Source: an uncultured Gammaproteobacteria bacterium (GTDB lineage Bacteria > Patescibacteriota > Patescibacteriia > Patescibacteriales > GWC2-42-12). Taken from it: a stretch of 64,000 nucleotides of DNA. Shown one piece after another: positions 1 to 64,000 of this stretch. The translations under genes were made by a program, and so were the position numbers. The stretch lies in the NCBI GenBank assembly GCA_964537265.1, contig CAZHZE010000003.1:29530-93529 (forward strand), written 5' to 3'. The notes under the pieces were generated by a model. That model saw only the letters and a program-made list of their open reading frames with translations. It ran no database searches and had not been told where the DNA came from. The stretch's first letter is position 1, and every line of letters begins with the position of its first letter.

Positions 1-21
1 CAGGGCCCGAACACCTTACTA

Positions 22-648
22 TTAAATTAGTCTTTTTATTTCAGCTTCAATTTCTTTGATCACTTCAGGATTATGAATTATTTTATTTTTACCTTCAGTT
101 ATTGATATAATATAAAATACTTTGCCACTATATTTAGCGGTAAATTTTTCGTGTGTCTTTTTTTGTTGTTCCCTTTCATTTATAATCTGAGTAATATATT
201 CAAACCCCGCCGGTTTAATCTGAAGACCAATATATTTATCTTTGATTTTAATAAAATAATCTACATTATAGCCCCGATCCCATTCATCTGGAGCCGCTTC
301 TATTTTTACACCAAGAATTTTTTCAAGTTGGCCGTATATTGTTTGAATTTCTGATTGATAACCGTCAAAGGTTCTATTAATTACCAAATTATAAATAAAA
401 TTTATACAATCTTCTTCAGTGACATTTTCTATTTCCGCCTTACAGACATCTGTAACTTTAATAAATAAAATTTTACCAAGTTGTTCAAGATGTTCTTTTG
501 GATAAGCCTTTTCTAAATAAAATTTTTCCCACTCACTTATATTTTTTGGGGCACATTTTCTTATTAATTCAGCCACTGGGCCCACTTTACTTTTTTTAGT
601 TAGCCCCCACCTCATATTGGCTTGATTTAAAATCCATTCTTTTGCCAT
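22..648 (-). CDS. putative type II restriction endonuclease (partner of the adjacent methyltransferase)
   Basis: This 208-aa ORF starts 2 nt after the stop of the SPPY methyltransferase gene on the same strand. It contains a PD-(D/E)XK-like stretch (YNVDYFIKIKDKYIGLQIKP). I do not recognise the family by eye, so the call rests mainly on context. Confidence 0.45.
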   Translation of the reverse strand: MAKEWILNQANMRWGLTKKSKVGPVAELIRKCAPKNISEWEKFYLEKAYPKEHLEQLGKILFIKVTDVCKAEIENVTEEDCINFIYNLVINRTFDGYQSEIQTIYGQLEKILGVKIEAAPDEWDRGYNVDYFIKIKDKYIGLQIKPAGFEYITQIINEREQQKKTHEKFTAKYSGKVFYIISITEGKNKIIHNPEVIKEIEAEIKRLI

Positions 649-650
649 AT

Positions 651-1949
651 TTATTTTGTTAATTTTATAAATTTCATTTTGTATTTATATGCTAAATTAT
701 TATCAACTTTAACCAATTTATTTTTTATTAAGTGGGCGTTGATAAAAGTTTTATTTTGTAGGTATAAGTAACACAATAAATTATTATTTTTGTCGTATTT
801 TAAACTATCAAACCTTAAAAATACTCTTTTCTTATTTGTTTTATCTTTAAGAAAATTTATTGCTTCCTTGAATTTGTTAGGATCGATTTTGATTCCTAAC
901 AATTTTATAACTAAATCGTTATTTAATTTTAGTGTTTCGGGATCGATTATCTCTTTTATTGTAAAAAAATTATCTCTTTGTTTTTTGTTTTCATCTATCC
1001 TGGAGCCAAACTGTAATTTTTTAGGATCAATTTTTTTATCAAGTTTAATCGGATCTTTAAAAATATACGGTAATATAGATATTTGATCTTTAAAATTTGT
1101 ATTTATCTTTTTTTGATTTATAAAGTTTGCTATTGAATTATCAAACATTTTTCCAGCCCCAATATCTAATTTTTGTTTAATAACATCTATAAATTTATGA
1201 TTAATTTCATACCCGATGGAATGGCGACCTAAATTTTTTGCCGCCAAAGAAGTAGTGCCGCTTCCGACAAATGGGTCAAGAATAGTATTACTAGCAAATG
1301 AAAACATTTTTATTAATCTTTTTGGTAATTCTTCTGGAAACATAGCAATATGTCCGTTTTGACGAACGCCATTAAAATTCCAATGTCCTTGAAAATAAGT
1401 ATTCCATTCTTCTTTGGTCATTTTAGAAAGTTCTTTCAATTTTTTATCTATTTTCTCTGGCGTTCCATTTTTTTTAAATAACAAAATAAATTCATAATCT
1501 AATTTAATTATGCCATTTCTCGGGTAAGGAAAAGACCCCATTATTGTAGCTCCCCCTGATGTATTCATTGTGGTTGATTTCTGCCATATAATAGCACCCA
1601 TATAATCGAAGCCGATTGTCTCACAAAATTTTATTATTTCCGTTCTGATCGGAATAATCTTATAGCGTCCATAATAAACCGAACGAGCAAATTGATCACC
1701 GATATTAATACATAAACGACAGCCATTTTTTAAAACTCTATAACACTCTTGCCAAACTAGATTAAGATTATTTATATAATTCTCATAGCTATCGTTATAT
1801 CCAATTTGATCGTCAGTGCCATAATCTTTTAATTGCCAATATGGTGGCGAAGTAATAACTAAATGCACTGAATTATCGGATAATTCTTTCATTTGTCTCG
1901 AATCTCCACGTATAATTTTATGATTAGTTTTTATGTCATTTATAGTCAT
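651..1949 (-). CDS. DNA methyltransferase, beta-class amino-MTase (N4-cytosine or N6-adenine) with a C-terminal staphylococcal-nuclease-like domain
   Basis: Motif IV (VITSPPYW) precedes motif I (DPFVGSGTT), which is the beta-class order. The SPPY form is typical of m4C enzymes. The C-terminal ~110 aa (LLGIKIDPNK...KRVFLRFD...NNNLLCYLYLQNKTFINAHLIKNKL) follow the SNase/OB-fold pattern. A GAGGTG motif lies ~12 nt upstream of the ATG. Confidence 0.85.
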   Translation of the reverse strand: MTINDIKTNHKIIRGDSRQMKELSDNSVHLVITSPPYWQLKDYGTDDQIGYNDSYENYINNLNLVWQECYRVLKNGCRLCINIGDQFARSVYYGRYKIIPIRTEIIKFCETIGFDYMGAIIWQKSTTMNTSGGATIMGSFPYPRNGIIKLDYEFILLFKKNGTPEKIDKKLKELSKMTKEEWNTYFQGHWNFNGVRQNGHIAMFPEELPKRLIKMFSFASNTILDPFVGSGTTSLAAKNLGRHSIGYEINHKFIDVIKQKLDIGAGKMFDNSIANFINQKKINTNFKDQISILPYIFKDPIKLDKKIDPKKLQFGSRIDENKKQRDNFFTIKEIIDPETLKLNNDLVIKLLGIKIDPNKFKEAINFLKDKTNKKRVFLRFDSLKYDKNNNLLCYLYLQNKTFINAHLIKNKLVKVDNNLAYKYKMKFIKLTK

Positions 1950-2033
1950 AATAAATTTTTTTCACCTCAAGAAAGATATTTAATAGATCATTTTATAAAA
2001 CAATGAAAAATTGCCACTTATGATGACAATTTT

Positions 2034-3062
2034 TTATTTCGTCGCAAAAATACTTCTTTTATATGAGTCCAAATTTTCTAAAGCAATGCCTGTGCCTTTG
2101 GCAACGCAAAGTAAAGAATCGTCGGCAACGTAAGCCGGGACGTCGGTTGTGCGGGAAAGAAGTTGATCAATATTTCTTAAAAGTGACGAACCGCCGGATA
2201 AAACCATACCTTTATCCATAATATCCGCGGCTAATTCTGGCGGAGTTTCCTGAAGTACTCTTTTAGCCGCATGAATAATAGCTTCTAATTCATTTTGCAA
2301 AGCTTCGGTAACGTCGTCGGAGTTAACCATAATATTTCTTGGGAGTCCGGTAATCATATCGCGGCCGCGAATTTCCATGGTCAATTTATCTTCTAAATAT
2401 AGAGCGCTACCTATTTTAATTTTAATTTCTTCGGCCGTTCGTTCGCCGATGGCTAAATTGTATTTGCGCCTGATAAATTCCTGAATGGCCGCGTCAAATT
2501 TATTTCCGCCAATTCTAACCGAGGTTGAAGTAACGACTCCGCCTAAAGAAATAACCGCCATTTCGGCCGTGCCGCCGCCAATATCAATAATCATATGTCC
2601 GGAAGCCGAACCAATCGGAATATCCGCGCCAATAGCCGCGGCAATAGGTTCTTTAATAATATAAGCGGCTCGGGCGCCGGCCGCGATAGTCGCGTCAATA
2701 ACCGCTCTGCGTTCGGTCGAAGTAATTCCGGCCGGAACCGCGACCATAACTTCAGGCCTGAATAATCTAACTCCGCCTAAAGCTTTATTAATAAAATACC
2801 TAAGCATGGCTTCGGTTGTATGATAATCGGCGATCACGCCGTCTTTTAATGGCTTAATTGCGACAATAGTATCAGGCGTTCTGCCTAACATGTCCTTAGC
2901 TTCATTGCCCACGGCTAAAATTTTCTTATCAATCAAAGAAATCGCCACTACGCTAGGCTCATTAATAATAATGCCCCTTTTTGGCAAATGCACTAAAGTA
3001 TAAGCTGTACCAAGATCTATGCCGATCCGTTTTATAAACATAATATATAAAAAAATTTTCAA
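2034..3062 (-). CDS. mreB: rod shape-determining protein MreB
   Basis: Actin-fold ATPase motifs are present (IGIDLGTAYT, DIGGGTAE, LSGGSSLL) and the protein is collinear with MreB. The ATG at 3041 (MFIKRIGIDLGT) is a more typical N-terminus than the first ATG at 3062. Confidence 0.9.
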   Translation of the reverse strand: MKIFLYIMFIKRIGIDLGTAYTLVHLPKRGIIINEPSVVAISLIDKKILAVGNEAKDMLGRTPDTIVAIKPLKDGVIADYHTTEAMLRYFINKALGGVRLFRPEVMVAVPAGITSTERRAVIDATIAAGARAAYIIKEPIAAAIGADIPIGSASGHMIIDIGGGTAEMAVISLGGVVTSTSVRIGGNKFDAAIQEFIRRKYNLAIGERTAEEIKIKIGSALYLEDKLTMEIRGRDMITGLPRNIMVNSDDVTEALQNELEAIIHAAKRVLQETPPELAADIMDKGMVLSGGSSLLRNIDQLLSRTTDVPAYVADDSLLCVAKGTGIALENLDSYKRSIFATK

Positions 3063-3150
3063 TTATCAATTCTCAATTTTCAAACAATTTTCAATTGAAA
3101 ATTTAATAATTGATCATTTATTGATAATTGGTTATTGAAAATTGATAATT
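3061..3150. repeat. family A AT-rich palindromic intergenic element (CAATTNT heptamer arrays)
   Basis: The outer arms are 3061-3077 (aattatcaattctcaat) and 3134-3150 (attgaaaattgataatt), complementary with one mismatch. An 18-nt perfect palindrome (aattttcaattgaaaatt) lies at 3086-3103. A 22-mer (caattctcaattttcaaacaat, 3067-3088) recurs in reverse complement at 22687-22708. Confidence 0.6.
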
Positions 3151-3152
3151 AA

Positions 3153-5147
3153 TCAAAATTTAATTTCAAAGCTTTTATCAACCCTTAAATCTCCTTCCCA
3201 TTTTATTCTATTAAATTCTACTTTCTTTAAAGACAAGCCGGACGGATTATATGATTTTATACCATTTTTAAAACTTAAGTCAAACGAGATATTACTCAAC
3301 TCCTTGCCAGGCTGTTTTTGGATATAAAGGCTATAATTATTATTCGCTAAAACCGATGATGGCAATTTATATTCAACCGTAATATTATTTATTTCGCCCG
3401 GAGCAACCGTTAAATAAAAACCAAACCAAGTTTTATTTAACTCTTGCCCGACATCAACATTTTTAGAATCATAACCGCTAATTTTTATTAATTGGCTGCC
3501 TAAGGGGACATAAACCCTCGTATAACTTTTATAAACGCTAGTTCGCCAATCAAGTTTTCCGTTATGAGCATAATTCAAAGTTAATGTAGAAAACAAACCA
3601 TTACTGCCTTCATTAATTTTATAACTTATACTTCTGCTCATAACCGCGTCAGTTTTTAAAGCGCCTAAATTAGCATCAACTACCATAAAATAATCACCTG
3701 GATAATTTTTTATTTCTCCAGCCCAACCATTTTGCACGGCTAAACTTTCTAGTTGATTATCAAATAAATAAAGCAGTAAATTTTTTTCTATTAAATTATC
3801 TGCGATAGTATTAATAATTTCCGACCATTTATTCGGCGGCAAATCAAAAATTCTAAGTTTTAACTCTTTGGCTATCTGGCCGATAACTTCTTTTCTCTGC
3901 CAGGAGGAAACGCCTAAAACCATATAACCTCTTTCCACGCGATATTGCAGTAAATCATGAAAATTATTTTGATCGTAAACTTGCCCGTCAATGGTTATTG
4001 GCCCGGTTATGGCCAAAAAATCTGTAATTACCTTAGGCGTAATAGCTATCACTCCGGAAAATTTAGAAACCTGTTCAACTTCCGGGTTAGAAATACTTTC
4101 TTTCTGATAAAAATCGTTGATAGTTTTAGCTGAAGTCGGCCAATCGGGCGACCAATTAGCATCGCGCGCATACCATTTATCATTTAAATATTTAGCGATT
4201 GGCGCCGGCGGCGCAATATTTATTCTGTCCTTAACCGGCATATCTAAATGATAAATATCATGAGTTATAAAATTTAATATCTCCCCGTCCTTAATATTTA
4301 AAATACCGTAAGTTCCTAAAAATCCCCCAGTCGGCCTTAATTCGTCATTATTTTGTAGTAGCACTAAATAATTAACTTCATTAGGATAGCCGGCCAACGC
4401 CGGAATCATTTGCGATAGAGGGACTGCTTTGTCTAAAATTAAAATAGCTTTATTAATTTGTTCTTTGGCCTGGCTGATTTTGTTATTCAGAAAAAACAAA
4501 ACTCCTGAAGTATTAACCTGCTCTAAATTAATGTAGGCCAAATCTAAATCAGCTTTAATGCCATTTAATTCTGGGGCCGATTCAAATATTTTTTGCAACA
4601 ACTCTCTTTTTTCCAGGGTTGATATTTGAGAAAAATTAAATTGCTCATTTCCGCTTAAGACAGTCTCTAAACTTGCGGCAAAATTGGCCCCACCATAAAC
4701 AGCTTTACTTAAAAAATGTACAGAAACAAGAAGGCTTTCAACATCATTTAACTGGCTTATTACTATTGGCAAATGGCCAATAATAAAATTATTTTTTATC
4801 TTTTCTATCTTATTGATTGAAATGTTAAAATTACTTTCGGCCAACTCAGCTAGTTCGGCCGCTTCATTAAAATCTTTTTGCTCAGCGAAAATAACCGCTT
4901 GTTCTAAATTATTTTTTCCTTCTATGGACTGGCTATAAATTTGCTGTAAATTTAAAAATTGAGAAAAAGTTAAAATTAATAAAAACAAAAATAAAGCCGC
5001 CGCTACTACAAAAAAATATTTTAAAGTTTTATATGCAAAATTTAACTGCCTTTGTTTTTTAATAGGCGGGATTTTATTTATTAAATTATCAGCCTGATCA
5101 TGTAATTGTTTAAAATCAAGGGATTTTATTTTAAATTTTTTAAACAT
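3153..5147 (-). CDS. DUF4012-like membrane-anchored protein
   Basis: This 664-aa protein has one N-terminal TM helix. I recognise the central segment LLQNNDELRPTGGFLGTYG as the conserved DUF4012 core. This was not verified by search. Confidence 0.55.
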   Translation of the reverse strand: MFKKFKIKSLDFKQLHDQADNLINKIPPIKKQRQLNFAYKTLKYFFVVAAALFLFLLILTFSQFLNLQQIYSQSIEGKNNLEQAVIFAEQKDFNEAAELAELAESNFNISINKIEKIKNNFIIGHLPIVISQLNDVESLLVSVHFLSKAVYGGANFAASLETVLSGNEQFNFSQISTLEKRELLQKIFESAPELNGIKADLDLAYINLEQVNTSGVLFFLNNKISQAKEQINKAILILDKAVPLSQMIPALAGYPNEVNYLVLLQNNDELRPTGGFLGTYGILNIKDGEILNFITHDIYHLDMPVKDRINIAPPAPIAKYLNDKWYARDANWSPDWPTSAKTINDFYQKESISNPEVEQVSKFSGVIAITPKVITDFLAITGPITIDGQVYDQNNFHDLLQYRVERGYMVLGVSSWQRKEVIGQIAKELKLRIFDLPPNKWSEIINTIADNLIEKNLLLYLFDNQLESLAVQNGWAGEIKNYPGDYFMVVDANLGALKTDAVMSRSISYKINEGSNGLFSTLTLNYAHNGKLDWRTSVYKSYTRVYVPLGSQLIKISGYDSKNVDVGQELNKTWFGFYLTVAPGEINNITVEYKLPSSVLANNNYSLYIQKQPGKELSNISFDLSFKNGIKSYNPSGLSLKKVEFNRIKWEGDLRVDKSFEIKF

Positions 5148-5160
5148 AAAAATTGTAAGT

Positions 5161-5303
5161 TTAAATTCTAAATTCTAATATCTAAACTCTAAACAAATTC
5201 AAAATTATAAATCCAAATGTTTTAAACAAACTGTAATTAGCATTATTTTATAATTTTAATTATTTGAATTTGTTTATGATTTAGGATTTAGATATTAAAA
5301 TTT
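5161..5303. repeat. family B AT-rich palindromic intergenic element (TCTAAAY heptamer arrays)
   Basis: This is a long imperfect hairpin. Positions 5191-5203 (aaacaaattcaaa) pair perfectly with 5263-5275. Positions 5176-5186 (taatatctaaa) pair with 5287-5297. The central region is ~60 nt. The arms are built from 7-nt units (tctaaat/tctaata/tctaaac). Confidence 0.6.
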
Positions 5304-5309
5304 ATTTCA

Positions 5310-6632
5310 TCATTCTTGTCTTAATGCTTCGATCGGGTCTAAACGCGCGGCTTTACGGGCCGGATAAAGCCCGAAACCCAAACCAAAAACAATAGCAAAC
5401 CCCAAAGAAACATAATAGGCTTCTAAAGGAATTATAAAACTCCAATCTAAGCCATAAAAATTAGCTCCTAAATAAATTAAATAAGAAATGCCGATACCAA
5501 TTAAAATTCCAAAAATTGCCCCAATCAAAGTAATAATTAAAGACTCTACTAAAAATTGCAGCATAATATCATTATATTTTGCTCCAACTGCCTTGCGCAA
5601 ACCGATTTCAGCCGTTCTCTCAGTAATAATAACATACATAATATTCATTACGCCAACCCCGCCGACAATTAAAGAAATGGCTACTATGGCTAAAAGCATT
5701 AAAGTAATAGCGCCGGTTATAACGTCTAAAACATCTAGCGATTCTTTCATGGTGACAACCCTAAAATCATCTTCGCTAATATCAGTCATTCCTTCGCCTA
5801 TGTTTTTTATAACCGGTTCGCCCGGCTTTATTTCTAAAGGTTTAGACTCAAGGTTATGGTTAGCGCGAATAACTAGCCTAGCTTCTTCGGCTGTTTCATC
5901 TGCTAAATTAGGGTCTTTAAGCTGATGAAGCATAAACATTATATGATCAATGCCCAAAATTCTTTTTTGCAAAGTTCTTATGGGCACATAAACAAAATTA
6001 TCATAATCTAATGTCATGACAGCGCCCCTTTCTTTTACAACGCCGATAACTAAAAATTTAACTTTTCTAATTTTTATATATTTGCCCAAAGGATCGCTAT
6101 TGCCGAACAATTTATCTTTTATTTTATAACCAAGCACTGCAACAGGAGCCAAAGATTTATCCTCGGCGTCAGTAAAATAACGCCCATAATCAATTTCAGT
6201 CTTATCAATATCCATTATGCTTGCCGTGGTTCCATAAATAAACGTCTTTTTTGATTCTTGGGCATAATTTACCTGCTCTTGACCAATAATAACCGCATAG
6301 CCGTTTTTAACGTTTGGCAATTTATTAACATCTTCCATGTCTTTAAGGGTTAATGTAGTAATCTGCGCGCCTTGAGCCATGGCTACTGCGCTTTGCGTTT
6401 CAGCGGCCGTTCCTTTTTTCCCGGTTGGAGCTTTAACTTCTGTTTCTATTAAATCTGTGCCGCCAAAAGATTCAACTTGCTTATAAACTAAGCCTCTTAT
6501 ACCCTCTCCGGCTGAATATACTATTACAACGCTAGCTATACCTATAATAATTCCTAAAACAGTTAAGGCAGTTCTGGTTTTATTGCCTCTGATAGAGCGT
6601 AAAGAAATTTTTATAACAGGAATTAAACGCAT
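5310..6632 (-). CDS. ABC transporter permease, MacB/FtsX type
   Basis: The protein has an N-terminal TM helix, a large extracytoplasmic domain and three C-terminal TM helices. It carries the ERTAEIGLRKAVGA motif typical of MacB-like FtsX permeases. Confidence 0.85.
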   Translation of the reverse strand: MRLIPVIKISLRSIRGNKTRTALTVLGIIIGIASVVIVYSAGEGIRGLVYKQVESFGGTDLIETEVKAPTGKKGTAAETQSAVAMAQGAQITTLTLKDMEDVNKLPNVKNGYAVIIGQEQVNYAQESKKTFIYGTTASIMDIDKTEIDYGRYFTDAEDKSLAPVAVLGYKIKDKLFGNSDPLGKYIKIRKVKFLVIGVVKERGAVMTLDYDNFVYVPIRTLQKRILGIDHIMFMLHQLKDPNLADETAEEARLVIRANHNLESKPLEIKPGEPVIKNIGEGMTDISEDDFRVVTMKESLDVLDVITGAITLMLLAIVAISLIVGGVGVMNIMYVIITERTAEIGLRKAVGAKYNDIMLQFLVESLIITLIGAIFGILIGIGISYLIYLGANFYGLDWSFIIPLEAYYVSLGFAIVFGLGFGLYPARKAARLDPIEALRQE

Positions 6633-6636
6633 ATAG

Positions 6637-7890
6637 TTATTCGTGTCTTAAAGCTTCTACCGGCTGCAATTTGCTGGCTTTTCTAGCAGGATATAAACCA
6701 AAAATTAGGCCCACGCTTATAGAAACTACTAAAGCTAAAATTATTGAAAATATAGAAATAGATAAACTCCAATCATAGCCTAAAAAATTAGCCACTGCAT
6801 AAATTAAGACTGAAATAAGCGAACCAATTATAATGCCGATAGCTCCTCCGCTTAGTGTAATAGTTGACGCTTCGGTTAAAAACTGAAGCATAATGCTTTT
6901 ATTATTAGCGCCAACAGCTTTTCTTAAACCAATTTCTCTAGTTCTCTCAGTAACACTAACCAACATAATATTCATTATGCCTATACCACCAACTAATAGC
7001 GACATGCCGGCAATAGCTACTAAGAAAAATTTTAAAGCGTCAGTAATAGCAGTTACCATATCTAAGGCCTGAGCCGAGCTTCTGGCCGTAAAATCATCAC
7101 TACCGCCGCTTTGATCAGTAATTTCGTGTCTTTCTCTCAGAGTAATTTTTACATCATTAGTTGCCTTATCTACATTCTCCGGATTATCAACTTTTATTCT
7201 AATCATACTTATGTGATTTACTCCGGCTATTAATTTTTGCATGGTTTTAATGGGTATAAAAACTTGATCATCATTATTTTGAAAAGCCACTGTGCCTCTT
7301 TCTTTCATAACTCCGATAACTTCAAGCGTATGTTTTTTTATTTTTATTTTTTGTCCAATCGGGTCAGAATCTCCAAACAGTTCTTCTTTTACCGTGCTGC
7401 CTAAAACCGCTACTTTAGATAAATTTGTTTCTTCTTCTTTGGTAAAAAATCTACCTTTATCAACTTCCCCATTTTCTACCTCTAGATAACCGACAGTAAC
7501 ACCACTTATATTAGTATCATAAGAATTTGATCCCCAACTAACACTGCTTATACTTTTATAATAAGCGACTAAACTAGAAACATTAGGCACATTTCTTTTT
7601 TCCTTCAACGCTAAAGCGTCTTCGTAGGTAAGCGTAGTAATAACCACGCCCATAACCGTAGCCGGCGGACCCTTTTCTTCTGAAGCGCCTGGCAAAACAC
7701 CGATTATATCGGTGCCAAAAGTTTTTATCTGATTAAGAATCAAACTTTGAGCGCCAGCGCCAACCGCCATAATAATAATAACCGCCGCTACACCTATAAT
7801 TATGCCAAGCATTGTTAAAAAGCTTCTGCCTTTATTAGCCAGAAGCGCTTTAGTAGAATTTCTGATTGATTGTTTATAAAATTCCAACAT
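6637..7890 (-). CDS. ABC transporter permease, MacB/FtsX type (second copy)
   Basis: The architecture matches 5310..6632, with the motif ERTREIGLRKAVGA. The gene lies 4 nt from the next gene. Confidence 0.85.
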   Translation of the reverse strand: MLEFYKQSIRNSTKALLANKGRSFLTMLGIIIGVAAVIIIMAVGAGAQSLILNQIKTFGTDIIGVLPGASEEKGPPATVMGVVITTLTYEDALALKEKRNVPNVSSLVAYYKSISSVSWGSNSYDTNISGVTVGYLEVENGEVDKGRFFTKEEETNLSKVAVLGSTVKEELFGDSDPIGQKIKIKKHTLEVIGVMKERGTVAFQNNDDQVFIPIKTMQKLIAGVNHISMIRIKVDNPENVDKATNDVKITLRERHEITDQSGGSDDFTARSSAQALDMVTAITDALKFFLVAIAGMSLLVGGIGIMNIMLVSVTERTREIGLRKAVGANNKSIMLQFLTEASTITLSGGAIGIIIGSLISVLIYAVANFLGYDWSLSISIFSIILALVVSISVGLIFGLYPARKASKLQPVEALRHE

Positions 7891-7896
7891 ATTTCT

Positions 7897-8610
7897 TTAT
7901 TTAAGCATTTCTCCGTCTTTAGCTATTCGACGATTTAGCACTTTATAATCGTCGACTATCAAACCGTCTTTAACTTTTATAATTCTTTTGGCATGCTCTG
8001 AAGTATAAGTTTCGTGAGTTACTAAAACTATAGTATTGCCCATATTATTTAATTCTTGGAGTATCTCCATAATTTGCACGCCTGACTTTGAATCAAGATT
8101 ACCGGTCGGCTCATCAGCAAAAATTACCGCTGGTTTATTAACTAACGCTCGAGCTATGGCCACGCGTTGTTTTTCCCCGCCGGAGATTTGATTGGTAAAA
8201 TAATTTAAACGATGGCCTAAACCGACGCTTTCTAAAATTTCTTTGGCTCGATTTTCTGGATCTTGTTTATGTTTAGCGTAAGTTAAAGGCAACATAACAT
8301 TTTCTAAAACAGTAGTACGCGGCAAAAGATTAAAAGCCTGAAAGACAAAACCAATTTTACGATTTCTTAAATCCGCCAACTCGTCATCATCTAATTTAGT
8401 TACATCTTTGCCTTCGAGATAATAATTGCCGCTGGTTGGACGATCTAAAAGCCCTAAAATATGCATTAAAGTTGATTTTCCTGAGCCGGACGGCCCCATA
8501 ATGGCTAAAAAATCTCCTTGATCAATATTAAAACTAAGACCATGCAAAACTGGCGTGATTATTTCTTCGTTAACAAAATTTTTTGTTAAATTATTAATTT
8601 GGATAAGCAT
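7897..8610 (-). CDS. ABC transporter ATP-binding protein (MacB/LolD subgroup)
   Basis: Motifs present are Walker A (GPSGSGKST), signature ([15 protein letters not shown]), Walker B ([11 protein letters not shown]) and the H-loop (VTHE). Confidence 0.92.
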
Positions 8611-8620
8611 AAAACAAAAT

Positions 8621-8752
8621 AAATTCTAAATTCAAAAACTCTAAATTCTAAACAATACTAAAATTCAAATATTCAAAATCCAAAACTATCTAAAATTTTG
8701 AATTTTGGTCATTTAAATTTGTTTAGAATTTAAAATTTAGTATTTAGAATTT
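8621..8752. repeat. family B AT-rich palindromic intergenic element
   Basis: Positions 8642-8655 (taaattctaaacaa) pair perfectly with 8719-8732. Positions 8621-8631 pair with 8742-8752. The heptamer vocabulary matches 5161..5303. Confidence 0.6.
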
Positions 8753-8757
8753 CTAAA

Positions 8758-10527
8758 TTATTTACTTTGCTGTATATAAGTTACTACTAAATCATTTTCA
8801 TTAAGGCCTGACAAAATTTCAGCTAAACCATCATCCCCGCGCAAACCTATTGTTACAGGCACTTCTTTTATTTCTTGGCCGACTAACAATCTAGCAAATT
8901 TACCACTGCCATTCTTTTCAATAACGGCTCTTAACGGCGCAATTAAAACATTATCTTTTTTAGCTGTAGTAATATTAGTATTAGCGGTCATGCCTGATTT
9001 AACATCATTGCCCTGACCATCAAAATCTATTTTTACTTTGTAATATATAACATCTTGGATAACCGTTTCAGCCGGTTCAATAAAATTAACTTGACCCGTG
9101 AATTTAATATCTTCACCGAAAGCATCAAGTGTAATTTCTACCGGATCATTAACCGCCACTTTATTTATATCAGCTTCAGAAATATCAACCTCTATTTCAA
9201 AATTATTTATGCCCAATAAAGAAAAAATTGGATTTGCGACAGAATATTGCTCACCAATCTCATAATTTTTTTTAGTAATTGTGCCATCAACCGGGGCTTT
9301 TATGGAGTTATCATTAATTTGTTTTCTAACTAAATCTAAAGACGCTTGCGATTGGCTAACTTGCGCTTGCGCCAAGCTTATATCCTGCGACCTGGAACCG
9401 GCTTTAAGCTGATTTAATTGAGCTTCAGACACTAACCATGATTTATAATAAGTATCTACTTTAGCTTGAGCCGTAGCGATTTGCTGCTCGCCTGTAACTT
9501 TAGCTGTGGCTAAAGTATTTTGCGCGGTTTTAATGGCGTTATTCAAATTATTTATTGAATCATTTAAATTATTTTGGGCTGTTTGTACTGCGGTAATTCC
9601 GCTACTGACATTTGTTTGCTGTGTGCTAACGGTTGTTTTGTAAGTATCTAATTCGGTTTGAGTAAAATTTGATCCGGCCATACTAGCTTCTAGAAGATCG
9701 TAACAATTCTTTAAAGCAGTAAAAGTTTTATTTAAAGCATCTAAAGTATCTGTAGCTGATTGATTTATATCTCCGCTTTTTTGGCTTATTTTAGATTGCG
9801 ATAACGCGGAAATAGCTTTATCATAACTATCTTTTGTAATTTGCAATAAAGAAATATTCTTTACCCCTAGAAAATTTTTAGCATCATTATCATTTAAAAT
9901 TGTATTTATATTATCTAAAGCGTTGGTGACAAGAGAAATTCTTGTATCTACTGCGGTTATTATTACCGCCTGATAATTTTTTATAGCCTGTTGATAGCTA
10001 GTTATAGACGGCCCAGAAGTTAAATATAGGTCGCTTAAATTTTTTTCTGCTTGCGCTATGCTTTCATTAACCGTATTTTTTATTTTTTCTAATTCGTTAG
10101 AAGAAGAAACGTAAGCTGTTTTAGCTTGATTAGCGCTAGCTTGGCTAACCGCTAATTCGCTAGCAGTAGCTCCGGCTAAAAGCTTAGCTAAATTTGCTTG
10201 AGAAACTCTTAAACTAGCTTCCGCTTCTTTTTCTCTTAATAACAAATCGCTAGAATCAAGTTCGGCTAAAACTTGATCTTTTTTAACCTTGTCGCCAACC
10301 TTGACAAAAATATTAGAAATTTTTCCGGCTGAATTAAAATTTAAATTGATTTCTTTATTAGCTTTTACCGTACCAGTTTCACTGACTGTTTGAATTAAAC
10401 TGCCTCTTTCTACTTTAACGGTTGTATATGTGACATTATTTTTTTTGCCAAAAGCAAAATATGCGCCCAAAAACACTAAAACTAATATCGGAATAACTAT
10501 CAAAATTTTTTTCTTAAAAATTTTCAT
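8758..10527 (-). CDS. HlyD/MacA-type periplasmic adaptor (membrane fusion) protein with an unusually long coiled coil
   Basis: The protein has an N-terminal TM helix and a lipoyl-like half-motif (VKVGDKVKKDQVLAELD). A ~300-aa Ala/Gln/Ser-rich coiled-coil insert follows, then a second lipoyl half and a beta-barrel domain. It lies immediately upstream of the MacB-type ABC genes. Confidence 0.75.
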   Translation of the reverse strand: MKIFKKKILIVIPILVLVFLGAYFAFGKKNNVTYTTVKVERGSLIQTVSETGTVKANKEINLNFNSAGKISNIFVKVGDKVKKDQVLAELDSSDLLLREKEAEASLRVSQANLAKLLAGATASELAVSQASANQAKTAYVSSSNELEKIKNTVNESIAQAEKNLSDLYLTSGPSITSYQQAIKNYQAVIITAVDTRISLVTNALDNINTILNDNDAKNFLGVKNISLLQITKDSYDKAISALSQSKISQKSGDINQSATDTLDALNKTFTALKNCYDLLEASMAGSNFTQTELDTYKTTVSTQQTNVSSGITAVQTAQNNLNDSINNLNNAIKTAQNTLATAKVTGEQQIATAQAKVDTYYKSWLVSEAQLNQLKAGSRSQDISLAQAQVSQSQASLDLVRKQINDNSIKAPVDGTITKKNYEIGEQYSVANPIFSLLGINNFEIEVDISEADINKVAVNDPVEITLDAFGEDIKFTGQVNFIEPAETVIQDVIYYKVKIDFDGQGNDVKSGMTANTNITTAKKDNVLIAPLRAVIEKNGSGKFARLLVGQEIKEVPVTIGLRGDDGLAEILSGLNENDLVVTYIQQSK

Positions 10528-10921
10528 TTATTTTTTCTTTATTAGCTATAATTTTTTTAAATTTATCAATAAATTCATCCAAATTTAATTCATTCTTTAA
10601 AATATAAAAATCTGCGCCAAGCTCTTTGCCTTTTTGTCGGCTATCGCTATCGCTCAAATTAGTAAAAATAAAAACCGGTATTTTAGAAATTTCTGAATCA
10701 GCTTTAATTTTTGATAGCAAATCGAAACCGTTTATTTTTGGTAAAATTATGTCTAGAATAATATAACTCGGTTTAAAAATTTTTATTTTTTCTAAGGCTT
10801 GAGTTTCGTCAGCGCCTTCATCAATAATAACCTCAAAACCGGCTACCCTAAACTTAGCCTGCAATCCATAAAGTAAATTAGCATCATCTTCAATTATAAG
10901 AATTTTATTGTTTATATTCAT
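10514..10921 (-). CDS. single-domain response regulator (CheY-like receiver)
   Basis: Receiver pattern is present: ILIIEDD, phospho-acceptor region IILDIILPKINGF, then FIFTNL and a conserved K. There is no output domain. The stop overlaps the adaptor gene start by 14 nt. Confidence 0.85.
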   Translation of the reverse strand: MNINNKILIIEDDANLLYGLQAKFRVAGFEVIIDEGADETQALEKIKIFKPSYIILDIILPKINGFDLLSKIKADSEISKIPVFIFTNLSDSDSRQKGKELGADFYILKNELNLDEFIDKFKKIIANKEKINENF

Positions 10922-10958
10922 AAATTAATATTCAAGGCAAGCCGCCTTGTTTAAAATA

Positions 10959-10987
10959 ATTATACTAATTTTTAAAGAATTTTGCAA
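10959..10987 (-). promoter_or_regulatory. sigma70-type promoter (TTGCAA-17 nt-TATAAT) for the response-regulator/MacAB operon
   Basis: On the minus strand the -35 TTGCAA is at 10987-10982, the spacer is 17 nt, and the -10 TATAAT is at 10964-10959. The promoter sits directly after a terminator hairpin and 38 nt before the ATG. Confidence 0.55.
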
Positions 10988-11023
10988 TAACAAGCACCTT
11001 AAACTAATTAAGGTGCTTGTTAT
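10987..11023 (-). terminator. stem-loop terminator downstream of the 786-aa gene
   Basis: A perfect 16-bp stem joins ataacaagcaccttaa (10987-11002) to ttaaggtgcttgttat (11008-11023), with a 5-nt loop. It begins 9 nt after the stop codon. The U-tract is weak. Confidence 0.6.
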
Positions 11024-11031
11024 CAATATTA

Positions 11032-13392
11032 TTATTTTTCTAGATAATTAAAAATCGGTCCAACCACAAGTATTTTTTTATTTTTATCTTGATAGACCAC
11101 GACTTGCAATTTAACACCATCTACGGATTCGACGGTGGAAGAGTTATCAAAACTAAGCTCTATATTTTTAGGTTGGCTGTCAACAACTGTATATTTTCTT
11201 AAAATACTTTGCACCGCCATTTGCGTCTCAACATCTATATTCTCTCCTTGTATTTCTTTAATAGCTAAAGATTTTATAACACTTAAATCATCCACAGCGT
11301 CTTTTATTTTTTTTGAAGTAACATCAATGTCTTTAACTATTTTTAGCTCATTTAGCATCGAAGAAAGCATTTTTATATTTGCTAATAGTTCATTAATTAA
11401 AACTAAATTAGGTTCGACAAAAGTCTGCGCTTCATGGCTGGCGCCTGAAAAAAGATTATTACCAGACTGGATATTAAGCCCTAAAGTATCATTGGTTAAT
11501 TTTAAATTAACCCAAGCCGACAAGGCAGTATTAATATTTTTTTCTTGCCAGGCTTTATTATTAAGATAAATAGGTCCGGTTTGGTTGTTCTGTTGTAAAA
11601 GCGCCTGTTTATTTAAAAACATAATCGACCAATAATTACTATTATGCCAACCGCCCGGAGTAAAATCCTTTAACTGGCCAGATAGTTTTTGGCTTTGCTT
11701 TATATAATTATCGTAAGCTGTGTTTTCCGTAAAATACTTATTATTCAAAATCGGACTGTATAAATTTATAATATCTAAACCTATTGCTTTACAACGTGTA
11801 AAAACTTTTTGCCGACTCAATTTGCAGCCGGTTATATTATCATTAGGCAAACGATCAACAATTTTATTTTTATAATTACCTACATTGGGGGTTATTAATT
11901 GATTAAAAATAAAAGTATCTGGCCAATAATCTTCTTGCAAAAGTCTCATACCTATCTGCGGCTTGACCTTTGCGTCATTACGCTTATATCTTCCTTCTAT
12001 TTCTGAAAAATTATATTTTTTATCTATCTCGGCTTGCACTTTTATGGCTGCGGCCAATGCATTATCCAAACCTTTGGATGCAGAAAAAATTTCCTCGATT
12101 TTATAATCGTTGCCGTAAAGTCCGATCAGCGTATCCTTGAATTGCAAATAAGTTAAATCTTTACGTAATCCAGAAAAAAATGATAAAACCTTATAAACTC
12201 TAGCCCAACGATTTTTTAAATTCTGATTATCGTTAAAATCTTTAGCAATATAACTATTGGCGACTATATTTATTAACCAATCATTTTTATCCAGCAAACA
12301 ATCCGGACATTTAGCGTCTTTATAATAAAGCGGAAAAAGAGAATTCACCCATTTATTGGCTAAATAAAAATTCTTTAATTTATTATTTTCGGCTAAATCT
12401 TTAGGCACTTTATAAAGATTATAATCTTTTTGATAACGGAAGACTGGAGATTTATCTTGCTGTTTAGCCTTATAAATTAAATCTACTTCTTTTTTAACGT
12501 CGTCATTTAAATAATCAGGCAAAGTAAAATCATAAACAGAAGCTTCTTTATCACTAAATTTATTTTTATTTGCACTATTAGTATAATCTATTTGCTCAGG
12601 TTTAGCTCTTAAAAGTTCTAAGGCCGTAGCGAAATATGCTGCTTCTAAACGTTGCCCTTCAAGCACCGGATCGTTAGCCAATTCCGTTTTAGCTGCTGTC
12701 TGCTTATAGCGGCTGTTGGCAATTTCAAAAAAATTTTTATTAATAAGCCAAAGATCATTATAAAAAGTATTGCTTTTTATATCAGAAAAAATTTCCTTTA
12801 GTAAATTCTGATAATAATAAATTAAAAAATCGCTAGTTACTAATTGGGGAATACTTTGGTTAACCAAAGCTATATAAGTGTCATAAAAATTATTTTTTAA
12901 AGATAATTTATTATTTACCGTAGTAAAGCCGTTTTTATTTATTTCATTAAGATTGTCATCGCTAAAATCTATTTTCCTGGAAACTTCGTAATAATTTGAT
13001 ACATCAGTTTTTACTTGTAACGGCAAATTTAATTTATCATAATTGATGTTATATTCTTCATTTGGGTTTTTATAAAATTGATCAAAAGAAAGAATTTCAG
13101 CTTTTACGCTATCTATAGCTTCTTCTCCGCTGTCAGTATCGTCTGGGTTAACTTGGCTAACGGGCAAAGTGCTAGTTGCGGTTGGTTTTTCTGTCTCAAT
13201 CGGCTGATTTGATTGATTTTTATTTTTATATTTAGAAAAAAATAAAAATGCAGCCGCAATTGACATGGCCACAACAATAATTAAAGCGACATAAAATAAT
13301 ATTTTTTTAGACCCTGAATAGTTTGAATTATTACTGCTAAAGTAGCTATCCTTGTTTTCATTATTAGTTTGCCCAAAAATATTTTTATTCAT
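11032..13392 (-). CDS. hypothetical membrane-anchored extracytoplasmic protein (786 aa)
   Basis: This long ORF has an N-terminal TM helix (ILFYVALIIVVAMSIAAAFLFF), and the rest is predicted to lie outside the cell. I do not recognise the family by eye. Confidence 0.6.
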   Translation of the reverse strand: MNKNIFGQTNNENKDSYFSSNNSNYSGSKKILFYVALIIVVAMSIAAAFLFFSKYKNKNQSNQPIETEKPTATSTLPVSQVNPDDTDSGEEAIDSVKAEILSFDQFYKNPNEEYNINYDKLNLPLQVKTDVSNYYEVSRKIDFSDDNLNEINKNGFTTVNNKLSLKNNFYDTYIALVNQSIPQLVTSDFLIYYYQNLLKEIFSDIKSNTFYNDLWLINKNFFEIANSRYKQTAAKTELANDPVLEGQRLEAAYFATALELLRAKPEQIDYTNSANKNKFSDKEASVYDFTLPDYLNDDVKKEVDLIYKAKQQDKSPVFRYQKDYNLYKVPKDLAENNKLKNFYLANKWVNSLFPLYYKDAKCPDCLLDKNDWLINIVANSYIAKDFNDNQNLKNRWARVYKVLSFFSGLRKDLTYLQFKDTLIGLYGNDYKIEEIFSASKGLDNALAAAIKVQAEIDKKYNFSEIEGRYKRNDAKVKPQIGMRLLQEDYWPDTFIFNQLITPNVGNYKNKIVDRLPNDNITGCKLSRQKVFTRCKAIGLDIINLYSPILNNKYFTENTAYDNYIKQSQKLSGQLKDFTPGGWHNSNYWSIMFLNKQALLQQNNQTGPIYLNNKAWQEKNINTALSAWVNLKLTNDTLGLNIQSGNNLFSGASHEAQTFVEPNLVLINELLANIKMLSSMLNELKIVKDIDVTSKKIKDAVDDLSVIKSLAIKEIQGENIDVETQMAVQSILRKYTVVDSQPKNIELSFDNSSTVESVDGVKLQVVVYQDKNKKILVVGPIFNYLEK

Positions 13393-13412
13393 AAATTTAT
13401 TACCCCGATATA

Positions 13413-13441
13413 ATTATACTAATTTTTAGACAATTTTACAA
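13413..13441 (-). promoter_or_regulatory. sigma70-type promoter (TTGTAA-17 nt-TATAAT)
   Basis: On the minus strand the -35 is at 13441-13436 and the -10 at 13418-13413. The -10 is embedded in the 15-mer AAAATTAGTATAATT, which is shared with 10958-10972 and 23451-23465. Confidence 0.55.
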
Positions 13442-13450
13442 ACTATCATT

Positions 13451-13486
13451 ATGAAAATACCTCGGTAAAAACCGAGGCATTTTCAT
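13451..13486 (-). terminator. stem-loop terminator downstream of the small zinc-ribbon gene
   Basis: Positions 13451-13465 (atgaaaatacctcgg) pair with 13472-13486 (ccgaggcattttcat) at 14 of 15 bp. The loop is 6 nt. Confidence 0.55.
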
Positions 13487-13500
13487 CAAATAAAATTGTT

Positions 13501-13656
13501 TTAAGCTTTACCTAAAATTCTGAACATGGCTGTGCCGCAAACCGGGCATTTGCCTTTCATAGCTTTTCTTTTTACTCCGCCTTTGCCGCTCATTTCTACT
13601 TCGTTAGCGTCACTCATTTCTTTTTTAGCTTTACATTTTACGCAATAAGCTTCCAT
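13501..13656 (-). CDS. small zinc-ribbon protein, DUF5679-like (51 aa; absent from the supplied ORF track)
   Basis: Hand translation gives MEAYCVKCKAKKEMSDANEVEMSGKGGVKRKAMKGKCPVCGTAMFRILGKA. The CxxC...CxxC pattern and overall sequence match the DUF5679 proteins I remember (CVKCK...GKCPVCGTKMFRI). A terminator lies downstream. Confidence 0.6.
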   Translation of the reverse strand: MEAYCVKCKAKKEMSDANEVEMSGKGGVKRKAMKGKCPVCGTAMFRILGKA

Positions 13657-13800
13657 AGAGTTATTATTCGTCGCCGACGATAAATCAGCTAAACGATTAA
13701 TTTATTAAATGGCTAATATTAAACAAAAATTAATTAATATTTTAAAATTTAAAGCTGATATAATTTAATTTTAGCATATTCAAACCAAAAACACACTTTT

Positions 13801-14175
13801 TTATCTTATTCCTGCTTTGCGCGCGCCTTTTTCATCCGAACCAAAATGATGAGCAATTTCATGTTTAACCGTCGAGATAATTTTTTGTATAAGCTCTGAT
13901 TCGCTGTCTGATTGACTTAAAATAGCTTTTCTAAAAATTGTTATTCGGTCTGGTAAAACTGGGCCGAAATTTAATCTTTTAGCCTGAGCATAACCTTCAA
14001 ACAAGCCAAATAAAACATCGTTTCTCTTAAGATTAACTTTTTTAAGCTGCTCGAGCGTAGGTTCATCTTCGGCGAAAATAGCTACATTATTAAGTCTATC
14101 TTTAAATTTATCGGGTAATTTATCTAAAGCTTGCTCTATTACTTTTTGAAATTCCTGCTGACTAATATTTAACAT
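13801..14175 (-). CDS. zinc metallopeptidase family protein (Zincin_1/DUF1025-like)
   Basis: This 124-aa protein has a C-terminal HEIAHHFG (HExxH) motif followed by SDE. The size fits this family. Confidence 0.7.
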   Translation of the reverse strand: MLNISQQEFQKVIEQALDKLPDKFKDRLNNVAIFAEDEPTLEQLKKVNLKRNDVLFGLFEGYAQAKRLNFGPVLPDRITIFRKAILSQSDSESELIQKIISTVKHEIAHHFGSDEKGARKAGIR

Positions 14176-14176
14176 A

Positions 14177-14881
14177 TTAATATTTATCTAAATAAAATTT
14201 TCTTTTTTTATCACTTAATTTTTCTATTGCATATCGAAGCATTGTGCGCGGCATTTTTTTATAATGCTTATTTAAAAATTCTACTAAGACCTTCTCATCT
14301 CTCTTCCCTGCTTCTCTAAGCATCCAGCCGACGGCTTTATGTATAAGATCATGAGTATCGTTTAATAAAGCTTCGGAAACTTTTATAGTATCATTAAATT
14401 CTTTATTTCTTATAAATGCAAAAGTAGAAATTATAGCAATTCTTTTTTTCCATAAATTTTTTGACCGCGCTAATCTATATAATATTTTTTTATCTTTATC
14501 TAATAAATAATCGCCTATAATATAATGACAGGACAAATCAACTAAATCCCAATTATTAATATTCTTAGTATTAGCTAAATAAAATTGAACAATTTTATCT
14601 TTAAGCAAACTATCGGCTTTTTTATATTGGCTGAGTAAAATAAGTAAAGCGATTAAACGATATTCATGGATTTTACTATGCAGTAAAATTTTAATATTGG
14701 CTAAAGTTAAATTTTCATATCCGCGCGCTACCCTCCTCTGGACTGGCACTTTTATGCCTAAAAAAATATCGCCTTCGCCGTATTGGCCTTCGCCGGTTTT
14801 AAAAAAGCCAGCGAGAATTTTGGCCTGCTTTTTATCCGCTAGTTTGTTTAATTCGCTTTTTAATTGTTTTAAATTCGCCAT
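14177..14881 (-). CDS. DNA alkylation repair protein (AlkD-like HEAT-repeat family)
   Basis: This 234-aa helical-repeat protein has the WDLVD and WMLRE segments typical of the DNA_alkylation family. Confidence 0.75.
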   Translation of the reverse strand: MANLKQLKSELNKLADKKQAKILAGFFKTGEGQYGEGDIFLGIKVPVQRRVARGYENLTLANIKILLHSKIHEYRLIALLILLSQYKKADSLLKDKIVQFYLANTKNINNWDLVDLSCHYIIGDYLLDKDKKILYRLARSKNLWKKRIAIISTFAFIRNKEFNDTIKVSEALLNDTHDLIHKAVGWMLREAGKRDEKVLVEFLNKHYKKMPRTMLRYAIEKLSDKKRKFYLDKY

Positions 14882-14886
14882 GATAT

Positions 14887-15666
14887 TTAACTTCTTTTAT
14901 TAAAAGCTAAAGTTGCGGTTGAAACCATAACAATCGAGAAAACTAATAAAATTAAAATGTTTATCTGAACCGGATATAAAAGTAATTTTTGCGCTAATTC
15001 AACTGGAATGTCGCTTAAAATAATATGGCGCATACCATCAACGCCGTAAGTTAAAGGATTAAAGCGCGAAAGAATTGTCATCCATAAAGGAACATTGGTC
15101 AAAGGGAAAAACGCTCCGGATAAGAAAAACATAGGAAAAATTAAAACCTGCATTATAATACCGAAACTTTCCGTAGTTTTCATAAGCGAAGCTATAAGTA
15201 AGCCTAAGCCGGAAATAGCAAAAGCTAAAAGCATCATGAATAAAAATAATTTAATAATAATTAAAATATTAAGATGAATCCCTAAAAATGGCGCTAGAGC
15301 TAAAAGTAATAAAGCCTGAGTTGAAGCTACGGTAACCGCGCCTAAAATTTTTCCAACAACAATCGAAGTACGCGAAATCGGCGCCACTAAAATCTCTTTT
15401 AAAAAACCAAACTCGCGATCCCAAACTGTAGAGACGGTTGAGAAAAACGCAATACCCATAACATTCATAGCGATAATGCCCGGATACATAAATTTAATAT
15501 AATCAACGCCAAAATTACCCTTAGTTAAAGTACTGCCTAAGCCAGCGCCAAAAATTACTAAAAACATTAAGGGTTGAAGCAAAGTAGAAAATATCCTAGC
15601 TTTATCGCGGACATATCTTATGCTTTCCCTTTTCCAAATTGTATAAATCGCTTTTAATTCATCCAT
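14887..15666 (-). CDS. ABC-2 type transporter permease
   Basis: This 259-aa protein has six predicted TM helices. It lies directly downstream of a DrrA-like ATPase gene. Confidence 0.85.
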   Translation of the reverse strand: MDELKAIYTIWKRESIRYVRDKARIFSTLLQPLMFLVIFGAGLGSTLTKGNFGVDYIKFMYPGIIAMNVMGIAFFSTVSTVWDREFGFLKEILVAPISRTSIVVGKILGAVTVASTQALLLLALAPFLGIHLNILIIIKLFLFMMLLAFAISGLGLLIASLMKTTESFGIIMQVLIFPMFFLSGAFFPLTNVPLWMTILSRFNPLTYGVDGMRHIILSDIPVELAQKLLLYPVQINILILLVFSIVMVSTATLAFNKRS

Positions 15667-15674
15667 AATATAAA

Positions 15675-16637
15675 TTAATGCCTCATCCTACGGCGCATCG
15701 CATCTTTGTTTGTTGCTTCTTCTTCGCGAATTTTTTTACCGGTTAAATTTAAAAATACATCATCTAAAGTCGGCTTTCTTAATTCTACTGATTGGATTTT
15801 TTCCTCTAGTTCATTAAAAAGTCTAGCTAAAAACTTATCTCCGTCCGCCACTTTAATTTTTAATTTATCATCTTCAACTTTAACATCTACGCCGAACTTA
15901 TTTTTAATTTCTTTTTTTAATTTTTCTTTGTCCGCCGCTGTTATAGTAATAATATCCCCGCCGACTATTTTTTTTAAATTGGCCGGCGTATCTAGGGCGA
16001 TAATTTTACCATGATCAACTATAGCTATCCGATCGCAATATTCAGCTTCAGCTAAATAATGCGTAGTCATAAAAATAGTCATATCTTTTTCTTTTTTTAA
16101 CCTTAAAACATACTCCCAAATATTAAACCTAGTCTGCGGATCGAGCCCGATAGTCGGCTCATCTAAAAACATTAATTTAGGATAATGGATTAAGCCGCGA
16201 GCAATTTCTAAACGACGTTTCATTCCGCCAGAAAAAGTTTTTACAATATGATCTCGCCTATCCCATAAATCAACTAATTTAAGCACCTCAGGCAATCGCT
16301 CGCTAAAAATTTTCTTATCAACGCCGTATAAATCAGCGTGAAAATATAAATTTTCTTTAGCAGTTAATTTATCATCCAAAGAAGAATCTTGAAAAACTAA
16401 ACCGATTGATTTTCTTACTTTATCTCTGCCTTTATTTACGTCAAAACCATTAATTAAAGCCTGTCCGGAGTCAGGCTTTAATAGAGTTGATAAAATACTA
16501 ATGGTCGTAGATTTTCCCGCGCCGTTAGGGCCTAAAAAACCAAAAATTTCGCCCTGTTTTACCGAAAAAGAAATATCATCAACCGCAGTTAATTTATCAA
16601 ACTTTTTTGTTAGATTCTTTATCTCTATTATATTCAT
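15675..16637 (-). CDS. ABC transporter ATP-binding protein (DrrA/ABC-2 subgroup)
   Basis: Motifs present are Walker A (GPNGAGKST), signature (FSGGMKRRLEIARGL) and Walker B (MFLDEPTIGLD). A C-terminal regulatory extension follows. Confidence 0.92.
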   Translation of the reverse strand: MNIIEIKNLTKKFDKLTAVDDISFSVKQGEIFGFLGPNGAGKSTTISILSTLLKPDSGQALINGFDVNKGRDKVRKSIGLVFQDSSLDDKLTAKENLYFHADLYGVDKKIFSERLPEVLKLVDLWDRRDHIVKTFSGGMKRRLEIARGLIHYPKLMFLDEPTIGLDPQTRFNIWEYVLRLKKEKDMTIFMTTHYLAEAEYCDRIAIVDHGKIIALDTPANLKKIVGGDIITITAADKEKLKKEIKNKFGVDVKVEDDKLKIKVADGDKFLARLFNELEEKIQSVELRKPTLDDVFLNLTGKKIREEEATNKDAMRRRMRH

Positions 16638-16647
16638 TTAATTTAGA

Positions 16648-17379
16648 CTAGTAATTGACGAAATAATTAATCTTACTTTTTGCTTTCAGAGATTCCAATA
16701 AAGCATTGGCGGCAGTGCTTAATTTTTCCTGTTCAATTTGATTTTTAATTTGAGTCTTAAAATTTTCTTCTTCTCCTTCCGGAATAGTAATTTTATTTTC
16801 AGTAATAAATTGATTTATGTCGTCTTCACTGACTTGAATCTGATCTGCCAGCATATTTTTTAATTCTTTTTGAACGGCAATTTGCTTTTTTAAATAATCT
16901 AAAGTAATGCCTTGCTCGGCCAAAGCCTGATCTAAAGTTAAGCCCTGAGCCTTAAGCTGGGTTTCTAAATCTTTTACTTCGGTATCAACATCATTTGGAC
17001 TTATTACAATACCTCTGGCCTTAGCTTCATTATCTATTAATTTTTGCGTTACTAATGATTCTAAAACTCTTTTGCCATAAATTTTTTCTAATTCAGAAAC
17101 AACTTGCAAACGGCTAATAGCTGAACCATCAACTGTGGCCGCAATAAATAAACTTTTATAATAAAAAAGTAAACCACCTATTACGGCTATTATTATAATT
17201 ATTATTAAAGCAATGACGATATTTTTGTTGATGCTAATAGCACTCTTTTTCTTTACTTCTAATAGTCCAACCGGCTGAGGTTCAACCGGCGCTTGAATAG
17301 GCGCTACCTCAATTTTTTCAACTTTTTCTTTTTTTTCTTTAATTTTCTTTTCGATTTTTTCTCCTTGAATTTTTTTCAT
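16648..17379 (-). CDS. SurA N-terminal-domain-like chaperone (no parvulin domain), membrane anchored
   Basis: The protein has a lysine-rich N-terminus and one TM helix. A helical domain follows (ATVDGSAISRLQV...LVTQKLIDNEAKARGI) that resembles the SurA/PrsA N-terminal domain. Confidence 0.5.
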   Translation of the reverse strand: MKKIQGEKIEKKIKEKKEKVEKIEVAPIQAPVEPQPVGLLEVKKKSAISINKNIVIALIIIIIIAVIGGLLFYYKSLFIAATVDGSAISRLQVVSELEKIYGKRVLESLVTQKLIDNEAKARGIVISPNDVDTEVKDLETQLKAQGLTLDQALAEQGITLDYLKKQIAVQKELKNMLADQIQVSEDDINQFITENKITIPEGEEENFKTQIKNQIEQEKLSTAANALLESLKAKSKINYFVNY

Positions 17380-17410
17380 AAGATTAAAATTTGTTTAATT
17401 ATTAATTATT

Positions 17411-18367
17411 TTATAAAGGCTTCTTAAATTTATAATAAATCTTCTTGCCAACAAAATAAATTAACCAAAGAATAAACGCATAAATCAATAGCATGGGTAA
17501 AACTACTATAATAAAGCGAATCAACCCGTCAATAAAACCTTGCCCAGCGGTTATTAACTGTTTAACTGATAATTTAACAACTTGCCAAGGGCGCCAATCC
17601 TGGCTGGCTGAAGCAATTTCTACATCTTCGCTTAAATTAACCGTAATCGTCGACATATCGGTTTGCGAATTCAAATATTTCATCTGGCCTTGCAGTTGTT
17701 CAATTTCTCCCCTAACTCTAGCCACTTCTCTGGTCACGGCAAGAACCTCTTCAATTTTTCCTGACCTATTTAATAAAGCGACGAATGAAGCCTCTTCGGC
17801 TATCTTATTTTTTAACCGCGCCTCTAAATCAATATATTGTTCGGTTATATCCTGGGCGTTAGAAGATTCTGACATAACCTGAGTGGCAACTTTTTTTAAT
17901 TCGTCAAAAACCGCTGTAAAATTCTGATAAGGCACGCGAATGGTTATATAACCTGATTTAGTCCCGCGGCTTGATTCGGAAAAATATGAATTAGAAATTT
18001 CCCCTTTATTTAATTTAACTATGTTAGTTATGCTTTCTACTGCTGTTTCTATTTTTTCAATTTTAAGACTTAGATCTCCGGTTTTAATAATTTTTTTATC
18101 AACTGGCTGGGTAATTGAGCTAGGCGATAATTCTTGCTCTACAGTCATAACCGAATCCATGGCCATTTTATTAGAACTTACCCTTTTAGAAGAACTTATT
18201 GGCGCAACAGCGCTAAATGAAGAAACAGATTCTAAAGATGATTGGCCAGATATTTTATCACCAGTAAATTGGCCAACACCTCCTAAAATAATTATTAGCC
18301 CAACATACAAAATAACAAAGGCTAATACAATCAAGCCAATAATTTTCAAAAATTTTTTAATCGGCAT
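17411..18367 (-). CDS. DUF4349-like membrane protein
   Basis: The protein has an N-terminal TM helix, a central coiled coil (EARLKNKIAEE...RGEIEQLQGQMKYL) and a C-terminal TM pair. This architecture is as I recall for DUF4349. Confidence 0.5.
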   Translation of the reverse strand: MPIKKFLKIIGLIVLAFVILYVGLIIILGGVGQFTGDKISGQSSLESVSSFSAVAPISSSKRVSSNKMAMDSVMTVEQELSPSSITQPVDKKIIKTGDLSLKIEKIETAVESITNIVKLNKGEISNSYFSESSRGTKSGYITIRVPYQNFTAVFDELKKVATQVMSESSNAQDITEQYIDLEARLKNKIAEEASFVALLNRSGKIEEVLAVTREVARVRGEIEQLQGQMKYLNSQTDMSTITVNLSEDVEIASASQDWRPWQVVKLSVKQLITAGQGFIDGLIRFIIVVLPMLLIYAFILWLIYFVGKKIYYKFKKPL

Positions 18368-18384
18368 AGTTTTATTGTTAAAAA

Positions 18385-18468
18385 TTATTTATTTTTATCT
18401 TCCCTAAGACCCATGATTAAAAACGCTACGAAAACTCCTACAAAAATTACTGCTATTAATAATATCAT
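18385..18468 (-). CDS. possible 27-aa single-TM micropeptide (absent from the ORF track)
   Basis: Hand translation gives MILLIAVIFVGVFVAFLIMGLREDKNK. The ATG lies 1 nt after the patatin gene stop. There is no other support. Confidence 0.25.
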   Translation of the reverse strand: MILLIAVIFVGVFVAFLIMGLREDKNK

Positions 18469-18469
18469 A

Positions 18470-19276
18470 TTATTTAACTTGCAAAGTTTTTATAATTTGC
18501 GGCAGAGCTTTTTTACCCGCCTCCTCTCCGGCTTGAATAAATCTGCTTATATCCTGGAATCTAAAACTATCCATTGCGCCTCTTAAATCCGGTTTTAATA
18601 AAATTAAATTTTTATTATCGGCTAAATTCAATTTATATTTAACCGCTAAAGTCCGAATAATTTCATATGACTGAAGAAGAGTGGAAACAATATTTGGATT
18701 TTTCATTTCTAAATTCCTTTTTATAACTAAATCAACACCAATTATAATATCCATTCCTTTTCTTTTTAAAACATCCGTCGGCGTAGGATTAACTACTCCC
18801 CCATCTATATAATAATCTTTTTTAATTTTAACTGGCGGGAAAATGCCTGGCACAGCCGAACTGGCCTGCACGGCATCAGCGACTAAACCTTGGGTAAAAA
18901 TTTCCTCTTCGCCAGTTTCTAAATTTGTAGCCACAACATAAACTGGTATTTTGAAATCCTTAAAAGTGGCGTTATTATATACGTCATTAAAAAATTTCTT
19001 TACTTTTACGCCCTTTATCACAGATTGGCGGGAAAAATTAAAATCTAAAATCTGAAATAAATTTCTTTTGCGAGAATATTTTAAAGCGATTTTTTCTATT
19101 TCATCAATAGTATAGCCTAAAGAATAAGCTGAAGCGATAGCCGCGCCCATGCTTACGCCGGCGATGGCGTCAATTTTTATGCCCGCATTTTCCAAAGCCT
19201 TTAATACCCCGAGATGAGCCAACCCTCTGGCTCCGCCGCCGCCTAAAGCAAGACCAATTTTTTTATTTTTATTCAT
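18470..19276 (-). CDS. patatin-like phospholipase
   Basis: Motifs present are the oxyanion hole (GGGGARG), the nucleophile elbow (GVSMG, GxSxG) and a DGG catalytic Asp motif. Confidence 0.85.
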   Translation of the reverse strand: MNKNKKIGLALGGGGARGLAHLGVLKALENAGIKIDAIAGVSMGAAIASAYSLGYTIDEIEKIALKYSRKRNLFQILDFNFSRQSVIKGVKVKKFFNDVYNNATFKDFKIPVYVVATNLETGEEEIFTQGLVADAVQASSAVPGIFPPVKIKKDYYIDGGVVNPTPTDVLKRKGMDIIIGVDLVIKRNLEMKNPNIVSTLLQSYEIIRTLAVKYKLNLADNKNLILLKPDLRGAMDSFRFQDISRFIQAGEEAGKKALPQIIKTLQVK

Positions 19277-19541
19277 TATTTTTATATCGATTCTTTATAA
19301 TTGAAATTATCCATGGCCAATGAAGAATAATATGTAAGATAATAAAAATAATAAATATAACTCCAGCCCAATTATGGATATTTATATAAGTATTTTTTGT
19401 GATTCCAAAAAATTCTTGATAACCTCCGCGCCTAACGCCGTCAGGTAAAAAGAAAAAAATGATTAAGCCAGTTTTAGCTACTACTAGAAAACATAAGGCA
19501 GATAAAAAATCTATTAAAATATTAAATTGATTTTTTTTCAT
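19269..19541 (-). CDS. small integral membrane protein (DUF4405-like)
   Basis: This 90-aa protein has two or three TM helices with conserved His residues (HNWAG, HIILHWPW). Its stop overlaps the patatin gene start by 8 nt. Confidence 0.45.
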   Translation of the reverse strand: MKKNQFNILIDFLSALCFLVVAKTGLIIFFFLPDGVRRGGYQEFFGITKNTYINIHNWAGVIFIIFIILHIILHWPWIISIIKNRYKNNE

Positions 19542-19552
19542 ATATTTATTTT

Positions 19553-20836
19553 TTAAACACCTCTTATTTTAAAAGCTGTGACTAATTTTTCTATGGCTAA
19601 AATATAGGCGGCTGAACGCATATCTATCTTATATTTTTCAGAATATTCATAAACAAGATCGGCGGCGGAATTTATTTTTGTTGACAATCTTTCATTCACT
19701 TTATCTAAATCCCAATAAAAATGACGGATATTTTGCACCCATTCAAAATATGAAACAATGACCCCGCCGGAATTAGCTAAAACGTCGGGAATAATTATTT
19801 TTCCTTTTTTATTTAAAATCTCGTCGGCTTTAAAATCTATCGGGCCGTTAGCCAACTCCATTATCAACTCGGCTGATATTTTTTCAGCGTTATTCTCGGT
19901 GATAACATTTTCAATGGCTGCCGGAACTAAAATTTCTACCGGCAATTCCAATAATTCTTTATTAGAAATATTTTTTCCTCCGGAGAAATTAATTACGCTG
20001 CCAGTAGTATTTCTGTGCTCAATTACTTTTTTTATATCTAAGCCATCATCGTTATATACTCCGCCTTCAAAATCGGAAACCGCAACAATATTATATCCAT
20101 TTTCAGCCGCGATGCGAGAAAAATTCATGCCCACATTTCCAAAACCCTGCACAGCTATTCTAATTTTTCTATCATTAAATTTTAATTTTTTAATTATATT
20201 TTCTAAAACAAAAAATCCGCCACGACCCGTTGCTTCTTCACGACCTAAAGATCCGCCGATTTCAATAGGCTTACCGGTTACTACCGCCGGTTCGTTATAT
20301 CCTTTTAGGCTGCTATATTCATCCATCATCCAGGCCATAACTTGGGCGTTAGTGTTTATGTCCGGCGCAGGAATATCTTTATTCGGTCCGATAAAATCGG
20401 ACATAACACGCATATAACCCCTGGTCAATCTTTCTAATTCGCCATAGCTTAATTCTTTCGGATTGACAGTAATACCGCCTTTAGCTCCACCATAAGGTAT
20501 ATCAGCAACTGAGCATTTAATCGTCATCCAAAACGCTAAAGACTGGACTTCATCTTCATCGACTTGAGGATGATAACGAAGCCCGCCCTTAAAAGGGCCG
20601 CGAATATTATTATGTTGGACTCGATAAGCTGGAAAAATTTTTAAACTGCCGTCATCCATTTTTACCGGCACCGATGCCTGAATAACTCTTTTCGGTGTTT
20701 TTAAAATTTCCATTTCATGGCAGGCAAAGCCAACTTTATTTTCGCAAATAGGCTCATCGCAACTATTATTTATTTTTTTAATAACCTCGCAAGCTTTTTC
20801 TAGTTGGTTTAAACAGGCCTGGTAATTATTGGACAT
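19553..20836 (-). CDS. gdhA: glutamate dehydrogenase (Glu/Leu/Phe/Val dehydrogenase family)
   Basis: Motifs present are KGGLRYHP, the catalytic-Lys box (PYGGAKGG) and the Rossmann segment (VQGFGNVG). Length is 427 aa. Confidence 0.9.
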   Translation of the reverse strand: MSNNYQACLNQLEKACEVIKKINNSCDEPICENKVGFACHEMEILKTPKRVIQASVPVKMDDGSLKIFPAYRVQHNNIRGPFKGGLRYHPQVDEDEVQSLAFWMTIKCSVADIPYGGAKGGITVNPKELSYGELERLTRGYMRVMSDFIGPNKDIPAPDINTNAQVMAWMMDEYSSLKGYNEPAVVTGKPIEIGGSLGREEATGRGGFFVLENIIKKLKFNDRKIRIAVQGFGNVGMNFSRIAAENGYNIVAVSDFEGGVYNDDGLDIKKVIEHRNTTGSVINFSGGKNISNKELLELPVEILVPAAIENVITENNAEKISAELIMELANGPIDFKADEILNKKGKIIIPDVLANSGGVIVSYFEWVQNIRHFYWDLDKVNERLSTKINSAADLVYEYSEKYKIDMRSAAYILAIEKLVTAFKIRGV

Positions 20837-20860
20837 AATTTTAATAATGAAGTTTATAAG

Positions 20861-20931
20861 TTCCGAGGCTAGGATTCGAACCTAGATTACCAGGGCCAGA
20901 ACCTGGCGTCTTACCATTGGACGACCTCGGA
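20861..20931 (-). tRNA. tRNA-Gln (anticodon CUG)
   Basis: I folded the cloverleaf by hand. The acceptor stem is UCCGAGG/CCUCGGA, with a 3-bp D stem (GUC/GAC) as in bacterial tRNA-Gln. The anticodon stem is CCAGG/CCUGG with loop UUCUGGC. The T arm is CUAGG-UUCGAAU-CCUAG and the discriminator is A. CCA is not encoded. Confidence 0.85.
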
Positions 20932-20941
20932 ATATTATCAA

Positions 20942-22549
20942 TCAATTTACAATTTTTCCGCCAAAAGTTTTCAGCAAATTATCAATCATATTGCCTTGCT
21001 CGCCCTGCTCAGGTTCTTTTTTTATAACTAGCGGCTCTTCGGAAACTAATTTGCTAGCCGCTACTTCTAAATTCTCATCAACCACGGCTTCAACCATAAT
21101 CGGCTTTCCATAAACCTGGTTTAAAACTTTTTCTATAATATTTTTTATGGCCGTCTCGCTAACGCGGTCTTTATGAAATTTATATTTGAAAGCCAAACAA
21201 AGCTGATTATCGTTTAACCCACGCGGCTGACAAACGCGTAAAATAAAAGATAAAGAATGATTATACTGCTTAACTTTAGCTAAAACTTCATTCCATTTTT
21301 CCTGAATCTGATTATCGGTTAAATTTATCGGCTCTCCAGTATCTGCTATTTTTTTTTCTTCAATCTTAGATGCGGCCGAAGTATTTTTAACAGCATTAAA
21401 TTTTGACCCGCCGGTAAAGCGCGAATTAACTCCAAGAGTACTTCTAGATACAGTGGCAGCTGTACAAATCTCAGCGATAGCCATTTCTAAAGATAACTGC
21501 TGAATAAAATCATTTTTTAATTCAACCGAAACTTTTATGAATTTTTCTAAAAATTTAAGAACCTGCTCAACGGTTAAATCTTGCGCTAATTTATTTATTT
21601 TTAATTCAAATGTTTCCCCTAGCTCAAGCGACAATTTATTAACTAACCCCGGACTGATTTTCATAAGCATAAGCTTGCGTAAAATTTCTATCGTATCGTT
21701 AACAAATATTTTTAAATCCACGCCATCGTCCATTAATTTATTTACCAATCTTATACCGCCGGCCGCATCTTTCTTAATTAAAAATTCTAATAAATTTATA
21801 ACTTCATTCAAATCTGAACGTGGGATAACGAGGTCAGCTTCTTCTTTAGTTATGGTTGCCCCGCCTATAGCGATAATCTGGCCTAATAGGCTTTCGGCGT
21901 CTCGCATATGACCGTCAGAGTGTCTAGCAATAGCTTCTAAAATATCTTTTTCAATTTTTATTTTTTCTGCCTGCACTATATAAGTTAATTTTCTGACTGC
22001 ATCATTAACGCTGATTCTTTTAAAATCAAAACGCTGGCAGCGCGATATAATAGTAGCCGGAACTTTATGCGCTTCGGTCGTACATAAAATAAAAACTACT
22101 GTCGCCGGCGGTTCTTCTATAACTTTTAATAAAGCATTAAAAGCCTGAGTTGACAGCATATGCACTTCATCAATGATAAAAACTTTATATTTAGAACGAG
22201 ATGGGGCTACGCGGGCGCTAGCTATTATATTATCGCGGACATTATCCACGCCGGTATTTGAAGCTGCGTCAATTTCAATAATATCCAAAGCCCGACCATC
22301 AGTAATCTCTTTACAGCTTAAACATTGGTTGCAAGGATCTGATGAATCCTTTTTTCTTTTCGCGCAATTTATGGATTTAGCAAAAACTCTGGCTAAAGTC
22401 GTTTTGCCAACCGCGCGCGGGCCGCAAAAAAGATAAGCATGGGCAATTTTATTAGTCTTAATTTCCTGCTCTAAAGTTACTTTTATATGATTTTGACCGA
22501 CCACTTCTGTAAAATTTTGCGGTCGATATTTTCGGTATAAAGTAGACAT
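20942..22549 (-). CDS. dnaX: DNA polymerase III subunit gamma/tau
   Basis: Motifs present are Walker A (GPRAVGKTT), Walker B (DEVHML) and sensor (SRCQRF). A Zn module with clustered Cys residues (CNQCLSCKE) is also present. Confidence 0.92.
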   Translation of the reverse strand: MSTLYRKYRPQNFTEVVGQNHIKVTLEQEIKTNKIAHAYLFCGPRAVGKTTLARVFAKSINCAKRKKDSSDPCNQCLSCKEITDGRALDIIEIDAASNTGVDNVRDNIIASARVAPSRSKYKVFIIDEVHMLSTQAFNALLKVIEEPPATVVFILCTTEAHKVPATIISRCQRFDFKRISVNDAVRKLTYIVQAEKIKIEKDILEAIARHSDGHMRDAESLLGQIIAIGGATITKEEADLVIPRSDLNEVINLLEFLIKKDAAGGIRLVNKLMDDGVDLKIFVNDTIEILRKLMLMKISPGLVNKLSLELGETFELKINKLAQDLTVEQVLKFLEKFIKVSVELKNDFIQQLSLEMAIAEICTAATVSRSTLGVNSRFTGGSKFNAVKNTSAASKIEEKKIADTGEPINLTDNQIQEKWNEVLAKVKQYNHSLSFILRVCQPRGLNDNQLCLAFKYKFHKDRVSETAIKNIIEKVLNQVYGKPIMVEAVVDENLEVAASKLVSEEPLVIKKEPEQGEQGNMIDNLLKTFGGKIVN

Positions 22550-22610
22550 GATTATATATTAACGCATTTAGCTTAAATATCAAGTTTCCCTTAAATTCTA
22601 CAATAAAAAA

Positions 22611-22721
22611 TTTTCAATTGCCAATTATCAATTTCCAATGAATTTTCAATATTAAAATTATCAATTGAAAATTAAAACATTAAATCATTGTTTGAAAATT
22701 GAGAATTGAAAATTGAAAATT
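22611..22721. repeat. family A AT-rich palindromic intergenic element (inverted relative to 3061..3150)
   Basis: It contains the reverse complement of the 22-mer from 3067-3088 at 22687-22708. The terminal segments 22611-22619 (ttttcaatt) and 22711-22719 (aattgaaaa) are complementary. The heptamer vocabulary is the same caattNt type. Confidence 0.55.
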
Positions 22722-22769
22722 AAAAAATAATAAACAAATTAATTATCAGTTATTTAATTAATAGTTAAA

Positions 22770-23429
22770 TTATTCCGTTTTTCTAACAATATTCTCTACC
22801 GCTGCCCATTTTGAATCGCCATTTTTCGGAACAAGTATAACGATTTCATCACCGCTCTCGCCTTTATAGTAAGTAACGCTGGCAGTTAAAAGACGCCATT
22901 TTTTACCGTCGGCCAAAGCGATATATTCACCACTGGCAGTTCGTTCTAAAGCTCCGACTACGCGAGCTCTTTCAATCGGCCCAATTTGCTTATAAACAAA
23001 AGTGCCGGTAGCTGTAATGGTCAGCTTTAAAATATCGCCTTCTACTAATTTTGACTTTGAAGCATAATTAGCCGGCACGCTGTATTGTTTGCCGTCCGGG
23101 CCAATCATATTTTCTCCGTCAAAAACACCTTCAATAATTCTACTTTCACCTAGATTCTCTTCATCTGTTTCAAAACTTTCATCGCTCATCTGAGCGATGC
23201 TAATTGAAGCCTCGTCTTCCGGCGATAAACTCCCGGACAAAAGCTGAATTAAGCGCTCGCTATTCTCTTTTATGTTTTGCAAGAGCTTTTTGGTTAAAAT
23301 TATTTTTGATTTTGGTATATTGACAATTTCATCTTTGCCGGCCTTTTTAGAGGAATCGATGTTTAAATATTCTTTATCAGCCTGCAAAGCCAAATCGTCA
23401 TTATTTATATTTTTGTTTTGTTTTGGCAT
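22770..23429 (-). CDS. hypothetical protein (219 aa), acidic N-terminal half and beta-rich C-terminal domain
   Basis: The ORF has coding-like composition. It lies directly downstream of the T4CP-like ATPase gene. I do not recognise the family. Confidence 0.55.
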   Translation of the reverse strand: MPKQNKNINNDDLALQADKEYLNIDSSKKAGKDEIVNIPKSKIILTKKLLQNIKENSERLIQLLSGSLSPEDEASISIAQMSDESFETDEENLGESRIIEGVFDGENMIGPDGKQYSVPANYASKSKLVEGDILKLTITATGTFVYKQIGPIERARVVGALERTASGEYIALADGKKWRLLTASVTYYKGESGDEIVILVPKNGDSKWAAVENIVRKTE

Positions 23430-23493
23430 ATATTTTTGTTTTAAGTTTTAAATTATACTAATTTTAACTAAAAAAACCGATTTTGTAAAGTTA

Positions 23494-26043
23494 TTATAAA
23501 CTTTTCGCCCGATTCATAATCTCAGCTTCAATTATATTTCTATCCTGGCCGTATTTCATCCTGGAAAGAGATTTTATCTTAGCCGCTAATCCTTCCTGTT
23601 TCATGCCCGGCAACGGCCAAATAGTAGACATGGAAAATGGACGCGACGCCGTATTATCAATAAGCAATTTAACATAAGCAGTAAATTTTTCTATATTAAT
23701 CAAATCATACTGATTAAAAACCGGCGCGAATTCCTTAGCCATAGTTTCCGCGTCTTCGGAACCGATTTTAAATAATAGCCAAGTGCCGACATTGCCGAAC
23801 ACGGCATTTTTTATAGAAGTGTCCTGCCCTTTAACTAACTGCCCTAAATACTGATGAGCGATTATTAAATTTAAATTGTATTTTCTGGCTTCACTCAAAA
23901 TAGAATTTATAGAATCAGTAGTAAAATTTTGAAACTCATCAATATATAAATAAAAATCCGCTCTTTTTTCGGTTGGCTGATCAGTTCGAGACAAAGCTGA
24001 CATTAAAATTTTACCTACTAAAATCATGCCTAAAAGATGGGCATTCATTTCACCAATCAAGCCTTTCGATAAATCAACCAATAAAATCTTTTTTGTATCC
24101 ATAACATCGCGCAGATTAAAAGAACTTTTTTGTTGTGCAATAATTGGCCGCATAGTGTCATTAGAAATAAACGAAGTCAATTTAGAAGTAATATACGGCA
24201 CAACATTGGCCAAAGCCGCTTCGCCGCCGGCTTTTTCCGCTTCTTTTCGCCAAAAATCAACCACGGTCGGATCCTGGCATCTAGCCAATTTCATGCGCCT
24301 AAATTCAGGATCAGCTAAAACTTTCGGTATTTCCATTAAAGTTGAGCCGCTCGATGGATCAGACATAACTAAAAGCATGGCATTTCTCATATATTGTTCA
24401 AAGATCGGGCCGCCGGTTGCTTTTAAATCATATAATTTATCAAAAATCTTTATCATTTCATTAATAACAAAAGTTTTTTGTTCCGGATAACGCGAATCAA
24501 ATTCCAAAAGATTTAAAGCTAGAGGACGTTCAATATCGGCCGGAGCGAACAGAATAACATCATTAGCGCGTTCGGGTGGGATACGTTGCATAATATCGGC
24601 GATTAAATCACCATGCGGATCAATAACGCAAACTCCTTCACCATTAATAATATCCTGAATAGCCATGGAAGCTAAAAGCACGGATTTGCCCACGCCTGAT
24701 TTACCGATAACATAAGTATGGCGGCGGCGATCTTCGCGTTTCATTTTAATTTCCGTCATAATGCCGCGATAAATATTTTTTCCTAAAATTATTCCTTCGT
24801 CTGGGATATTAGACGGCGCCGCCGAATATTTTGCCATCAGCCATTGGATGTTTGGGGTTTCCGCTCCCGATAGCGGCGGATGGTATAGGCTGGCCATTTC
24901 TTCAGTATTTAAAATAAAGCTCATGCTCGGTTTAAAACGTCTATAAATAAAATCTTTAATTAAAAATTTTTGAATATATTTATTATAAAAAGGAATTTTA
25001 TTATTAAATATGTTGCCATATTGATAATAATTATATTGGCTAAAAACGCCGATCATATTATTAAGAAAAACTTTAGCGCGCGGGCTATCTTTAGCGCTAG
25101 CAAGCAATCTTATATTTACATCCAAGCCGGCTTTAGAATTTTTTTCTTCGATTAACTTTAAAACTTCCTGCTCCATAGCCGTTAAACGATTTTCTTTTTC
25201 CGGCTTAGAAATTTCATTTTTCGGTTTAGCAGCAGAGATTAAATCGCCAAGCGACATTAAAGCTTTGGCAAATATATTTGTTCTTAAAGCGTCGGATAAT
25301 TTTTTACCCTGATGAACAGTAGAAACCACTCTATTGACTTTATTGTGCCAGCCGGGCTTTGAACTTCTAACTACATATTGTATGGCTATGCTTTCGCCTT
25401 CTTCTAATTTAGACATTGCATTAACTAAAGAATTCAAAGGATCAGCCTCCATTTTATTATAAGTTTTTAAAGGAAAAATAAAATCTCGTTTGGTTTTAAT
25501 AAAGCCGGCCACAGTTTGGCCGCGAGGATTAAAAATATTATAATCAGAGACTTCTTCTAAAACCGCTTCTGGATAAAAAGCGTGAATCTGCTGCTCGACA
25601 TATCGACCCATAGAGCTTGGCGCTACAACATAAAAAGAAATAAACTTATGATCAGCTACAATTTCAAAGGAAAAATGGTCATTTCTTCCTAAAAGCCAAG
25701 AAAAATTTTTATACCAGACCTGCGCCTTTAAGCCGCCGATGGCTTTAAAAATAGTCTCGCCGCGAGCTATATCTTCGCGCAAACGCTGCAAATAATTTTG
25801 AGTGCTGCTAGGCTGCTGTTTTTCTTCTGGCTTTTCTTTGGGAACGCGCAGCAAATATATAGTATGATTATGATATTTTGAATTTAAAGCAAAAAATAAT
25901 ATTATCTTTCTTATTAAAAAAAGAAAAATAACAAATAAAATAATAGATAAAAGATAAATCAGCCAACCGTCAATATTAACGCTTAAGCTAACATCGCTAA
26001 CCACTTGAGTATTTTGCTGCTGCAAACCGTAATCCATAAACAA
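23494..26043 (-). CDS. membrane-anchored FtsK/HerA/TraG-superfamily P-loop ATPase (type IV secretion coupling-protein-like)
   Basis: The protein has an N-terminal TM helix and a ~400-aa unknown domain. The ATPase core follows, with Walker A (IGKSGVGKS) then VIDPHGDL, and Walker B (FYLYIDEFQNF). This arrangement is typical of TraD/VirD4/TraG-like and DUF87-type ATPases. Confidence 0.65.
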   Translation of the reverse strand: MFMDYGLQQQNTQVVSDVSLSVNIDGWLIYLLSIILFVIFLFLIRKIILFFALNSKYHNHTIYLLRVPKEKPEEKQQPSSTQNYLQRLREDIARGETIFKAIGGLKAQVWYKNFSWLLGRNDHFSFEIVADHKFISFYVVAPSSMGRYVEQQIHAFYPEAVLEEVSDYNIFNPRGQTVAGFIKTKRDFIFPLKTYNKMEADPLNSLVNAMSKLEEGESIAIQYVVRSSKPGWHNKVNRVVSTVHQGKKLSDALRTNIFAKALMSLGDLISAAKPKNEISKPEKENRLTAMEQEVLKLIEEKNSKAGLDVNIRLLASAKDSPRAKVFLNNMIGVFSQYNYYQYGNIFNNKIPFYNKYIQKFLIKDFIYRRFKPSMSFILNTEEMASLYHPPLSGAETPNIQWLMAKYSAAPSNIPDEGIILGKNIYRGIMTEIKMKREDRRRHTYVIGKSGVGKSVLLASMAIQDIINGEGVCVIDPHGDLIADIMQRIPPERANDVILFAPADIERPLALNLLEFDSRYPEQKTFVINEMIKIFDKLYDLKATGGPIFEQYMRNAMLLVMSDPSSGSTLMEIPKVLADPEFRRMKLARCQDPTVVDFWRKEAEKAGGEAALANVVPYITSKLTSFISNDTMRPIIAQQKSSFNLRDVMDTKKILLVDLSKGLIGEMNAHLLGMILVGKILMSALSRTDQPTEKRADFYLYIDEFQNFTTDSINSILSEARKYNLNLIIAHQYLGQLVKGQDTSIKNAVFGNVGTWLLFKIGSEDAETMAKEFAPVFNQYDLINIEKFTAYVKLLIDNTASRPFSMSTIWPLPGMKQEGLAAKIKSLSRMKYGQDRNIIEAEIMNRAKSL

Positions 26044-26100
26044 AATAATTTTTAATTTTTAAATATTAAAAATTTTATATTTAAAAATTAAATATAATAC

Positions 26101-26610
26101 TTATTTATAATATTGTCCCTTTATTTTTACAACTTCGTCTGCCTTGATTTTCGCTTCTTGTTCCAAAAAATATTTATTAATTCCAGGGATTAAAGACAAC
26201 CATTTTTTTATCAATCTTATAATTTCCCCAATATTGATCTTAGCCTTAACTAATAATTGATTTATCTTCCCGGCTGTTTCTTCGCCGGTTTTTTTAAATT
26301 CCGCTTTTTTCTCCGGCGTTAAATTTAAATATATTTCTTCTAAATCTTTAGCTAAAATGTTTTCAATCTGCTTCTGCCTTTTCGCTGCTGGAGCAACCAT
26401 AATAGCAGCCTGACCGACGGCAGGCGTTTTAGCATTTAATTCGGTTAAATCAATTTTATTAGCTACATCTTCTTTAATTTTTTCAAAATGGCTGGTTTTT
26501 TCTTTTTCGGTCGCATGCTCTAATTTATGTTTTAAGCTTTCTTTATTCAATGGTTTCTCGCTCAAAGAAAAATTTTTCTCCGCGCTAATTTCCGATTTAA
26601 TATCTGGCAT
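26101..26610 (-). CDS. hypothetical protein (169 aa), Lys/Glu-rich with a C-terminal amphipathic segment
   Basis: The ORF sits immediately upstream of the T4CP-like ATPase on the same strand. I do not recognise the family. Confidence 0.5.
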   Translation of the reverse strand: MPDIKSEISAEKNFSLSEKPLNKESLKHKLEHATEKEKTSHFEKIKEDVANKIDLTELNAKTPAVGQAAIMVAPAAKRQKQIENILAKDLEEIYLNLTPEKKAEFKKTGEETAGKINQLLVKAKINIGEIIRLIKKWLSLIPGINKYFLEQEAKIKADEVVKIKGQYYK

Positions 26611-26678
26611 ATAACAAAAAATTACTATAGTTAAAAGTTCTTATATTATAACATAAAAATTGCCACAATAAAAATACT

Positions 26679-26707
26679 TTGTTGAATTAAGGCAAATATG
26701 TTATAAT
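26679..26707 (+). promoter_or_regulatory. sigma70-type promoter with extended -10 (TTGTTG-17 nt-TGTTATAAT)
   Basis: The -35 is at 26679-26684 and the -10 at 26702-26707, preceded by TGT. It lies 28 nt upstream of the CorA-like ATG, in a divergent intergenic region. Confidence 0.5.
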
Positions 26708-26735
26708 TTATATAATTACTAATTTATTTAAAAAC

Positions 26736-27716
26736 ATGCCAAACTTTAAAAAGATTTCTAAAAATATCCAACGTGTTGTAATCGACAATCCTAAAAAAAA
26801 TTCTCAACTAAATTGGATTAATATTAATAACGCTGGAAAAACAGAGATAGAATATCTAAGAAAAAATTTTAATTTCAAATTATCTCATCTAAGAGCTTCT
26901 TCGGCAAAAGCAAATTCGCAAAGACCAATAATAACAAGGGAAGAAAATTATGTTTTTATAATTTTACATTTTCCTATCTCGCCGGTTAAAGATATCGATA
27001 ACGGCAGAATCAAAGCGGCAGAAATAGAATTTTTTATTGGGCACGGATTTTTAGTTACAATACCTAGCGCAAAAATTGGACCGCTTGATGAACTTTTTAA
27101 TCTCTGTAAAAAAGATAGCCGATCATTTTTATCTTTTGAGCTGGAATCTTCAGCTATTTTACTTTACGAAATTCTAAAAAAACTTCTTGAATATAGCTAT
27201 TTAACTTTAGACGAAAATAGCTTGGCTATTAGCCGCGCTGAACAAATAATTTTTGACGAAGACCAAAAAAAATCAGCCGGTTTGATTTTAAATTTGCGCC
27301 ATAATCTGATTAATATGAGAAAAATAATGCAAAATCATAAAAATATTATGAAACATTTGATGTTGATGGAAAGTCGAATCATCCCGCCTGAATATCTAAA
27401 AAAATATTATGGAGAATTGATAGAACAAACTAAAACATTCTGGGAAACTTTAGAAAATCAAAGGGAGATGGTAGAGGTTCTCCATGATTCTTACGAATCT
27501 CTTTCTAATTATCGTTTAAACAACGCCATGAAAACTTTAACTATTTTTTATGTAACCTTTTCTTCTATGGCATTAGTGGCAGCCATTTTTAGCATTAAAA
27601 CAGAATATGGAATGCCATTTCTAAAATACTCTAATAATTTCTGGGTGGTTGTTCTTATCATGGGCATAGTTGGTTTAGCCATGTTATTGTTATTTAAAAA
27701 GAAAAAGTGGATGTAA
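26736..27716 (+). CDS. CorA-like divalent cation transporter with a variant signature (YGMPF instead of YGMNF)
   Basis: Length is 326 aa. A cytoplasmic alpha/beta plus helical domain is followed by two C-terminal TM helices, with EYGMPF at the end of TM1 and a KKKKW tail. Confidence 0.7.
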   Translation: MPNFKKISKNIQRVVIDNPKKNSQLNWININNAGKTEIEYLRKNFNFKLSHLRASSAKANSQRPIITREENYVFIILHFPISPVKDIDNGRIKAAEIEFFIGHGFLVTIPSAKIGPLDELFNLCKKDSRSFLSFELESSAILLYEILKKLLEYSYLTLDENSLAISRAEQIIFDEDQKKSAGLILNLRHNLINMRKIMQNHKNIMKHLMLMESRIIPPEYLKKYYGELIEQTKTFWETLENQREMVEVLHDSYESLSNYRLNNAMKTLTIFYVTFSSMALVAAIFSIKTEYGMPFLKYSNNFWVVVLIMGIVGLAMLLLFKKKKWM

Positions 27717-28654
27717 TTTATATTATGTTAGAAAATTTATTAATTCTTGTTGTTTCTTTATTTTTTATTGTAAAAGGGGCAACATTAGCGACAAAATATT
27801 CAGTTTTTTTAGCTGAAAGTTGTCGATTATCAAAATATACAATTGGTTTTATTATCGTCGCCGTAATTTCTATTTTGCCGGAAACATTTATTTCTATTAA
27901 CTCAGTTTTAGAGGGCGACCCTTCGCTCGGCTTAGGAACTTTATTCGGCTCTAATATCGCTGATCTTACTTTAGTTTTTGCTATTATAATATTTTTCGCG
28001 GGCAGGGGCATAAAAATACAAAGCTCTATATCAAAAAATAATATAATTTTTTCGTTAATTCTTCTTGTGCCGATTATTTTAGGGCTTAACGGCCATTTTT
28101 CTCGCCCAGAAGGATTAGCTTTAATTATTATTGGTTCAATTTTTTATTTTCTCGCCTTAAAAAATGATACTGGTTGTTCACCAATAAAAAATAGCGAGGG
28201 AAAACGTTTAAAGAATTTTATTTTTCTGCTTTTTAGTATGGCGATATTGTTGCTTGCATCACACTTTACAGTTGTATCAGCTATGAATTTAGCTCATGGT
28301 TTAGGAGTTAAACCAATTTTGATAGGATTATTTATAATTGGTTTGGGCACAATTATGCCGGAACTTCTTTTTTCTTTAAAAGCTGTTAAAAAAAATCACG
28401 ACTCTTTAGCTATAGGCGATCTCTTAGGGACTGTTTTAGCCGACGCAACTATAGTAATCGGCATTTTAGCCTTATTAAGCCCTTTCTCTTTCCCTAAAAA
28501 AATTATTTATGTTACTGGCTCGTTTATGGTTTTAGCCTCTTGTTTACTTGTTTATTTTATGCACACCGGCAGAGTTATATCAAAAAAAGAAGGCAAATTA
28601 TTATTTTTGTTCTGGGTGACTTTTATTTTAGTAGAACTTATAGTTAATAAATAA
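27707..28654 (+). CDS. Ca2+/cation antiporter (CaCA, YrbG-like sodium/calcium exchanger membrane protein)
   Basis: Two alpha-repeat motifs are present (GTLFGSNIADLTLVFAI and GDLLGTVLADATIVIGI), with about ten TM helices. The start overlaps the CorA-like stop by 10 nt; an alternative ATG lies at 27725. Confidence 0.8.
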   Translation: MDVIYIMLENLLILVVSLFFIVKGATLATKYSVFLAESCRLSKYTIGFIIVAVISILPETFISINSVLEGDPSLGLGTLFGSNIADLTLVFAIIIFFAGRGIKIQSSISKNNIIFSLILLVPIILGLNGHFSRPEGLALIIIGSIFYFLALKNDTGCSPIKNSEGKRLKNFIFLLFSMAILLLASHFTVVSAMNLAHGLGVKPILIGLFIIGLGTIMPELLFSLKAVKKNHDSLAIGDLLGTVLADATIVIGILALLSPFSFPKKIIYVTGSFMVLASCLLVYFMHTGRVISKKEGKLLFLFWVTFILVELIVNK

Positions 28655-28665
28655 ATATTTAATAT

Positions 28666-28695
28666 AAAAAACGAAGATCTCGTCTTCGTTTTTTA
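28666..28695. terminator. bidirectional rho-independent terminator between convergent genes
   Basis: The stem joins acgaaga (28671-28677) to tcttcgt (28683-28689) with a 5-nt loop. An A5 run and a T6 run flank it. Confidence 0.75.
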
Positions 28696-28707
28696 TATTG
28701 CTTAATT

Positions 28708-29643
28708 TTATTTTAAAACCTGTTTTATTTCTTTTAAACTCTTTACTTTAATCAACTCTTTTCTTAACTCGCTAGCATTTGCTAAACCGCTAACATACCA
28801 ACATAAATGTTTTCGCATTTCTATTATACCGGTTTTACCTTTTAATTTTTCCGCCAATCTGGCATGCTTTAACATTATTTTAAATATTTCTTCTTTACTT
28901 TTGACTTTTAACTTTTGACTTTTAACTTCCTGAAATATCCACGGTCTTCCTAAAGCGGCCTGGCCGATGCCGATTCCGTCGGCGCCAGTTTTTTTAAGAA
29001 GTTCGCCCGCGCTTTTTTTATCTTTAACTCCCCCGTTAGCTAATAATATCCCCCTAACTAATTTACGAGCCTGTTTAATTATTTTCCAATTAACTTCTCC
29101 GGCATTGCCTTGAGCCGCGGTCCGACCATGTATCATTACGGCTTTAATATCTAAATCTTTAACCGCGCGTAAAAATTTTAAAGTATCAGTCTCCCCTACT
29201 TTAGCCCGAATTTTTATGGATACGGGTAAATTAGTATTTTTTATAACCGCTTCGATAATCTCTCGAGATAATTTTAAATTATTCATTAAAATCGCGCCGG
29301 CTCCCTGCTTAGCTACTTTTTTAACCGGACAGCCAAAATTTATATCAATGCCGTCGGGTTTTACTTTTTTTGTTATAAATTTAGCCGCTATAGCAAAATG
29401 TTCAGGTTTACTGCCAAAAAGTTGAATTACATATGGCCGTTCCATTTTACTAAATTTCATTAATTCCAAAGTTTTTTTAGAATTATAAGCAATGGCCGTA
29501 GCGCTTATCATTTCACTATAAACTATATCCGCGCCGAATTTCTTGCACATTTGCCGAAAAGCCGAATCCGCCACTCCGGCCATGGGCGCTAAAGCGTAAA
29601 TCGGTTTAGATAATTTTTTATAAAAATTTTTCATAATTGACAT
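28708..29643 (-). CDS. dus: tRNA-dihydrouridine synthase
   Basis: Motifs LAPMAGVADSAFR, INFGCP and HGRT indicate a TIM-barrel flavoenzyme collinear with the Dus family. Confidence 0.9.
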   Translation of the reverse strand: MSIMKNFYKKLSKPIYALAPMAGVADSAFRQMCKKFGADIVYSEMISATAIAYNSKKTLELMKFSKMERPYVIQLFGSKPEHFAIAAKFITKKVKPDGIDINFGCPVKKVAKQGAGAILMNNLKLSREIIEAVIKNTNLPVSIKIRAKVGETDTLKFLRAVKDLDIKAVMIHGRTAAQGNAGEVNWKIIKQARKLVRGILLANGGVKDKKSAGELLKKTGADGIGIGQAALGRPWIFQEVKSQKLKVKSKEEIFKIMLKHARLAEKLKGKTGIIEMRKHLCWYVSGLANASELRKELIKVKSLKEIKQVLK

Positions 29644-29728
29644 TATAATTCAAATATAATAACATAATTTAAAGCTCATTACAAAAAACAGAAAAATCTG
29701 AAAAAATATTATAGGAGGAAAATATTTT

Positions 29729-30166
29729 ATGGATGAATCGAATTATATTAGATTTTTATTGTTGGCGATGGAAAAAAAACATTCCTTAATATTAGCTACG
29801 CAACCAACAAGCATCGTTAAATTCGACACGGAAAAAGCTAAAATATTAATGGATAAAAAAGAAGTTAATGGCTTTAAAGTCGGTGATATTGTGAATATTA
29901 AAAGCCTAGACTATTATGGCTTAAATTCATGCCATTCACTATACGCTGACACTTTTTCAGAAATTTCAACGGCCGGTAAAGATTATCGTATTCTGGCTTT
30001 CGTCAGAGTGAAGGGCAAAATTATTTCCAGCAATGTCTCCATAAGAGATAACTTTTGTATTTTAGCTGAATACCCTTCAGCTAAAATCGTCAAAGAAACT
30101 CAAAATGGCAATGGCGAAGAAATATTACTCTTCTGGGCCGGCGGCTTGGAAATTTGGAACAAATAA
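29729..30166 (+). CDS. hypothetical protein (145 aa)
   Basis: A canonical AGGAGG lies at 29713-29718, 10 nt before the ATG, and a terminator follows the gene. I do not recognise the family. Confidence 0.55.
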   Translation: MDESNYIRFLLLAMEKKHSLILATQPTSIVKFDTEKAKILMDKKEVNGFKVGDIVNIKSLDYYGLNSCHSLYADTFSEISTAGKDYRILAFVRVKGKIISSNVSIRDNFCILAEYPSAKIVKETQNGNGEEILLFWAGGLEIWNK

Positions 30167-30178
30167 ATCTCGCTAATC

Positions 30179-30214
30179 AAAAAGCGTCGTTTTATAACGA
30201 CGCCTTTTTTATTT
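30179..30214. terminator. bidirectional rho-independent terminator
   Basis: An 8-bp stem joins gcgtcgtt (30184-30191) to aacgacgc (30196-30203) with a 4-nt loop. An A-run and a T-run flank it, and it lies between convergent genes. Confidence 0.75.
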
Positions 30215-30218
30215 TAAA

Positions 30219-31712
30219 TTATTTTTTACTAATTCTCTGTCCGTCTTTTGTGTCCTCTACTATATAACCTAGTTTTTCAATTTCATCGCGCAAGCGATCG
30301 GATTCTTTAAAATCTTTATTTTTACGAGCAATATTACGTTTATTAATTAAATTTTTAATCTCCAAACTTAAATTTTTAGTATACTCATCTAATAATAAAG
30401 TTGTCGTTGTTGAGCTGGATGATGATGTTGTGCTAGTTGTTGTTGAACTAATAAAAGTTGTATTAGTTGTTGTTGAAATTATTTTTTTACTAAAATTCAG
30501 ACCTAAAACTTTATCAAAATCTAAAACTGTAGCTAATTTTTTTTTATTGTTAATTTTTGATTTTAATACTTCCTGAACAATAGCCAAAGCTTGCGGCATA
30601 TTTAAATCATCATTCATCGCTTCTAAAAATTTCTTTTTATATTCTTGATTAATTTCTTCTTGTCCTTCGCTTAACTCTCTAATTTGATTATATAAATGCT
30701 TTAATCCTTCCTCAGCCGCTTCTAACGCCTCCCAGGTAAAATTCATTACCTTACCATAACCGGTTTGCAAACATAAAAATCTATAAGCCAATGGATTAAT
30801 ACCTTTAGCTTCTAAATCCTTTATCGTATAAAAATTATTAAACCTTTTTCCCATTCTCTGGCCATCGACTAAAAGATGCTCATTATGCAACCAATAATTT
30901 ACCGGTTTAGCGCATTGATAACCGATTACGCTTTGATGTATTTCGTTTTCATGATGAGGAAATTTTAAATCTATGCCGCCGGTATGAATATCAAAAGGCA
31001 TTTTAAGTTCAGCCTCGCCCATGGCTGAACATTCTATATGCCAACCTGGCCGACCTGGCAAATTTTCGCCGTCCAATTCAAAATCCCATGACGGTTCGCC
31101 CTCTTTTTCTCCTTTCCATAAAACAAAATCCTGTACACTGTCTTTTTCATATTCATCATTATCAATTCTGGCGTCCGATTTTAATTTTGAAACATCAAGA
31201 TCAACTAATAAACCGTATTTATATTTTTTACTATATTTCACTACGTCAAAATAAACCGAACCGTCTTTTATATAAGCATAACCTTGAGAAAAAATATTTT
31301 TAACTAGATCTTGCATTTTATTGATATATTTTATATCCGCGGCATGAGTGATAAAATCTGGCTTAGCTATGTTTATTTTTTCCAAATCTTGCCAAAAATA
31401 TTTTTCAAATTCAGAAGTAAACTTTTTTAAAGCTTCAGCCGGAGTTAAATCCGGATATTTAATCTTTGAATCTCTGATCGTTTTATCATCAACATCAGTA
31501 ATATTCATTACCCAATTTACAAAATTTTGGCCATAATTATACCTTAAAGTGCGAACCAATAAATCAGCAAAAACATACGAACGCAGATTACCAATATGCG
31601 CGTAATTATAAACGGTCGGTCCGCAAGTATATAAACCAACCCTGTCTTTTTTAACAGGAATAAATTCCTCTTTTTTGCGAGTTAAAGAGTTATAGAAATA
31701 TATTTTATTCAT
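30219..31712 (-). CDS. cysS: cysteine--tRNA ligase with a Thr/Ser-rich insertion
   Basis: Motifs present are the HIGH motif (AHIGNLRS), the Zn/Cys-binding segment (WHIECSAM) and RMGKR at the KMSKS position. A low-complexity insert (STTTNTTFISSTTTSTTSSSSSTTTT) precedes the C-terminal helical domain. Confidence 0.92.
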   Translation of the reverse strand: MNKIYFYNSLTRKKEEFIPVKKDRVGLYTCGPTVYNYAHIGNLRSYVFADLLVRTLRYNYGQNFVNWVMNITDVDDKTIRDSKIKYPDLTPAEALKKFTSEFEKYFWQDLEKINIAKPDFITHAADIKYINKMQDLVKNIFSQGYAYIKDGSVYFDVVKYSKKYKYGLLVDLDVSKLKSDARIDNDEYEKDSVQDFVLWKGEKEGEPSWDFELDGENLPGRPGWHIECSAMGEAELKMPFDIHTGGIDLKFPHHENEIHQSVIGYQCAKPVNYWLHNEHLLVDGQRMGKRFNNFYTIKDLEAKGINPLAYRFLCLQTGYGKVMNFTWEALEAAEEGLKHLYNQIRELSEGQEEINQEYKKKFLEAMNDDLNMPQALAIVQEVLKSKINNKKKLATVLDFDKVLGLNFSKKIISTTTNTTFISSTTTSTTSSSSSTTTTLLLDEYTKNLSLEIKNLINKRNIARKNKDFKESDRLRDEIEKLGYIVEDTKDGQRISKK

Positions 31713-31751
31713 AACTTAATAATAGCTAAAAAAATAACTTAAATCAAATAT

Positions 31752-31786
31752 AAAAACAGACAAACCTTTTAGCCTGTCTGTTTTTT
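31752..31786 (-). terminator. rho-independent terminator downstream of the M23 peptidase gene
   Basis: The stem joins aaaaacagaca (31752-31762) to tgtctgttttt (31775-31785) with a 12-nt loop. A U-run follows on the minus strand. Confidence 0.6.
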
Positions 31787-31800
31787 ATATTAATTTTATA

Positions 31801-34800
31801 TTATATATACTTCTCCGGATCAACAGCTGTGCCATTTATTAAAACTTCAAAATGCAAATGCGCGCCGTTGGAATATGCTCCGGCTCCGTTTGTGCCTGGT
31901 GTGCCGCCCGATAAACCGATAACATCATTTTTTTTAACCACATCGCCAACTTTAACATCAATATCCGATAAGTGAGCGTATCTTGTAACCATGCCTGAAA
32001 GATGCATAATAGCCACATAGCTAGCTTGACTAGTCAAACCCCCATTGACCACTTCTATAACCGTACCGTCAGCCGCAGCCTTTACTTTAGTGCCTTGATC
32101 AACGGCTATATCAATGCCTGTATGTTGACCCAAAGTATCTTTATAAGGATAACTTGAATCATGAAAATCATAAGTTATTTTACCGCTGACCGGTTTGATT
32201 AATTTTATGGCAGAATTATTTGAATTATCATGTTCATCATCTTTATCGCTAGAAGTTCCGGTGGCTATGGTAAAAGTATAACTATCAGTGGGGTCGCCGC
32301 TGGCTGTAGCGCTTACTTTAGAATTTTTTCCTTGAGCCTGAAAATCGCTAAAATATATACTGATATTTTTATCAGCTACTTCGTCATTAGTTTTTACATG
32401 AACATCAAAAATAGCTTCTTCACCGACTTTAAGTGTGTAGCCGCTTAAACTAATTTTATTAGCTCCGGCTACCGGTTTGCTAAGCGTGCTACCGACTTTT
32501 TTCTGCGTATCGCGATTAACAACTCTCAAATTGCTATAACCTAAACTATAAGTTAATTCTTTATCATCAGAATTTATTGTAATTGATTGCAATTTTAAAT
32601 CCTCGGAACCGGAATTTTTAACTTTAAAAGCGGCTATAACATTATCATCTTCACCTTTTACAACAAACCCATCGGTTATTTTGGTAATTTCCGCGCTAAC
32701 CAAGCCAAAAGTCGCCTTATGGCTATTAACATTTAAATTTTTAACCGAGGCTGGTATTAAAGAAACGCTGTTAACCGCTTTTATATCGCTGATAGCTAAT
32801 TGTATAGCTGAAGCCTTAACATCGGTTTCCGTATCAGCATAAACTTTTATTTCAGCCCTAGAACCGGCTTTTAAGGTGTATTTAAAACCGCTAATTTCTA
32901 AATCATTGCCGTAAGGCGTTTTAATGGTCTTTATTTTAGATGAACCAATATAAAATCTTAAGTTGCTAAATCCATTATCATAAGAAGCGATGCCCGAACT
33001 ATCGCTGCCGGTAGTAAAATTTAAACCGGTTATCTTAGTGTCGCCGCCAGCAGCTCCCTCTATAATAAAGCTGGCAATTTTTATATTCTTTTGTCCTTTA
33101 GTAAAAGCTTGGTCTCCTAAATCATTATTAGGATAGAGATAAACATTAGATTGGCTAACAGCTAATTTATAGCCGGAAACATTAATTTGATTTGAATAAA
33201 AAGGACTTAACCCCGACCTATAGACAAACTCTTTTAATATAATTTTATAATATCCGCCGTTAGGCGCTTTATCAGAAATTTCCGTAACTAAAGCTATGGT
33301 TAAATTTTGTTTGGGTTTTAATTCAATGCCGCTAAAATCTACATAAGCCAAGCCATTATTAAATTTCTCTCCATTAAAATATCCAAGCACTTCGCCGGTA
33401 TTATAGTTTACTAAATAAACAGTTTCGCTTAAAGCCGGCATAGAACTGTTTTTATCTAAAGCAAAAGTCAAACGGCTTAAAGTTATTTTTTGGTTATTAT
33501 TTCTTATCTCAAAATTACCGATAATACTGCCTGTTTGCTGCATAAAAACTTTATTATTAGCTTTTAAATCTTTGCTAATAACGCTGATTGCCTCTCTTTT
33601 TAGAGTAATCACTTCGTCAAGGTTTGTTATGCCAACAAATAAATTAAAATCGCCAAGCGAGCTTCCGACTTTAGCAGAAACTAAATTAAAATTAACCGTG
33701 TTAGCGTCGCCGTCTAAAATATCAGCTATAATCGAAAAAGTTTCACCATCACCTTTCTTAATTTTATAATTATTTAATTTAAAAATTAATTCTCTGTCAG
33801 AATTCATCACCGCGGTTGTGGAAATAATTTCTCCGGATCTATTTTTTAATTTGAAATTATTTAAACTAGCGGCGCCGGCCGTACCTAAATTAGCAAATTT
33901 CAATTCTTTTACAAAAACATTAGCCTTGCCCGAAGTTTCTAAAAAATTAAATCTGCCGATATTTTTTTCTGTGGTTCCGATAACAGCTTGATTGTTGGTG
34001 ATATTTAAACTTTGTTCGCTAGCCGAAACTTTTTCTAAAACTGCGCCACCGTAAATAAATTTAAAAATTTCTCCGGTTAAAGGAAACGCGCCAATAACTT
34101 TAGCCCCGACTATATCGGACGGCTGGTTAATTGCAATCTGAAAAGTATGGTTAATAATATTAGCTGAGGTATCATTTAAATTAACATAAACTTTAATTTT
34201 TTTAACGCCGCTGCCATTAATAATAATTGGCTGGTCATTAAAATTAAAAGTAGCCTGCTTATCGTTAGGATAAGCAAAAACTGGATATTGTATATCGCTT
34301 TCATCAGTTAAATAAATTTCTTTAATTATATCGTTATTAAAAACGCCTTCTAATTTTAAAATTAATTTTTTGATTTCTATGGTCTGACCCATAGATTTAA
34401 AATCAAAAACAGCCACTAAATTATCTTGAGTGTTAGTAACTAAATAACCAGATTTCGGACTTAAAGAATTTAGAGAAATTGATAATTGATTATTGCTATA
34501 ATCAACCGCGCCTGCGACTTTAAAATCAACAGTTTTATATTCATCCAAATCAATCTGAGAAATAGTAACAACTTCCGACCATTTAAATCCTGAATTATTA
34601 AATTGCTGCTCAGATTCAATCAAAGCTTTTTGGCCGTTAGAAATATAATAAACAACCGGGCTCACGCTAGATTTAACCAATCTAACGTTTGGCCATTTAT
34701 CTAATTCTGTTTGGCTAATAACTTTTATATTATCCCAGTTATTTCCATAAGATAAAAAAGCCTTAGCGCTTACATAAGCTTTTTTTAATCCGCGCCCATG

Positions 34801-35031
34801 ATCTAAATAATATATGGTTGAACTATTAGCGGTTTTAACCTGTTTTATATTAGTATCAACGCCATAAGTTGCATTAGCATTTTGAGCATTTATAGCTAAA
34901 TAACTAATAAAAATAATACCAATTGCTGAAATTAAAATTTTAACCATTAAAGCAACGGCTAAAACCCTATATTTTTTTGATTGTTTAAATCGGCCAATAA
35001 AATTTTTGGCTAATTTTAGAGTATTTAACAT
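31801..35031 (-). CDS. giant membrane-anchored surface protein with a C-terminal M23 (LytM-type) peptidase domain
   Basis: Length is 1076 aa, with an N-terminal TM helix. Two ~55-aa modules (VVYYISNGQKALI type) come first, then many ~100-aa beta-rich repeats. The C-terminus carries the M23 motifs HTGIDIA and HLHFEV. Confidence 0.8.
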   Translation of the reverse strand: MLNTLKLAKNFIGRFKQSKKYRVLAVALMVKILISAIGIIFISYLAINAQNANATYGVDTNIKQVKTANSSTIYYLDHGRGLKKAYVSAKAFLSYGNNWDNIKVISQTELDKWPNVRLVKSSVSPVVYYISNGQKALIESEQQFNNSGFKWSEVVTISQIDLDEYKTVDFKVAGAVDYSNNQLSISLNSLSPKSGYLVTNTQDNLVAVFDFKSMGQTIEIKKLILKLEGVFNNDIIKEIYLTDESDIQYPVFAYPNDKQATFNFNDQPIIINGSGVKKIKVYVNLNDTSANIINHTFQIAINQPSDIVGAKVIGAFPLTGEIFKFIYGGAVLEKVSASEQSLNITNNQAVIGTTEKNIGRFNFLETSGKANVFVKELKFANLGTAGAASLNNFKLKNRSGEIISTTAVMNSDRELIFKLNNYKIKKGDGETFSIIADILDGDANTVNFNLVSAKVGSSLGDFNLFVGITNLDEVITLKREAISVISKDLKANNKVFMQQTGSIIGNFEIRNNNQKITLSRLTFALDKNSSMPALSETVYLVNYNTGEVLGYFNGEKFNNGLAYVDFSGIELKPKQNLTIALVTEISDKAPNGGYYKIILKEFVYRSGLSPFYSNQINVSGYKLAVSQSNVYLYPNNDLGDQAFTKGQKNIKIASFIIEGAAGGDTKITGLNFTTGSDSSGIASYDNGFSNLRFYIGSSKIKTIKTPYGNDLEISGFKYTLKAGSRAEIKVYADTETDVKASAIQLAISDIKAVNSVSLIPASVKNLNVNSHKATFGLVSAEITKITDGFVVKGEDDNVIAAFKVKNSGSEDLKLQSITINSDDKELTYSLGYSNLRVVNRDTQKKVGSTLSKPVAGANKISLSGYTLKVGEEAIFDVHVKTNDEVADKNISIYFSDFQAQGKNSKVSATASGDPTDSYTFTIATGTSSDKDDEHDNSNNSAIKLIKPVSGKITYDFHDSSYPYKDTLGQHTGIDIAVDQGTKVKAAADGTVIEVVNGGLTSQASYVAIMHLSGMVTRYAHLSDIDVKVGDVVKKNDVIGLSGGTPGTNGAGAYSNGAHLHFEVLINGTAVDPEKYI

Positions 35032-35062
35032 AAATATAATTAATAAATTTTATTAATTTATT

Positions 35063-35091
35063 ACTATATCATATTTATAATATTCTGTCAA
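35063..35091 (-). promoter_or_regulatory. sigma70-type promoter (TTGACA-17 nt-TATAGT) for the M23 protein gene
   Basis: On the minus strand the -35 is at 35091-35086 and the -10 at 35068-35063. It sits immediately after the upstream terminator. Confidence 0.55.
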
Positions 35092-35092
35092 G

Positions 35093-35118
35093 AAAAACAA
35101 AAACCCCTTATAAAGGGG
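35093..35118 (-). terminator. rho-independent terminator downstream of the wHTH regulator gene
   Basis: The minus strand reads cccctttataaggggtttttgttttt, a GC stem (cccctt/aagggg) followed by a U-run. Confidence 0.7.
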
Positions 35119-35149
35119 CATGTTAAGCTTTATTTGTCAAATATTTATA

Positions 35150-35758
35150 TTAACTTAAACCTATATCATCAATCACAACCATTTTTCTATCATCTAAAAT
35201 ACCATATAAAAATATATCGGTTATATCACGGCGATATTTAAATTCATGCATATCAAAAACAGTAAAATTAATTTCTTTGCCTAATTCAACTTCTAACTCT
35301 TTAATTAATTTAGCTAATTTAACTTTATTAACCTTGCCGACAATTAATAAATCAATTAAAGTATTGGGATTATTAATAAAAATGCCGGTTAAAATTAATA
35401 ATTTTATTTTGCCGATAGATTTTAATTTCTTAACAAAATCTTTTTCGTATAAAACCTGCGCTTTTACGATTAAAGCTTTTATTTCATTAAATAAAACGAA
35501 ATTAGGATTGGCGCGAAAATATTTTTTTTCCTGTCCGCTGGCGGTCACCTTTTTAGATTTTACCTCTTGTTCGTCAACTTTCATGTCTGATGTTAAAATA
35601 CCGAATTTTTCTAAATTATCCAATTCTCTGCTGACAGAATTAAGCTGCAACTTTAAATCACGGGATAATTGCCTAATGTAAAATTTATCCGTCGGATTAA
35701 GAAGAAATAACTTTAATATTTTAACTCTAGCCTTAGAGCCGAACAATTTTTCTAGCAT
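35150..35758 (-). CDS. winged-helix (ArsR-like) transcriptional regulator
   Basis: The N-terminal segment SKARVKILKLFLLNP...FYIRQLSRDLKLQLNSVSRELDNLEKFGIL is a typical wHTH. The C-terminal domain is unassigned. Confidence 0.55.
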   Translation of the reverse strand: MLEKLFGSKARVKILKLFLLNPTDKFYIRQLSRDLKLQLNSVSRELDNLEKFGILTSDMKVDEQEVKSKKVTASGQEKKYFRANPNFVLFNEIKALIVKAQVLYEKDFVKKLKSIGKIKLLILTGIFINNPNTLIDLLIVGKVNKVKLAKLIKELEVELGKEINFTVFDMHEFKYRRDITDIFLYGILDDRKMVVIDDIGLS

Positions 35759-35857
35759 ATATTATAAAATTGATAAAAATTCCCTTTTCTCTAAATTTAT
35801 TGTATAATAAACTTATCATTTAGTCAAAACTAGCAATAGTTTAATTTTTGTTTATTT

Positions 35858-38149
35858 ATGAATTATAAAATAGCCCAATTTATTTTAACGCCCGGCCAAA
35901 GAAACGAATTAATGCATGAAATTTATATTGCTCAACCAGACGCCACTAAAGAAGCTTTGGCTGGAAAAATTTTTGCTTTAATCGAAATTGAATCAAGAAA
36001 AACCGATAGCCTAAAAATTATTAATTTTTTAATTAACACTCTTAGCCATAGTTATTACCAAAATGAAAAAATGATCTTACGCGAACGAGTTTCTAGTATA
36101 AAAATAGAACATATTTTTGAATCTGCTCTGGCTAAAACTAATAAAAAACTAGGCGAATTCTTACAAAGCGAAAAAATAAAATTAAACCCCGAATCGGTAA
36201 ATATCACTATCGGCGTTATTTATAATGACAGTTTGCATTTTTCTAACTTAGGCAAAAATAAAGCTTTATTAATTTATAAAAATAAATCCGAAGAAAACGC
36301 CAAGCACAAATTAATTGACATAACCGAACAAACCGAAAAAGGCGAAATGAAAAAACCTTTAAGCTCAGCTAAGCTATTTTCTAACGTAGTAAGCGGAGCC
36401 ATACCGCGCAGCGGCTATTTCATTTTTACTAATGAAACTTTTACTGAATATTTATCGGCTAAGCAAATCGCCAATATTATTACTACTCTGCCTCCAGCTA
36501 GCGCTGCCGAACAAATTAAAAATACCTTAAGTAAAATTAACGCTTATGTGCCATTTTTAGGCATTATTATAAAAAACACGACCGGATTAGAAGTCAAAGA
36601 AATGAAAATAAAAAAACCTCTAGCTTCTACAAGCGCTTCAATCGAAAATTTAATAGCTACCGAAGAGCAAACGGAAAAATTATTAACTCCTTCTGGATTA
36701 GTTAGCGCAAAAAAATGGACATCGGCTTTAAGCGGCTTAGCCGGACGAATAACCTCTAAACAAACGGAAAAAATCGGCGAAAAAACATTTTTGCTAAAAG
36801 ATAAAATTTTCTCTGGCAGAAAAATCAGCCGATTCTCAATTAAAAAAATCTTTGGTTTTTTAAAAAATTATACTGTCTGGATAATCAGCCTTTTTATTCA
36901 TCTTTTTAAAATATTAACCGATAGGCAAAAAATGGCTGAAGCATTAAAACAGCTCGCTCAAAATACAAAAAATTTATATTTAACCGCTAAAAATAATTTA
37001 ATAAAACTATTTTTCTGGTATAAAAACCTTAATAAAACAAATAAAATTTTATTGTCAGCTGTTTTAATTTGTTTGTTAATTTTTTCTGCTAATTTAATTT
37101 GGCAAGGGGTAAAAAATAATCAAACCAAAAATCAAGCCGCGATTAATGATTTAATAGCTGCGATTAATCAAAAGCAAAATCAAATTGACGCTAGCTTATT
37201 ATATAGTAATGAAACCGGCGCCAAAAAACTGCTCGAAGAAATTAAGCCTCTAATCGAGCAATTGCCGCAAAAAACTCAAGATCAAAAAGATCAATATAAT
37301 AATATTATGGCTAAACATCGGGTGCAAACAGAAAAAATAAGCCGCGTTATAAGAGTTAACCCGATCGAAATTGCTAATTTGATTAATCTAAACGCTAACG
37401 CTAAGCCAACTAATATTATTATAGCTCAAGGAAAAATATTCGCGGCTGATGCAGCGCAAAAAAGCATTTATAATGTTGATACGAAAAGCAATCTGACCAC
37501 GGCCATAAGTTTAGCCGATCAAAATATAAGCCGTCTTGATTTTCCGAGCGTTGATAAAAATAACAATATATCTTATTTTAATTCTAATAATATTATTATT
37601 TTTGACGCTAAAACAGAAAAAATATCTTCTTTAGAAATTGATTATTCGGCCAAACCGCAAAAAATTATCGATATGAAACAATATAATAACCGGTATTATT
37701 TAGTTGACGCGCAAAACGGACAAATTTACCGCTTTGAAAAAAGTGGCGCTAAATTAACTAATTATAGCGCCTGGTTAAATACTCAGGAAGATTTAAGCTC
37801 AGCCGTTAATTTAGCCATTGATGGTAATATTTATATTTTAAAAAATAACGGCGAGGTCAGCCAATATACCAAAGGCGCTAAAAAAATATTTGCCATTTCC
37901 CCGGTTGAACCAAATTTCAGCCAAACCACCAAAATATCTATCTCCGAAACCCAGGATTATCTTTACATTTTAGAACCGAGCAACAAAAGATTGGTTGTTT
38001 TTAAAAAAAATGGCGACTTCGTCAACCAATATACCAGCGACCAATTTAATGACTTAAGAGATTTCCAAATTGATGAAGCTAATAAAAAAATATATTTCCT
38101 AAACGGCGCCTTGATTTATTCTATAGATATGGCAGAAATAAAAAAATAA
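35858..38149 (+). CDS. hypothetical bitopic membrane protein (763 aa) with a degenerate PP2C-like N-terminal domain, coiled coil and C-terminal beta-propeller-like repeats
   Basis: The N-terminal ~240 aa resemble the PP2C fold (ITIGVIYNDSLHFSNLGKNKALLIY; SGYFIFTNETFTEYLS), but the metal-binding Asp motifs are replaced. Two TM helices lie around aa 340-410. The C-terminus has NHL-like repeats (YLYILEPSNKRLVVFKKNGDF). The family call is low confidence. Confidence 0.5.
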   Translation: MNYKIAQFILTPGQRNELMHEIYIAQPDATKEALAGKIFALIEIESRKTDSLKIINFLINTLSHSYYQNEKMILRERVSSIKIEHIFESALAKTNKKLGEFLQSEKIKLNPESVNITIGVIYNDSLHFSNLGKNKALLIYKNKSEENAKHKLIDITEQTEKGEMKKPLSSAKLFSNVVSGAIPRSGYFIFTNETFTEYLSAKQIANIITTLPPASAAEQIKNTLSKINAYVPFLGIIIKNTTGLEVKEMKIKKPLASTSASIENLIATEEQTEKLLTPSGLVSAKKWTSALSGLAGRITSKQTEKIGEKTFLLKDKIFSGRKISRFSIKKIFGFLKNYTVWIISLFIHLFKILTDRQKMAEALKQLAQNTKNLYLTAKNNLIKLFFWYKNLNKTNKILLSAVLICLLIFSANLIWQGVKNNQTKNQAAINDLIAAINQKQNQIDASLLYSNETGAKKLLEEIKPLIEQLPQKTQDQKDQYNNIMAKHRVQTEKISRVIRVNPIEIANLINLNANAKPTNIIIAQGKIFAADAAQKSIYNVDTKSNLTTAISLADQNISRLDFPSVDKNNNISYFNSNNIIIFDAKTEKISSLEIDYSAKPQKIIDMKQYNNRYYLVDAQNGQIYRFEKSGAKLTNYSAWLNTQEDLSSAVNLAIDGNIYILKNNGEVSQYTKGAKKIFAISPVEPNFSQTTKISISETQDYLYILEPSNKRLVVFKKNGDFVNQYTSDQFNDLRDFQIDEANKKIYFLNGALIYSIDMAEIKK

Positions 38150-38175
38150 TTGGAAAGCGACTACTAATAAAAATT

Positions 38176-38211
38176 TAAAAAAGACATTCTATTTGCAGAA
38201 TGTCTTTTTTA
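38176..38211. terminator. bidirectional rho-independent terminator
   Basis: A perfect 10-bp stem joins aagacattct (38181-38190) to agaatgtctt (38197-38206) with a 6-nt loop. An A-run and a T-run flank it, and it lies between convergent genes. Confidence 0.8.
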
Positions 38212-38239
38212 TTAAATAAATTTTTGCTATTCAGTAAAT

Positions 38240-38656
38240 TTATTTTAAAGTAACTTTGGCGCCAGATTCTTCTAATTTCTTTTTCATAGCCTCGGCGTCT
38301 TCTTTTTTTACGCCTTCTTTTACCATCTTAGGAGCGCCGTCAACTAAATCTTTAGCGTCTTTTAAACCCATTTCGGTTAATTCGCGTACCACTTTAATAA
38401 CCGCGATTTTGTTTGAACCAGCATCGGTTAACTCAACATCAAAGCTGGTTTTTTCTTCTACTGGAGCGCCAGCAGCACCGGCGGCTGGACCAGCCATCAT
38501 CATAGCCGGAGCGGCAGCGGAAACACCAAATTTCTTTTCTAAAATCTTTACCAATTCGGCTAAATCTAAAACTGACATTTTTTCAATGGTTTCCACCAAA
38601 GATTTAAACTTTTCAGGAACTGTTATTTGTTCCTCTTGCTTTGTTTCTTCTGACAT
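38240..38656 (-). CDS. rplL: 50S ribosomal protein L7/L12
   Basis: The N-terminal dimerisation helix, the Ala/Gly/Pro hinge ([19 protein letters not shown]) and the C-terminal domain ([12 protein letters not shown]...[10 protein letters not shown]) are all present. Confidence 0.95.
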
Positions 38657-38681
38657 AAATTTTTTAATTATGAATAATTAA

Positions 38682-39218
38682 TTATTTGTTATTTTTTTCG
38701 CTAACGGCTTTTAAAACTTGGACTAAATTTCTTAAATTGCCGGCTAAAGCGTTAACAAAACCAGACACCGGAGAATTTATTGAACCGACTAATTTTGCAT
38801 ATAATTCCTGCTTGCTTGGTAAAGTCGCTAAATTGGCGACCTCGCTAGCGCCGATATACTTATTTTCTAAAACACCACCGATAAATTCAATTTTAGCATC
38901 TTTTTCTTTATCTTTTTTAAATTGGCCGACTATTTTAGCCGGAGAAACTTCATCCTCATAACCGAAAATCGCAGCTACTTGGCCCTGAAATTTCTTTACA
39001 TCTAAACCCTCTATAGACTTATCTTTTAAGGCTAAGCCGAATAAAGTCTTCTTAGCTACATAATATTCGTTATTCTCTTGGCGCAATTTAGATCTTAACT
39101 CTTCATTTTCTTTAACAGTCAAAGCATTATATTTAGTGAAAATAATTGATTTAGCTCTAGAAATTTTATCATTTAAATCATGCAAAATTGTTCGTTTTTG
39201 TTCTTTTGTCTTAGGCAT
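38682..39218 (-). CDS. rplJ: 50S ribosomal protein L10
   Basis: This 178-aa protein lies immediately upstream of rplL. The segments KSIIFTKYNALTV and the C-terminal helix are typical of L10. Confidence 0.9.
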   Translation of the reverse strand: MPKTKEQKRTILHDLNDKISRAKSIIFTKYNALTVKENEELRSKLRQENNEYYVAKKTLFGLALKDKSIEGLDVKKFQGQVAAIFGYEDEVSPAKIVGQFKKDKEKDAKIEFIGGVLENKYIGASEVANLATLPSKQELYAKLVGSINSPVSGFVNALAGNLRNLVQVLKAVSEKNNK

Positions 39219-39394
39219 ATTTTTGATTATTATTTTATAGTTTTTAAAATAAAAAAGTCTGCAAAACCGCAGACCATAAACAAAGTGGCTAAAATTAGCT
39301 CTGTCTCGGCAGGTTTTACCCTAATATTAGGCACCTACTGTCTGCGACTATTTAATTTACTTATTTATCTTAACATTTTTATATTTTATGTCAA
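39219..39394 (-). promoter_or_regulatory. rplJ promoter plus structured leader with an attenuator hairpin (putative L10 leader)
   Basis: On the minus strand, TTGACA is at 39394-39389, the spacer is 16 nt, and TAAGAT is at 39372-39367. A ~140-nt leader follows. It contains GC-rich pairings and the hairpin gtctgc-ggtttt-gcagac (39257-39274) followed by UUUUUUAUUUU. Confidence 0.45.
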
Positions 39395-39402
39395 GTTTTT
39401 AA

Positions 39403-39813
39403 TTATTTGCACTTGCTAAACAAATATTTTTGCCAAGAAAACATAATTAAGAATAAAACTGATAAAACAATTATGTCGGTAGCGCCTAAAACACCATTAG
39501 CTTGATAAATTATTAATCCTAAAAGTATTGGGGTGCAAAAAACAACGATATCAGAAAATAATTTATGAAAAACATTAAGATAAAGCACTATTTCGGTATT
39601 TTGTTCATTTTTTTTCTCCCGTATCTCACGGCGAATAATTTTTAATTGGATTAAAAATAAAATACCAAAAAAAGCCAGGGGCACCATTGATTGCAAAAAT
39701 AAAGAAAAATCGGGCAAATGATCGCCGGAAATAAAATAAAATATGCAAAATACTATCAATAAAATTAAAAAAACTAAATTTAAAAAATCCAATATTAAAT
39801 CTTTGGCTGACAT
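39403..39813 (-). CDS. hypothetical integral membrane protein (136 aa, four TM helices)
   Basis: The call rests on the hydrophobic helix pattern. I do not recognise the family. Confidence 0.5.
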   Translation of the reverse strand: MSAKDLILDFLNLVFLILLIVFCIFYFISGDHLPDFSLFLQSMVPLAFFGILFLIQLKIIRREIREKKNEQNTEIVLYLNVFHKLFSDIVVFCTPILLGLIIYQANGVLGATDIIVLSVLFLIMFSWQKYLFSKCK

Positions 39814-39816
39814 AAA

Positions 39817-40809
39817 TTATTTTAAATATTTAGCTTTATTATAATTATGCTCCTCTAAAGTTTTACTGAAAATAGTTTTTCCTGTTTCCGGATCGCTTAA
39901 AAAATAATTATAATTAGTATTTTCCGGATAAATTGCGGCTGCAATAGCGTTAAGGCCCGGATTGGCTATCGGTCCTGGCGGCAAACCGCGATATTTATAA
40001 GTATTGTATGGCGAATTAATTTTAGTATCTTCTACGCTATATTGCGCCTTATTAACTCCTAAAATATAAGCGAGCGTAGCGCAAGACTGTAAGCCCTGGC
40101 CGTTTTTTATCCTATTCCAAAATATACCGGAAACTATTTTCATGTCGCTTACTGATCTTACTTCTTTTTCAACTATTGACGCCATGGTTATAATTTCATA
40201 AATAGTCTTTTTCTGTTTTAAGATTTCTTCTTTCATGGCCGAAGTTAATTTCTTATTAAAATTATTAAGCATCTTATCAATAATATCCTGCGCGGTAGCA
40301 TTTTTATTTATGCGATAAGTATCGGGAAATAAAAAACCTTCTAAATTAGCGTTCTCGGGCAGGCCATACGCCGTCTTTATATTTTGGTTAGCCGAATTTT
40401 TAGCTATATTAATAAAACTATTTTCCGCTATAATTTTATTTTCATTTAAATATTTATTTATATCTTTTATATTCCAGCCTTCGATAATGCGAATTATTTT
40501 TTCTTGGCTAATCGCTTCGCCTTGGCTTAAAATTTTTATAATTTCATTAGTGCTTAAATTCGGGCTGATTGAATATTCACCGGCTTGAATTTTTAAATCG
40601 CCCCGCCAAATCTTATATTTAAAATAAAATTCCGACCTGATCAAATTATTTAGACGCAGATTTTTAGCTATTTGCGTAGCTGTTTCTCCTTTAGCTACTA
40701 TAAAATTTTCCGCCTGACTGCTAGACGAAACTGGCGAATTTAAATTCTGCCAATATAAAAAACCGCCAACCGCTACAATTATAATTACGATTAAAAATTT
40801 TTTAAACAT
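39817..40809 (-). CDS. mltG: endolytic murein transglycosylase MltG (YceG-like)
   Basis: The protein has an N-terminal TM helix and a LysM-like segment. It carries EGFLFPDTY and the catalytic-Glu box (ASIVEKE). Confidence 0.88.
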   Translation of the reverse strand: MFKKFLIVIIIVAVGGFLYWQNLNSPVSSSSQAENFIVAKGETATQIAKNLRLNNLIRSEFYFKYKIWRGDLKIQAGEYSISPNLSTNEIIKILSQGEAISQEKIIRIIEGWNIKDINKYLNENKIIAENSFINIAKNSANQNIKTAYGLPENANLEGFLFPDTYRINKNATAQDIIDKMLNNFNKKLTSAMKEEILKQKKTIYEIITMASIVEKEVRSVSDMKIVSGIFWNRIKNGQGLQSCATLAYILGVNKAQYSVEDTKINSPYNTYKYRGLPPGPIANPGLNAIAAAIYPENTNYNYFLSDPETGKTIFSKTLEEHNYNKAKYLK

Positions 40810-40812
40810 AAA

Positions 40813-41247
40813 TTATTTTTTAGAAGAATTTTTTTTAGCCGCTTCGGCGATTAAAGTGGAACTAGCGCGAATTTTTTTACCCAATCCGTCAACCATTTTT
40901 ATTTTTAGCTTCTGGCAAACTTCATATTCCGGCACATCACCAAAACTTTTCCTATCACCGCCATTAGCAAAAACATCCGGCCTAATTTTGGCCAAAGATT
41001 TAATTACAGTTTTATCTTTATCGATTGAAAGAAAAACTTTATCAACTCCTTTTATGGCAGAAACAATTTTCATTCTGTCAGCCTGGTTCATGAAAGGCAC
41101 GCTGCCTTTTAATTTAACTTGATGATCATTATTTACAATAACAACCAGCCTATCGCCTAATTTTTTAGCTTTGTTAATCATCTCTAAATGGCCAATATGC
41201 AAAGGATTAAAATAACCGCTAACAGCCACGGTAATTTTCTTTTTCAT
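40813..41247 (-). CDS. cytidylyltransferase-like nucleotidyltransferase (HxGH family)
   Basis: This 144-aa protein has GYFNPLHIGHLEMI (HxGH motif), a Rossmann-like fold and a C-terminal SST motif region. The substrate cannot be assigned. Confidence 0.7.
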   Translation of the reverse strand: MKKKITVAVSGYFNPLHIGHLEMINKAKKLGDRLVVIVNNDHQVKLKGSVPFMNQADRMKIVSAIKGVDKVFLSIDKDKTVIKSLAKIRPDVFANGGDRKSFGDVPEYEVCQKLKIKMVDGLGKKIRASSTLIAEAAKKNSSKK

Positions 41248-41329
41248 AAATTATTCAAATTTATTTTATATTATTATTTTACCAAATATAACTTATACCA
41301 GCAATGCCTAAAATGATCTAAAACTTAAC

Positions 41330-41358
41330 TTGATTTTAACTAAAAAATATGCTATAAT
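41330..41358 (+). promoter_or_regulatory. sigma70-type promoter with extended -10 (TTGATT-17 nt-TGCTATAAT)
   Basis: The -35 is at 41330-41335 and the -10 at 41353-41358, preceded by TGC. It lies upstream of the plus-strand CAP-domain gene. Confidence 0.5.
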
Positions 41359-41411
41359 TATAATATAGGGTAAAAAATTGACAAAAAACAAAAATAAAGA
41401 TAAAAATAAAA

Positions 41412-42272
41412 ATGGTGCAAAATTTAAATGGGCGGCTATATTTCACTTATGGCACCCCTAAAAATAAAAATAATAAGCTATCAAAGCATAATATAAAGTT
41501 GTCTCTATTGGGTATACTCGTAGGGATTTTTTTATTGCCTAATTTAGCTTACTTATCCTCCATAACTCCGGAGAACATAATTAAATTAACTAATCAAGAA
41601 AGGCAAACGGCCGGACTTAATATTTTAACCAATAACCAATTATTGACTCAAGCGGCGTTAACTAAAGCGCAAGCAATTTTAGAATCCCAAAATTTTAACC
41701 ATAATATCGATGATAAAAAATTCTCTGCCTGGATACGCGATACTGGCTATGATTATTCTTTTGTCGGAGAAAACTTAGCAATTGATTTTGTTAACAGCGA
41801 AGATATAATGCGAGCCTGGGAAAATTCTCCTCTGCATAAAAAAAACCTTTTAAGCCCTTACTACAAAGAAATCGGGGTAGCGGCAATTAACGGAAAATTT
41901 CAGGGTCAAGACACAACGATAGTAGTGCAAATTTTTGGTACGCCATCTTTAAATAATTTCCAACCTTTAACGACCGGATATAATTCAAATTATTCTGAAT
42001 TAAATTTAACCATCCAACAAATAGGTTATCAGGAAAGTTTGCTGACTAATTCAATTTTAAATCAAAAAGTTCTACCCGCTTACCAAAGCAACATAACCCT
42101 AGCTAGCGAAAATAATTTTAGTTTGGAAGCGAATAAATTTATTGTACAGCCAAAACTTTTTTCAATCACTGAAAATTTATTAATAATTTTTACTTCCTTA
42201 TTTCTAATTTATCTCTTGATGTTTATATACTACTATTATTTATATAAATTTAATAAATTGGTTTCCGCGTAA
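41412..42272 (+). CDS. CAP/SCP (PR-1-like) domain protein, membrane anchored at both ends
   Basis: CAP-domain segments are present (NQERQTAGLNIL, VGENLA, WENSPLHKKNLL). There is an N-terminal TM helix and a C-terminal TM helix. Confidence 0.7.
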   Translation: MVQNLNGRLYFTYGTPKNKNNKLSKHNIKLSLLGILVGIFLLPNLAYLSSITPENIIKLTNQERQTAGLNILTNNQLLTQAALTKAQAILESQNFNHNIDDKKFSAWIRDTGYDYSFVGENLAIDFVNSEDIMRAWENSPLHKKNLLSPYYKEIGVAAINGKFQGQDTTIVVQIFGTPSLNNFQPLTTGYNSNYSELNLTIQQIGYQESLLTNSILNQKVLPAYQSNITLASENNFSLEANKFIVQPKLFSITENLLIIFTSLFLIYLLMFIYYYYLYKFNKLVSA

Positions 42273-42277
42273 ATAAT

Positions 42278-42712
42278 ATGCTACAAATTTTAATTGCGCC
42301 TTTGGCCGCGGCTCTAATCGCCCAGCTAATAAAATTATTTATAAAATCAAATGGTTTAAAATTTGATTGGCGATCTTTCTCTTCTTATTCAGGCATGCCT
42401 TCTAGCCATGCGGCCATGGCCGCTTCGCTTTGCGCTAGCGTTGGCTTGACCCAGAGTTTTAACTCCCCTCTTTTTTTTGTATGCCTTATTCTAAGCTTTT
42501 TTATATTGCGCGATGCTTTTGGTTTAAGAAATTATGTAGGGAAAAATGGTCAAACCTTAAATGAACTAACAAAAAATTTAAGCGATAATAAAATTATTTC
42601 TTTAGAAAAATATCCCGGCTTGAATGAAAAAGTCGGCCATACCCCTAGGCAAATTATGGCCGGGATTATTTTAGGTATTATAGTAAGCGTAATTGCATAT
42701 TATATTTTTTAA
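42278..42712 (+). CDS. divergent PAP2 family protein (DUF212)
   Basis: This 144-aa membrane protein has the YSGMPSSHAA motif characteristic of the DUF212/acid-phosphatase-related family. Confidence 0.8.
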   Translation: MLQILIAPLAAALIAQLIKLFIKSNGLKFDWRSFSSYSGMPSSHAAMAASLCASVGLTQSFNSPLFFVCLILSFFILRDAFGLRNYVGKNGQTLNELTKNLSDNKIISLEKYPGLNEKVGHTPRQIMAGIILGIIVSVIAYYIF

Positions 42713-42724
42713 AATAAAAATAAT

Positions 42725-42760
42725 AAAAAACAGCTGCTATAAAAGTCAAGCTGTTTTTTT
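42725..42760. terminator. bidirectional terminator-like hairpin
   Basis: The stem joins acagct (42730-42735) to agctgt (42749-42754), extended by A-run/T-run pairing. The loop is 13 nt. It lies between convergent genes. Confidence 0.45.
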
Positions 42761-42775
42761 ATTGGAAAATAAATC

Positions 42776-43408
42776 CTATTTTTCTAATTTCCCCGACCCT
42801 TTAGGGTTATAGCCGTTTTTTACTTCGTCGCCATCTTTATATCCATCGCCGTCAGTATCAGAATTTAATGGGTCGGTTTGATATCTTGATATTTCTTCTG
42901 CGTCGCTCAATCCGTCTCCGTCTGTATCCAACTTCTTATCGGCGACACCTTTTAAACAATTATCTTTATCTGTCTGGTTAGAAATTTTAGCGCAATATTT
43001 TTCGTCGCCGGTTTTAATGGCTAAACTAAAAGAAGTTTGAGCTAAACAATTTTCAAATGCCGCGCCATCGGCTAACTCGTTACATTTATCTAAATCGTTA
43101 TTATTCGCTGCCTCCTTTATAAAATAAGATTGAAAACAATTTATTTTATCTTCTTCATTTTGTAGCTGCTCGCAAACTTTGTTATTGTCTTCATTCAATA
43201 TATCTTGCGTTAAAGATAGAATCTTATCAGTGTTTTTTTCGGGATTATCCGCTTGATTATTATTTTTTTCTTCAATTGCTCCTTTATAATCTTTAATAAC
43301 ATAAACACCAGCAATAAAAACAGATATAAACAAACAAACAGCTATAATAATTACAACTTTCTTATTCATATAATTAAGGACAATTAATTGTTTCGTATAT
43401 AATAACAA
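42776..43408 (-). CDS. small membrane-anchored Cys-repeat protein with C-terminal thrombospondin-type-3 (TSP3) Ca-binding repeats (cassette A partner)
   Basis: The C-terminus reads DTDGDGLSDAEEISRYQTDPLNSDTDGDGYKDGDEVKNGYNPKG. It has one TM helix and repeated C-x(9-12)-C helical units. The likely true start is the ATG at 43369 (MNKKVVIII), 4 nt after the upstream stop. Confidence 0.65.
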   Translation of the reverse strand: MLLYTKQLIVLNYMNKKVVIIIAVCLFISVFIAGVYVIKDYKGAIEEKNNNQADNPEKNTDKILSLTQDILNEDNNKVCEQLQNEEDKINCFQSYFIKEAANNNDLDKCNELADGAAFENCLAQTSFSLAIKTGDEKYCAKISNQTDKDNCLKGVADKKLDTDGDGLSDAEEISRYQTDPLNSDTDGDGYKDGDEVKNGYNPKGSGKLEK

Positions 43409-46400
43409 CTAAACCGGGATTACCGTTTGCGCCATTAGTCGGATCACTTCCGCCTAATCCGCCCTGGCCAGCATTGGCGCTATAATAAGAATCACCGTTA
43501 TTTCCTGCATATCTTCCCGAACCTTTTATTATTGATAAGCCGGAACTATTTCCTCCTCCTCCGCCTGCTCCTCCGGCATCTCTATCATTATTATAAGCTC
43601 CCCCGCTGCCGCCGTTGTAACCGCCACCTCCACCACCACCACCGGCTCCATCACCAGGGTTGGAAGATCCATTACTTCCAGAAATACTTCCGCTCGCGCC
43701 GGCTATACCTGGCCCCACGCCGCTTCCATTTACTCCGCCTCCTCCGCCAACTCCAGCGGGTGTACGACCAGCAGTACCATCTACATGTAAACTTCCACCG
43801 CCACCTCCTCCGCCGCCGCCGGCTAAAACTAATGGCAGAGAACCATTGTAAACGCTTGAAAACCCTCCTCCGCCACCTCCACCGCCTGAATGACCATGAT
43901 GACCAGCATCACCGCCACTACCGCCACCATTTAACCCCCCTGCACCGCCACTGCCAACATAATAATCATGAGAATTAATCCCACCGGCTCCACCACCACC
44001 AACTTTTATTGTAAGACTTGAACCAGAAGATATATTAAATTGTCCAGAAGCATAAGCTCCACCGCCGCCAGCTCCGCCATTGCCACCGCTATCATAACCA
44101 CCGCCACCACCGCCACCACCCCAAGCTTTTATTTCAAGGCTAACAACATTGCTCGGCACAGTAAAAGTATATGTGCCAGCGGTAGCATATTTACTATCTT
44201 GTTTTGCTGTTGCACAAGCATTGCAAGATGATCCGTTCCAGCTATAATTAGTCGCACATATAAATTTACAAATTCCAGCTGCAACGCTATAAGAACTGAC
44301 ATTGCTCGGTAGCCAGGCTGAACCGTTCCAATTTTGTAAAACCGTGCTAGTTGTGTTCCAATAGGAATAAGATGGTTTGGGCGTACAATTAACGGTTTGT
44401 GTAGTTAATAAACAAATTGAACCGTCCCAAGTATAATTGGTAGGGCATTTAAAAGTACAAGGATTGTTAGCTAAACTATAAGAGCTTATATTGCTGGGTA
44501 GCCAAGCCGATCCGTTCCAAGTTTGAAAAACCGTGCTGCCAACATTCCAAATAGCATTAGACGGTAAAGCTGTGCAGCTAACAGTTTTAGTTGGCCAATT
44601 GCAATCGTTTTTACAATGTTCAATTTGGCCATTAGCGGCTCCGTCATCGCACTGTTCAGGACCATTTTTTATAGTGTCTCCGCAATAACCACCCGCATCA
44701 GACCTGCAGGTAACAGAATTACACCCATACTGTTTAATCGATGAACTGCTAGCCGGATCAGGAGATACATAAGTATTAGGTTCGCAATTTTCTCCTGCTT
44801 CAATAACATCGTTTCCGCAAACCGGCGGAGTTATGCCGGAACAAACAGAATCGCAATAATTTGGCAAGCCGTTATTTGAGGCTGAATCGCAAACTTCTCC
44901 GTATTGGGTTTGCGGATTATCCGCGATGTCTCCGCAATAACCGCCAATAAATTTGCATTCAGAAGTGCAATCATATTGTTTAGTAATGGAGCTTTCAGCC
45001 GGATTTTTAGCTATTCCATCTTTTTTATCGCAATCTTCACCGGCTTCTTTAATATTATTTCCACAATAAGAAACAGTAATACCATTACAATTTTCATTGC
45101 AATGGTTGGCAGTGCCGTTTGAAGAACCGTCGTCATAATGGTGATTGCCGTATATATCAACGCCGCAATCTTCTCCAATTTCTTTTACCCCGTTGCCGCA
45201 TATGCCAGGCAAGATGGCTGTACAAGAACTGTTGCAATGGCCGGGTTGTCCGTTTCTGGTGCCGTCATCGCAAAATTCTCCATTGTCAATTATACTGTTG
45301 CCGCAAATATATTTTATAGAAACCGGGCAAACAATACTTGTTTTTGCCCCGCGGCTGTCGCTAACTTCTAAAGTAACGCTGTAATCACCGACATTGCCGG
45401 CTTGTTTAGAATAAATTTCTTTTTGATCATTAACTTTTGAGTCTTTTAATTTTAATAGTTGAGGCCATCCGGAAGTGTTTTGGCTAATAATTTTCCAGTC
45501 AGAGATTAAATCGGTGGCATCAGAGTCGTAAGCTTTAATATAACCGCTGAAGACTTTACCCGGCGAACCGGTTAAATTTCCGCAAATAATCACCGGCGGA
45601 TTGTTATCTGAATTGCTGCCGATTTTAACGCTGTTGCTGCCATAGCAAGCTCCTTGTTCTAAGGTTGTTATATAGCCTGATTCCATGACCGCGCAAATAT
45701 CATAATCGCTGCCGTTAGACTTAGAAGTATATACATAGGCGTTGCTGCTGTTGGGCAATTCAAAATTACTATCATTAGGGTTGGGATCGGCAAATTTTTT
45801 GCTATTTTCATCCCAACAAGTAGTAGCGTTGTAATTTGTTGCCCCGCATGGCCCGAGTTTATTTATGATATCAACCGGCAGAGCAAAGCCCAAATCTTTG
45901 GCTAAAGTAGACTGCCAGCTTGGCCAAGTAGAAACAGTCTTGCCGGATAGATAGGAACCGGAAGAAAGCTTAGGGTAAGAGCCTTGTTGATTTTTATAGT
46001 TTTCTATAGCTATTTTCATGTCCGCTAAATCGGCTAGACGCTTGGTGTCGCGGACAATGGCTTGTTTTAAATCCTCGCCGGAAACGTTGCTATTAAACTT
46101 CCAGTGGGCTAAAATCTGTCCGAAAATATCCAGTGTTTTAGTATCGGCGTTTTGGTTATATGAAATAATGAAAATATTGGTGTAAAAATTGTTGCCGGAA
46201 ATATTGGCGGCGTTGATATATACCGTTCTGCCGTCGCGCACCGCTTCGTAGCCGTCAACCTGCAAACTTTGGGGCGAACCTTGGTTTTTTACATTAGCCT
46301 GATACCAGCGCAAAGGGCTTAGATGATTGGGGTTAGGAACTACCCTGGTGGCGATGGCGTCGGGGGAAATTTCAGCTAAGCTAAAATTATTAGACAAAAA

Positions 46401-46460
46401 AAATAGATTTATAAATAAAACCGCCGCAATTAAAATTATTTTTTTAAATCTTGTATCCAT
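43374..46460 (-). CDS. large secreted multidomain protein, cassette A (1028 aa)
   Basis: After a signal/TM N-terminus come five regions. First is a pilin-like domain (VRDTKRLADLADMKIAIENYKNQQGSYP...). Next is a beta-sandwich domain. Five or six CGNxxxExGExCD-type cysteine-rich repeats follow. Then come two ~60-aa WNGSAWLPSN repeats. The protein ends in a ~270-aa glycine-rich domain. Confidence 0.75.
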   Translation of the reverse strand: MDTRFKKIILIAAVLFINLFFLSNNFSLAEISPDAIATRVVPNPNHLSPLRWYQANVKNQGSPQSLQVDGYEAVRDGRTVYINAANISGNNFYTNIFIISYNQNADTKTLDIFGQILAHWKFNSNVSGEDLKQAIVRDTKRLADLADMKIAIENYKNQQGSYPKLSSGSYLSGKTVSTWPSWQSTLAKDLGFALPVDIINKLGPCGATNYNATTCWDENSKKFADPNPNDSNFELPNSSNAYVYTSKSNGSDYDICAVMESGYITTLEQGACYGSNSVKIGSNSDNNPPVIICGNLTGSPGKVFSGYIKAYDSDATDLISDWKIISQNTSGWPQLLKLKDSKVNDQKEIYSKQAGNVGDYSVTLEVSDSRGAKTSIVCPVSIKYICGNSIIDNGEFCDDGTRNGQPGHCNSSCTAILPGICGNGVKEIGEDCGVDIYGNHHYDDGSSNGTANHCNENCNGITVSYCGNNIKEAGEDCDKKDGIAKNPAESSITKQYDCTSECKFIGGYCGDIADNPQTQYGEVCDSASNNGLPNYCDSVCSGITPPVCGNDVIEAGENCEPNTYVSPDPASSSSIKQYGCNSVTCRSDAGGYCGDTIKNGPEQCDDGAANGQIEHCKNDCNWPTKTVSCTALPSNAIWNVGSTVFQTWNGSAWLPSNISSYSLANNPCTFKCPTNYTWDGSICLLTTQTVNCTPKPSYSYWNTTSTVLQNWNGSAWLPSNVSSYSVAAGICKFICATNYSWNGSSCNACATAKQDSKYATAGTYTFTVPSNVVSLEIKAWGGGGGGGGYDSGGNGGAGGGGAYASGQFNISSGSSLTIKVGGGGAGGINSHDYYVGSGGAGGLNGGGSGGDAGHHGHSGGGGGGGGFSSVYNGSLPLVLAGGGGGGGGGSLHVDGTAGRTPAGVGGGGGVNGSGVGPGIAGASGSISGSNGSSNPGDGAGGGGGGGGYNGGSGGAYNNDRDAGGAGGGGGNSSGLSIIKGSGRYAGNNGDSYYSANAGQGGLGGSDPTNGANGNPGLVVIIYETINCP
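44728..46374. repeat. copy A of a 1,647-bp near-identical direct repeat (partner 47931..49577)
   Basis: The offset between copies is a constant 3203 nt. The ORF-track proteins are identical over the corresponding ~548 aa, including identical antisense ORFs. I found only two differences, both synonymous: 44757 A versus 47960 G, and 46344 C versus 49547 T. Confidence 0.9.
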
Positions 46461-46461
46461 T

Positions 46462-47250
46462 TTATTTATTGATTAACCCGCCCAACCCTTTAGGGTCATA
46501 GCCGTTTTTTACTTCATCGCCATCTTTATATCCATCACCGTCAGTATCGGGATTTAGGGGGTCGGTTTGATATCTTGATATTTCTTCATAATCGTTTAAG
46601 CCGTCATTATCCGTGTCCGGAGATTTGCCTGATAAAAAATTTATGCAATAAATTTTAAATTGTGCATCATTTATTTTTTCACATTCCTGACTTTCATTTT
46701 TATTTCGCGCTATTTGATAATTAGCTACATTTTGGCACATACTTTTTACCGCATCGCTAGTAAAACCTGAACAATCTTCTGGGCTTTTATAAACTCTAAA
46801 AATATTTACAAAACATTCAATTTTATAATCAAGAATATTCATAATTGAACATTTTTCTATCTCTTCTAAAGCTACTTTAAGTAAAATCGGATTAGCGCAT
46901 TTCATCTGCGTTTCTGCGTCTTCAAAAACTTCATCACCGCAAATAAAATATTTATCAGTTAAAAAAGCCATGGAAGAAACGCAATTATCCTCATCATCTC
47001 TGCCTTCGCATAATTCAATATCATTTTTTGACGCCGCCTCTTTATAAAATTCTAATTGGGCTTTGTTGAATTCTGGATGATTTTTTTTTAATTCTTGAAA
47101 ATTATCAGCTATAATTTTATCAGCCGCAATTTCTATTTTTTCATTATCAACTTTTTGATTATTTTTATAAATAAATAAAAATAATGGTAGAGAAATTAGT
47201 AATAATATTAAAACTGCTATTATAATAATTATTATTTTTTTATTAAGCAT
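46462..47250 (-). CDS. small membrane-anchored Cys-repeat protein with C-terminal TSP3 repeats (cassette B partner)
   Basis: This is a paralog of 42776..43408. The C-terminus reads DTDNDGLNDYEEISRYQTDPLNPDTDGDGYKDGDEVKNGYDPKG. The last ~110 nt are ~85-90% identical to 42797-42905. Confidence 0.65.
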   Translation of the reverse strand: MLNKKIIIIIIAVLILLLISLPLFLFIYKNNQKVDNEKIEIAADKIIADNFQELKKNHPEFNKAQLEFYKEAASKNDIELCEGRDDEDNCVSSMAFLTDKYFICGDEVFEDAETQMKCANPILLKVALEEIEKCSIMNILDYKIECFVNIFRVYKSPEDCSGFTSDAVKSMCQNVANYQIARNKNESQECEKINDAQFKIYCINFLSGKSPDTDNDGLNDYEEISRYQTDPLNPDTDGDGYKDGDEVKNGYDPKGLGGLINK

Positions 47251-47254
47251 ATTA

Positions 47255-49687
47255 TTATTTCCAACACCTATAAGTAGCCATAGTATGGTCTGTCATAATA
47301 ATCCAATTTTTAGGATTAGAATTACTTCTGACTAACTTGCAACTTAAATTGCCGGTGGTGCAAGTACCTATAACTGAACCAGCGGAATTTCTTTGATTAA
47401 ACGGAGCTAAATAAGAAATATCCGAATATCCGGATGGCGTTGCGTAACTTGGGGTAACGGGTTGTGATCCTTTCGGCCTGCCACAACACTGGCAAGCATC
47501 ACCATCGCAAGTTAATAATTCGCAACAAGCATAATCATTCATCGCCGGGCTAGTAGTATTGCAAGCCTCGGAAGTTGCGCCCGTTGATACCGGCGGTAGG
47601 GCGCCACATGTATCCCATGATAAATAATCTGCTCCGCAAGCACTTACTCCGGCCACTGATACAATGCCACAATAAGAAGGCAGGCCTACGGCGACTGAAG
47701 TGCAAGGTTTAGAATTCCCGTCGCATACTTCAGAGCCATTTACTATGCCGTCACCGGCATATCCTCCTGCCAGTTGTCCATCAGCCCCGCAACTATATTG
47801 CTTAGTTACGGAACTATCGGTTGGTTTTACCGGAGATATATAACTTGATTTATCGCAAACTTCTCCACCGTTGATTACGCCGTCTCCAGACCAACCACCC
47901 GCATCAGATCTACAAGCATTAGAGCATTTATACTGTTTAATCGATGAACTGCTAGCCGGGTCAGGAGATACATAAGTATTAGGTTCGCAATTTTCTCCTG
48001 CTTCAATAACATCGTTTCCGCAAACCGGCGGAGTTATGCCGGAACAAACAGAATCGCAATAATTTGGCAAGCCGTTATTTGAGGCTGAATCGCAAACTTC
48101 TCCGTATTGGGTTTGCGGATTATCCGCGATGTCTCCGCAATAACCGCCAATAAATTTGCATTCAGAAGTGCAATCATATTGTTTAGTAATGGAGCTTTCA
48201 GCCGGATTTTTAGCTATTCCATCTTTTTTATCGCAATCTTCACCGGCTTCTTTAATATTATTTCCACAATAAGAAACAGTAATACCATTACAATTTTCAT
48301 TGCAATGGTTGGCAGTGCCGTTTGAAGAACCGTCGTCATAATGGTGATTGCCGTATATATCAACGCCGCAATCTTCTCCAATTTCTTTTACCCCGTTGCC
48401 GCATATGCCAGGCAAGATGGCTGTACAAGAACTGTTGCAATGGCCGGGTTGTCCGTTTCTGGTGCCGTCATCGCAAAATTCTCCATTGTCAATTATACTG
48501 TTGCCGCAAATATATTTTATAGAAACCGGGCAAACAATACTTGTTTTTGCCCCGCGGCTGTCGCTAACTTCTAAAGTAACGCTGTAATCACCGACATTGC
48601 CGGCTTGTTTAGAATAAATTTCTTTTTGATCATTAACTTTTGAGTCTTTTAATTTTAATAGTTGAGGCCATCCGGAAGTGTTTTGGCTAATAATTTTCCA
48701 GTCAGAGATTAAATCGGTGGCATCAGAGTCGTAAGCTTTAATATAACCGCTGAAGACTTTACCCGGCGAACCGGTTAAATTTCCGCAAATAATCACCGGC
48801 GGATTGTTATCTGAATTGCTGCCGATTTTAACGCTGTTGCTGCCATAGCAAGCTCCTTGTTCTAAGGTTGTTATATAGCCTGATTCCATGACCGCGCAAA
48901 TATCATAATCGCTGCCGTTAGACTTAGAAGTATATACATAGGCGTTGCTGCTGTTGGGCAATTCAAAATTACTATCATTAGGGTTGGGATCGGCAAATTT
49001 TTTGCTATTTTCATCCCAACAAGTAGTAGCGTTGTAATTTGTTGCCCCGCATGGCCCGAGTTTATTTATGATATCAACCGGCAGAGCAAAGCCCAAATCT
49101 TTGGCTAAAGTAGACTGCCAGCTTGGCCAAGTAGAAACAGTCTTGCCGGATAGATAGGAACCGGAAGAAAGCTTAGGGTAAGAGCCTTGTTGATTTTTAT
49201 AGTTTTCTATAGCTATTTTCATGTCCGCTAAATCGGCTAGACGCTTGGTGTCGCGGACAATGGCTTGTTTTAAATCCTCGCCGGAAACGTTGCTATTAAA
49301 CTTCCAGTGGGCTAAAATCTGTCCGAAAATATCCAGTGTTTTAGTATCGGCGTTTTGGTTATATGAAATAATGAAAATATTGGTGTAAAAATTGTTGCCG
49401 GAAATATTGGCGGCGTTGATATATACCGTTCTGCCGTCGCGCACCGCTTCGTAGCCGTCAACCTGCAAACTTTGGGGCGAACCTTGGTTTTTTACATTAG
49501 CCTGATACCAGCGCAAAGGGCTTAGATGATTGGGGTTAGGAACTACTCTGGTGGCGATGGCGTCGGGGGAAATTTCATTATCAGCTAAAATTAATTTAGG
49601 CAATAAAAAAATCACCAAAAAAAACAATAAAAAAACAACCGATAATTTGGCGATTATTGATAATTTCTTGATAAATAAATTTTGCAT
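47255..49687 (-). CDS. large secreted multidomain protein, cassette B (810 aa)
   Basis: Residues ~39-586 are identical to residues ~31-578 of 43374..46460. The signal peptide differs. The C-terminal ~225 aa form a different, extremely Cys-dense domain ending in YRCWK. Confidence 0.75.
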   Translation of the reverse strand: MQNLFIKKLSIIAKLSVVFLLFFLVIFLLPKLILADNEISPDAIATRVVPNPNHLSPLRWYQANVKNQGSPQSLQVDGYEAVRDGRTVYINAANISGNNFYTNIFIISYNQNADTKTLDIFGQILAHWKFNSNVSGEDLKQAIVRDTKRLADLADMKIAIENYKNQQGSYPKLSSGSYLSGKTVSTWPSWQSTLAKDLGFALPVDIINKLGPCGATNYNATTCWDENSKKFADPNPNDSNFELPNSSNAYVYTSKSNGSDYDICAVMESGYITTLEQGACYGSNSVKIGSNSDNNPPVIICGNLTGSPGKVFSGYIKAYDSDATDLISDWKIISQNTSGWPQLLKLKDSKVNDQKEIYSKQAGNVGDYSVTLEVSDSRGAKTSIVCPVSIKYICGNSIIDNGEFCDDGTRNGQPGHCNSSCTAILPGICGNGVKEIGEDCGVDIYGNHHYDDGSSNGTANHCNENCNGITVSYCGNNIKEAGEDCDKKDGIAKNPAESSITKQYDCTSECKFIGGYCGDIADNPQTQYGEVCDSASNNGLPNYCDSVCSGITPPVCGNDVIEAGENCEPNTYVSPDPASSSSIKQYKCSNACRSDAGGWSGDGVINGGEVCDKSSYISPVKPTDSSVTKQYSCGADGQLAGGYAGDGIVNGSEVCDGNSKPCTSVAVGLPSYCGIVSVAGVSACGADYLSWDTCGALPPVSTGATSEACNTTSPAMNDYACCELLTCDGDACQCCGRPKGSQPVTPSYATPSGYSDISYLAPFNQRNSAGSVIGTCTTGNLSCKLVRSNSNPKNWIIMTDHTMATYRCWK
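47931..49577. repeat. copy B of the 1,647-bp near-identical direct repeat
   Basis: See 44728..46374. Confidence 0.9.
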
Positions 49688-49764
49688 AAAAAAAAGACTA
49701 TTTAATGCATTTTTATTATAGCATAAATAGCCTAAGAAGTAAAAATATTAATTTCCTTAAAAAA

Positions 49765-50616
49765 TTATTTCTGGCATTTTTCACACCAATGGGTTCCGCG
49801 CCCGCCTAATTTCATTTTTTTTATAACCTGGCGGCATTTTTTGCATCTCTCGCCTGCTCGGCCGTAAACTTTTAAATATTTTATAAAATTACCTGTTTCG
49901 CCTTGCGCGTCGACATAATCGTTAAAAGACGTGCCGCGGTTCTTAATCGCATGTTTTAAAATTTTAGGTATGACTTGATAAAGTTTTTTTATTTCCTCTG
50001 GCTTTAAAGTTTTAATTTTTCTAAATGGCTTAATGCCGGCGGCGAATAAAGATTCATCGGCATAAATATTGCCAATGCCGGAAATATATTTTTGATCCAT
50101 TAAAAATTGTTTAATAGTTATATTTTTCCTGGCTAAAGATTTTTTAAAATAATCTAAAGAAAAATCTCTGCTTAAAGGTTCGACGCCAAATTTTTTTTCT
50201 AAATTAGAGAAATCTTTTAAGTCTAGAAGCTTAAGCCAACCGAATTTTCTTACATCATTAAAATATAGAAAACTTTTATCATTAAATTTAAAAATTACTC
50301 TAGTAAATTTATTAGGTAATTTTTGCCCGCTATTTATAATCGGATGCCCGCCGGCGATTATTCTAGATTTAGATTGATAAACTAGCTGGCCGGTCATTTT
50401 TAAATGAATAATCAAAAATTTTTTTTCTAAATTAAAAACGAGCATCTTCGCTCGTCTTTTTACCAACTTTATTTTTGCGCCTAAAATATTTTTTAATTCT
50501 TTTTCTTTTATTTGAAAAAATTTTTTATCCAGTATTTCAACACCGATAATTTTTTTATTTTTTAATTTTTTATCTAAATCGCGGACGATTGTTTCTACTT
50601 CCGGCAGTTCTGGCAT
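49765..50616 (-). CDS. mutM: formamidopyrimidine-DNA glycosylase
   Basis: The N-terminal catalytic segment (MPELPEVE), the H2TH region and the C-terminal zinc finger (CKKCRQ...HWCEKCQ) are present. Confidence 0.92.
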   Translation of the reverse strand: MPELPEVETIVRDLDKKLKNKKIIGVEILDKKFFQIKEKELKNILGAKIKLVKRRAKMLVFNLEKKFLIIHLKMTGQLVYQSKSRIIAGGHPIINSGQKLPNKFTRVIFKFNDKSFLYFNDVRKFGWLKLLDLKDFSNLEKKFGVEPLSRDFSLDYFKKSLARKNITIKQFLMDQKYISGIGNIYADESLFAAGIKPFRKIKTLKPEEIKKLYQVIPKILKHAIKNRGTSFNDYVDAQGETGNFIKYLKVYGRAGERCKKCRQVIKKMKLGGRGTHWCEKCQK

Positions 50617-50692
50617 AAAATTTTTAAATTCTAAATCCTAAATTCGAAATTCTAAATAAATTAAAAATTTAAAATTTTTAGATTAAAATATA
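50617..50692. repeat. family B heptamer array forming the left arm around the four-helix-bundle gene
   Basis: The sequence ttctaaat/cctaaat/tcgaaat/tctaaat shows 7-nt periodicity. Positions 50630-50645 are complementary to 51072-51087 at 15 of 16 positions. Confidence 0.55.
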
Positions 50693-51058
50693 TTATTTAC
50701 ACTTTTCTAATATAGCGCCAAATATTTTCATTAATTCGGTTGATTCAGTAATTAATTTTTCCCTTTCGTTGTCTAATTCTAAAATATTATTTATATAAAC
50801 TAATTTTAACCAATAACATGTTTCCTTAGCTTCTTTGCGGCAAATTTTTACTCTCATAACGAAATCTTTTTTGCTTAATGATTCGTTAGCTTCAATATAA
50901 TTGGCTCCGATTGAACCGGAAGATCTAATAACCTGTTTACCATCTTCTATATTAGAAATTGTTCTTGGCAATTTTTTAATAAACGATCTAACTCTCTTTG
51001 CTAATTCTAACGTTCTATTTTCTAAATTATATTGTTTTGAGCTTTGAATCTCTGACAT
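50693..51058 (-). CDS. four-helix-bundle protein (23S rRNA intervening-sequence protein family)
   Basis: This 121-aa protein has segments typical of this family (RSSGSIGANYIEANESLSKKDF...KICRKEAKETCYWLKL). Confidence 0.8.
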   Translation of the reverse strand: MSEIQSSKQYNLENRTLELAKRVRSFIKKLPRTISNIEDGKQVIRSSGSIGANYIEANESLSKKDFVMRVKICRKEAKETCYWLKLVYINNILELDNEREKLITESTELMKIFGAILEKCK

Positions 51059-51096
51059 TTGGATTTGTCTAGAATTTAGTATTTAGATATTAGAGT
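51059..51096. repeat. family B heptamer array forming the right arm around the four-helix-bundle gene
   Basis: The reverse complement reads actctaatatctaaatactaaattctagacaaatcc. This matches the left-arm vocabulary of 5161..5303 and pairs with 50630-50645. Confidence 0.55.
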
Positions 51097-51669
51097 TTAT
51101 TTTATTATTATTTCTCCAAAATGATTATCCATATCAATGCCAGCGGCGTTGGCTTCATCAGTATCAATATGCATAGCTAATTTAAAAGATGGATCAACTC
51201 TAACTAAAACATTTTCAAATAATAAATCGCGCGGCCCAATCGTATCAACTTTAACTTTATCGCCATTTTTTAAGCCAATATTAGCTGCTGTTTTCGGGTC
51301 CATATGAATATGCCTTAAAGCTAAAATAACGCCTTCTTTTAAATCAACCTCGCCTTTTGGACCAATAATTTTAACTCCCGGCGTATCTTCTAGATTCCCA
51401 GAATCTCTCACCGGCGGATTAAGACCTAAAACGCGAGCTTCGGTTTCCGAAATTTCTACTTGTGTTTTAGAACGAACCGGACCTAAAATTCTAACTTTAT
51501 CTATTTCTCCTCGCGAACCGACTAATTTAACTATTTCGTTAGCCGCAAATTGGCCTGTTTGCGATAAATCATGAAATTTTGTTAATTCAAAACCTGGCCC
51601 GAATAATATTTCTAAATCAGGTTTTGATAAATGCACATGACGAGCTGAAATTTCAATTGGTACTTGCAT
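51097..51669 (-). CDS. pduL: phosphate propanoyl/acetyl-transferase PduL
   Basis: The two PduL half-domains carry the His motifs ISARHVHLS and ALRHIHMD. Length is 190 aa. Confidence 0.85.
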   Translation of the reverse strand: MQVPIEISARHVHLSKPDLEILFGPGFELTKFHDLSQTGQFAANEIVKLVGSRGEIDKVRILGPVRSKTQVEISETEARVLGLNPPVRDSGNLEDTPGVKIIGPKGEVDLKEGVILALRHIHMDPKTAANIGLKNGDKVKVDTIGPRDLLFENVLVRVDPSFKLAMHIDTDEANAAGIDMDNHFGEIIIK

Positions 51670-51691
51670 AATTATATTTATACCTTAAATT

Positions 51692-52672
51692 TTATACGTC
51701 CTTTTTACTTAATAATCCATTCTGCGCTCCGGGCACGCTTACGACTGCGGCCGCATTTCTCGAAGCTAAGAGTAAAGCTTTTTTAATATTTTGTTTATAT
51801 AATTCTAAACCGGCTATAAAAGCTGAACCGAAAGCGTCGCCTACCCCGGTCGTGTCAGCACGCCGCTTTTCTTTTACTATTGGTTGATGATAAATTTTTC
51901 CTTCCGATCTTACATAAGAACCTTGCCTGCCGGCAGTTATTAAAACAATTTTTGGGCCGTAAGAACTTAAAACCAAAAGCAAATTCTTTGCATTATTTAA
52001 AAATGCGCGGCTTTTATTTTTATATTTTTTATCCGACATAACTAATTCTATAGCTTCATCTTTATTAACAATTAAACAAGTTGTTTTCTTAAAATATTTT
52101 CCAATACCCTTTACTCCAGTTAAAATTTGCCTATGTCCAGGATTCCAGGCGATCTTTTCATTTTTTACGGAAAAAATCTTTTCTAAATTTTTCTCCCATT
52201 TTCCGGACAAAGAAGTTAAATATATCCATTCACTTTGGTCTAAAGTCTCTATTTCAAAGTCATTAATAGTCAATTCGTTATTGGCCCCGCGAGCGGAAAA
52301 AACAATATGCTCGTTAGCCGGCCCGACTAATAAAAAAGAAAAGCCCGTATCAATTTTTTTTATTTTCTGGACTAAAGTTATATCAACTCCCCTTTTCTGA
52401 AAATTATTTAAAATCCTTTGCCCGCGCGCGTCTTCGCCAATAGAACAAAGGCAAGCGGCCTTAAAGCCGAAATTAGATAAATTAACCGCCGCATTAGCCG
52501 CTCCGCCGCCAAAACCGGAAAAAAATTTATCAATCTTAACTTTCGCGCCATATTCAAAAGCCAATAATTTCTGTTTAGTTAAATCTTTTTTATTATTTAT
52601 TAAAACTCCTTCGCTCGTATAAAAAGTTATATCTTCGGTAGCTCCGCCAATTGTTATAATATCGTATTTCAT
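51692..52672 (-). CDS. PfkB-family carbohydrate kinase
   Basis: The motifs GGGAANAA and DTTGVGDAF (anion hole/catalytic Asp) indicate a ribokinase-like fold. The substrate is unknown. Confidence 0.8.
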   Translation of the reverse strand: MKYDIITIGGATEDITFYTSEGVLINNKKDLTKQKLLAFEYGAKVKIDKFFSGFGGGAANAAVNLSNFGFKAACLCSIGEDARGQRILNNFQKRGVDITLVQKIKKIDTGFSFLLVGPANEHIVFSARGANNELTINDFEIETLDQSEWIYLTSLSGKWEKNLEKIFSVKNEKIAWNPGHRQILTGVKGIGKYFKKTTCLIVNKDEAIELVMSDKKYKNKSRAFLNNAKNLLLVLSSYGPKIVLITAGRQGSYVRSEGKIYHQPIVKEKRRADTTGVGDAFGSAFIAGLELYKQNIKKALLLASRNAAAVVSVPGAQNGLLSKKDV

Positions 52673-52682
52673 AAAGATAAAA

Positions 52683-53549
52683 TTATTTTCTTGATAGTTC
52701 TTTAGTAAATTTTTTTATTTCCGGCCCGATATCGGAGCGGTCAAAAGCGTATTTTAATATAGTTTTCATATAATTCAACGGGTCGCCGGTAGTAAGCCAT
52801 TCGCCGTTTTTAACTTTTTTAGCATAAAACTTTCCGCCTTGTTTAATATAAGTTTTTATAGCATCAACCATCCACAACTCATTATCCTTGCCCAAAGATG
52901 TCTTTTTCAAAATATCCACAATTTTTTGATCTAAAATCATGCGGCCAAAATCAGCTAATCTAGAAGGCGCATCTTTAACGCTCGGCTTCTCTACTATATC
53001 CGTAATTTGCATGGTGTTAGATTTTAATTTTACTATGCCATAACGAGAAACTTGTTCAAGCGGAACTTCTTGCACGCCAATCATTAAATGCCCAGTTTTT
53101 TTATAATCATCAACCATCTGTTTGGCAAAAGGCACTTTTGCTTTTACTAAGTCATCGCCCCAAACAAACATAAACGGTTCATCTTTTACTAAATTGGCCG
53201 CGGATACAACCGGCGTGCCATTGCCGTATGGGCCTTTTTGACGAACATAAATAAAATTTGCCAACTCGGAAATTCTCTTAGTTTCTTCAAGCAATTTTTC
53301 CTTGCCAGCTTTCTTTAATTCATTAATTAAAGCCCAATTATGGTCAAAATGATCTTCTAAAGGTTTTTTATCCCATTTAGTAACTAAAATTATATCCTCG
53401 ATACCAGCGGACACTAATTCTTCGACTATTAGCTGAATAATCGGCTTATCTACGATCGGCAACATTTCTTTAGGCATTGATTTTGTCGCCGGTAATAATC
53501 TTGTGCCTGAACCGGCCACAGCGACAATAGCTTTTTTTATTTTTTTCAT
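52683..53549 (-). CDS. galU: UTP--glucose-1-phosphate uridylyltransferase
   Basis: The N-terminal AGSGTRLLPATKSMPKEMLPIVDKP segment is present. Length is 288 aa and the protein is collinear with GalU. Confidence 0.85.
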   Translation of the reverse strand: MKKIKKAIVAVAGSGTRLLPATKSMPKEMLPIVDKPIIQLIVEELVSAGIEDIILVTKWDKKPLEDHFDHNWALINELKKAGKEKLLEETKRISELANFIYVRQKGPYGNGTPVVSAANLVKDEPFMFVWGDDLVKAKVPFAKQMVDDYKKTGHLMIGVQEVPLEQVSRYGIVKLKSNTMQITDIVEKPSVKDAPSRLADFGRMILDQKIVDILKKTSLGKDNELWMVDAIKTYIKQGGKFYAKKVKNGEWLTTGDPLNYMKTILKYAFDRSDIGPEIKKFTKELSRK

Positions 53550-53581
53550 AAAATAGTTATAAAGTTAAAAGTTTTTAAGGG

Positions 53582-54370
53582 TTATTTTATCCCCCATTTT
53601 TTTAAATATTTAAACCAAGAAATTATATGATGCCAGGCGGCCAAACTTGTAAAAAATTTATACCAAACTTTGCGCGCGCTTTGGCGATTATGGTTATGAA
53701 TAATGGAAACTTCCGGATTATAAATTACTTTCCAGCCGTCGCGCCAAAATCTTTTGCATAAATCTGTGTCTTCAAAATATAAAAAGAATTTTTCGTCATA
53801 CATGCCGATTTGCCTTAAGGCCGAAGCGCGGCAGAATAAAAAAGAACCCAAGAGCCAATTTACTTCGCGCGCTCTATCTTTATTATAGTCTTTATATAAA
53901 AATCTGTCTAAATCTTTTTCGCCTAAACTAAACTTGCCTAAGGGCGTGCGTCTAAAAAATGGCGTGACTAAACTCGGCCAGCGAAAACAAGAATTTTGCA
54001 CACTATTATCCAGATTAAATTGCTTAGGGCCGACAACTCCGACTTCTAAATTTTTTTCCATGTAAAAAAATAGTCTAGCAAATACATCAACGCTAGCTAA
54101 AGTGTCCGGATTCATAATAACAATATATTTGCCCTGAGCAACTTTTATGCCCTGATTATTAGCCGCACCCAGACCAATATTTTTGCCATTCATGATAAAT
54201 TTTATTTCTCCAAAAGGCTTTAAATCTTCGCTTTTTAAATCACCTGAATAATTATCAACTACAATAATTTCATAATCTAAACCCGGCCAATCAGCCTGTC
54301 TAATTGACTCTATGCATTTTAAAGTTAAATTTTTAGCTTTGTAATTTACTATTACTATACTAATATCCAT
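53582..54370 (-). CDS. glycosyltransferase family 2
   Basis: The segments ISIVIVNYK, VVDNYS and FEDTDLC indicate a GT-A fold with the DxD region. Confidence 0.85.
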   Translation of the reverse strand: MDISIVIVNYKAKNLTLKCIESIRQADWPGLDYEIIVVDNYSGDLKSEDLKPFGEIKFIMNGKNIGLGAANNQGIKVAQGKYIVIMNPDTLASVDVFARLFFYMEKNLEVGVVGPKQFNLDNSVQNSCFRWPSLVTPFFRRTPLGKFSLGEKDLDRFLYKDYNKDRAREVNWLLGSFLFCRASALRQIGMYDEKFFLYFEDTDLCKRFWRDGWKVIYNPEVSIIHNHNRQSARKVWYKFFTSLAAWHHIISWFKYLKKWGIK

Positions 54371-54380
54371 AAAAAGTTAT

Positions 54381-54432
54381 AAAGTTAAAAGTTATAAAGT
54401 TGAAAGTATTTAACTTTATAACTTTTAACTTT
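54381..54432. repeat. family C AT-rich perfect hairpin (AAGTTAWA heptamer arrays)
   Basis: A perfect 21-bp stem joins aaagttaaaagttataaagtt (54381-54401) to aactttataacttttaacttt (54412-54432) with a 10-nt loop. The 19-mer agttataaagttaaaagtt (54374-54392) is repeated directly at 53555-53573. Confidence 0.7.
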
Positions 54433-54440
54433 TGACTAAA

Positions 54441-55553
54441 CTACCATCTTATAAAAATTTTTATTACTTTCCAATACACATTGAATATCACGTTAGCGAC
54501 TTTTAATTTCGCGTCCCCTATTTCCTGATACCAAATACGACCAGAAAATAATTTAATTATATCTTCATCTTTAATTTTTCTTAATTTTTGTGTCTGTTGG
54601 CGCGCCTTTATAATATAACGCCAATGTTTAGGCCTTAAAAAATATTTGTAAACATCCATTTTTTCTTTTCGCCAACCGCCGTAAGCGGCAAAAAATATTA
54701 AGCCAATTTCCATTATAATAAACGCCGGCGCAATTAGTAGAAGTGTAGCCCAATGGTAATTTTTTAATATGGCTATAATTCTGTTGCGATCCATAAAATA
54801 ATATTTTTTTATACTGCGGCTAAATTCATATTTATGATAAGCTACGGCCTCGGGCGCTAAAACGCACTTAAAACCGGCTAACAAAATTCTCCAGCCTAAA
54901 TCCTGATCTTCATTATACATCCACATTTTTTCATCAAACAAACCTACTTTTTTTAATACCTCGCCCCTAAATAAAACCGCCGCGCCGCTCGGATAGCAGA
55001 TTTCCCTCTGCTTGCGAAGGAGAGGGTCAGGGTGAGGTTGAACATATTCTTCTCCATATCCCTTAGCATACCCAAACCCTAAAAAGTGAGTTACATTACC
55101 AAGACTGTTGATTTTATTTTTATTTTCATAAAGCATTAGCCGGGCCTGAATCGCGCCAATTTGTTTTTCGCTTTCTGCCGCTTCCACCATTTTTCTTAAG
55201 CAATCCGGTTCTAAAACCGTATCCATATTAAAAAGCGCGATATAATAAAACCCTTCCTCTAACGCTTTCTTTATGGCATCATTATTTCCTTTAGCAAAAC
55301 CATCATTATCTTTATTTCTAATAATTTCGGCTTCTAGCGCTAAATTTTTTATAAAATCAAAACTCTCATCCGTACTTTCGTTGTCGGTTATAAAAATTTT
55401 TATCTCGCCGGCATAATCCTGCTTTTTTATGCTAGCAACACATTCAGCCAAATATTTTTTCGCGTAATCTTTATAATTTGGGCTGATTATAATAGCGACT
55501 TTTTTAGACATATTTATTTGCTGATTTAAACGAATTTTTGCTATAATTAACAA
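54441..55553 (-). CDS. glycosyltransferase family 2 with C-terminal membrane segments
   Basis: The segments VAIIISPNY, ITDNESTDES and NEDQDLGWR are present. An alternative start lies at 55511 (MSKKVAIII). Confidence 0.85.
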   Translation of the reverse strand: MLIIAKIRLNQQINMSKKVAIIISPNYKDYAKKYLAECVASIKKQDYAGEIKIFITDNESTDESFDFIKNLALEAEIIRNKDNDGFAKGNNDAIKKALEEGFYYIALFNMDTVLEPDCLRKMVEAAESEKQIGAIQARLMLYENKNKINSLGNVTHFLGFGYAKGYGEEYVQPHPDPLLRKQREICYPSGAAVLFRGEVLKKVGLFDEKMWMYNEDQDLGWRILLAGFKCVLAPEAVAYHKYEFSRSIKKYYFMDRNRIIAILKNYHWATLLLIAPAFIIMEIGLIFFAAYGGWRKEKMDVYKYFLRPKHWRYIIKARQQTQKLRKIKDEDIIKLFSGRIWYQEIGDAKLKVANVIFNVYWKVIKIFIRW

Positions 55554-55569
55554 AGATATTATTATTTAC

Positions 55570-55598
55570 ATTTTACCTAATTTTAAATAATAATTCAA
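55570..55598 (-). promoter_or_regulatory. sigma70-type promoter (TTGAAT-17 nt-TAAAAT) for the GT2-galU-pfkB-pduL gene run
   Basis: On the minus strand the -35 is at 55598-55593 and the -10 at 55575-55570. It sits immediately after the terminator at 55605..55636. Confidence 0.45.
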
Positions 55599-55604
55599 TA
55601 ATAT

Positions 55605-55636
55605 AAAAACCCCGCCTCTTATAAAAGACGGGGTTT
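55605..55636 (-). terminator. rho-independent terminator downstream of the 496-aa surface protein gene
   Basis: The stem joins aaaccccg (55607-55614) to cggggttt (55629-55636), with an inner tctt/aaga pairing. A U-run follows on the minus strand. Confidence 0.75.
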
Positions 55637-55653
55637 GATTATATAAAAATAAT

Positions 55654-57144
55654 TTATTTTAAATCCTGATACTGAGCTAAAACATCTTCAGAAACTTCTA
55701 TAATATTAGTCATGCTTAAATTTCCGTAGTTCCAGCTATCACCAGAAGTTATAAATTTCTTTTGTCCTTCGACAATATAATAAATTTTTTGCGTAGCTAA
55801 ACTTCGTAATAAAGATCCGTTAGGATAAGTTTTAACGCCTAAAACTTGTCCATAATCAGGATATTGGCATAAAACTTCTTCATTAACATCTATTCTTTTT
55901 ATCGTTCTATATTGCCAAAGTTCGGCTAAATTTCTAATTATTTTTTTCTGACCGTTGATAATATAATAAATCTTGTTAGTTAAAATACTTCTTAAAAGCG
56001 ATCCATCAGCATAAGTTTTAGAGCCTAAAACTTGTCCATAATCAGGATATTGGCATAAAACTTCTTCATTAACATCTATTCTTTTTATCGTTCTATATTG
56101 CCAAAGTTCGGCTAAATTTCTAATTATTTTTTTCTGACCGTTGATAATATAATAAATCTTGTTAGTTAAAATACTTCTTAAAAGCGATCCATCAGCATAA
56201 GTTTTAGAGCCTAAAACTTGTTCTTCAGTAGAAGTGGCAGTTTCCGGAGTGGTTGTCGCATCATCAGATAATTCAGGAGTTATCTCCGGCGTGCTTGTAG
56301 CGATTACGTCTTCGCAAGTTTTAGATTTTTCTGCCAATTGTTCGGCGGTTAGATCGCATAAATCAGGTGATTTACTTACAACATCGCGAGATTGAAATCC
56401 GTTAACGCACTCTCCCCAATCTCCATAAATAACTTCAGAACATGTATTAAAATTCGTGCTAAAATCTCCTGAGTTATTTACACTAGGCGCAGGAGCGACA
56501 TAATTAACCGTAACATTAAAATTTCCTTCTGATGTTCTTCCTTCGGCATCGGTTGCTGAACAATTAACTTGAGTTGTGCCGACAATAAAAGTTGACCCGG
56601 AAACCGGCTCGCAAGTTATGGCCGGATTTTTAGGATTAGCGTCAACCGCCACCGCAGAATAATTTACCGCTATGCCATCAGGATTATCAGTATCAACATT
56701 CATATTCTCGGGTAAAATAAGAACCGGGGCCTTATTATCTATCGTAATCGTAATATAAGTGAAAGAATTATTGCCAAACTCATCAAAAGCTTTGGCAAAA
56801 ATATAATAAGTTCCGTCATTTATAGAAGTAGTATCAAAACTTACTGAATAAGGTGAAGTTGCAACCTCGCCTATTTTTCCTAAAGGCAAAGGTATGACGG
56901 ATTGCCAAAATTCAACTCGCTTGATTGAAGAATCTGAATCGGTCGCGCTGGCGGTAAGAGTAATAGTGCCTTTGACAATATCGCCATCTATGGGCGAAAC
57001 AATAGAAATAGAAGGAGGGGTTAAATCGCCAAAAATAGATAACGCTGAAGCATTATTTGCCAGCACAAAAAAACCGCCCATAAGAATAGCGGCGCACATA
57101 AAAATCGCTTTTTTAAAAGTTATTTTTAATATTTTATTTTTCAT
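55654..57144 (-). CDS. secreted Ig-like-domain protein with three C-terminal ~62-aa modules
   Basis: A signal peptide is followed by two Ig-like/HYR-like domains (VKGTITLTASATDSDSSIKRVEF; NCSATDAEGRTSEGNFNVTV) and a Cys-containing linker. Then come three repeats of the YADGSLLRS...KIYYIINGQKKII type, two of them identical. Confidence 0.65.
   Translation of the reverse strand: MKNKILKITFKKAIFMCAAILMGGFFVLANNASALSIFGDLTPPSISIVSPIDGDIVKGTITLTASATDSDSSIKRVEFWQSVIPLPLGKIGEVATSPYSVSFDTTSINDGTYYIFAKAFDEFGNNSFTYITITIDNKAPVLILPENMNVDTDNPDGIAVNYSAVAVDANPKNPAITCEPVSGSTFIVGTTQVNCSATDAEGRTSEGNFNVTVNYVAPAPSVNNSGDFSTNFNTCSEVIYGDWGECVNGFQSRDVVSKSPDLCDLTAEQLAEKSKTCEDVIATSTPEITPELSDDATTTPETATSTEEQVLGSKTYADGSLLRSILTNKIYYIINGQKKIIRNLAELWQYRTIKRIDVNEEVLCQYPDYGQVLGSKTYADGSLLRSILTNKIYYIINGQKKIIRNLAELWQYRTIKRIDVNEEVLCQYPDYGQVLGVKTYPNGSLLRSLATQKIYYIVEGQKKFITSGDSWNYGNLSMTNIIEVSEDVLAQYQDLK
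55837..56221. repeat. perfect 186-bp tandem duplication (2.07 copies) inside the CDS
   Basis: By direct comparison 55837-56022 equals 56023-56208, and identity continues to 56221. The 186-nt period equals 62 codons, so the duplication is in frame. Confidence 0.9.
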
Positions 57145-57302
57145 ACATTTTTTATATTAAATAGAAATAATTATTATTTATTTTTAACATAACAAAATTG
57201 ATTTGTCAAGATATCTATTAATTATGGCTAAAATTAAAAGACCCACTTATAGTGTTGTATTCTTAGCACAATTCACTATATTTTACAATATTGACAAAAA
57301 AT

Positions 57303-57336
57303 AAAAAAATCAGTATTAAGAAAATACTGATTTTTT
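57303..57336 (-). terminator. rho-independent terminator downstream of the TSP3/CAP protein gene
   Basis: A 9-bp stem joins atcagtatt (57309-57317) to aatactgat (57323-57331) with a 5-nt loop. An A7 run and a T6 run flank it. Confidence 0.75.
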
Positions 57337-57343
57337 AAATATT

Positions 57344-58708
57344 TTAGAAGACTATTAGTAAAAGCAATAAACAAATTAATCCTAAGCCCGAAGCTATTAA
57401 ATGCGGATGCTGTTTTCTTATTTCTATAAAAATATTAAGCAATAAAGAAATTACGGCTAAGGCTAAAATTATTTTAAAATAAATTGAGCTGATGTTAAAA
57501 ATTAATTCCAAACTTTTAGTCGGATGATTTTTTAGGAAAAAATATTGTTCCAAAGGAGTGACTTGGCGCGGCTGAATATTTTCCTGGCCGATATCGGTGA
57601 CGACAATTTTACCCGAAAAATCGGTTACTGCTAAAACGGCCGGCGAAAGAGGTTTAGAATTTTTATCAACCGTATTCACGACCGTTTGCCCGCTCCATTT
57701 ATTAGGTTCATCTTCATCTTTTTGTAAAGTTATTTTTGTCTCCCCTACCGTGGCTTCAGCATTTTTAGTTTCCGGAGCTAAATAAGCTTCAACCTTTACG
57801 GCTTGTTTTTTTTCAATCGGAGTGGCAACCGCAACGACTTTAGTTTTCGTTTGATCTATAACCGGACTTACCGTTGTTTTTTCGGCTAAAACGCTTTGCT
57901 TATCCGCATTGGCCGGTTCGGCTGGTTTAACCGCCGGTTTTACAATCGCGACCGGAGAAATTTCTTCCTGAAGCGGAGCGGCGAAATATTGCGCCACTAA
58001 ATTAGTGTCTACGCCTTTAAATTGGCCGTCAATCATGCCTACGCCTATTAAAGTATAATCTTTATCAATAATATTGGCATAATGAGTCGGACTTTTTGTC
58101 CAAGCTTCAACAACTTCTTCCGGCCCGGCAAAACCCATGGCTAAATTTTCTCCGGCTACGGCGTATTTAAAATTAGCCTGGCTCAACCAATAATTTAATC
58201 CTTTGCTTTCCGGACTGACATGAGCAAAATATTCTTTTAAAAGCATATCTTCGGCTTTAGCAAAAGCCGCCTGATCTAATCTCTGATTCTCGGTTAAGAT
58301 AGTAAGATTTAAATTTTTTCTTATATCATTAGTTAGGTCAATAATTTTTCTACATTGCTCTAAGGCAATGTCCGGTGTCAACCAGGCGCTCAAAGGAAAC
58401 ATTACAGCCAAAACAACCACTACGGCTTTAACTGCGATAGCCGAAGCGGCATGAAATAAAACTCTTTTATGGCGAAGAGAATGCGGGTTATAATTATTGC
58501 CTTTATGGGGTATAAATAAATCTTTAAGCGTTCCTGGGCCTAAAGGATTTCTATTTAAAAACACTTCTTCCCCATCGCTCATACCATCTCCATCAGTATC
58601 CGGATCATTAGGATCTGTACCGTAAACATGAGTTTCTTCCCAATCGCTTAAGCCGTCATGATCGCGATCAGGCGAATATTTTTCTGATTTTTTATTAATT
58701 TTTTTCAT
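57344..58708 (-). CDS. TSP3-repeat plus CAP/SCP-domain membrane protein
   Basis: The N-terminus carries DRDHDGLSDWEETHVYGTDPNDPDTDGDGMSDGEEV, followed by a TM helix. The CAP domain has AAFAKAEDML, AGENLAMGF and WTKSPTHYANI. A beta-rich region and a C-terminal TM pair follow. Confidence 0.7.
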   Translation of the reverse strand: MKKINKKSEKYSPDRDHDGLSDWEETHVYGTDPNDPDTDGDGMSDGEEVFLNRNPLGPGTLKDLFIPHKGNNYNPHSLRHKRVLFHAASAIAVKAVVVVLAVMFPLSAWLTPDIALEQCRKIIDLTNDIRKNLNLTILTENQRLDQAAFAKAEDMLLKEYFAHVSPESKGLNYWLSQANFKYAVAGENLAMGFAGPEEVVEAWTKSPTHYANIIDKDYTLIGVGMIDGQFKGVDTNLVAQYFAAPLQEEISPVAIVKPAVKPAEPANADKQSVLAEKTTVSPVIDQTKTKVVAVATPIEKKQAVKVEAYLAPETKNAEATVGETKITLQKDEDEPNKWSGQTVVNTVDKNSKPLSPAVLAVTDFSGKIVVTDIGQENIQPRQVTPLEQYFFLKNHPTKSLELIFNISSIYFKIILALAVISLLLNIFIEIRKQHPHLIASGLGLICLLLLLIVF

Positions 58709-58775
58709 TTAATTAAATAAAAATTACATTAAAATAATATAACATAAGTTAATAAAAAAAGCAAGTTTTTAAAAA

Positions 58776-58804
58776 ATTATAGCTAATATTAAAATAATTG
58801 TCAT
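58776..58804 (-). promoter_or_regulatory. sigma70-type promoter (ATGACA-17 nt-TATAAT)
   Basis: On the minus strand the -35 is at 58804-58799 and the -10 at 58781-58776. The -35 overlaps the left arm of the palindromic fragment. Confidence 0.45.
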
Positions 58805-58884
58805 TGTGAGGAGCGTTAACGACGAAACAATCCTATAAACAGCAAATTAAATAAAATATCCGCTATGGTCGCTCGCAATGGCAG
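58800..58884. repeat. degenerate palindromic element (CATTGYGAG...CTCGCAATG termini)
   Basis: The left end is gtcattgtgaggagcg (58800-58815) and the right end is gtcgctcgcaatggcag (58868-58884); they are imperfect inverted repeats. The 16-mer tcgctcgcaatggcag recurs at 62747-62762. Confidence 0.5.
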
Positions 58885-58886
58885 AT

Positions 58887-58916
58887 AAAAAAGCCGGGTG
58901 TTAAAAAACACCCGGG
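58887..58916 (-). terminator. rho-independent terminator closing the rml/GT2 operon
   Basis: The minus strand reads cccgggtg-uuuuuuaa-cacccgg followed by UUUUUU. The stem is 7 bp and GC-rich. Confidence 0.8.
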
Positions 58917-59214
58917 ATAAAAGTTTATAAGTAAGTTGCCCCATTTATCGCCGCAAAAAATCTTTTTTTAAAGCTTCGGTGTTTGAAAAATTCTCTATTA
59001 GCAGCGACCATTCTTATTTTTAAAAAAATTATGGCGCAAATAAACTCTTTCAACTTTTTTCTGTAACCCAACATTTTTTCATGAGAAAAATTAAGCATAA
59101 TCAAAGCCCCCCCCTTTTTTTCTCTATATGTTGTTTGTGAGTACTTTATTTCCAAAAAAAAATGGAAATCCCTATGCTATATAAATTATAGCATATAATT
59201 AATAAAAGATAAAT

Positions 59215-60072
59215 TTAAGTTCTGGCTCGCCCTTTTATGTTAATCTTTTGCATTATTTTAACCATAGCAAAACCGACCGGCCAGGCTAATTTTAAAATAT
59301 AATACTCGTAAGCCGGGCGCCACTTTTTAAAATATTTTAACATTGAATCGCGAAAATATTTCTGCTTAATTAAAACATCAACCTGCACAAAACTTAAGCC
59401 GACTAAATCAATACATTCGGCCGTCGGCATATACCATACTTCCCCGCCGGCCTGCTTTACGCGCTGGCAATAATCTACTTCTTCAAACCAAAGAAAAAAT
59501 CTTTCATCCAATAAACCAATTTTTTCTATAGCTTGTTTTTTTATCATAAAAAAAGCGCCCCTAATAGAATCTACGACGGCAGCTTTTTTATAATCAAAAT
59601 CTTCTCTTAGATAATTTCTTAAAACACCCGGAAAAATATGAGGAATTTTTAAAGCTATGGCTAATTGGTTTGATAAAGTTGGAAACTGGCGCACTTGCTT
59701 AACGACCCGCGCGCTCTCGTCAATAAGACGGCAACTCGCCACCCAGGCTTTTTCATGAGAGTTCATCCAGGAAAACATCCTTGATAAAGTATCATCAAAA
59801 ACACGCATGTCCGGATTTAAAAGTAAAACATACTTACCGCTGGCTTGTTTTATGGCCTGATTATTGGCTTTAGAGAAACCCAAATTTTCTTGATTAGCAA
59901 TTAATTTAACTTGCGGATAATATTTTTTTATCATCTCTACCGAACCGTCGGCCGAATTATTGTCAACCACAAAAACTTCAAATTCAACGCCTTTACTTTC
60001 AAATAAAGCTCTTAAGTTATCTTTTAATTTTTCCCTGACGTTCCAGGAAACGATAACGATTGATAAATCCAT
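59215..60072 (-). CDS. glycosyltransferase family 2
   Basis: The segments LSIVIVSWN, VVDNNSADGS and FEEVDYC are present. Confidence 0.85.
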   Translation of the reverse strand: MDLSIVIVSWNVREKLKDNLRALFESKGVEFEVFVVDNNSADGSVEMIKKYYPQVKLIANQENLGFSKANNQAIKQASGKYVLLLNPDMRVFDDTLSRMFSWMNSHEKAWVASCRLIDESARVVKQVRQFPTLSNQLAIALKIPHIFPGVLRNYLREDFDYKKAAVVDSIRGAFFMIKKQAIEKIGLLDERFFLWFEEVDYCQRVKQAGGEVWYMPTAECIDLVGLSFVQVDVLIKQKYFRDSMLKYFKKWRPAYEYYILKLAWPVGFAMVKIMQKINIKGRART

Positions 60073-60114
60073 ATTATTAAAATCATTCCTTAAATTATTA
60101 AACTTTTTATTTAT

Positions 60115-60951
60115 TTACAATAATTTATAATCTGAAATCCCTTTTAAAATACTTTTAAATTTTTTTATTTTATTATTTTCAAATAAAACTATAAAAATAA
60201 ATTCCCGAATTAACGCGCGCCTGTTTTCTTTATAAAAAATAGGAAAAGTTTTTTTATATTTACTCATTAAATAAAGCCTATTCCTAGTAATATAATATCT
60301 TCTCTCGGCGCTATGGTTAGTCACTAAAAAATTAAAATGTTTAGTTATTCTACCTAAATTATGGTTAAGCACGGCCTTATTAATTCTAATTACTTTATAA
60401 CCAAGAAAATTAAGCCTTAGACAATAATCATGGTCGATGTAATCATTTTTTAGAACCTCGTTAAAAGGTCCAATCTTACTATTAACTGCTAAATTTAATA
60501 AATTGCCGGAGTTCATACTAGTTAATATCTGTTCAATATTAGAAGGACGTTCAGCTATATTTTCAAATTTATTTAATTGTAATGGTGCAACTACGCCGAT
60601 TTGCGTAATGTCATTATTATAAATATAACCGAGCATCATCTCTAAAGAACCGGTAGTAAATTCACTGTCATGATCCATAGTCAAAAGCCAATCGTATTCT
60701 CGCTGTTTTGCAAAATTTATACCATAATTTATTGCCGCCGCCAAACCTAAATTTTTATTATTGGCGACATATATAACCTTAGAAAAATTTTTTATACTAT
60801 TTACGATTTCTTCGTTAGCTTTTTCGGAATTATCTATAACTAATAGAACATCAAGCTGATTTATGTAAGTTTTAATATTTTCTATAATATCATTCGGAGG
60901 ATTATATAATACTACCAACCCGGCAATTTTTAATTTTTTCTGGCTTAACAT
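60115..60951 (-). CDS. glycosyltransferase family 2 (rhamnosyltransferase-like)
   Basis: The segments VVLYNP, VIDNSE and TMDHDS are present. The gene lies next to the dTDP-rhamnose genes. Confidence 0.75.
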   Translation of the reverse strand: MLSQKKLKIAGLVVLYNPPNDIIENIKTYINQLDVLLVIDNSEKANEEIVNSIKNFSKVIYVANNKNLGLAAAINYGINFAKQREYDWLLTMDHDSEFTTGSLEMMLGYIYNNDITQIGVVAPLQLNKFENIAERPSNIEQILTSMNSGNLLNLAVNSKIGPFNEVLKNDYIDHDYCLRLNFLGYKVIRINKAVLNHNLGRITKHFNFLVTNHSAERRYYITRNRLYLMSKYKKTFPIFYKENRRALIREFIFIVLFENNKIKKFKSILKGISDYKLL

Positions 60952-60970
60952 TTATTTAACATTACAAAAA

Positions 60971-61987
60971 TTATTTCATAAATCTCTCAATCTCTTTTAT
61001 ATTAAAGCTAATTTTTAGGCGCTCTCGCCTCTTATTTATTTCTGACCTGATTTCCCAAAGTTTTATTAATTCTTTAAATAAATACTGCTCAAAAAACAAT
61101 GCAAAAATTAAACTTTTGAATTGATACCAGGCGGTAGCTAATTTAACGCTGAAAGAAAAAGGCAGATTTTTTAATTTAAGAAGTAAAATCCATTGATTCA
61201 AAAATGACCATTGCTTAACCGCTTTATTTTTATTTTTTCTATTTAAAGCAATAGCTAAATTAGATTCGCCTTTTGCGGCAACTGTTCTATTATGATAAGC
61301 GACAGCGTTTGGCGCTAAAATAATTTTCCAACCGGCTAGCCTTAATCGATATGATAAATCGCAATCTTCTTTATACATAAACATCAATTCGTCAAAATAT
61401 TCTTCATGTTTTCCATTATTAAAAGCAACTTCTCTTAAAGCTTTTAAATTAAGGAGTACGGCCGCGCCGGTAAAACCAAATACTTCGAAAATATTATTTT
61501 TAGCTTTATCGTCAATTTCGCCCTGATTATAATCAAAAAAACGATGTTCTTTATTTAAGGCTAAACCTAGGCTATCTATTTGATTAGTTTTTTTATTATT
61601 TTCAAAATCCCATTTTAAAATTTTTGCCTGCGCGGCACCGCAATTTTCCGTATTTTCCATAGCTTTAATTAATTGCTCTACCATATCCGCCTCAAAAATC
61701 ATGTCAATATTTAGCGGTAAAAAATATTCAGCTCCTTCTTTAACCGCCTGAGTTATCATTAAATTAAAAGCTTTAGAAAAACCTAAGTTTTTGCCAACCC
61801 ACTTTAAATCAATTTCGGAAAAATTTTCTTTAATGTATTTAGCATTGTCATTTTCTTCTATTTCGCTATTGTCAATGGCTAAAATTTTAAAATCTTTAAA
61901 AGTTTGCTTCTTAAGGCTTGGCAAAAAATACGGCAAATACTTTGCCGTAATTTCTCCGTAAGTTATAAAACCTATATATAAACGCAT
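60971..61987 (-). CDS. glycosyltransferase family 2
   Basis: The segments AIDNSE and YKEDCDLSYR indicate a GT-A fold. Confidence 0.78.
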   Translation of the reverse strand: MRLYIGFITYGEITAKYLPYFLPSLKKQTFKDFKILAIDNSEIEENDNAKYIKENFSEIDLKWVGKNLGFSKAFNLMITQAVKEGAEYFLPLNIDMIFEADMVEQLIKAMENTENCGAAQAKILKWDFENNKKTNQIDSLGLALNKEHRFFDYNQGEIDDKAKNNIFEVFGFTGAAVLLNLKALREVAFNNGKHEEYFDELMFMYKEDCDLSYRLRLAGWKIILAPNAVAYHNRTVAAKGESNLAIALNRKNKNKAVKQWSFLNQWILLLKLKNLPFSFSVKLATAWYQFKSLIFALFFEQYLFKELIKLWEIRSEINKRRERLKISFNIKEIERFMK

Positions 61988-61994
61988 ACAGCGG

Positions 61995-62720
61995 TTAGAT
62001 TATTAATTTATCCTGTAATTTTTCTTTGGCTAAATTTTGCGCTTTTAACAAACTGTCAAAAGTACCGGCGTCAATCCATTCACCCTTTACCATCGCTACG
62101 TCGAGTTCTCCTTTTTCTAAATACCAATTATGCAAATCGGTAATTTCCAACTCGCCGCGTTCGCTCGGCCTTACTTCTTTAGCCGCCTCAACTACTCGGT
62201 TATCAAAAACATATAAACCGGTTAAAGCATAATCACTAATCCATTTTTTAGGTTTTTCTTCAATTTTAACGGCTTTCATATTATCATCAAATTTAACTAC
62301 ACCGAATCTTTCCGGATCGCTTACTTTTTTTGCAAAAACTTTGCCGCCGCTTTTAAAATTCTTAATTTCCTGGCTTAAATCATCTTCAAAAATATTATCT
62401 CCTAAAATCATAGTAACATTATCCTTGTCGATAAAATTTTCCCCAATAACAAAAGCGTCGGCTAAGCCTCGCGGCTTATCCTGGATCTCATAAATAAATT
62501 TAACGCCAAATTCCTTGCCGCTACCCAATAAATTTAAATAATCGCCGGCTCTTTCCGGAGCAATAATAATTAAAATTTCTTTAATGCCGGCTTTAATCAA
62601 AGTATTAAGAGGATAATAAATCATCGGCCGATTATAAACCGGCAATAATTGCTTAGAAGTAATTTTAGTGCATGGTCTAAGTCTAGTGGCGCTACCGCCT
62701 GATAAAATAATTCCTTTCAT
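61995..62720 (-). CDS. rfbA: glucose-1-phosphate thymidylyltransferase (short-form sugar nucleotidyltransferase)
   Basis: The segments MKGIILSGGSATRLRPCTKITSKQLLPVYNRPMIYYPL and LGDNIF are present. The gene is adjacent to rmlD and rmlB. Confidence 0.8.
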   Translation of the reverse strand: MKGIILSGGSATRLRPCTKITSKQLLPVYNRPMIYYPLNTLIKAGIKEILIIIAPERAGDYLNLLGSGKEFGVKFIYEIQDKPRGLADAFVIGENFIDKDNVTMILGDNIFEDDLSQEIKNFKSGGKVFAKKVSDPERFGVVKFDDNMKAVKIEEKPKKWISDYALTGLYVFDNRVVEAAKEVRPSERGELEITDLHNWYLEKGELDVAMVKGEWIDAGTFDSLLKAQNLAKEKLQDKLII

Positions 62721-62732
62721 AATAAAAATTTA

Positions 62733-62762
62733 TTGCCATTGTTTAATCGCTCGCAATGGCAG
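62733..62762. repeat. short hairpin carrying the shared 16-mer tcgctcgcaatggcag
   Basis: The stem joins tgccattg (62733-62740) to caatggca (62754-61) with a 13-nt loop. It lies in the 52-nt rmlD-rmlA spacer. Confidence 0.5.
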
Positions 62763-62772
62763 TATGTTTAAT

Positions 62773-63630
62773 TTATTTATTTAAATATTCTTTTAATGCT
62801 TCTCGATAATCTCTAAGCTCGGTAAATTTTGTATTAAGTAATATGGAATATTTGGGCCGTTTCGCCGGTCGGGCTAATTCTTCAGATTTGATTGGCTCAA
62901 TTTTTACATTCTGACCGGTTATTTTAAATAACTCTATCGCAGCATCATACCAACTGCCTGAGCCGGTATTAGTTATATGATAAATGCCATAACCATAATC
63001 TTTATTAACTAATTCTTTAGTGGCTTTAGCTAAATCGGGAGTATAAGTATAACAACTTACTTCAGAATTAACCGCTTTTAATTGCGGTTCACTTTTACTC
63101 TTTTCTAACATAATATCAAAAAAACTAATTTTAGATACTTCGCTTTCGCTTTTTGGGCCGAATAATTTTGAAGTCCTGATTAAATACCATTTTAAACCTT
63201 TGCCGCTAAGTTCTAAAATTCTTTTCTCGCCATGGAATTTAGTTTTGCCGTAACGATTAATAGGTTTTTGTTCATCAGTTTCAATATAGCCGCGCTTCTT
63301 TTTACCTTCAAAAACATAATCAGTAGAATAATGAACTAGCGTAGCGCCAATTTTTAAACAAGCTTCGGCTAAAAATTTCGGCCCGTCAATATTTATTTTT
63401 TTAGCTAAATCATATTCTTCTTCGCTGGTTTCGCATTTGTCAACTGCATTATAGGCCGTAGCATTAATAATTAATTCCGGTTTTATATCATTAACTTTTT
63501 TAAGAATTAATTCTCTATCGCTAACGTCAATTTCTCCTCTATCCCAAGCAATAACATCATTATCAGGCGAAAAGACTTTTACTAATTGCTGACCCAAATT
63601 TCCCTTAGCTCCTAAAATTAATATTTTCAT
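62773..63630 (-). CDS. rfbD: dTDP-4-dehydrorhamnose reductase
   Basis: The Rossmann segment MKILILGAKGNLG, STDYVF and the catalytic YGKTK (YxxxK) are present. Length is 285 aa. Confidence 0.88.
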   Translation of the reverse strand: MKILILGAKGNLGQQLVKVFSPDNDVIAWDRGEIDVSDRELILKKVNDIKPELIINATAYNAVDKCETSEEEYDLAKKINIDGPKFLAEACLKIGATLVHYSTDYVFEGKKKRGYIETDEQKPINRYGKTKFHGEKRILELSGKGLKWYLIRTSKLFGPKSESEVSKISFFDIMLEKSKSEPQLKAVNSEVSCYTYTPDLAKATKELVNKDYGYGIYHITNTGSGSWYDAAIELFKITGQNVKIEPIKSEELARPAKRPKYSILLNTKFTELRDYREALKEYLNK

Positions 63631-63645
63631 AATAAAATAATTTTT

Positions 63646-64000
63646 TTATTTACCATATTGTTTTTCGTAATATTTTTGATAATTTCCGGACTTAATATTT
63701 TTCCACCAACTTTCATTATTTTTATACCATTCAATAGTTTTTCTTAAACCTTCTTCAAAAGAAATTTTTGGTTCCCAGCCTAATTCGTTTTTTATTTTAG
63801 AAAAATCAATGGCATATCTTCTGTCGTGTCCCGGGCGATCTTTTACATATTCTATTGAACTTTCGTCTTTACCCATAAACTCAATTATTTTTTTGGTAAT
63901 TTCAATATTTGGTTTTTCGCTATTTCCGCCAATACAATAAGTCTCGCCTACTTTGCCTTTTTTTAAAATAAAATCAATTGCTTCACAATGATCTTCAACA
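63646..64000 (-). CDS. rfbB: dTDP-glucose 4,6-dehydratase, C-terminal part (5' end outside the window)
   Basis: The track ORF starts at an internal Met at 63876. Hand translation shows the frame stays open to the window edge (VEDHCEAIDFILKKGKVGETYCIGGNSEKPNIEITKKIIEFMGKDES...DRPGHDRRYAID). Confidence 0.88.
   Translation of the reverse strand, partial: VEDHCEAIDFILKKGKVGETYCIGGNSEKPNIEITKKIIEFMGKDESSIEYVKDRPGHDRRYAIDFSKIKNELGWEPKISFEEGLRKTIEWYKNNESWWKNIKSGNYQKYYEKQYGK

Follow-up and report, generated by a model that had tools for sequence, protein, structure and literature searches.

A probable IVS-type cassette with heptamer-repeat arms and an S23p/Avd-like gene in the spacer between pduL and mutM

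Introduction

How does a gene for a four-helix-bundle protein, of a family known from intervening sequences (IVS) of 23S rRNA, come to lie between two inverted repeats in the short spacer that separates two ordinary protein-coding genes? The S23p ORF carried by some 23S rRNA IVS was described in 1993, and its function has not been known since (PMC4990558). The Coxiella IVS measures 428-444 nt; its 28-bp terminal stem carries a loop that holds the S23p ORF, whose ATG is preceded by three copies of the heptamer GACAGAT. The stem is cleaved by RNase III, and the element is regarded as selfish (PMC4990558). The Pfam family of the ORF is also that of the Avd-like proteins (PMC10053308). Avd itself forms a pentamer, and all five of its protomers grip an imperfect RNA stem-loop of 11 bp, with flipped-out bases, that lies close to Avd's own gene (bioRxiv 10.1101/2023.10.23.563531).

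The locus was analysed within a window of 64,000 nucleotides, in which a sequence-only reading had seen the gene as enclosed by the arms of a hairpin element that also occurs in the window without a gene, and had proposed that the ORF travels with, or targets, such a stem-loop. All descriptive statements of that reading were confirmed, and the pattern extends well beyond the window. We consider it likely, with a probability of roughly three in four, that the locus holds an inserted, IVS-type selfish cassette of about 475 bp, in which heptamer-repeat arms of about 40 nt surround an S23p/Avd-like gene.

Results

Layout of the locus

The window (28-42% GC) carries nearly all of its genes on the minus strand, where pduL, a 38-nt spacer, the 121-aa ORF, a 76-nt spacer and mutM follow one another; the coordinates bear out the earlier statement that the gene fills the gap between its two neighbours with spacers of just these lengths (Table 1). 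The boundaries of the element are defined by an alignment (A1) in which the window cassette is set beside three relatives that lie among other genes: the sequences begin to agree at TAAAYTCTAA, cease to do so at TTAGARTTTA and are unrelated beyond these tips, which places the window element at 475 bp with the minus-strand termini 5'-TAAACTCTAA...TTAGAATTTA-3'. In these relatives, heptamers lead into AAACAAATTCAA and the ATG, and the stop codon is followed by a spacer and the inverted arm. The 5' arm of the window copy consists of the heptamer units ACTCTAA TATCTAA ATACTAA ATTCTAG ACAAATCCAA, and the first three bases of the arm (51097-51099) also serve pduL as its TAA stop codon. A profile built from the arms of other genomes matches the 5' arm at 51100-51034 (nhmmer, E 2.4e-10) and the 3' arm at 50625-50664 on the plus strand (E 1.3e-4). 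The post-ORF spacer reads TATTTGTTTTGRATTTARAAAATTTG in the relatives and is degenerate in the window copy.

Table 1. Features of the pduL-mutM locus and the gene-free copies of the element in the window
Feature	Position	Strand	Basis
pduL/PTAC (phosphate propanoyltransferase), upstream host gene	51097..51669	-	PF06130, E 4.4e-77
Complete cassette (475 bp) with 5' arm, ORF, spacer and 3' arm	50625..51099	-	alignment A1 and empty sites L015/L016
5' arm, 41 nt, ending at the ATG	51059..51099	-	inverted repeat I1; nhmmer arm-profile match
121-aa ORF, four-helix-bundle protein (PF05635 23S_rRNA_IVP, TIGR02436)	50693..51058	-	HMM scores
Post-ORF spacer, 26 nt, stop codon to 3' arm	50667..50692	-	alignment A1 and alignment with gene-free copies
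3' arm, 42 nt, inverted copy of the 5' arm (...TTTATTTAGAATTTCGAATTTAGGATTTAGAATTTA)	50625..50666	-	repeats I1, I4
Host spacer left between element and mutM ATG; minus strand reads AAAATTTT	50617..50624	-	shared with empty site L016
mutM (formamidopyrimidine-DNA glycosylase), downstream host gene	49765..50616	-	PF01149, PF06831, PF06827
ORF-less copy, both arms and short loop	8611..8757	-	aligns to both ends of gene-bearing cassettes
Second ORF-less copy, more decayed	5148..5309	ambiguous	alignment, arm profile, repeat families D7 and D14

The encoded protein

The 121-aa protein is basic (pI 9.3), has no paralogue within the window and scores above the curated cut-offs of its family models (54.8 bits against 33.8 for PF05635; 75.2 bits against 24 for TIGR02436). 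Its best sequence match in the PDB is 2RLD (E 1.7e-13), an entry deposited with five chains. An AlphaFold monomer model (pLDDT 91.8) has helices at residues 13-28, 34-59, 63-86 and 93-120, and its fold matches 2RLD best (TM 0.74-0.83), followed by 2GSC, with the Avd structures 4DWL and 8UB7 lower in the list. The two closest matches in sequence and fold, BT_0352 (2RLD) and Xcc0516 (2GSC), are pentameric members of the 'S23 ribosomal protein family'; their entries cover the protein alone, and no flanking element around either gene is described in the searchable literature. With a dN/dS of 0.06-0.11 against its relatives, the protein is, by this measure, under purifying selection. Residues 1-8 are predicted by AlphaFold to be disordered, yet they are conserved, which suggests that the first eight codons are kept as part of a nucleic-acid element.

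Strength and folding of the arms

The complementarity between 50630-50645 and 51072-51087, reported earlier as 15 of 16 positions, can be read directly from the sequence, and the repeat extends to arms of 42 nt (50625-50666 and 51058-51099) that are 76% complementary overall and 86% complementary in a 21-nt core. But is this more than an AT-rich spacer would yield by chance? When 120 nt on each side of a gene were locally aligned and compared with 30 shuffles, the four-helix-bundle gene ranked first of the 56 testable genes of the window (score 39, z 6.6); four of the 56 exceeded z 3, and the four-helix-bundle gene alone exceeded z 5 (1/56). The flank complementarity thus goes beyond what AT-rich chance provides.

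In the folding check proposed with the sequence-only reading, the arms pair and enclose the ORF in both the minimum-energy and the centroid fold of the whole cassette, and the gene-free elements form long hairpins; the energy of the whole cassette, on the other hand, is not unusual, as its fold is no more stable than those of shuffled sequences (z -0.97). The arms of the window copy pair less well than those of any close relative, being 76% complementary with an energy of -34 kcal/mol compared with -53 and -56 kcal/mol. Mismatches between the arms show no enrichment of changes compatible with G:U pairing on the sense strand (46 vs 62, p 0.15); selection for an RNA stem is therefore unsupported by this signal, and the arms could function at the DNA level, as double-stranded repeats. 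Arm pairing that runs into the first ~12 codons was considered as a general rule and rejected, with z>3 in 7 of 69 loci and a median z of 1.1; the window copy shows no pairing of its first codons with the post-stop spacer, and pairing into the ORF start is a feature of some copies only.

Empty sites and changing contexts

A metagenome scan with the pduL protein yielded two related contigs on which pduL and mutM adjoin without the gene and without arms: L015 (pduL 85% and mutM 73% identical to the window) with a spacer of 24 nt, and L016 (83% and 81%) with a spacer of 18 nt. L016 has the same bases ahead of its mutM ATG as the window has at 50617-50624. More broadly, none of the pduL-relative loci L015-L022, some of whose contigs end at or near the pduL stop, contains a match to the arm profile at E<=1e-3. 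Since L015 and L016 lack arm, ORF and arm entirely, the whole unit corresponds to a single insertion or deletion event; as judged from these contigs, the pduL-mutM junction acquired or lost it in one piece, and gain in the lineage of the window would be the simpler reading.

The same arms accompany the gene elsewhere. Homologues with 79-85% identity lie in unrelated neighbourhoods: one is flanked by pilin-like genes (L007), one lies near GIY-YIG, NYN and toxin genes (L011) and one is found downstream of a ROK kinase gene (L012). The 5' arm of the window is 84-87% identical to those of L007, L012 and L023, compared with 54-66% at third codon positions, and among close relatives in general the figures are 84-92% for the 5' arm vs 54-72% for codon position 3. 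By nucleotide identity, the arms are conserved more than synonymous sites, and this excess, together with the low dN/dS, indicates that arms and protein are both constrained.

Movement is rare, because two sets of identical proteins, P0069 and P0013, each occur in a single context across many samples. Recent transposition was considered and rejected, as these identical proteins are never found at several sites. Plasmids and phages yielded no close relative.

Gene-free hairpins in the same window

When the 64 kb are searched with the arm profile from other genomes, exactly six arms emerge, corresponding to three elements, two of which carry no gene. The better preserved of these, at 8611-8757, folds into a hairpin of -44.4 kcal/mol (z -7.3), and its arms match the arm profile with E 3.7e-8 and 0.012. 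It retains ATG ACC AAA ATT CAA AAT (MTKIQN), which is the start of the ORF and the N terminus of the family, and it also retains the post-ORF spacer. In the more decayed copy at 5148-5309, the ATG has become ATA if read on the minus strand; its hairpin fold has a z of -4.3. Rfam holds no family matching the hairpins.

Direct repeats tie the three elements together: one family joins 51057-51112 to 5262-5317 (82% identity) and to 8711-8766, and another joins 50623-50675 to 5160-5212 (83% identity). The vocabulary said to be common to the gene's flanks and the gene-free hairpins is recovered in the direct-repeat families, in the six profile matches and in an excess of TCTAAAT (52 occurrences vs 30.6 +/- 5.1 expected), and the position of the gene inside a hairpin element, with an arm on either side, is upheld by the alignment of the gene-free hairpins to both ends of the gene-bearing unit. 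Because they keep remnants of the ORF start, and because the empty pduL-mutM sites have no hairpin of this family (family B), the alignments identify the gene-free hairpins as internal-deletion derivatives of gene-bearing cassettes. In a comparable way, miniature inverted-repeat transposable elements (MITEs) derive from full-length transposons by internal deletion.

A survey across phyla

A genome scan returned at least 600 candidate stretches, at least 593 of which encode a relative of the protein, and the best 80 loci, with 58-82% identity, were kept. These best 80 of at least 593 span about a dozen phyla and include Patescibacteria, Planctomycetota, Desulfobacterota, Gammaproteobacteria, Bacteroidota, Verrucomicrobiota, Dehalococcoidales, Omnitrophota, Cloacimonadota, Acidobacteria and others. 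Full flanks were available for 67 of the best 80, and among these the flanking inverted repeats reached z>3 in 60 and z>5 in 51, with a median z of 7.5. The suspected association of arms with four-helix-bundle genes therefore holds beyond the window, with 60/67 homologous loci against 4/56 window genes.

Throughout the best 80 loci, the arms are assembled from CTAAATY or CGAAATY units, of which CGAAGCA and CKAATAT are variants; the junction AAACAAATTCAA stands right before the ATG throughout the survey, and the element termini follow the consensus 5'-AAATYCKAA...TTMGRATTT-3'. By unit, 26 loci are T-type, 34 G-type and only 2 mixed, again among the best 80. Both arms of an element share their unit type in all but one of 53 loci (52/53; Fisher p 3e-14), an agreement to which shared descent contributes. 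A modest skew of units is present among 66 loci (AGCAC in 5' arms 25/13; AATATC in 3' arms 21/28). The arms are AT-rich even where the host flanks are 60-70% GC. A distant family member with 40% identity, carried by a Nostoc plasmid, lies between inverted repeats of 30 nt that match perfectly and consist of (AATTCAA)x4, which indicates that the heptamer-arm design reaches beyond the subfamily of this ORF.

The neighbours are co-oriented with the gene upstream in 63 of 67 and downstream in 59 of 64 loci, and the gaps to them have medians of 62 and 80 nt; the cassette almost always lies co-oriented in a short spacer between genes of the same strand. These gaps measure about one arm length, and the ribosome-binding site of the downstream host gene is often found just beyond the 3' tip. 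A consensus scan found no strong promoter inside the cassette and gave only 9-of-12 matches, in very AT-rich sequence. The operon-spacer position, the co-orientation and the lack of a strong promoter together make it most likely that host transcription is needed.

ORF-less forms are not confined to the window. A planctomycete locus (L058) carries four tandem units of 132 nt, each made of an arm end, an ATG, about 15 codons and a 3' arm, and further ORF-less hairpins occur at L028, L078 and L095. Inspection of 28 well-defined junctions revealed no target-site duplication, although one of 1-2 nt could be hidden by the AAAT/ATTT termini, and no recombinase, transposase or reverse transcriptase is encoded in the cassette or nearby.

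Of the two proposals made at the outset, that the ORF travels with its stem-loop is strongly supported by these comparisons: the same arms recur in unrelated contexts, the empty sites lack both arms and gene, and 60 of 67 loci are armed. That the ORF instead targets a pre-existing hairpin is not favoured, given that the empty sites are hairpin-free and the start of the ORF survives in the gene-free copies.

Discussion

The parallel with ORF-bearing 23S rRNA IVS, drawn from the window alone, proved apt. As in the IVS of Coxiella, Leptospira and others, a PF05635/S23p ORF lies inside a terminal inverted-repeat stem; the 475 bp of the cassette fall into the same size class as the 428-444 nt of the Coxiella IVS, tandem heptamers stand directly 5' of the ATG in both, and in both a Shine-Dalgarno sequence is not evident. 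The Coxiella IVS is transcribed within the host transcript, as the cassette would be. The differences are as follows: the IVS sits in a helix of 23S rRNA, whereas the cassette occupies the spacer between the protein genes pduL and mutM, and the window contains no rRNA gene, with Rfam giving only a tRNA and an L10 leader. The ORF of Coxiella is decaying, while that of the cassette is intact and under purifying selection, and, unlike the rRNA IVS, the cassettes have arm sequences that are conserved across phyla and have given rise to ORF-less derivatives. Excision by RNase III has been demonstrated for the rRNA-borne IVS and is putative for the cassette. With the architecture of an IVS in the absence of its rRNA location, the cassette would work like an IVS without being one.

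How could such a cassette persist between two host genes? Having no strong promoter of its own, it would be transcribed within the host operon. The arms could then pair into a long stem in the transcript, rejoining the upstream stop and the downstream start and burying the region just before the ATG of the ORF, and RNase III could cut this stem, as demonstrated for the rRNA-borne relatives, which would free the mRNA of the ORF for translation and leave the host genes usable. We infer host transcription, the arm stem and RNase III cutting by analogy. The protein, presumably a pentamer, probably binds in turn to the imperfect hairpin that the repeats of its own element form in RNA or single-stranded DNA, which is a reasonable guess because the pentamer of its homologue Avd grips an imperfect RNA stem-loop. 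The lack of a G:U bias, of a duplication, of an enzyme, of multi-site copies and of a plasmid or phage carrier speaks against this model or at least lends it no support, and the arms might therefore act at the DNA level.

This last point leads to the first of two unlikely alternatives, namely that the arms serve as terminal inverted repeats for a DNA transposon that is non-autonomous and mobilised in trans by an unlinked transposase, and that the gene is a passenger. The likeness to MITEs and their parent transposons is considerable: terminal inverted repeats, discrete boundaries, full-length forms alongside internally deleted, ORF-less copies, a location in intergenic spacers and no enzyme of its own, to which the missing G:U signature adds a feature that fits a DNA-level role of the arms. 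The differences are that the full-length form of the cassette encodes no known transposase and has the 121-aa protein as its only ORF, that its arms are built from heptamer repeats and that no target-site duplication is seen. One trans-acting enzyme common to hosts from about a dozen phyla would also be required, and a mere passenger sits poorly with the same ORF (58-82% amino acid identity) accompanied by arms in all of these phyla under strong purifying selection, and with an ORF that starts at the repeat or, in some copies, inside it.

We give equally little credence to the idea that the arms are the gene's own regulatory hairpin, that ordinary horizontal transfer or recombination spread the gene and that the gene-free hairpins are decayed genes. 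Copies that are stable within species, no duplication, no enzyme and an arm that covers the translation start region speak for such a hairpin; insertions that are exact to the arm tips in operon spacers of 18-24 nt, three copies in 64 kb of which two are gene-free, the tandem ORF-less array of L058 and AT-rich arms in hosts with 60-70% GC speak against it. Less probable still is that a host hairpin came first and the gene later homed into its loop: the same genome does hold gene-free hairpins of this family, but the empty pduL-mutM sites have none, the gene-free copies keep the ATG, the first codons and the post-ORF spacer, and arms and ORF occur together in 60 of 67 loci (among the best 80 of at least 593).

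It is very improbable that the gene is part of a diversity-generating retroelement (DGR) and encodes its accessory protein, Avd. The shared Pfam family (PMC10053308) and a fold resembling 4DWL and 8UB7 bring this reading to mind, and the Avd of Bordetella phage BPP-1 has a homologous, basic four-helix-bundle fold, but its identity to the cassette protein is only 12-14%, there is no reverse transcriptase among the neighbours (PTAC, mutM, PfkB, NTP_transferase), and no template/variable repeat pair was found. One repeat candidate, 42792-42929 and 46481-46618 (138 nt, 85% identical), was discarded, as it reflects TSP3-repeat paralogy with mixed substitutions. Finally, a chance origin of the flank complementarity, for which one might cite AT-rich and repetitive spacers and the insignificant fold of the whole cassette, is already refuted by the first place of the gene among 56 in the flank test and by the conservation of the arms in other genomes and phyla.

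Taken as an inserted selfish cassette, the locus changes the view of the ORF-bearing 23S rRNA IVS, which have so far been treated as an oddity of rRNA: the family is probably much wider, with the rRNA cases as one of its landing sites, because the arms, the heptamer units and the ATG junction are conserved at the nucleotide level across phyla and ORF-less hairpins have been left behind. Our full-text search of the literature returned only rRNA-borne elements and Avd; neither heptamer-armed cassettes in protein-gene spacers nor their ORF-less derivatives turned up in it, although an older mention is possible. Heptamer-armed S23p cassettes between protein genes would thus be a variant of the ORF-bearing rRNA IVS that we have not found described in that literature.

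More tentatively, and with less confidence than in the cassette itself, the cassettes and the classical rRNA IVS could form one cross-phylum class of mobile elements whose sole product is an Avd-like four-helix-bundle pentamer that recognises the heptamer-repeat hairpin of its element and is needed for spread or persistence. If true, this would be a mobile element without a transposase, recombinase or reverse transcriptase of known type, accompanied by MITE-like, ORF-less satellites. The cis elements (number and type of heptamers, arm tips) and the protein are now defined for experiments on binding, RNase III cleavage and mobility, and the cassettes account for a class of AT-rich hairpins that lie between genes in reduced genomes.

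A smaller observation concerns the neighbours of this family. Genes for cas proteins are found beside some four-helix-bundle genes, and a published survey of CRISPR associations includes this protein family; both the neighbours and the listing may reflect selfish insertion rather than function.

Further hairpin families

Besides the family B elements, whose arms are built from CTAAATY/CGAAATY heptamers, the window holds intergenic hairpins of a second family, A, and elements of a third, C, each with a vocabulary of its own (see the table). Both family A hairpins terminate in AAACAATTTTCAA, a sequence that, when compared by eye, resembles AAACAAATTCAA, with which family B arms finish on their inner side, as well as the (AATTCAA)n arms flanking the Nostoc copy, a distantly related gene carried on a plasmid. 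At E<=10, the profile built from family B arms of other genomes matched neither family A hairpin. Family A may be a set of ORF-less relics of a sister element. A palindrome, TTTTCAATTGAAAA, lies inside the 24-nt spacer of an empty pduL-mutM site on a related metagenome contig (L015, 1511-1534); it also forms the centre of the family A hairpin at 3063-3152.

Family C brackets a family-2 glycosyltransferase gene (53582-54370) with one half element and one full hairpin, and this gene took second rank (z 4.2) among the 56 window genes in the flank inverted-repeat test.

Hairpins, repeats and structured RNAs located in the window
Feature	Position(s)	Strand	Description
Family A intergenic hairpins (second family)	3063-3152; 22550-22769		TTNTCAA heptamers
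tRNA gene	20861-20931	-	Rfam match
Ribosomal protein L10 leader	39241-39365	-	Rfam match, 48.2 bits
Repeat pair, 300 nt, 100% identical	44727-45026 / 47930-48229		in two adjacent genes for very large proteins
Repeat pair, 44 nt, 100% identical	45559-45602 / 48762-48805		in the same two genes
Family C half element and full hairpin (third vocabulary)	53550-53581; 54371-54440		GTTATAAA/GTTAAAA
Tandem 186-nt repeats, 74-86% identity	55751-56221		within gene 55654-57144

Variants of the cassette and neighbouring cas genes

The 5' arm of the L011 cassette (L011 and L024 are the same contig) is broken at about 2945-2985 by a GC-rich mini-hairpin of ~32 nt, GCTACGCGAGATCTGGCGTAGC, which is a nested insertion within the arm. 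In a Planctomycetota genome (L058, 2055-2571), an intact cassette copy is immediately followed downstream by 3.9 tandem units of 132 nt with 96% matches, each unit being an ORF-less element that keeps the ATG and about 15 codons; tandem arrays of this kind could be mistaken for CRISPR-like repeats. A Moranbacteria locus (L116) carries two four-helix-bundle genes (691-1071 and 2501-2869) on opposite strands, 1.4 kb apart, with a TSP3-repeat gene between them.

Distant four-helix-bundle genes were also found between cas2 and cas1 on Anabaena cylindrica pANACY.01 and between csx2 and cas1 on Pseudanabaena galeata pPg_04. A figure legend in a published survey of CRISPR associations includes '23S rRNA IVP' among its domains. 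The adjacency to cas genes may reflect either a functional association or selfish insertion.

Repeats and a possible pseudogene

The adjacent genes that share the identical 300-nt and 44-nt repeats encode proteins of 1028 aa and 810 aa. Since the spacing is 3203 nt in both repeat pairs, a recent duplication or gene conversion is suggested. A stretch of 661 nt at 42713-43373 has no long ORF. Part of it, 42792-42929, nevertheless shares 85% identity with the end (3') of the TSP3-repeat gene located at 46462-47250, and the stretch may represent either a pseudogene or a gene that was overlooked.
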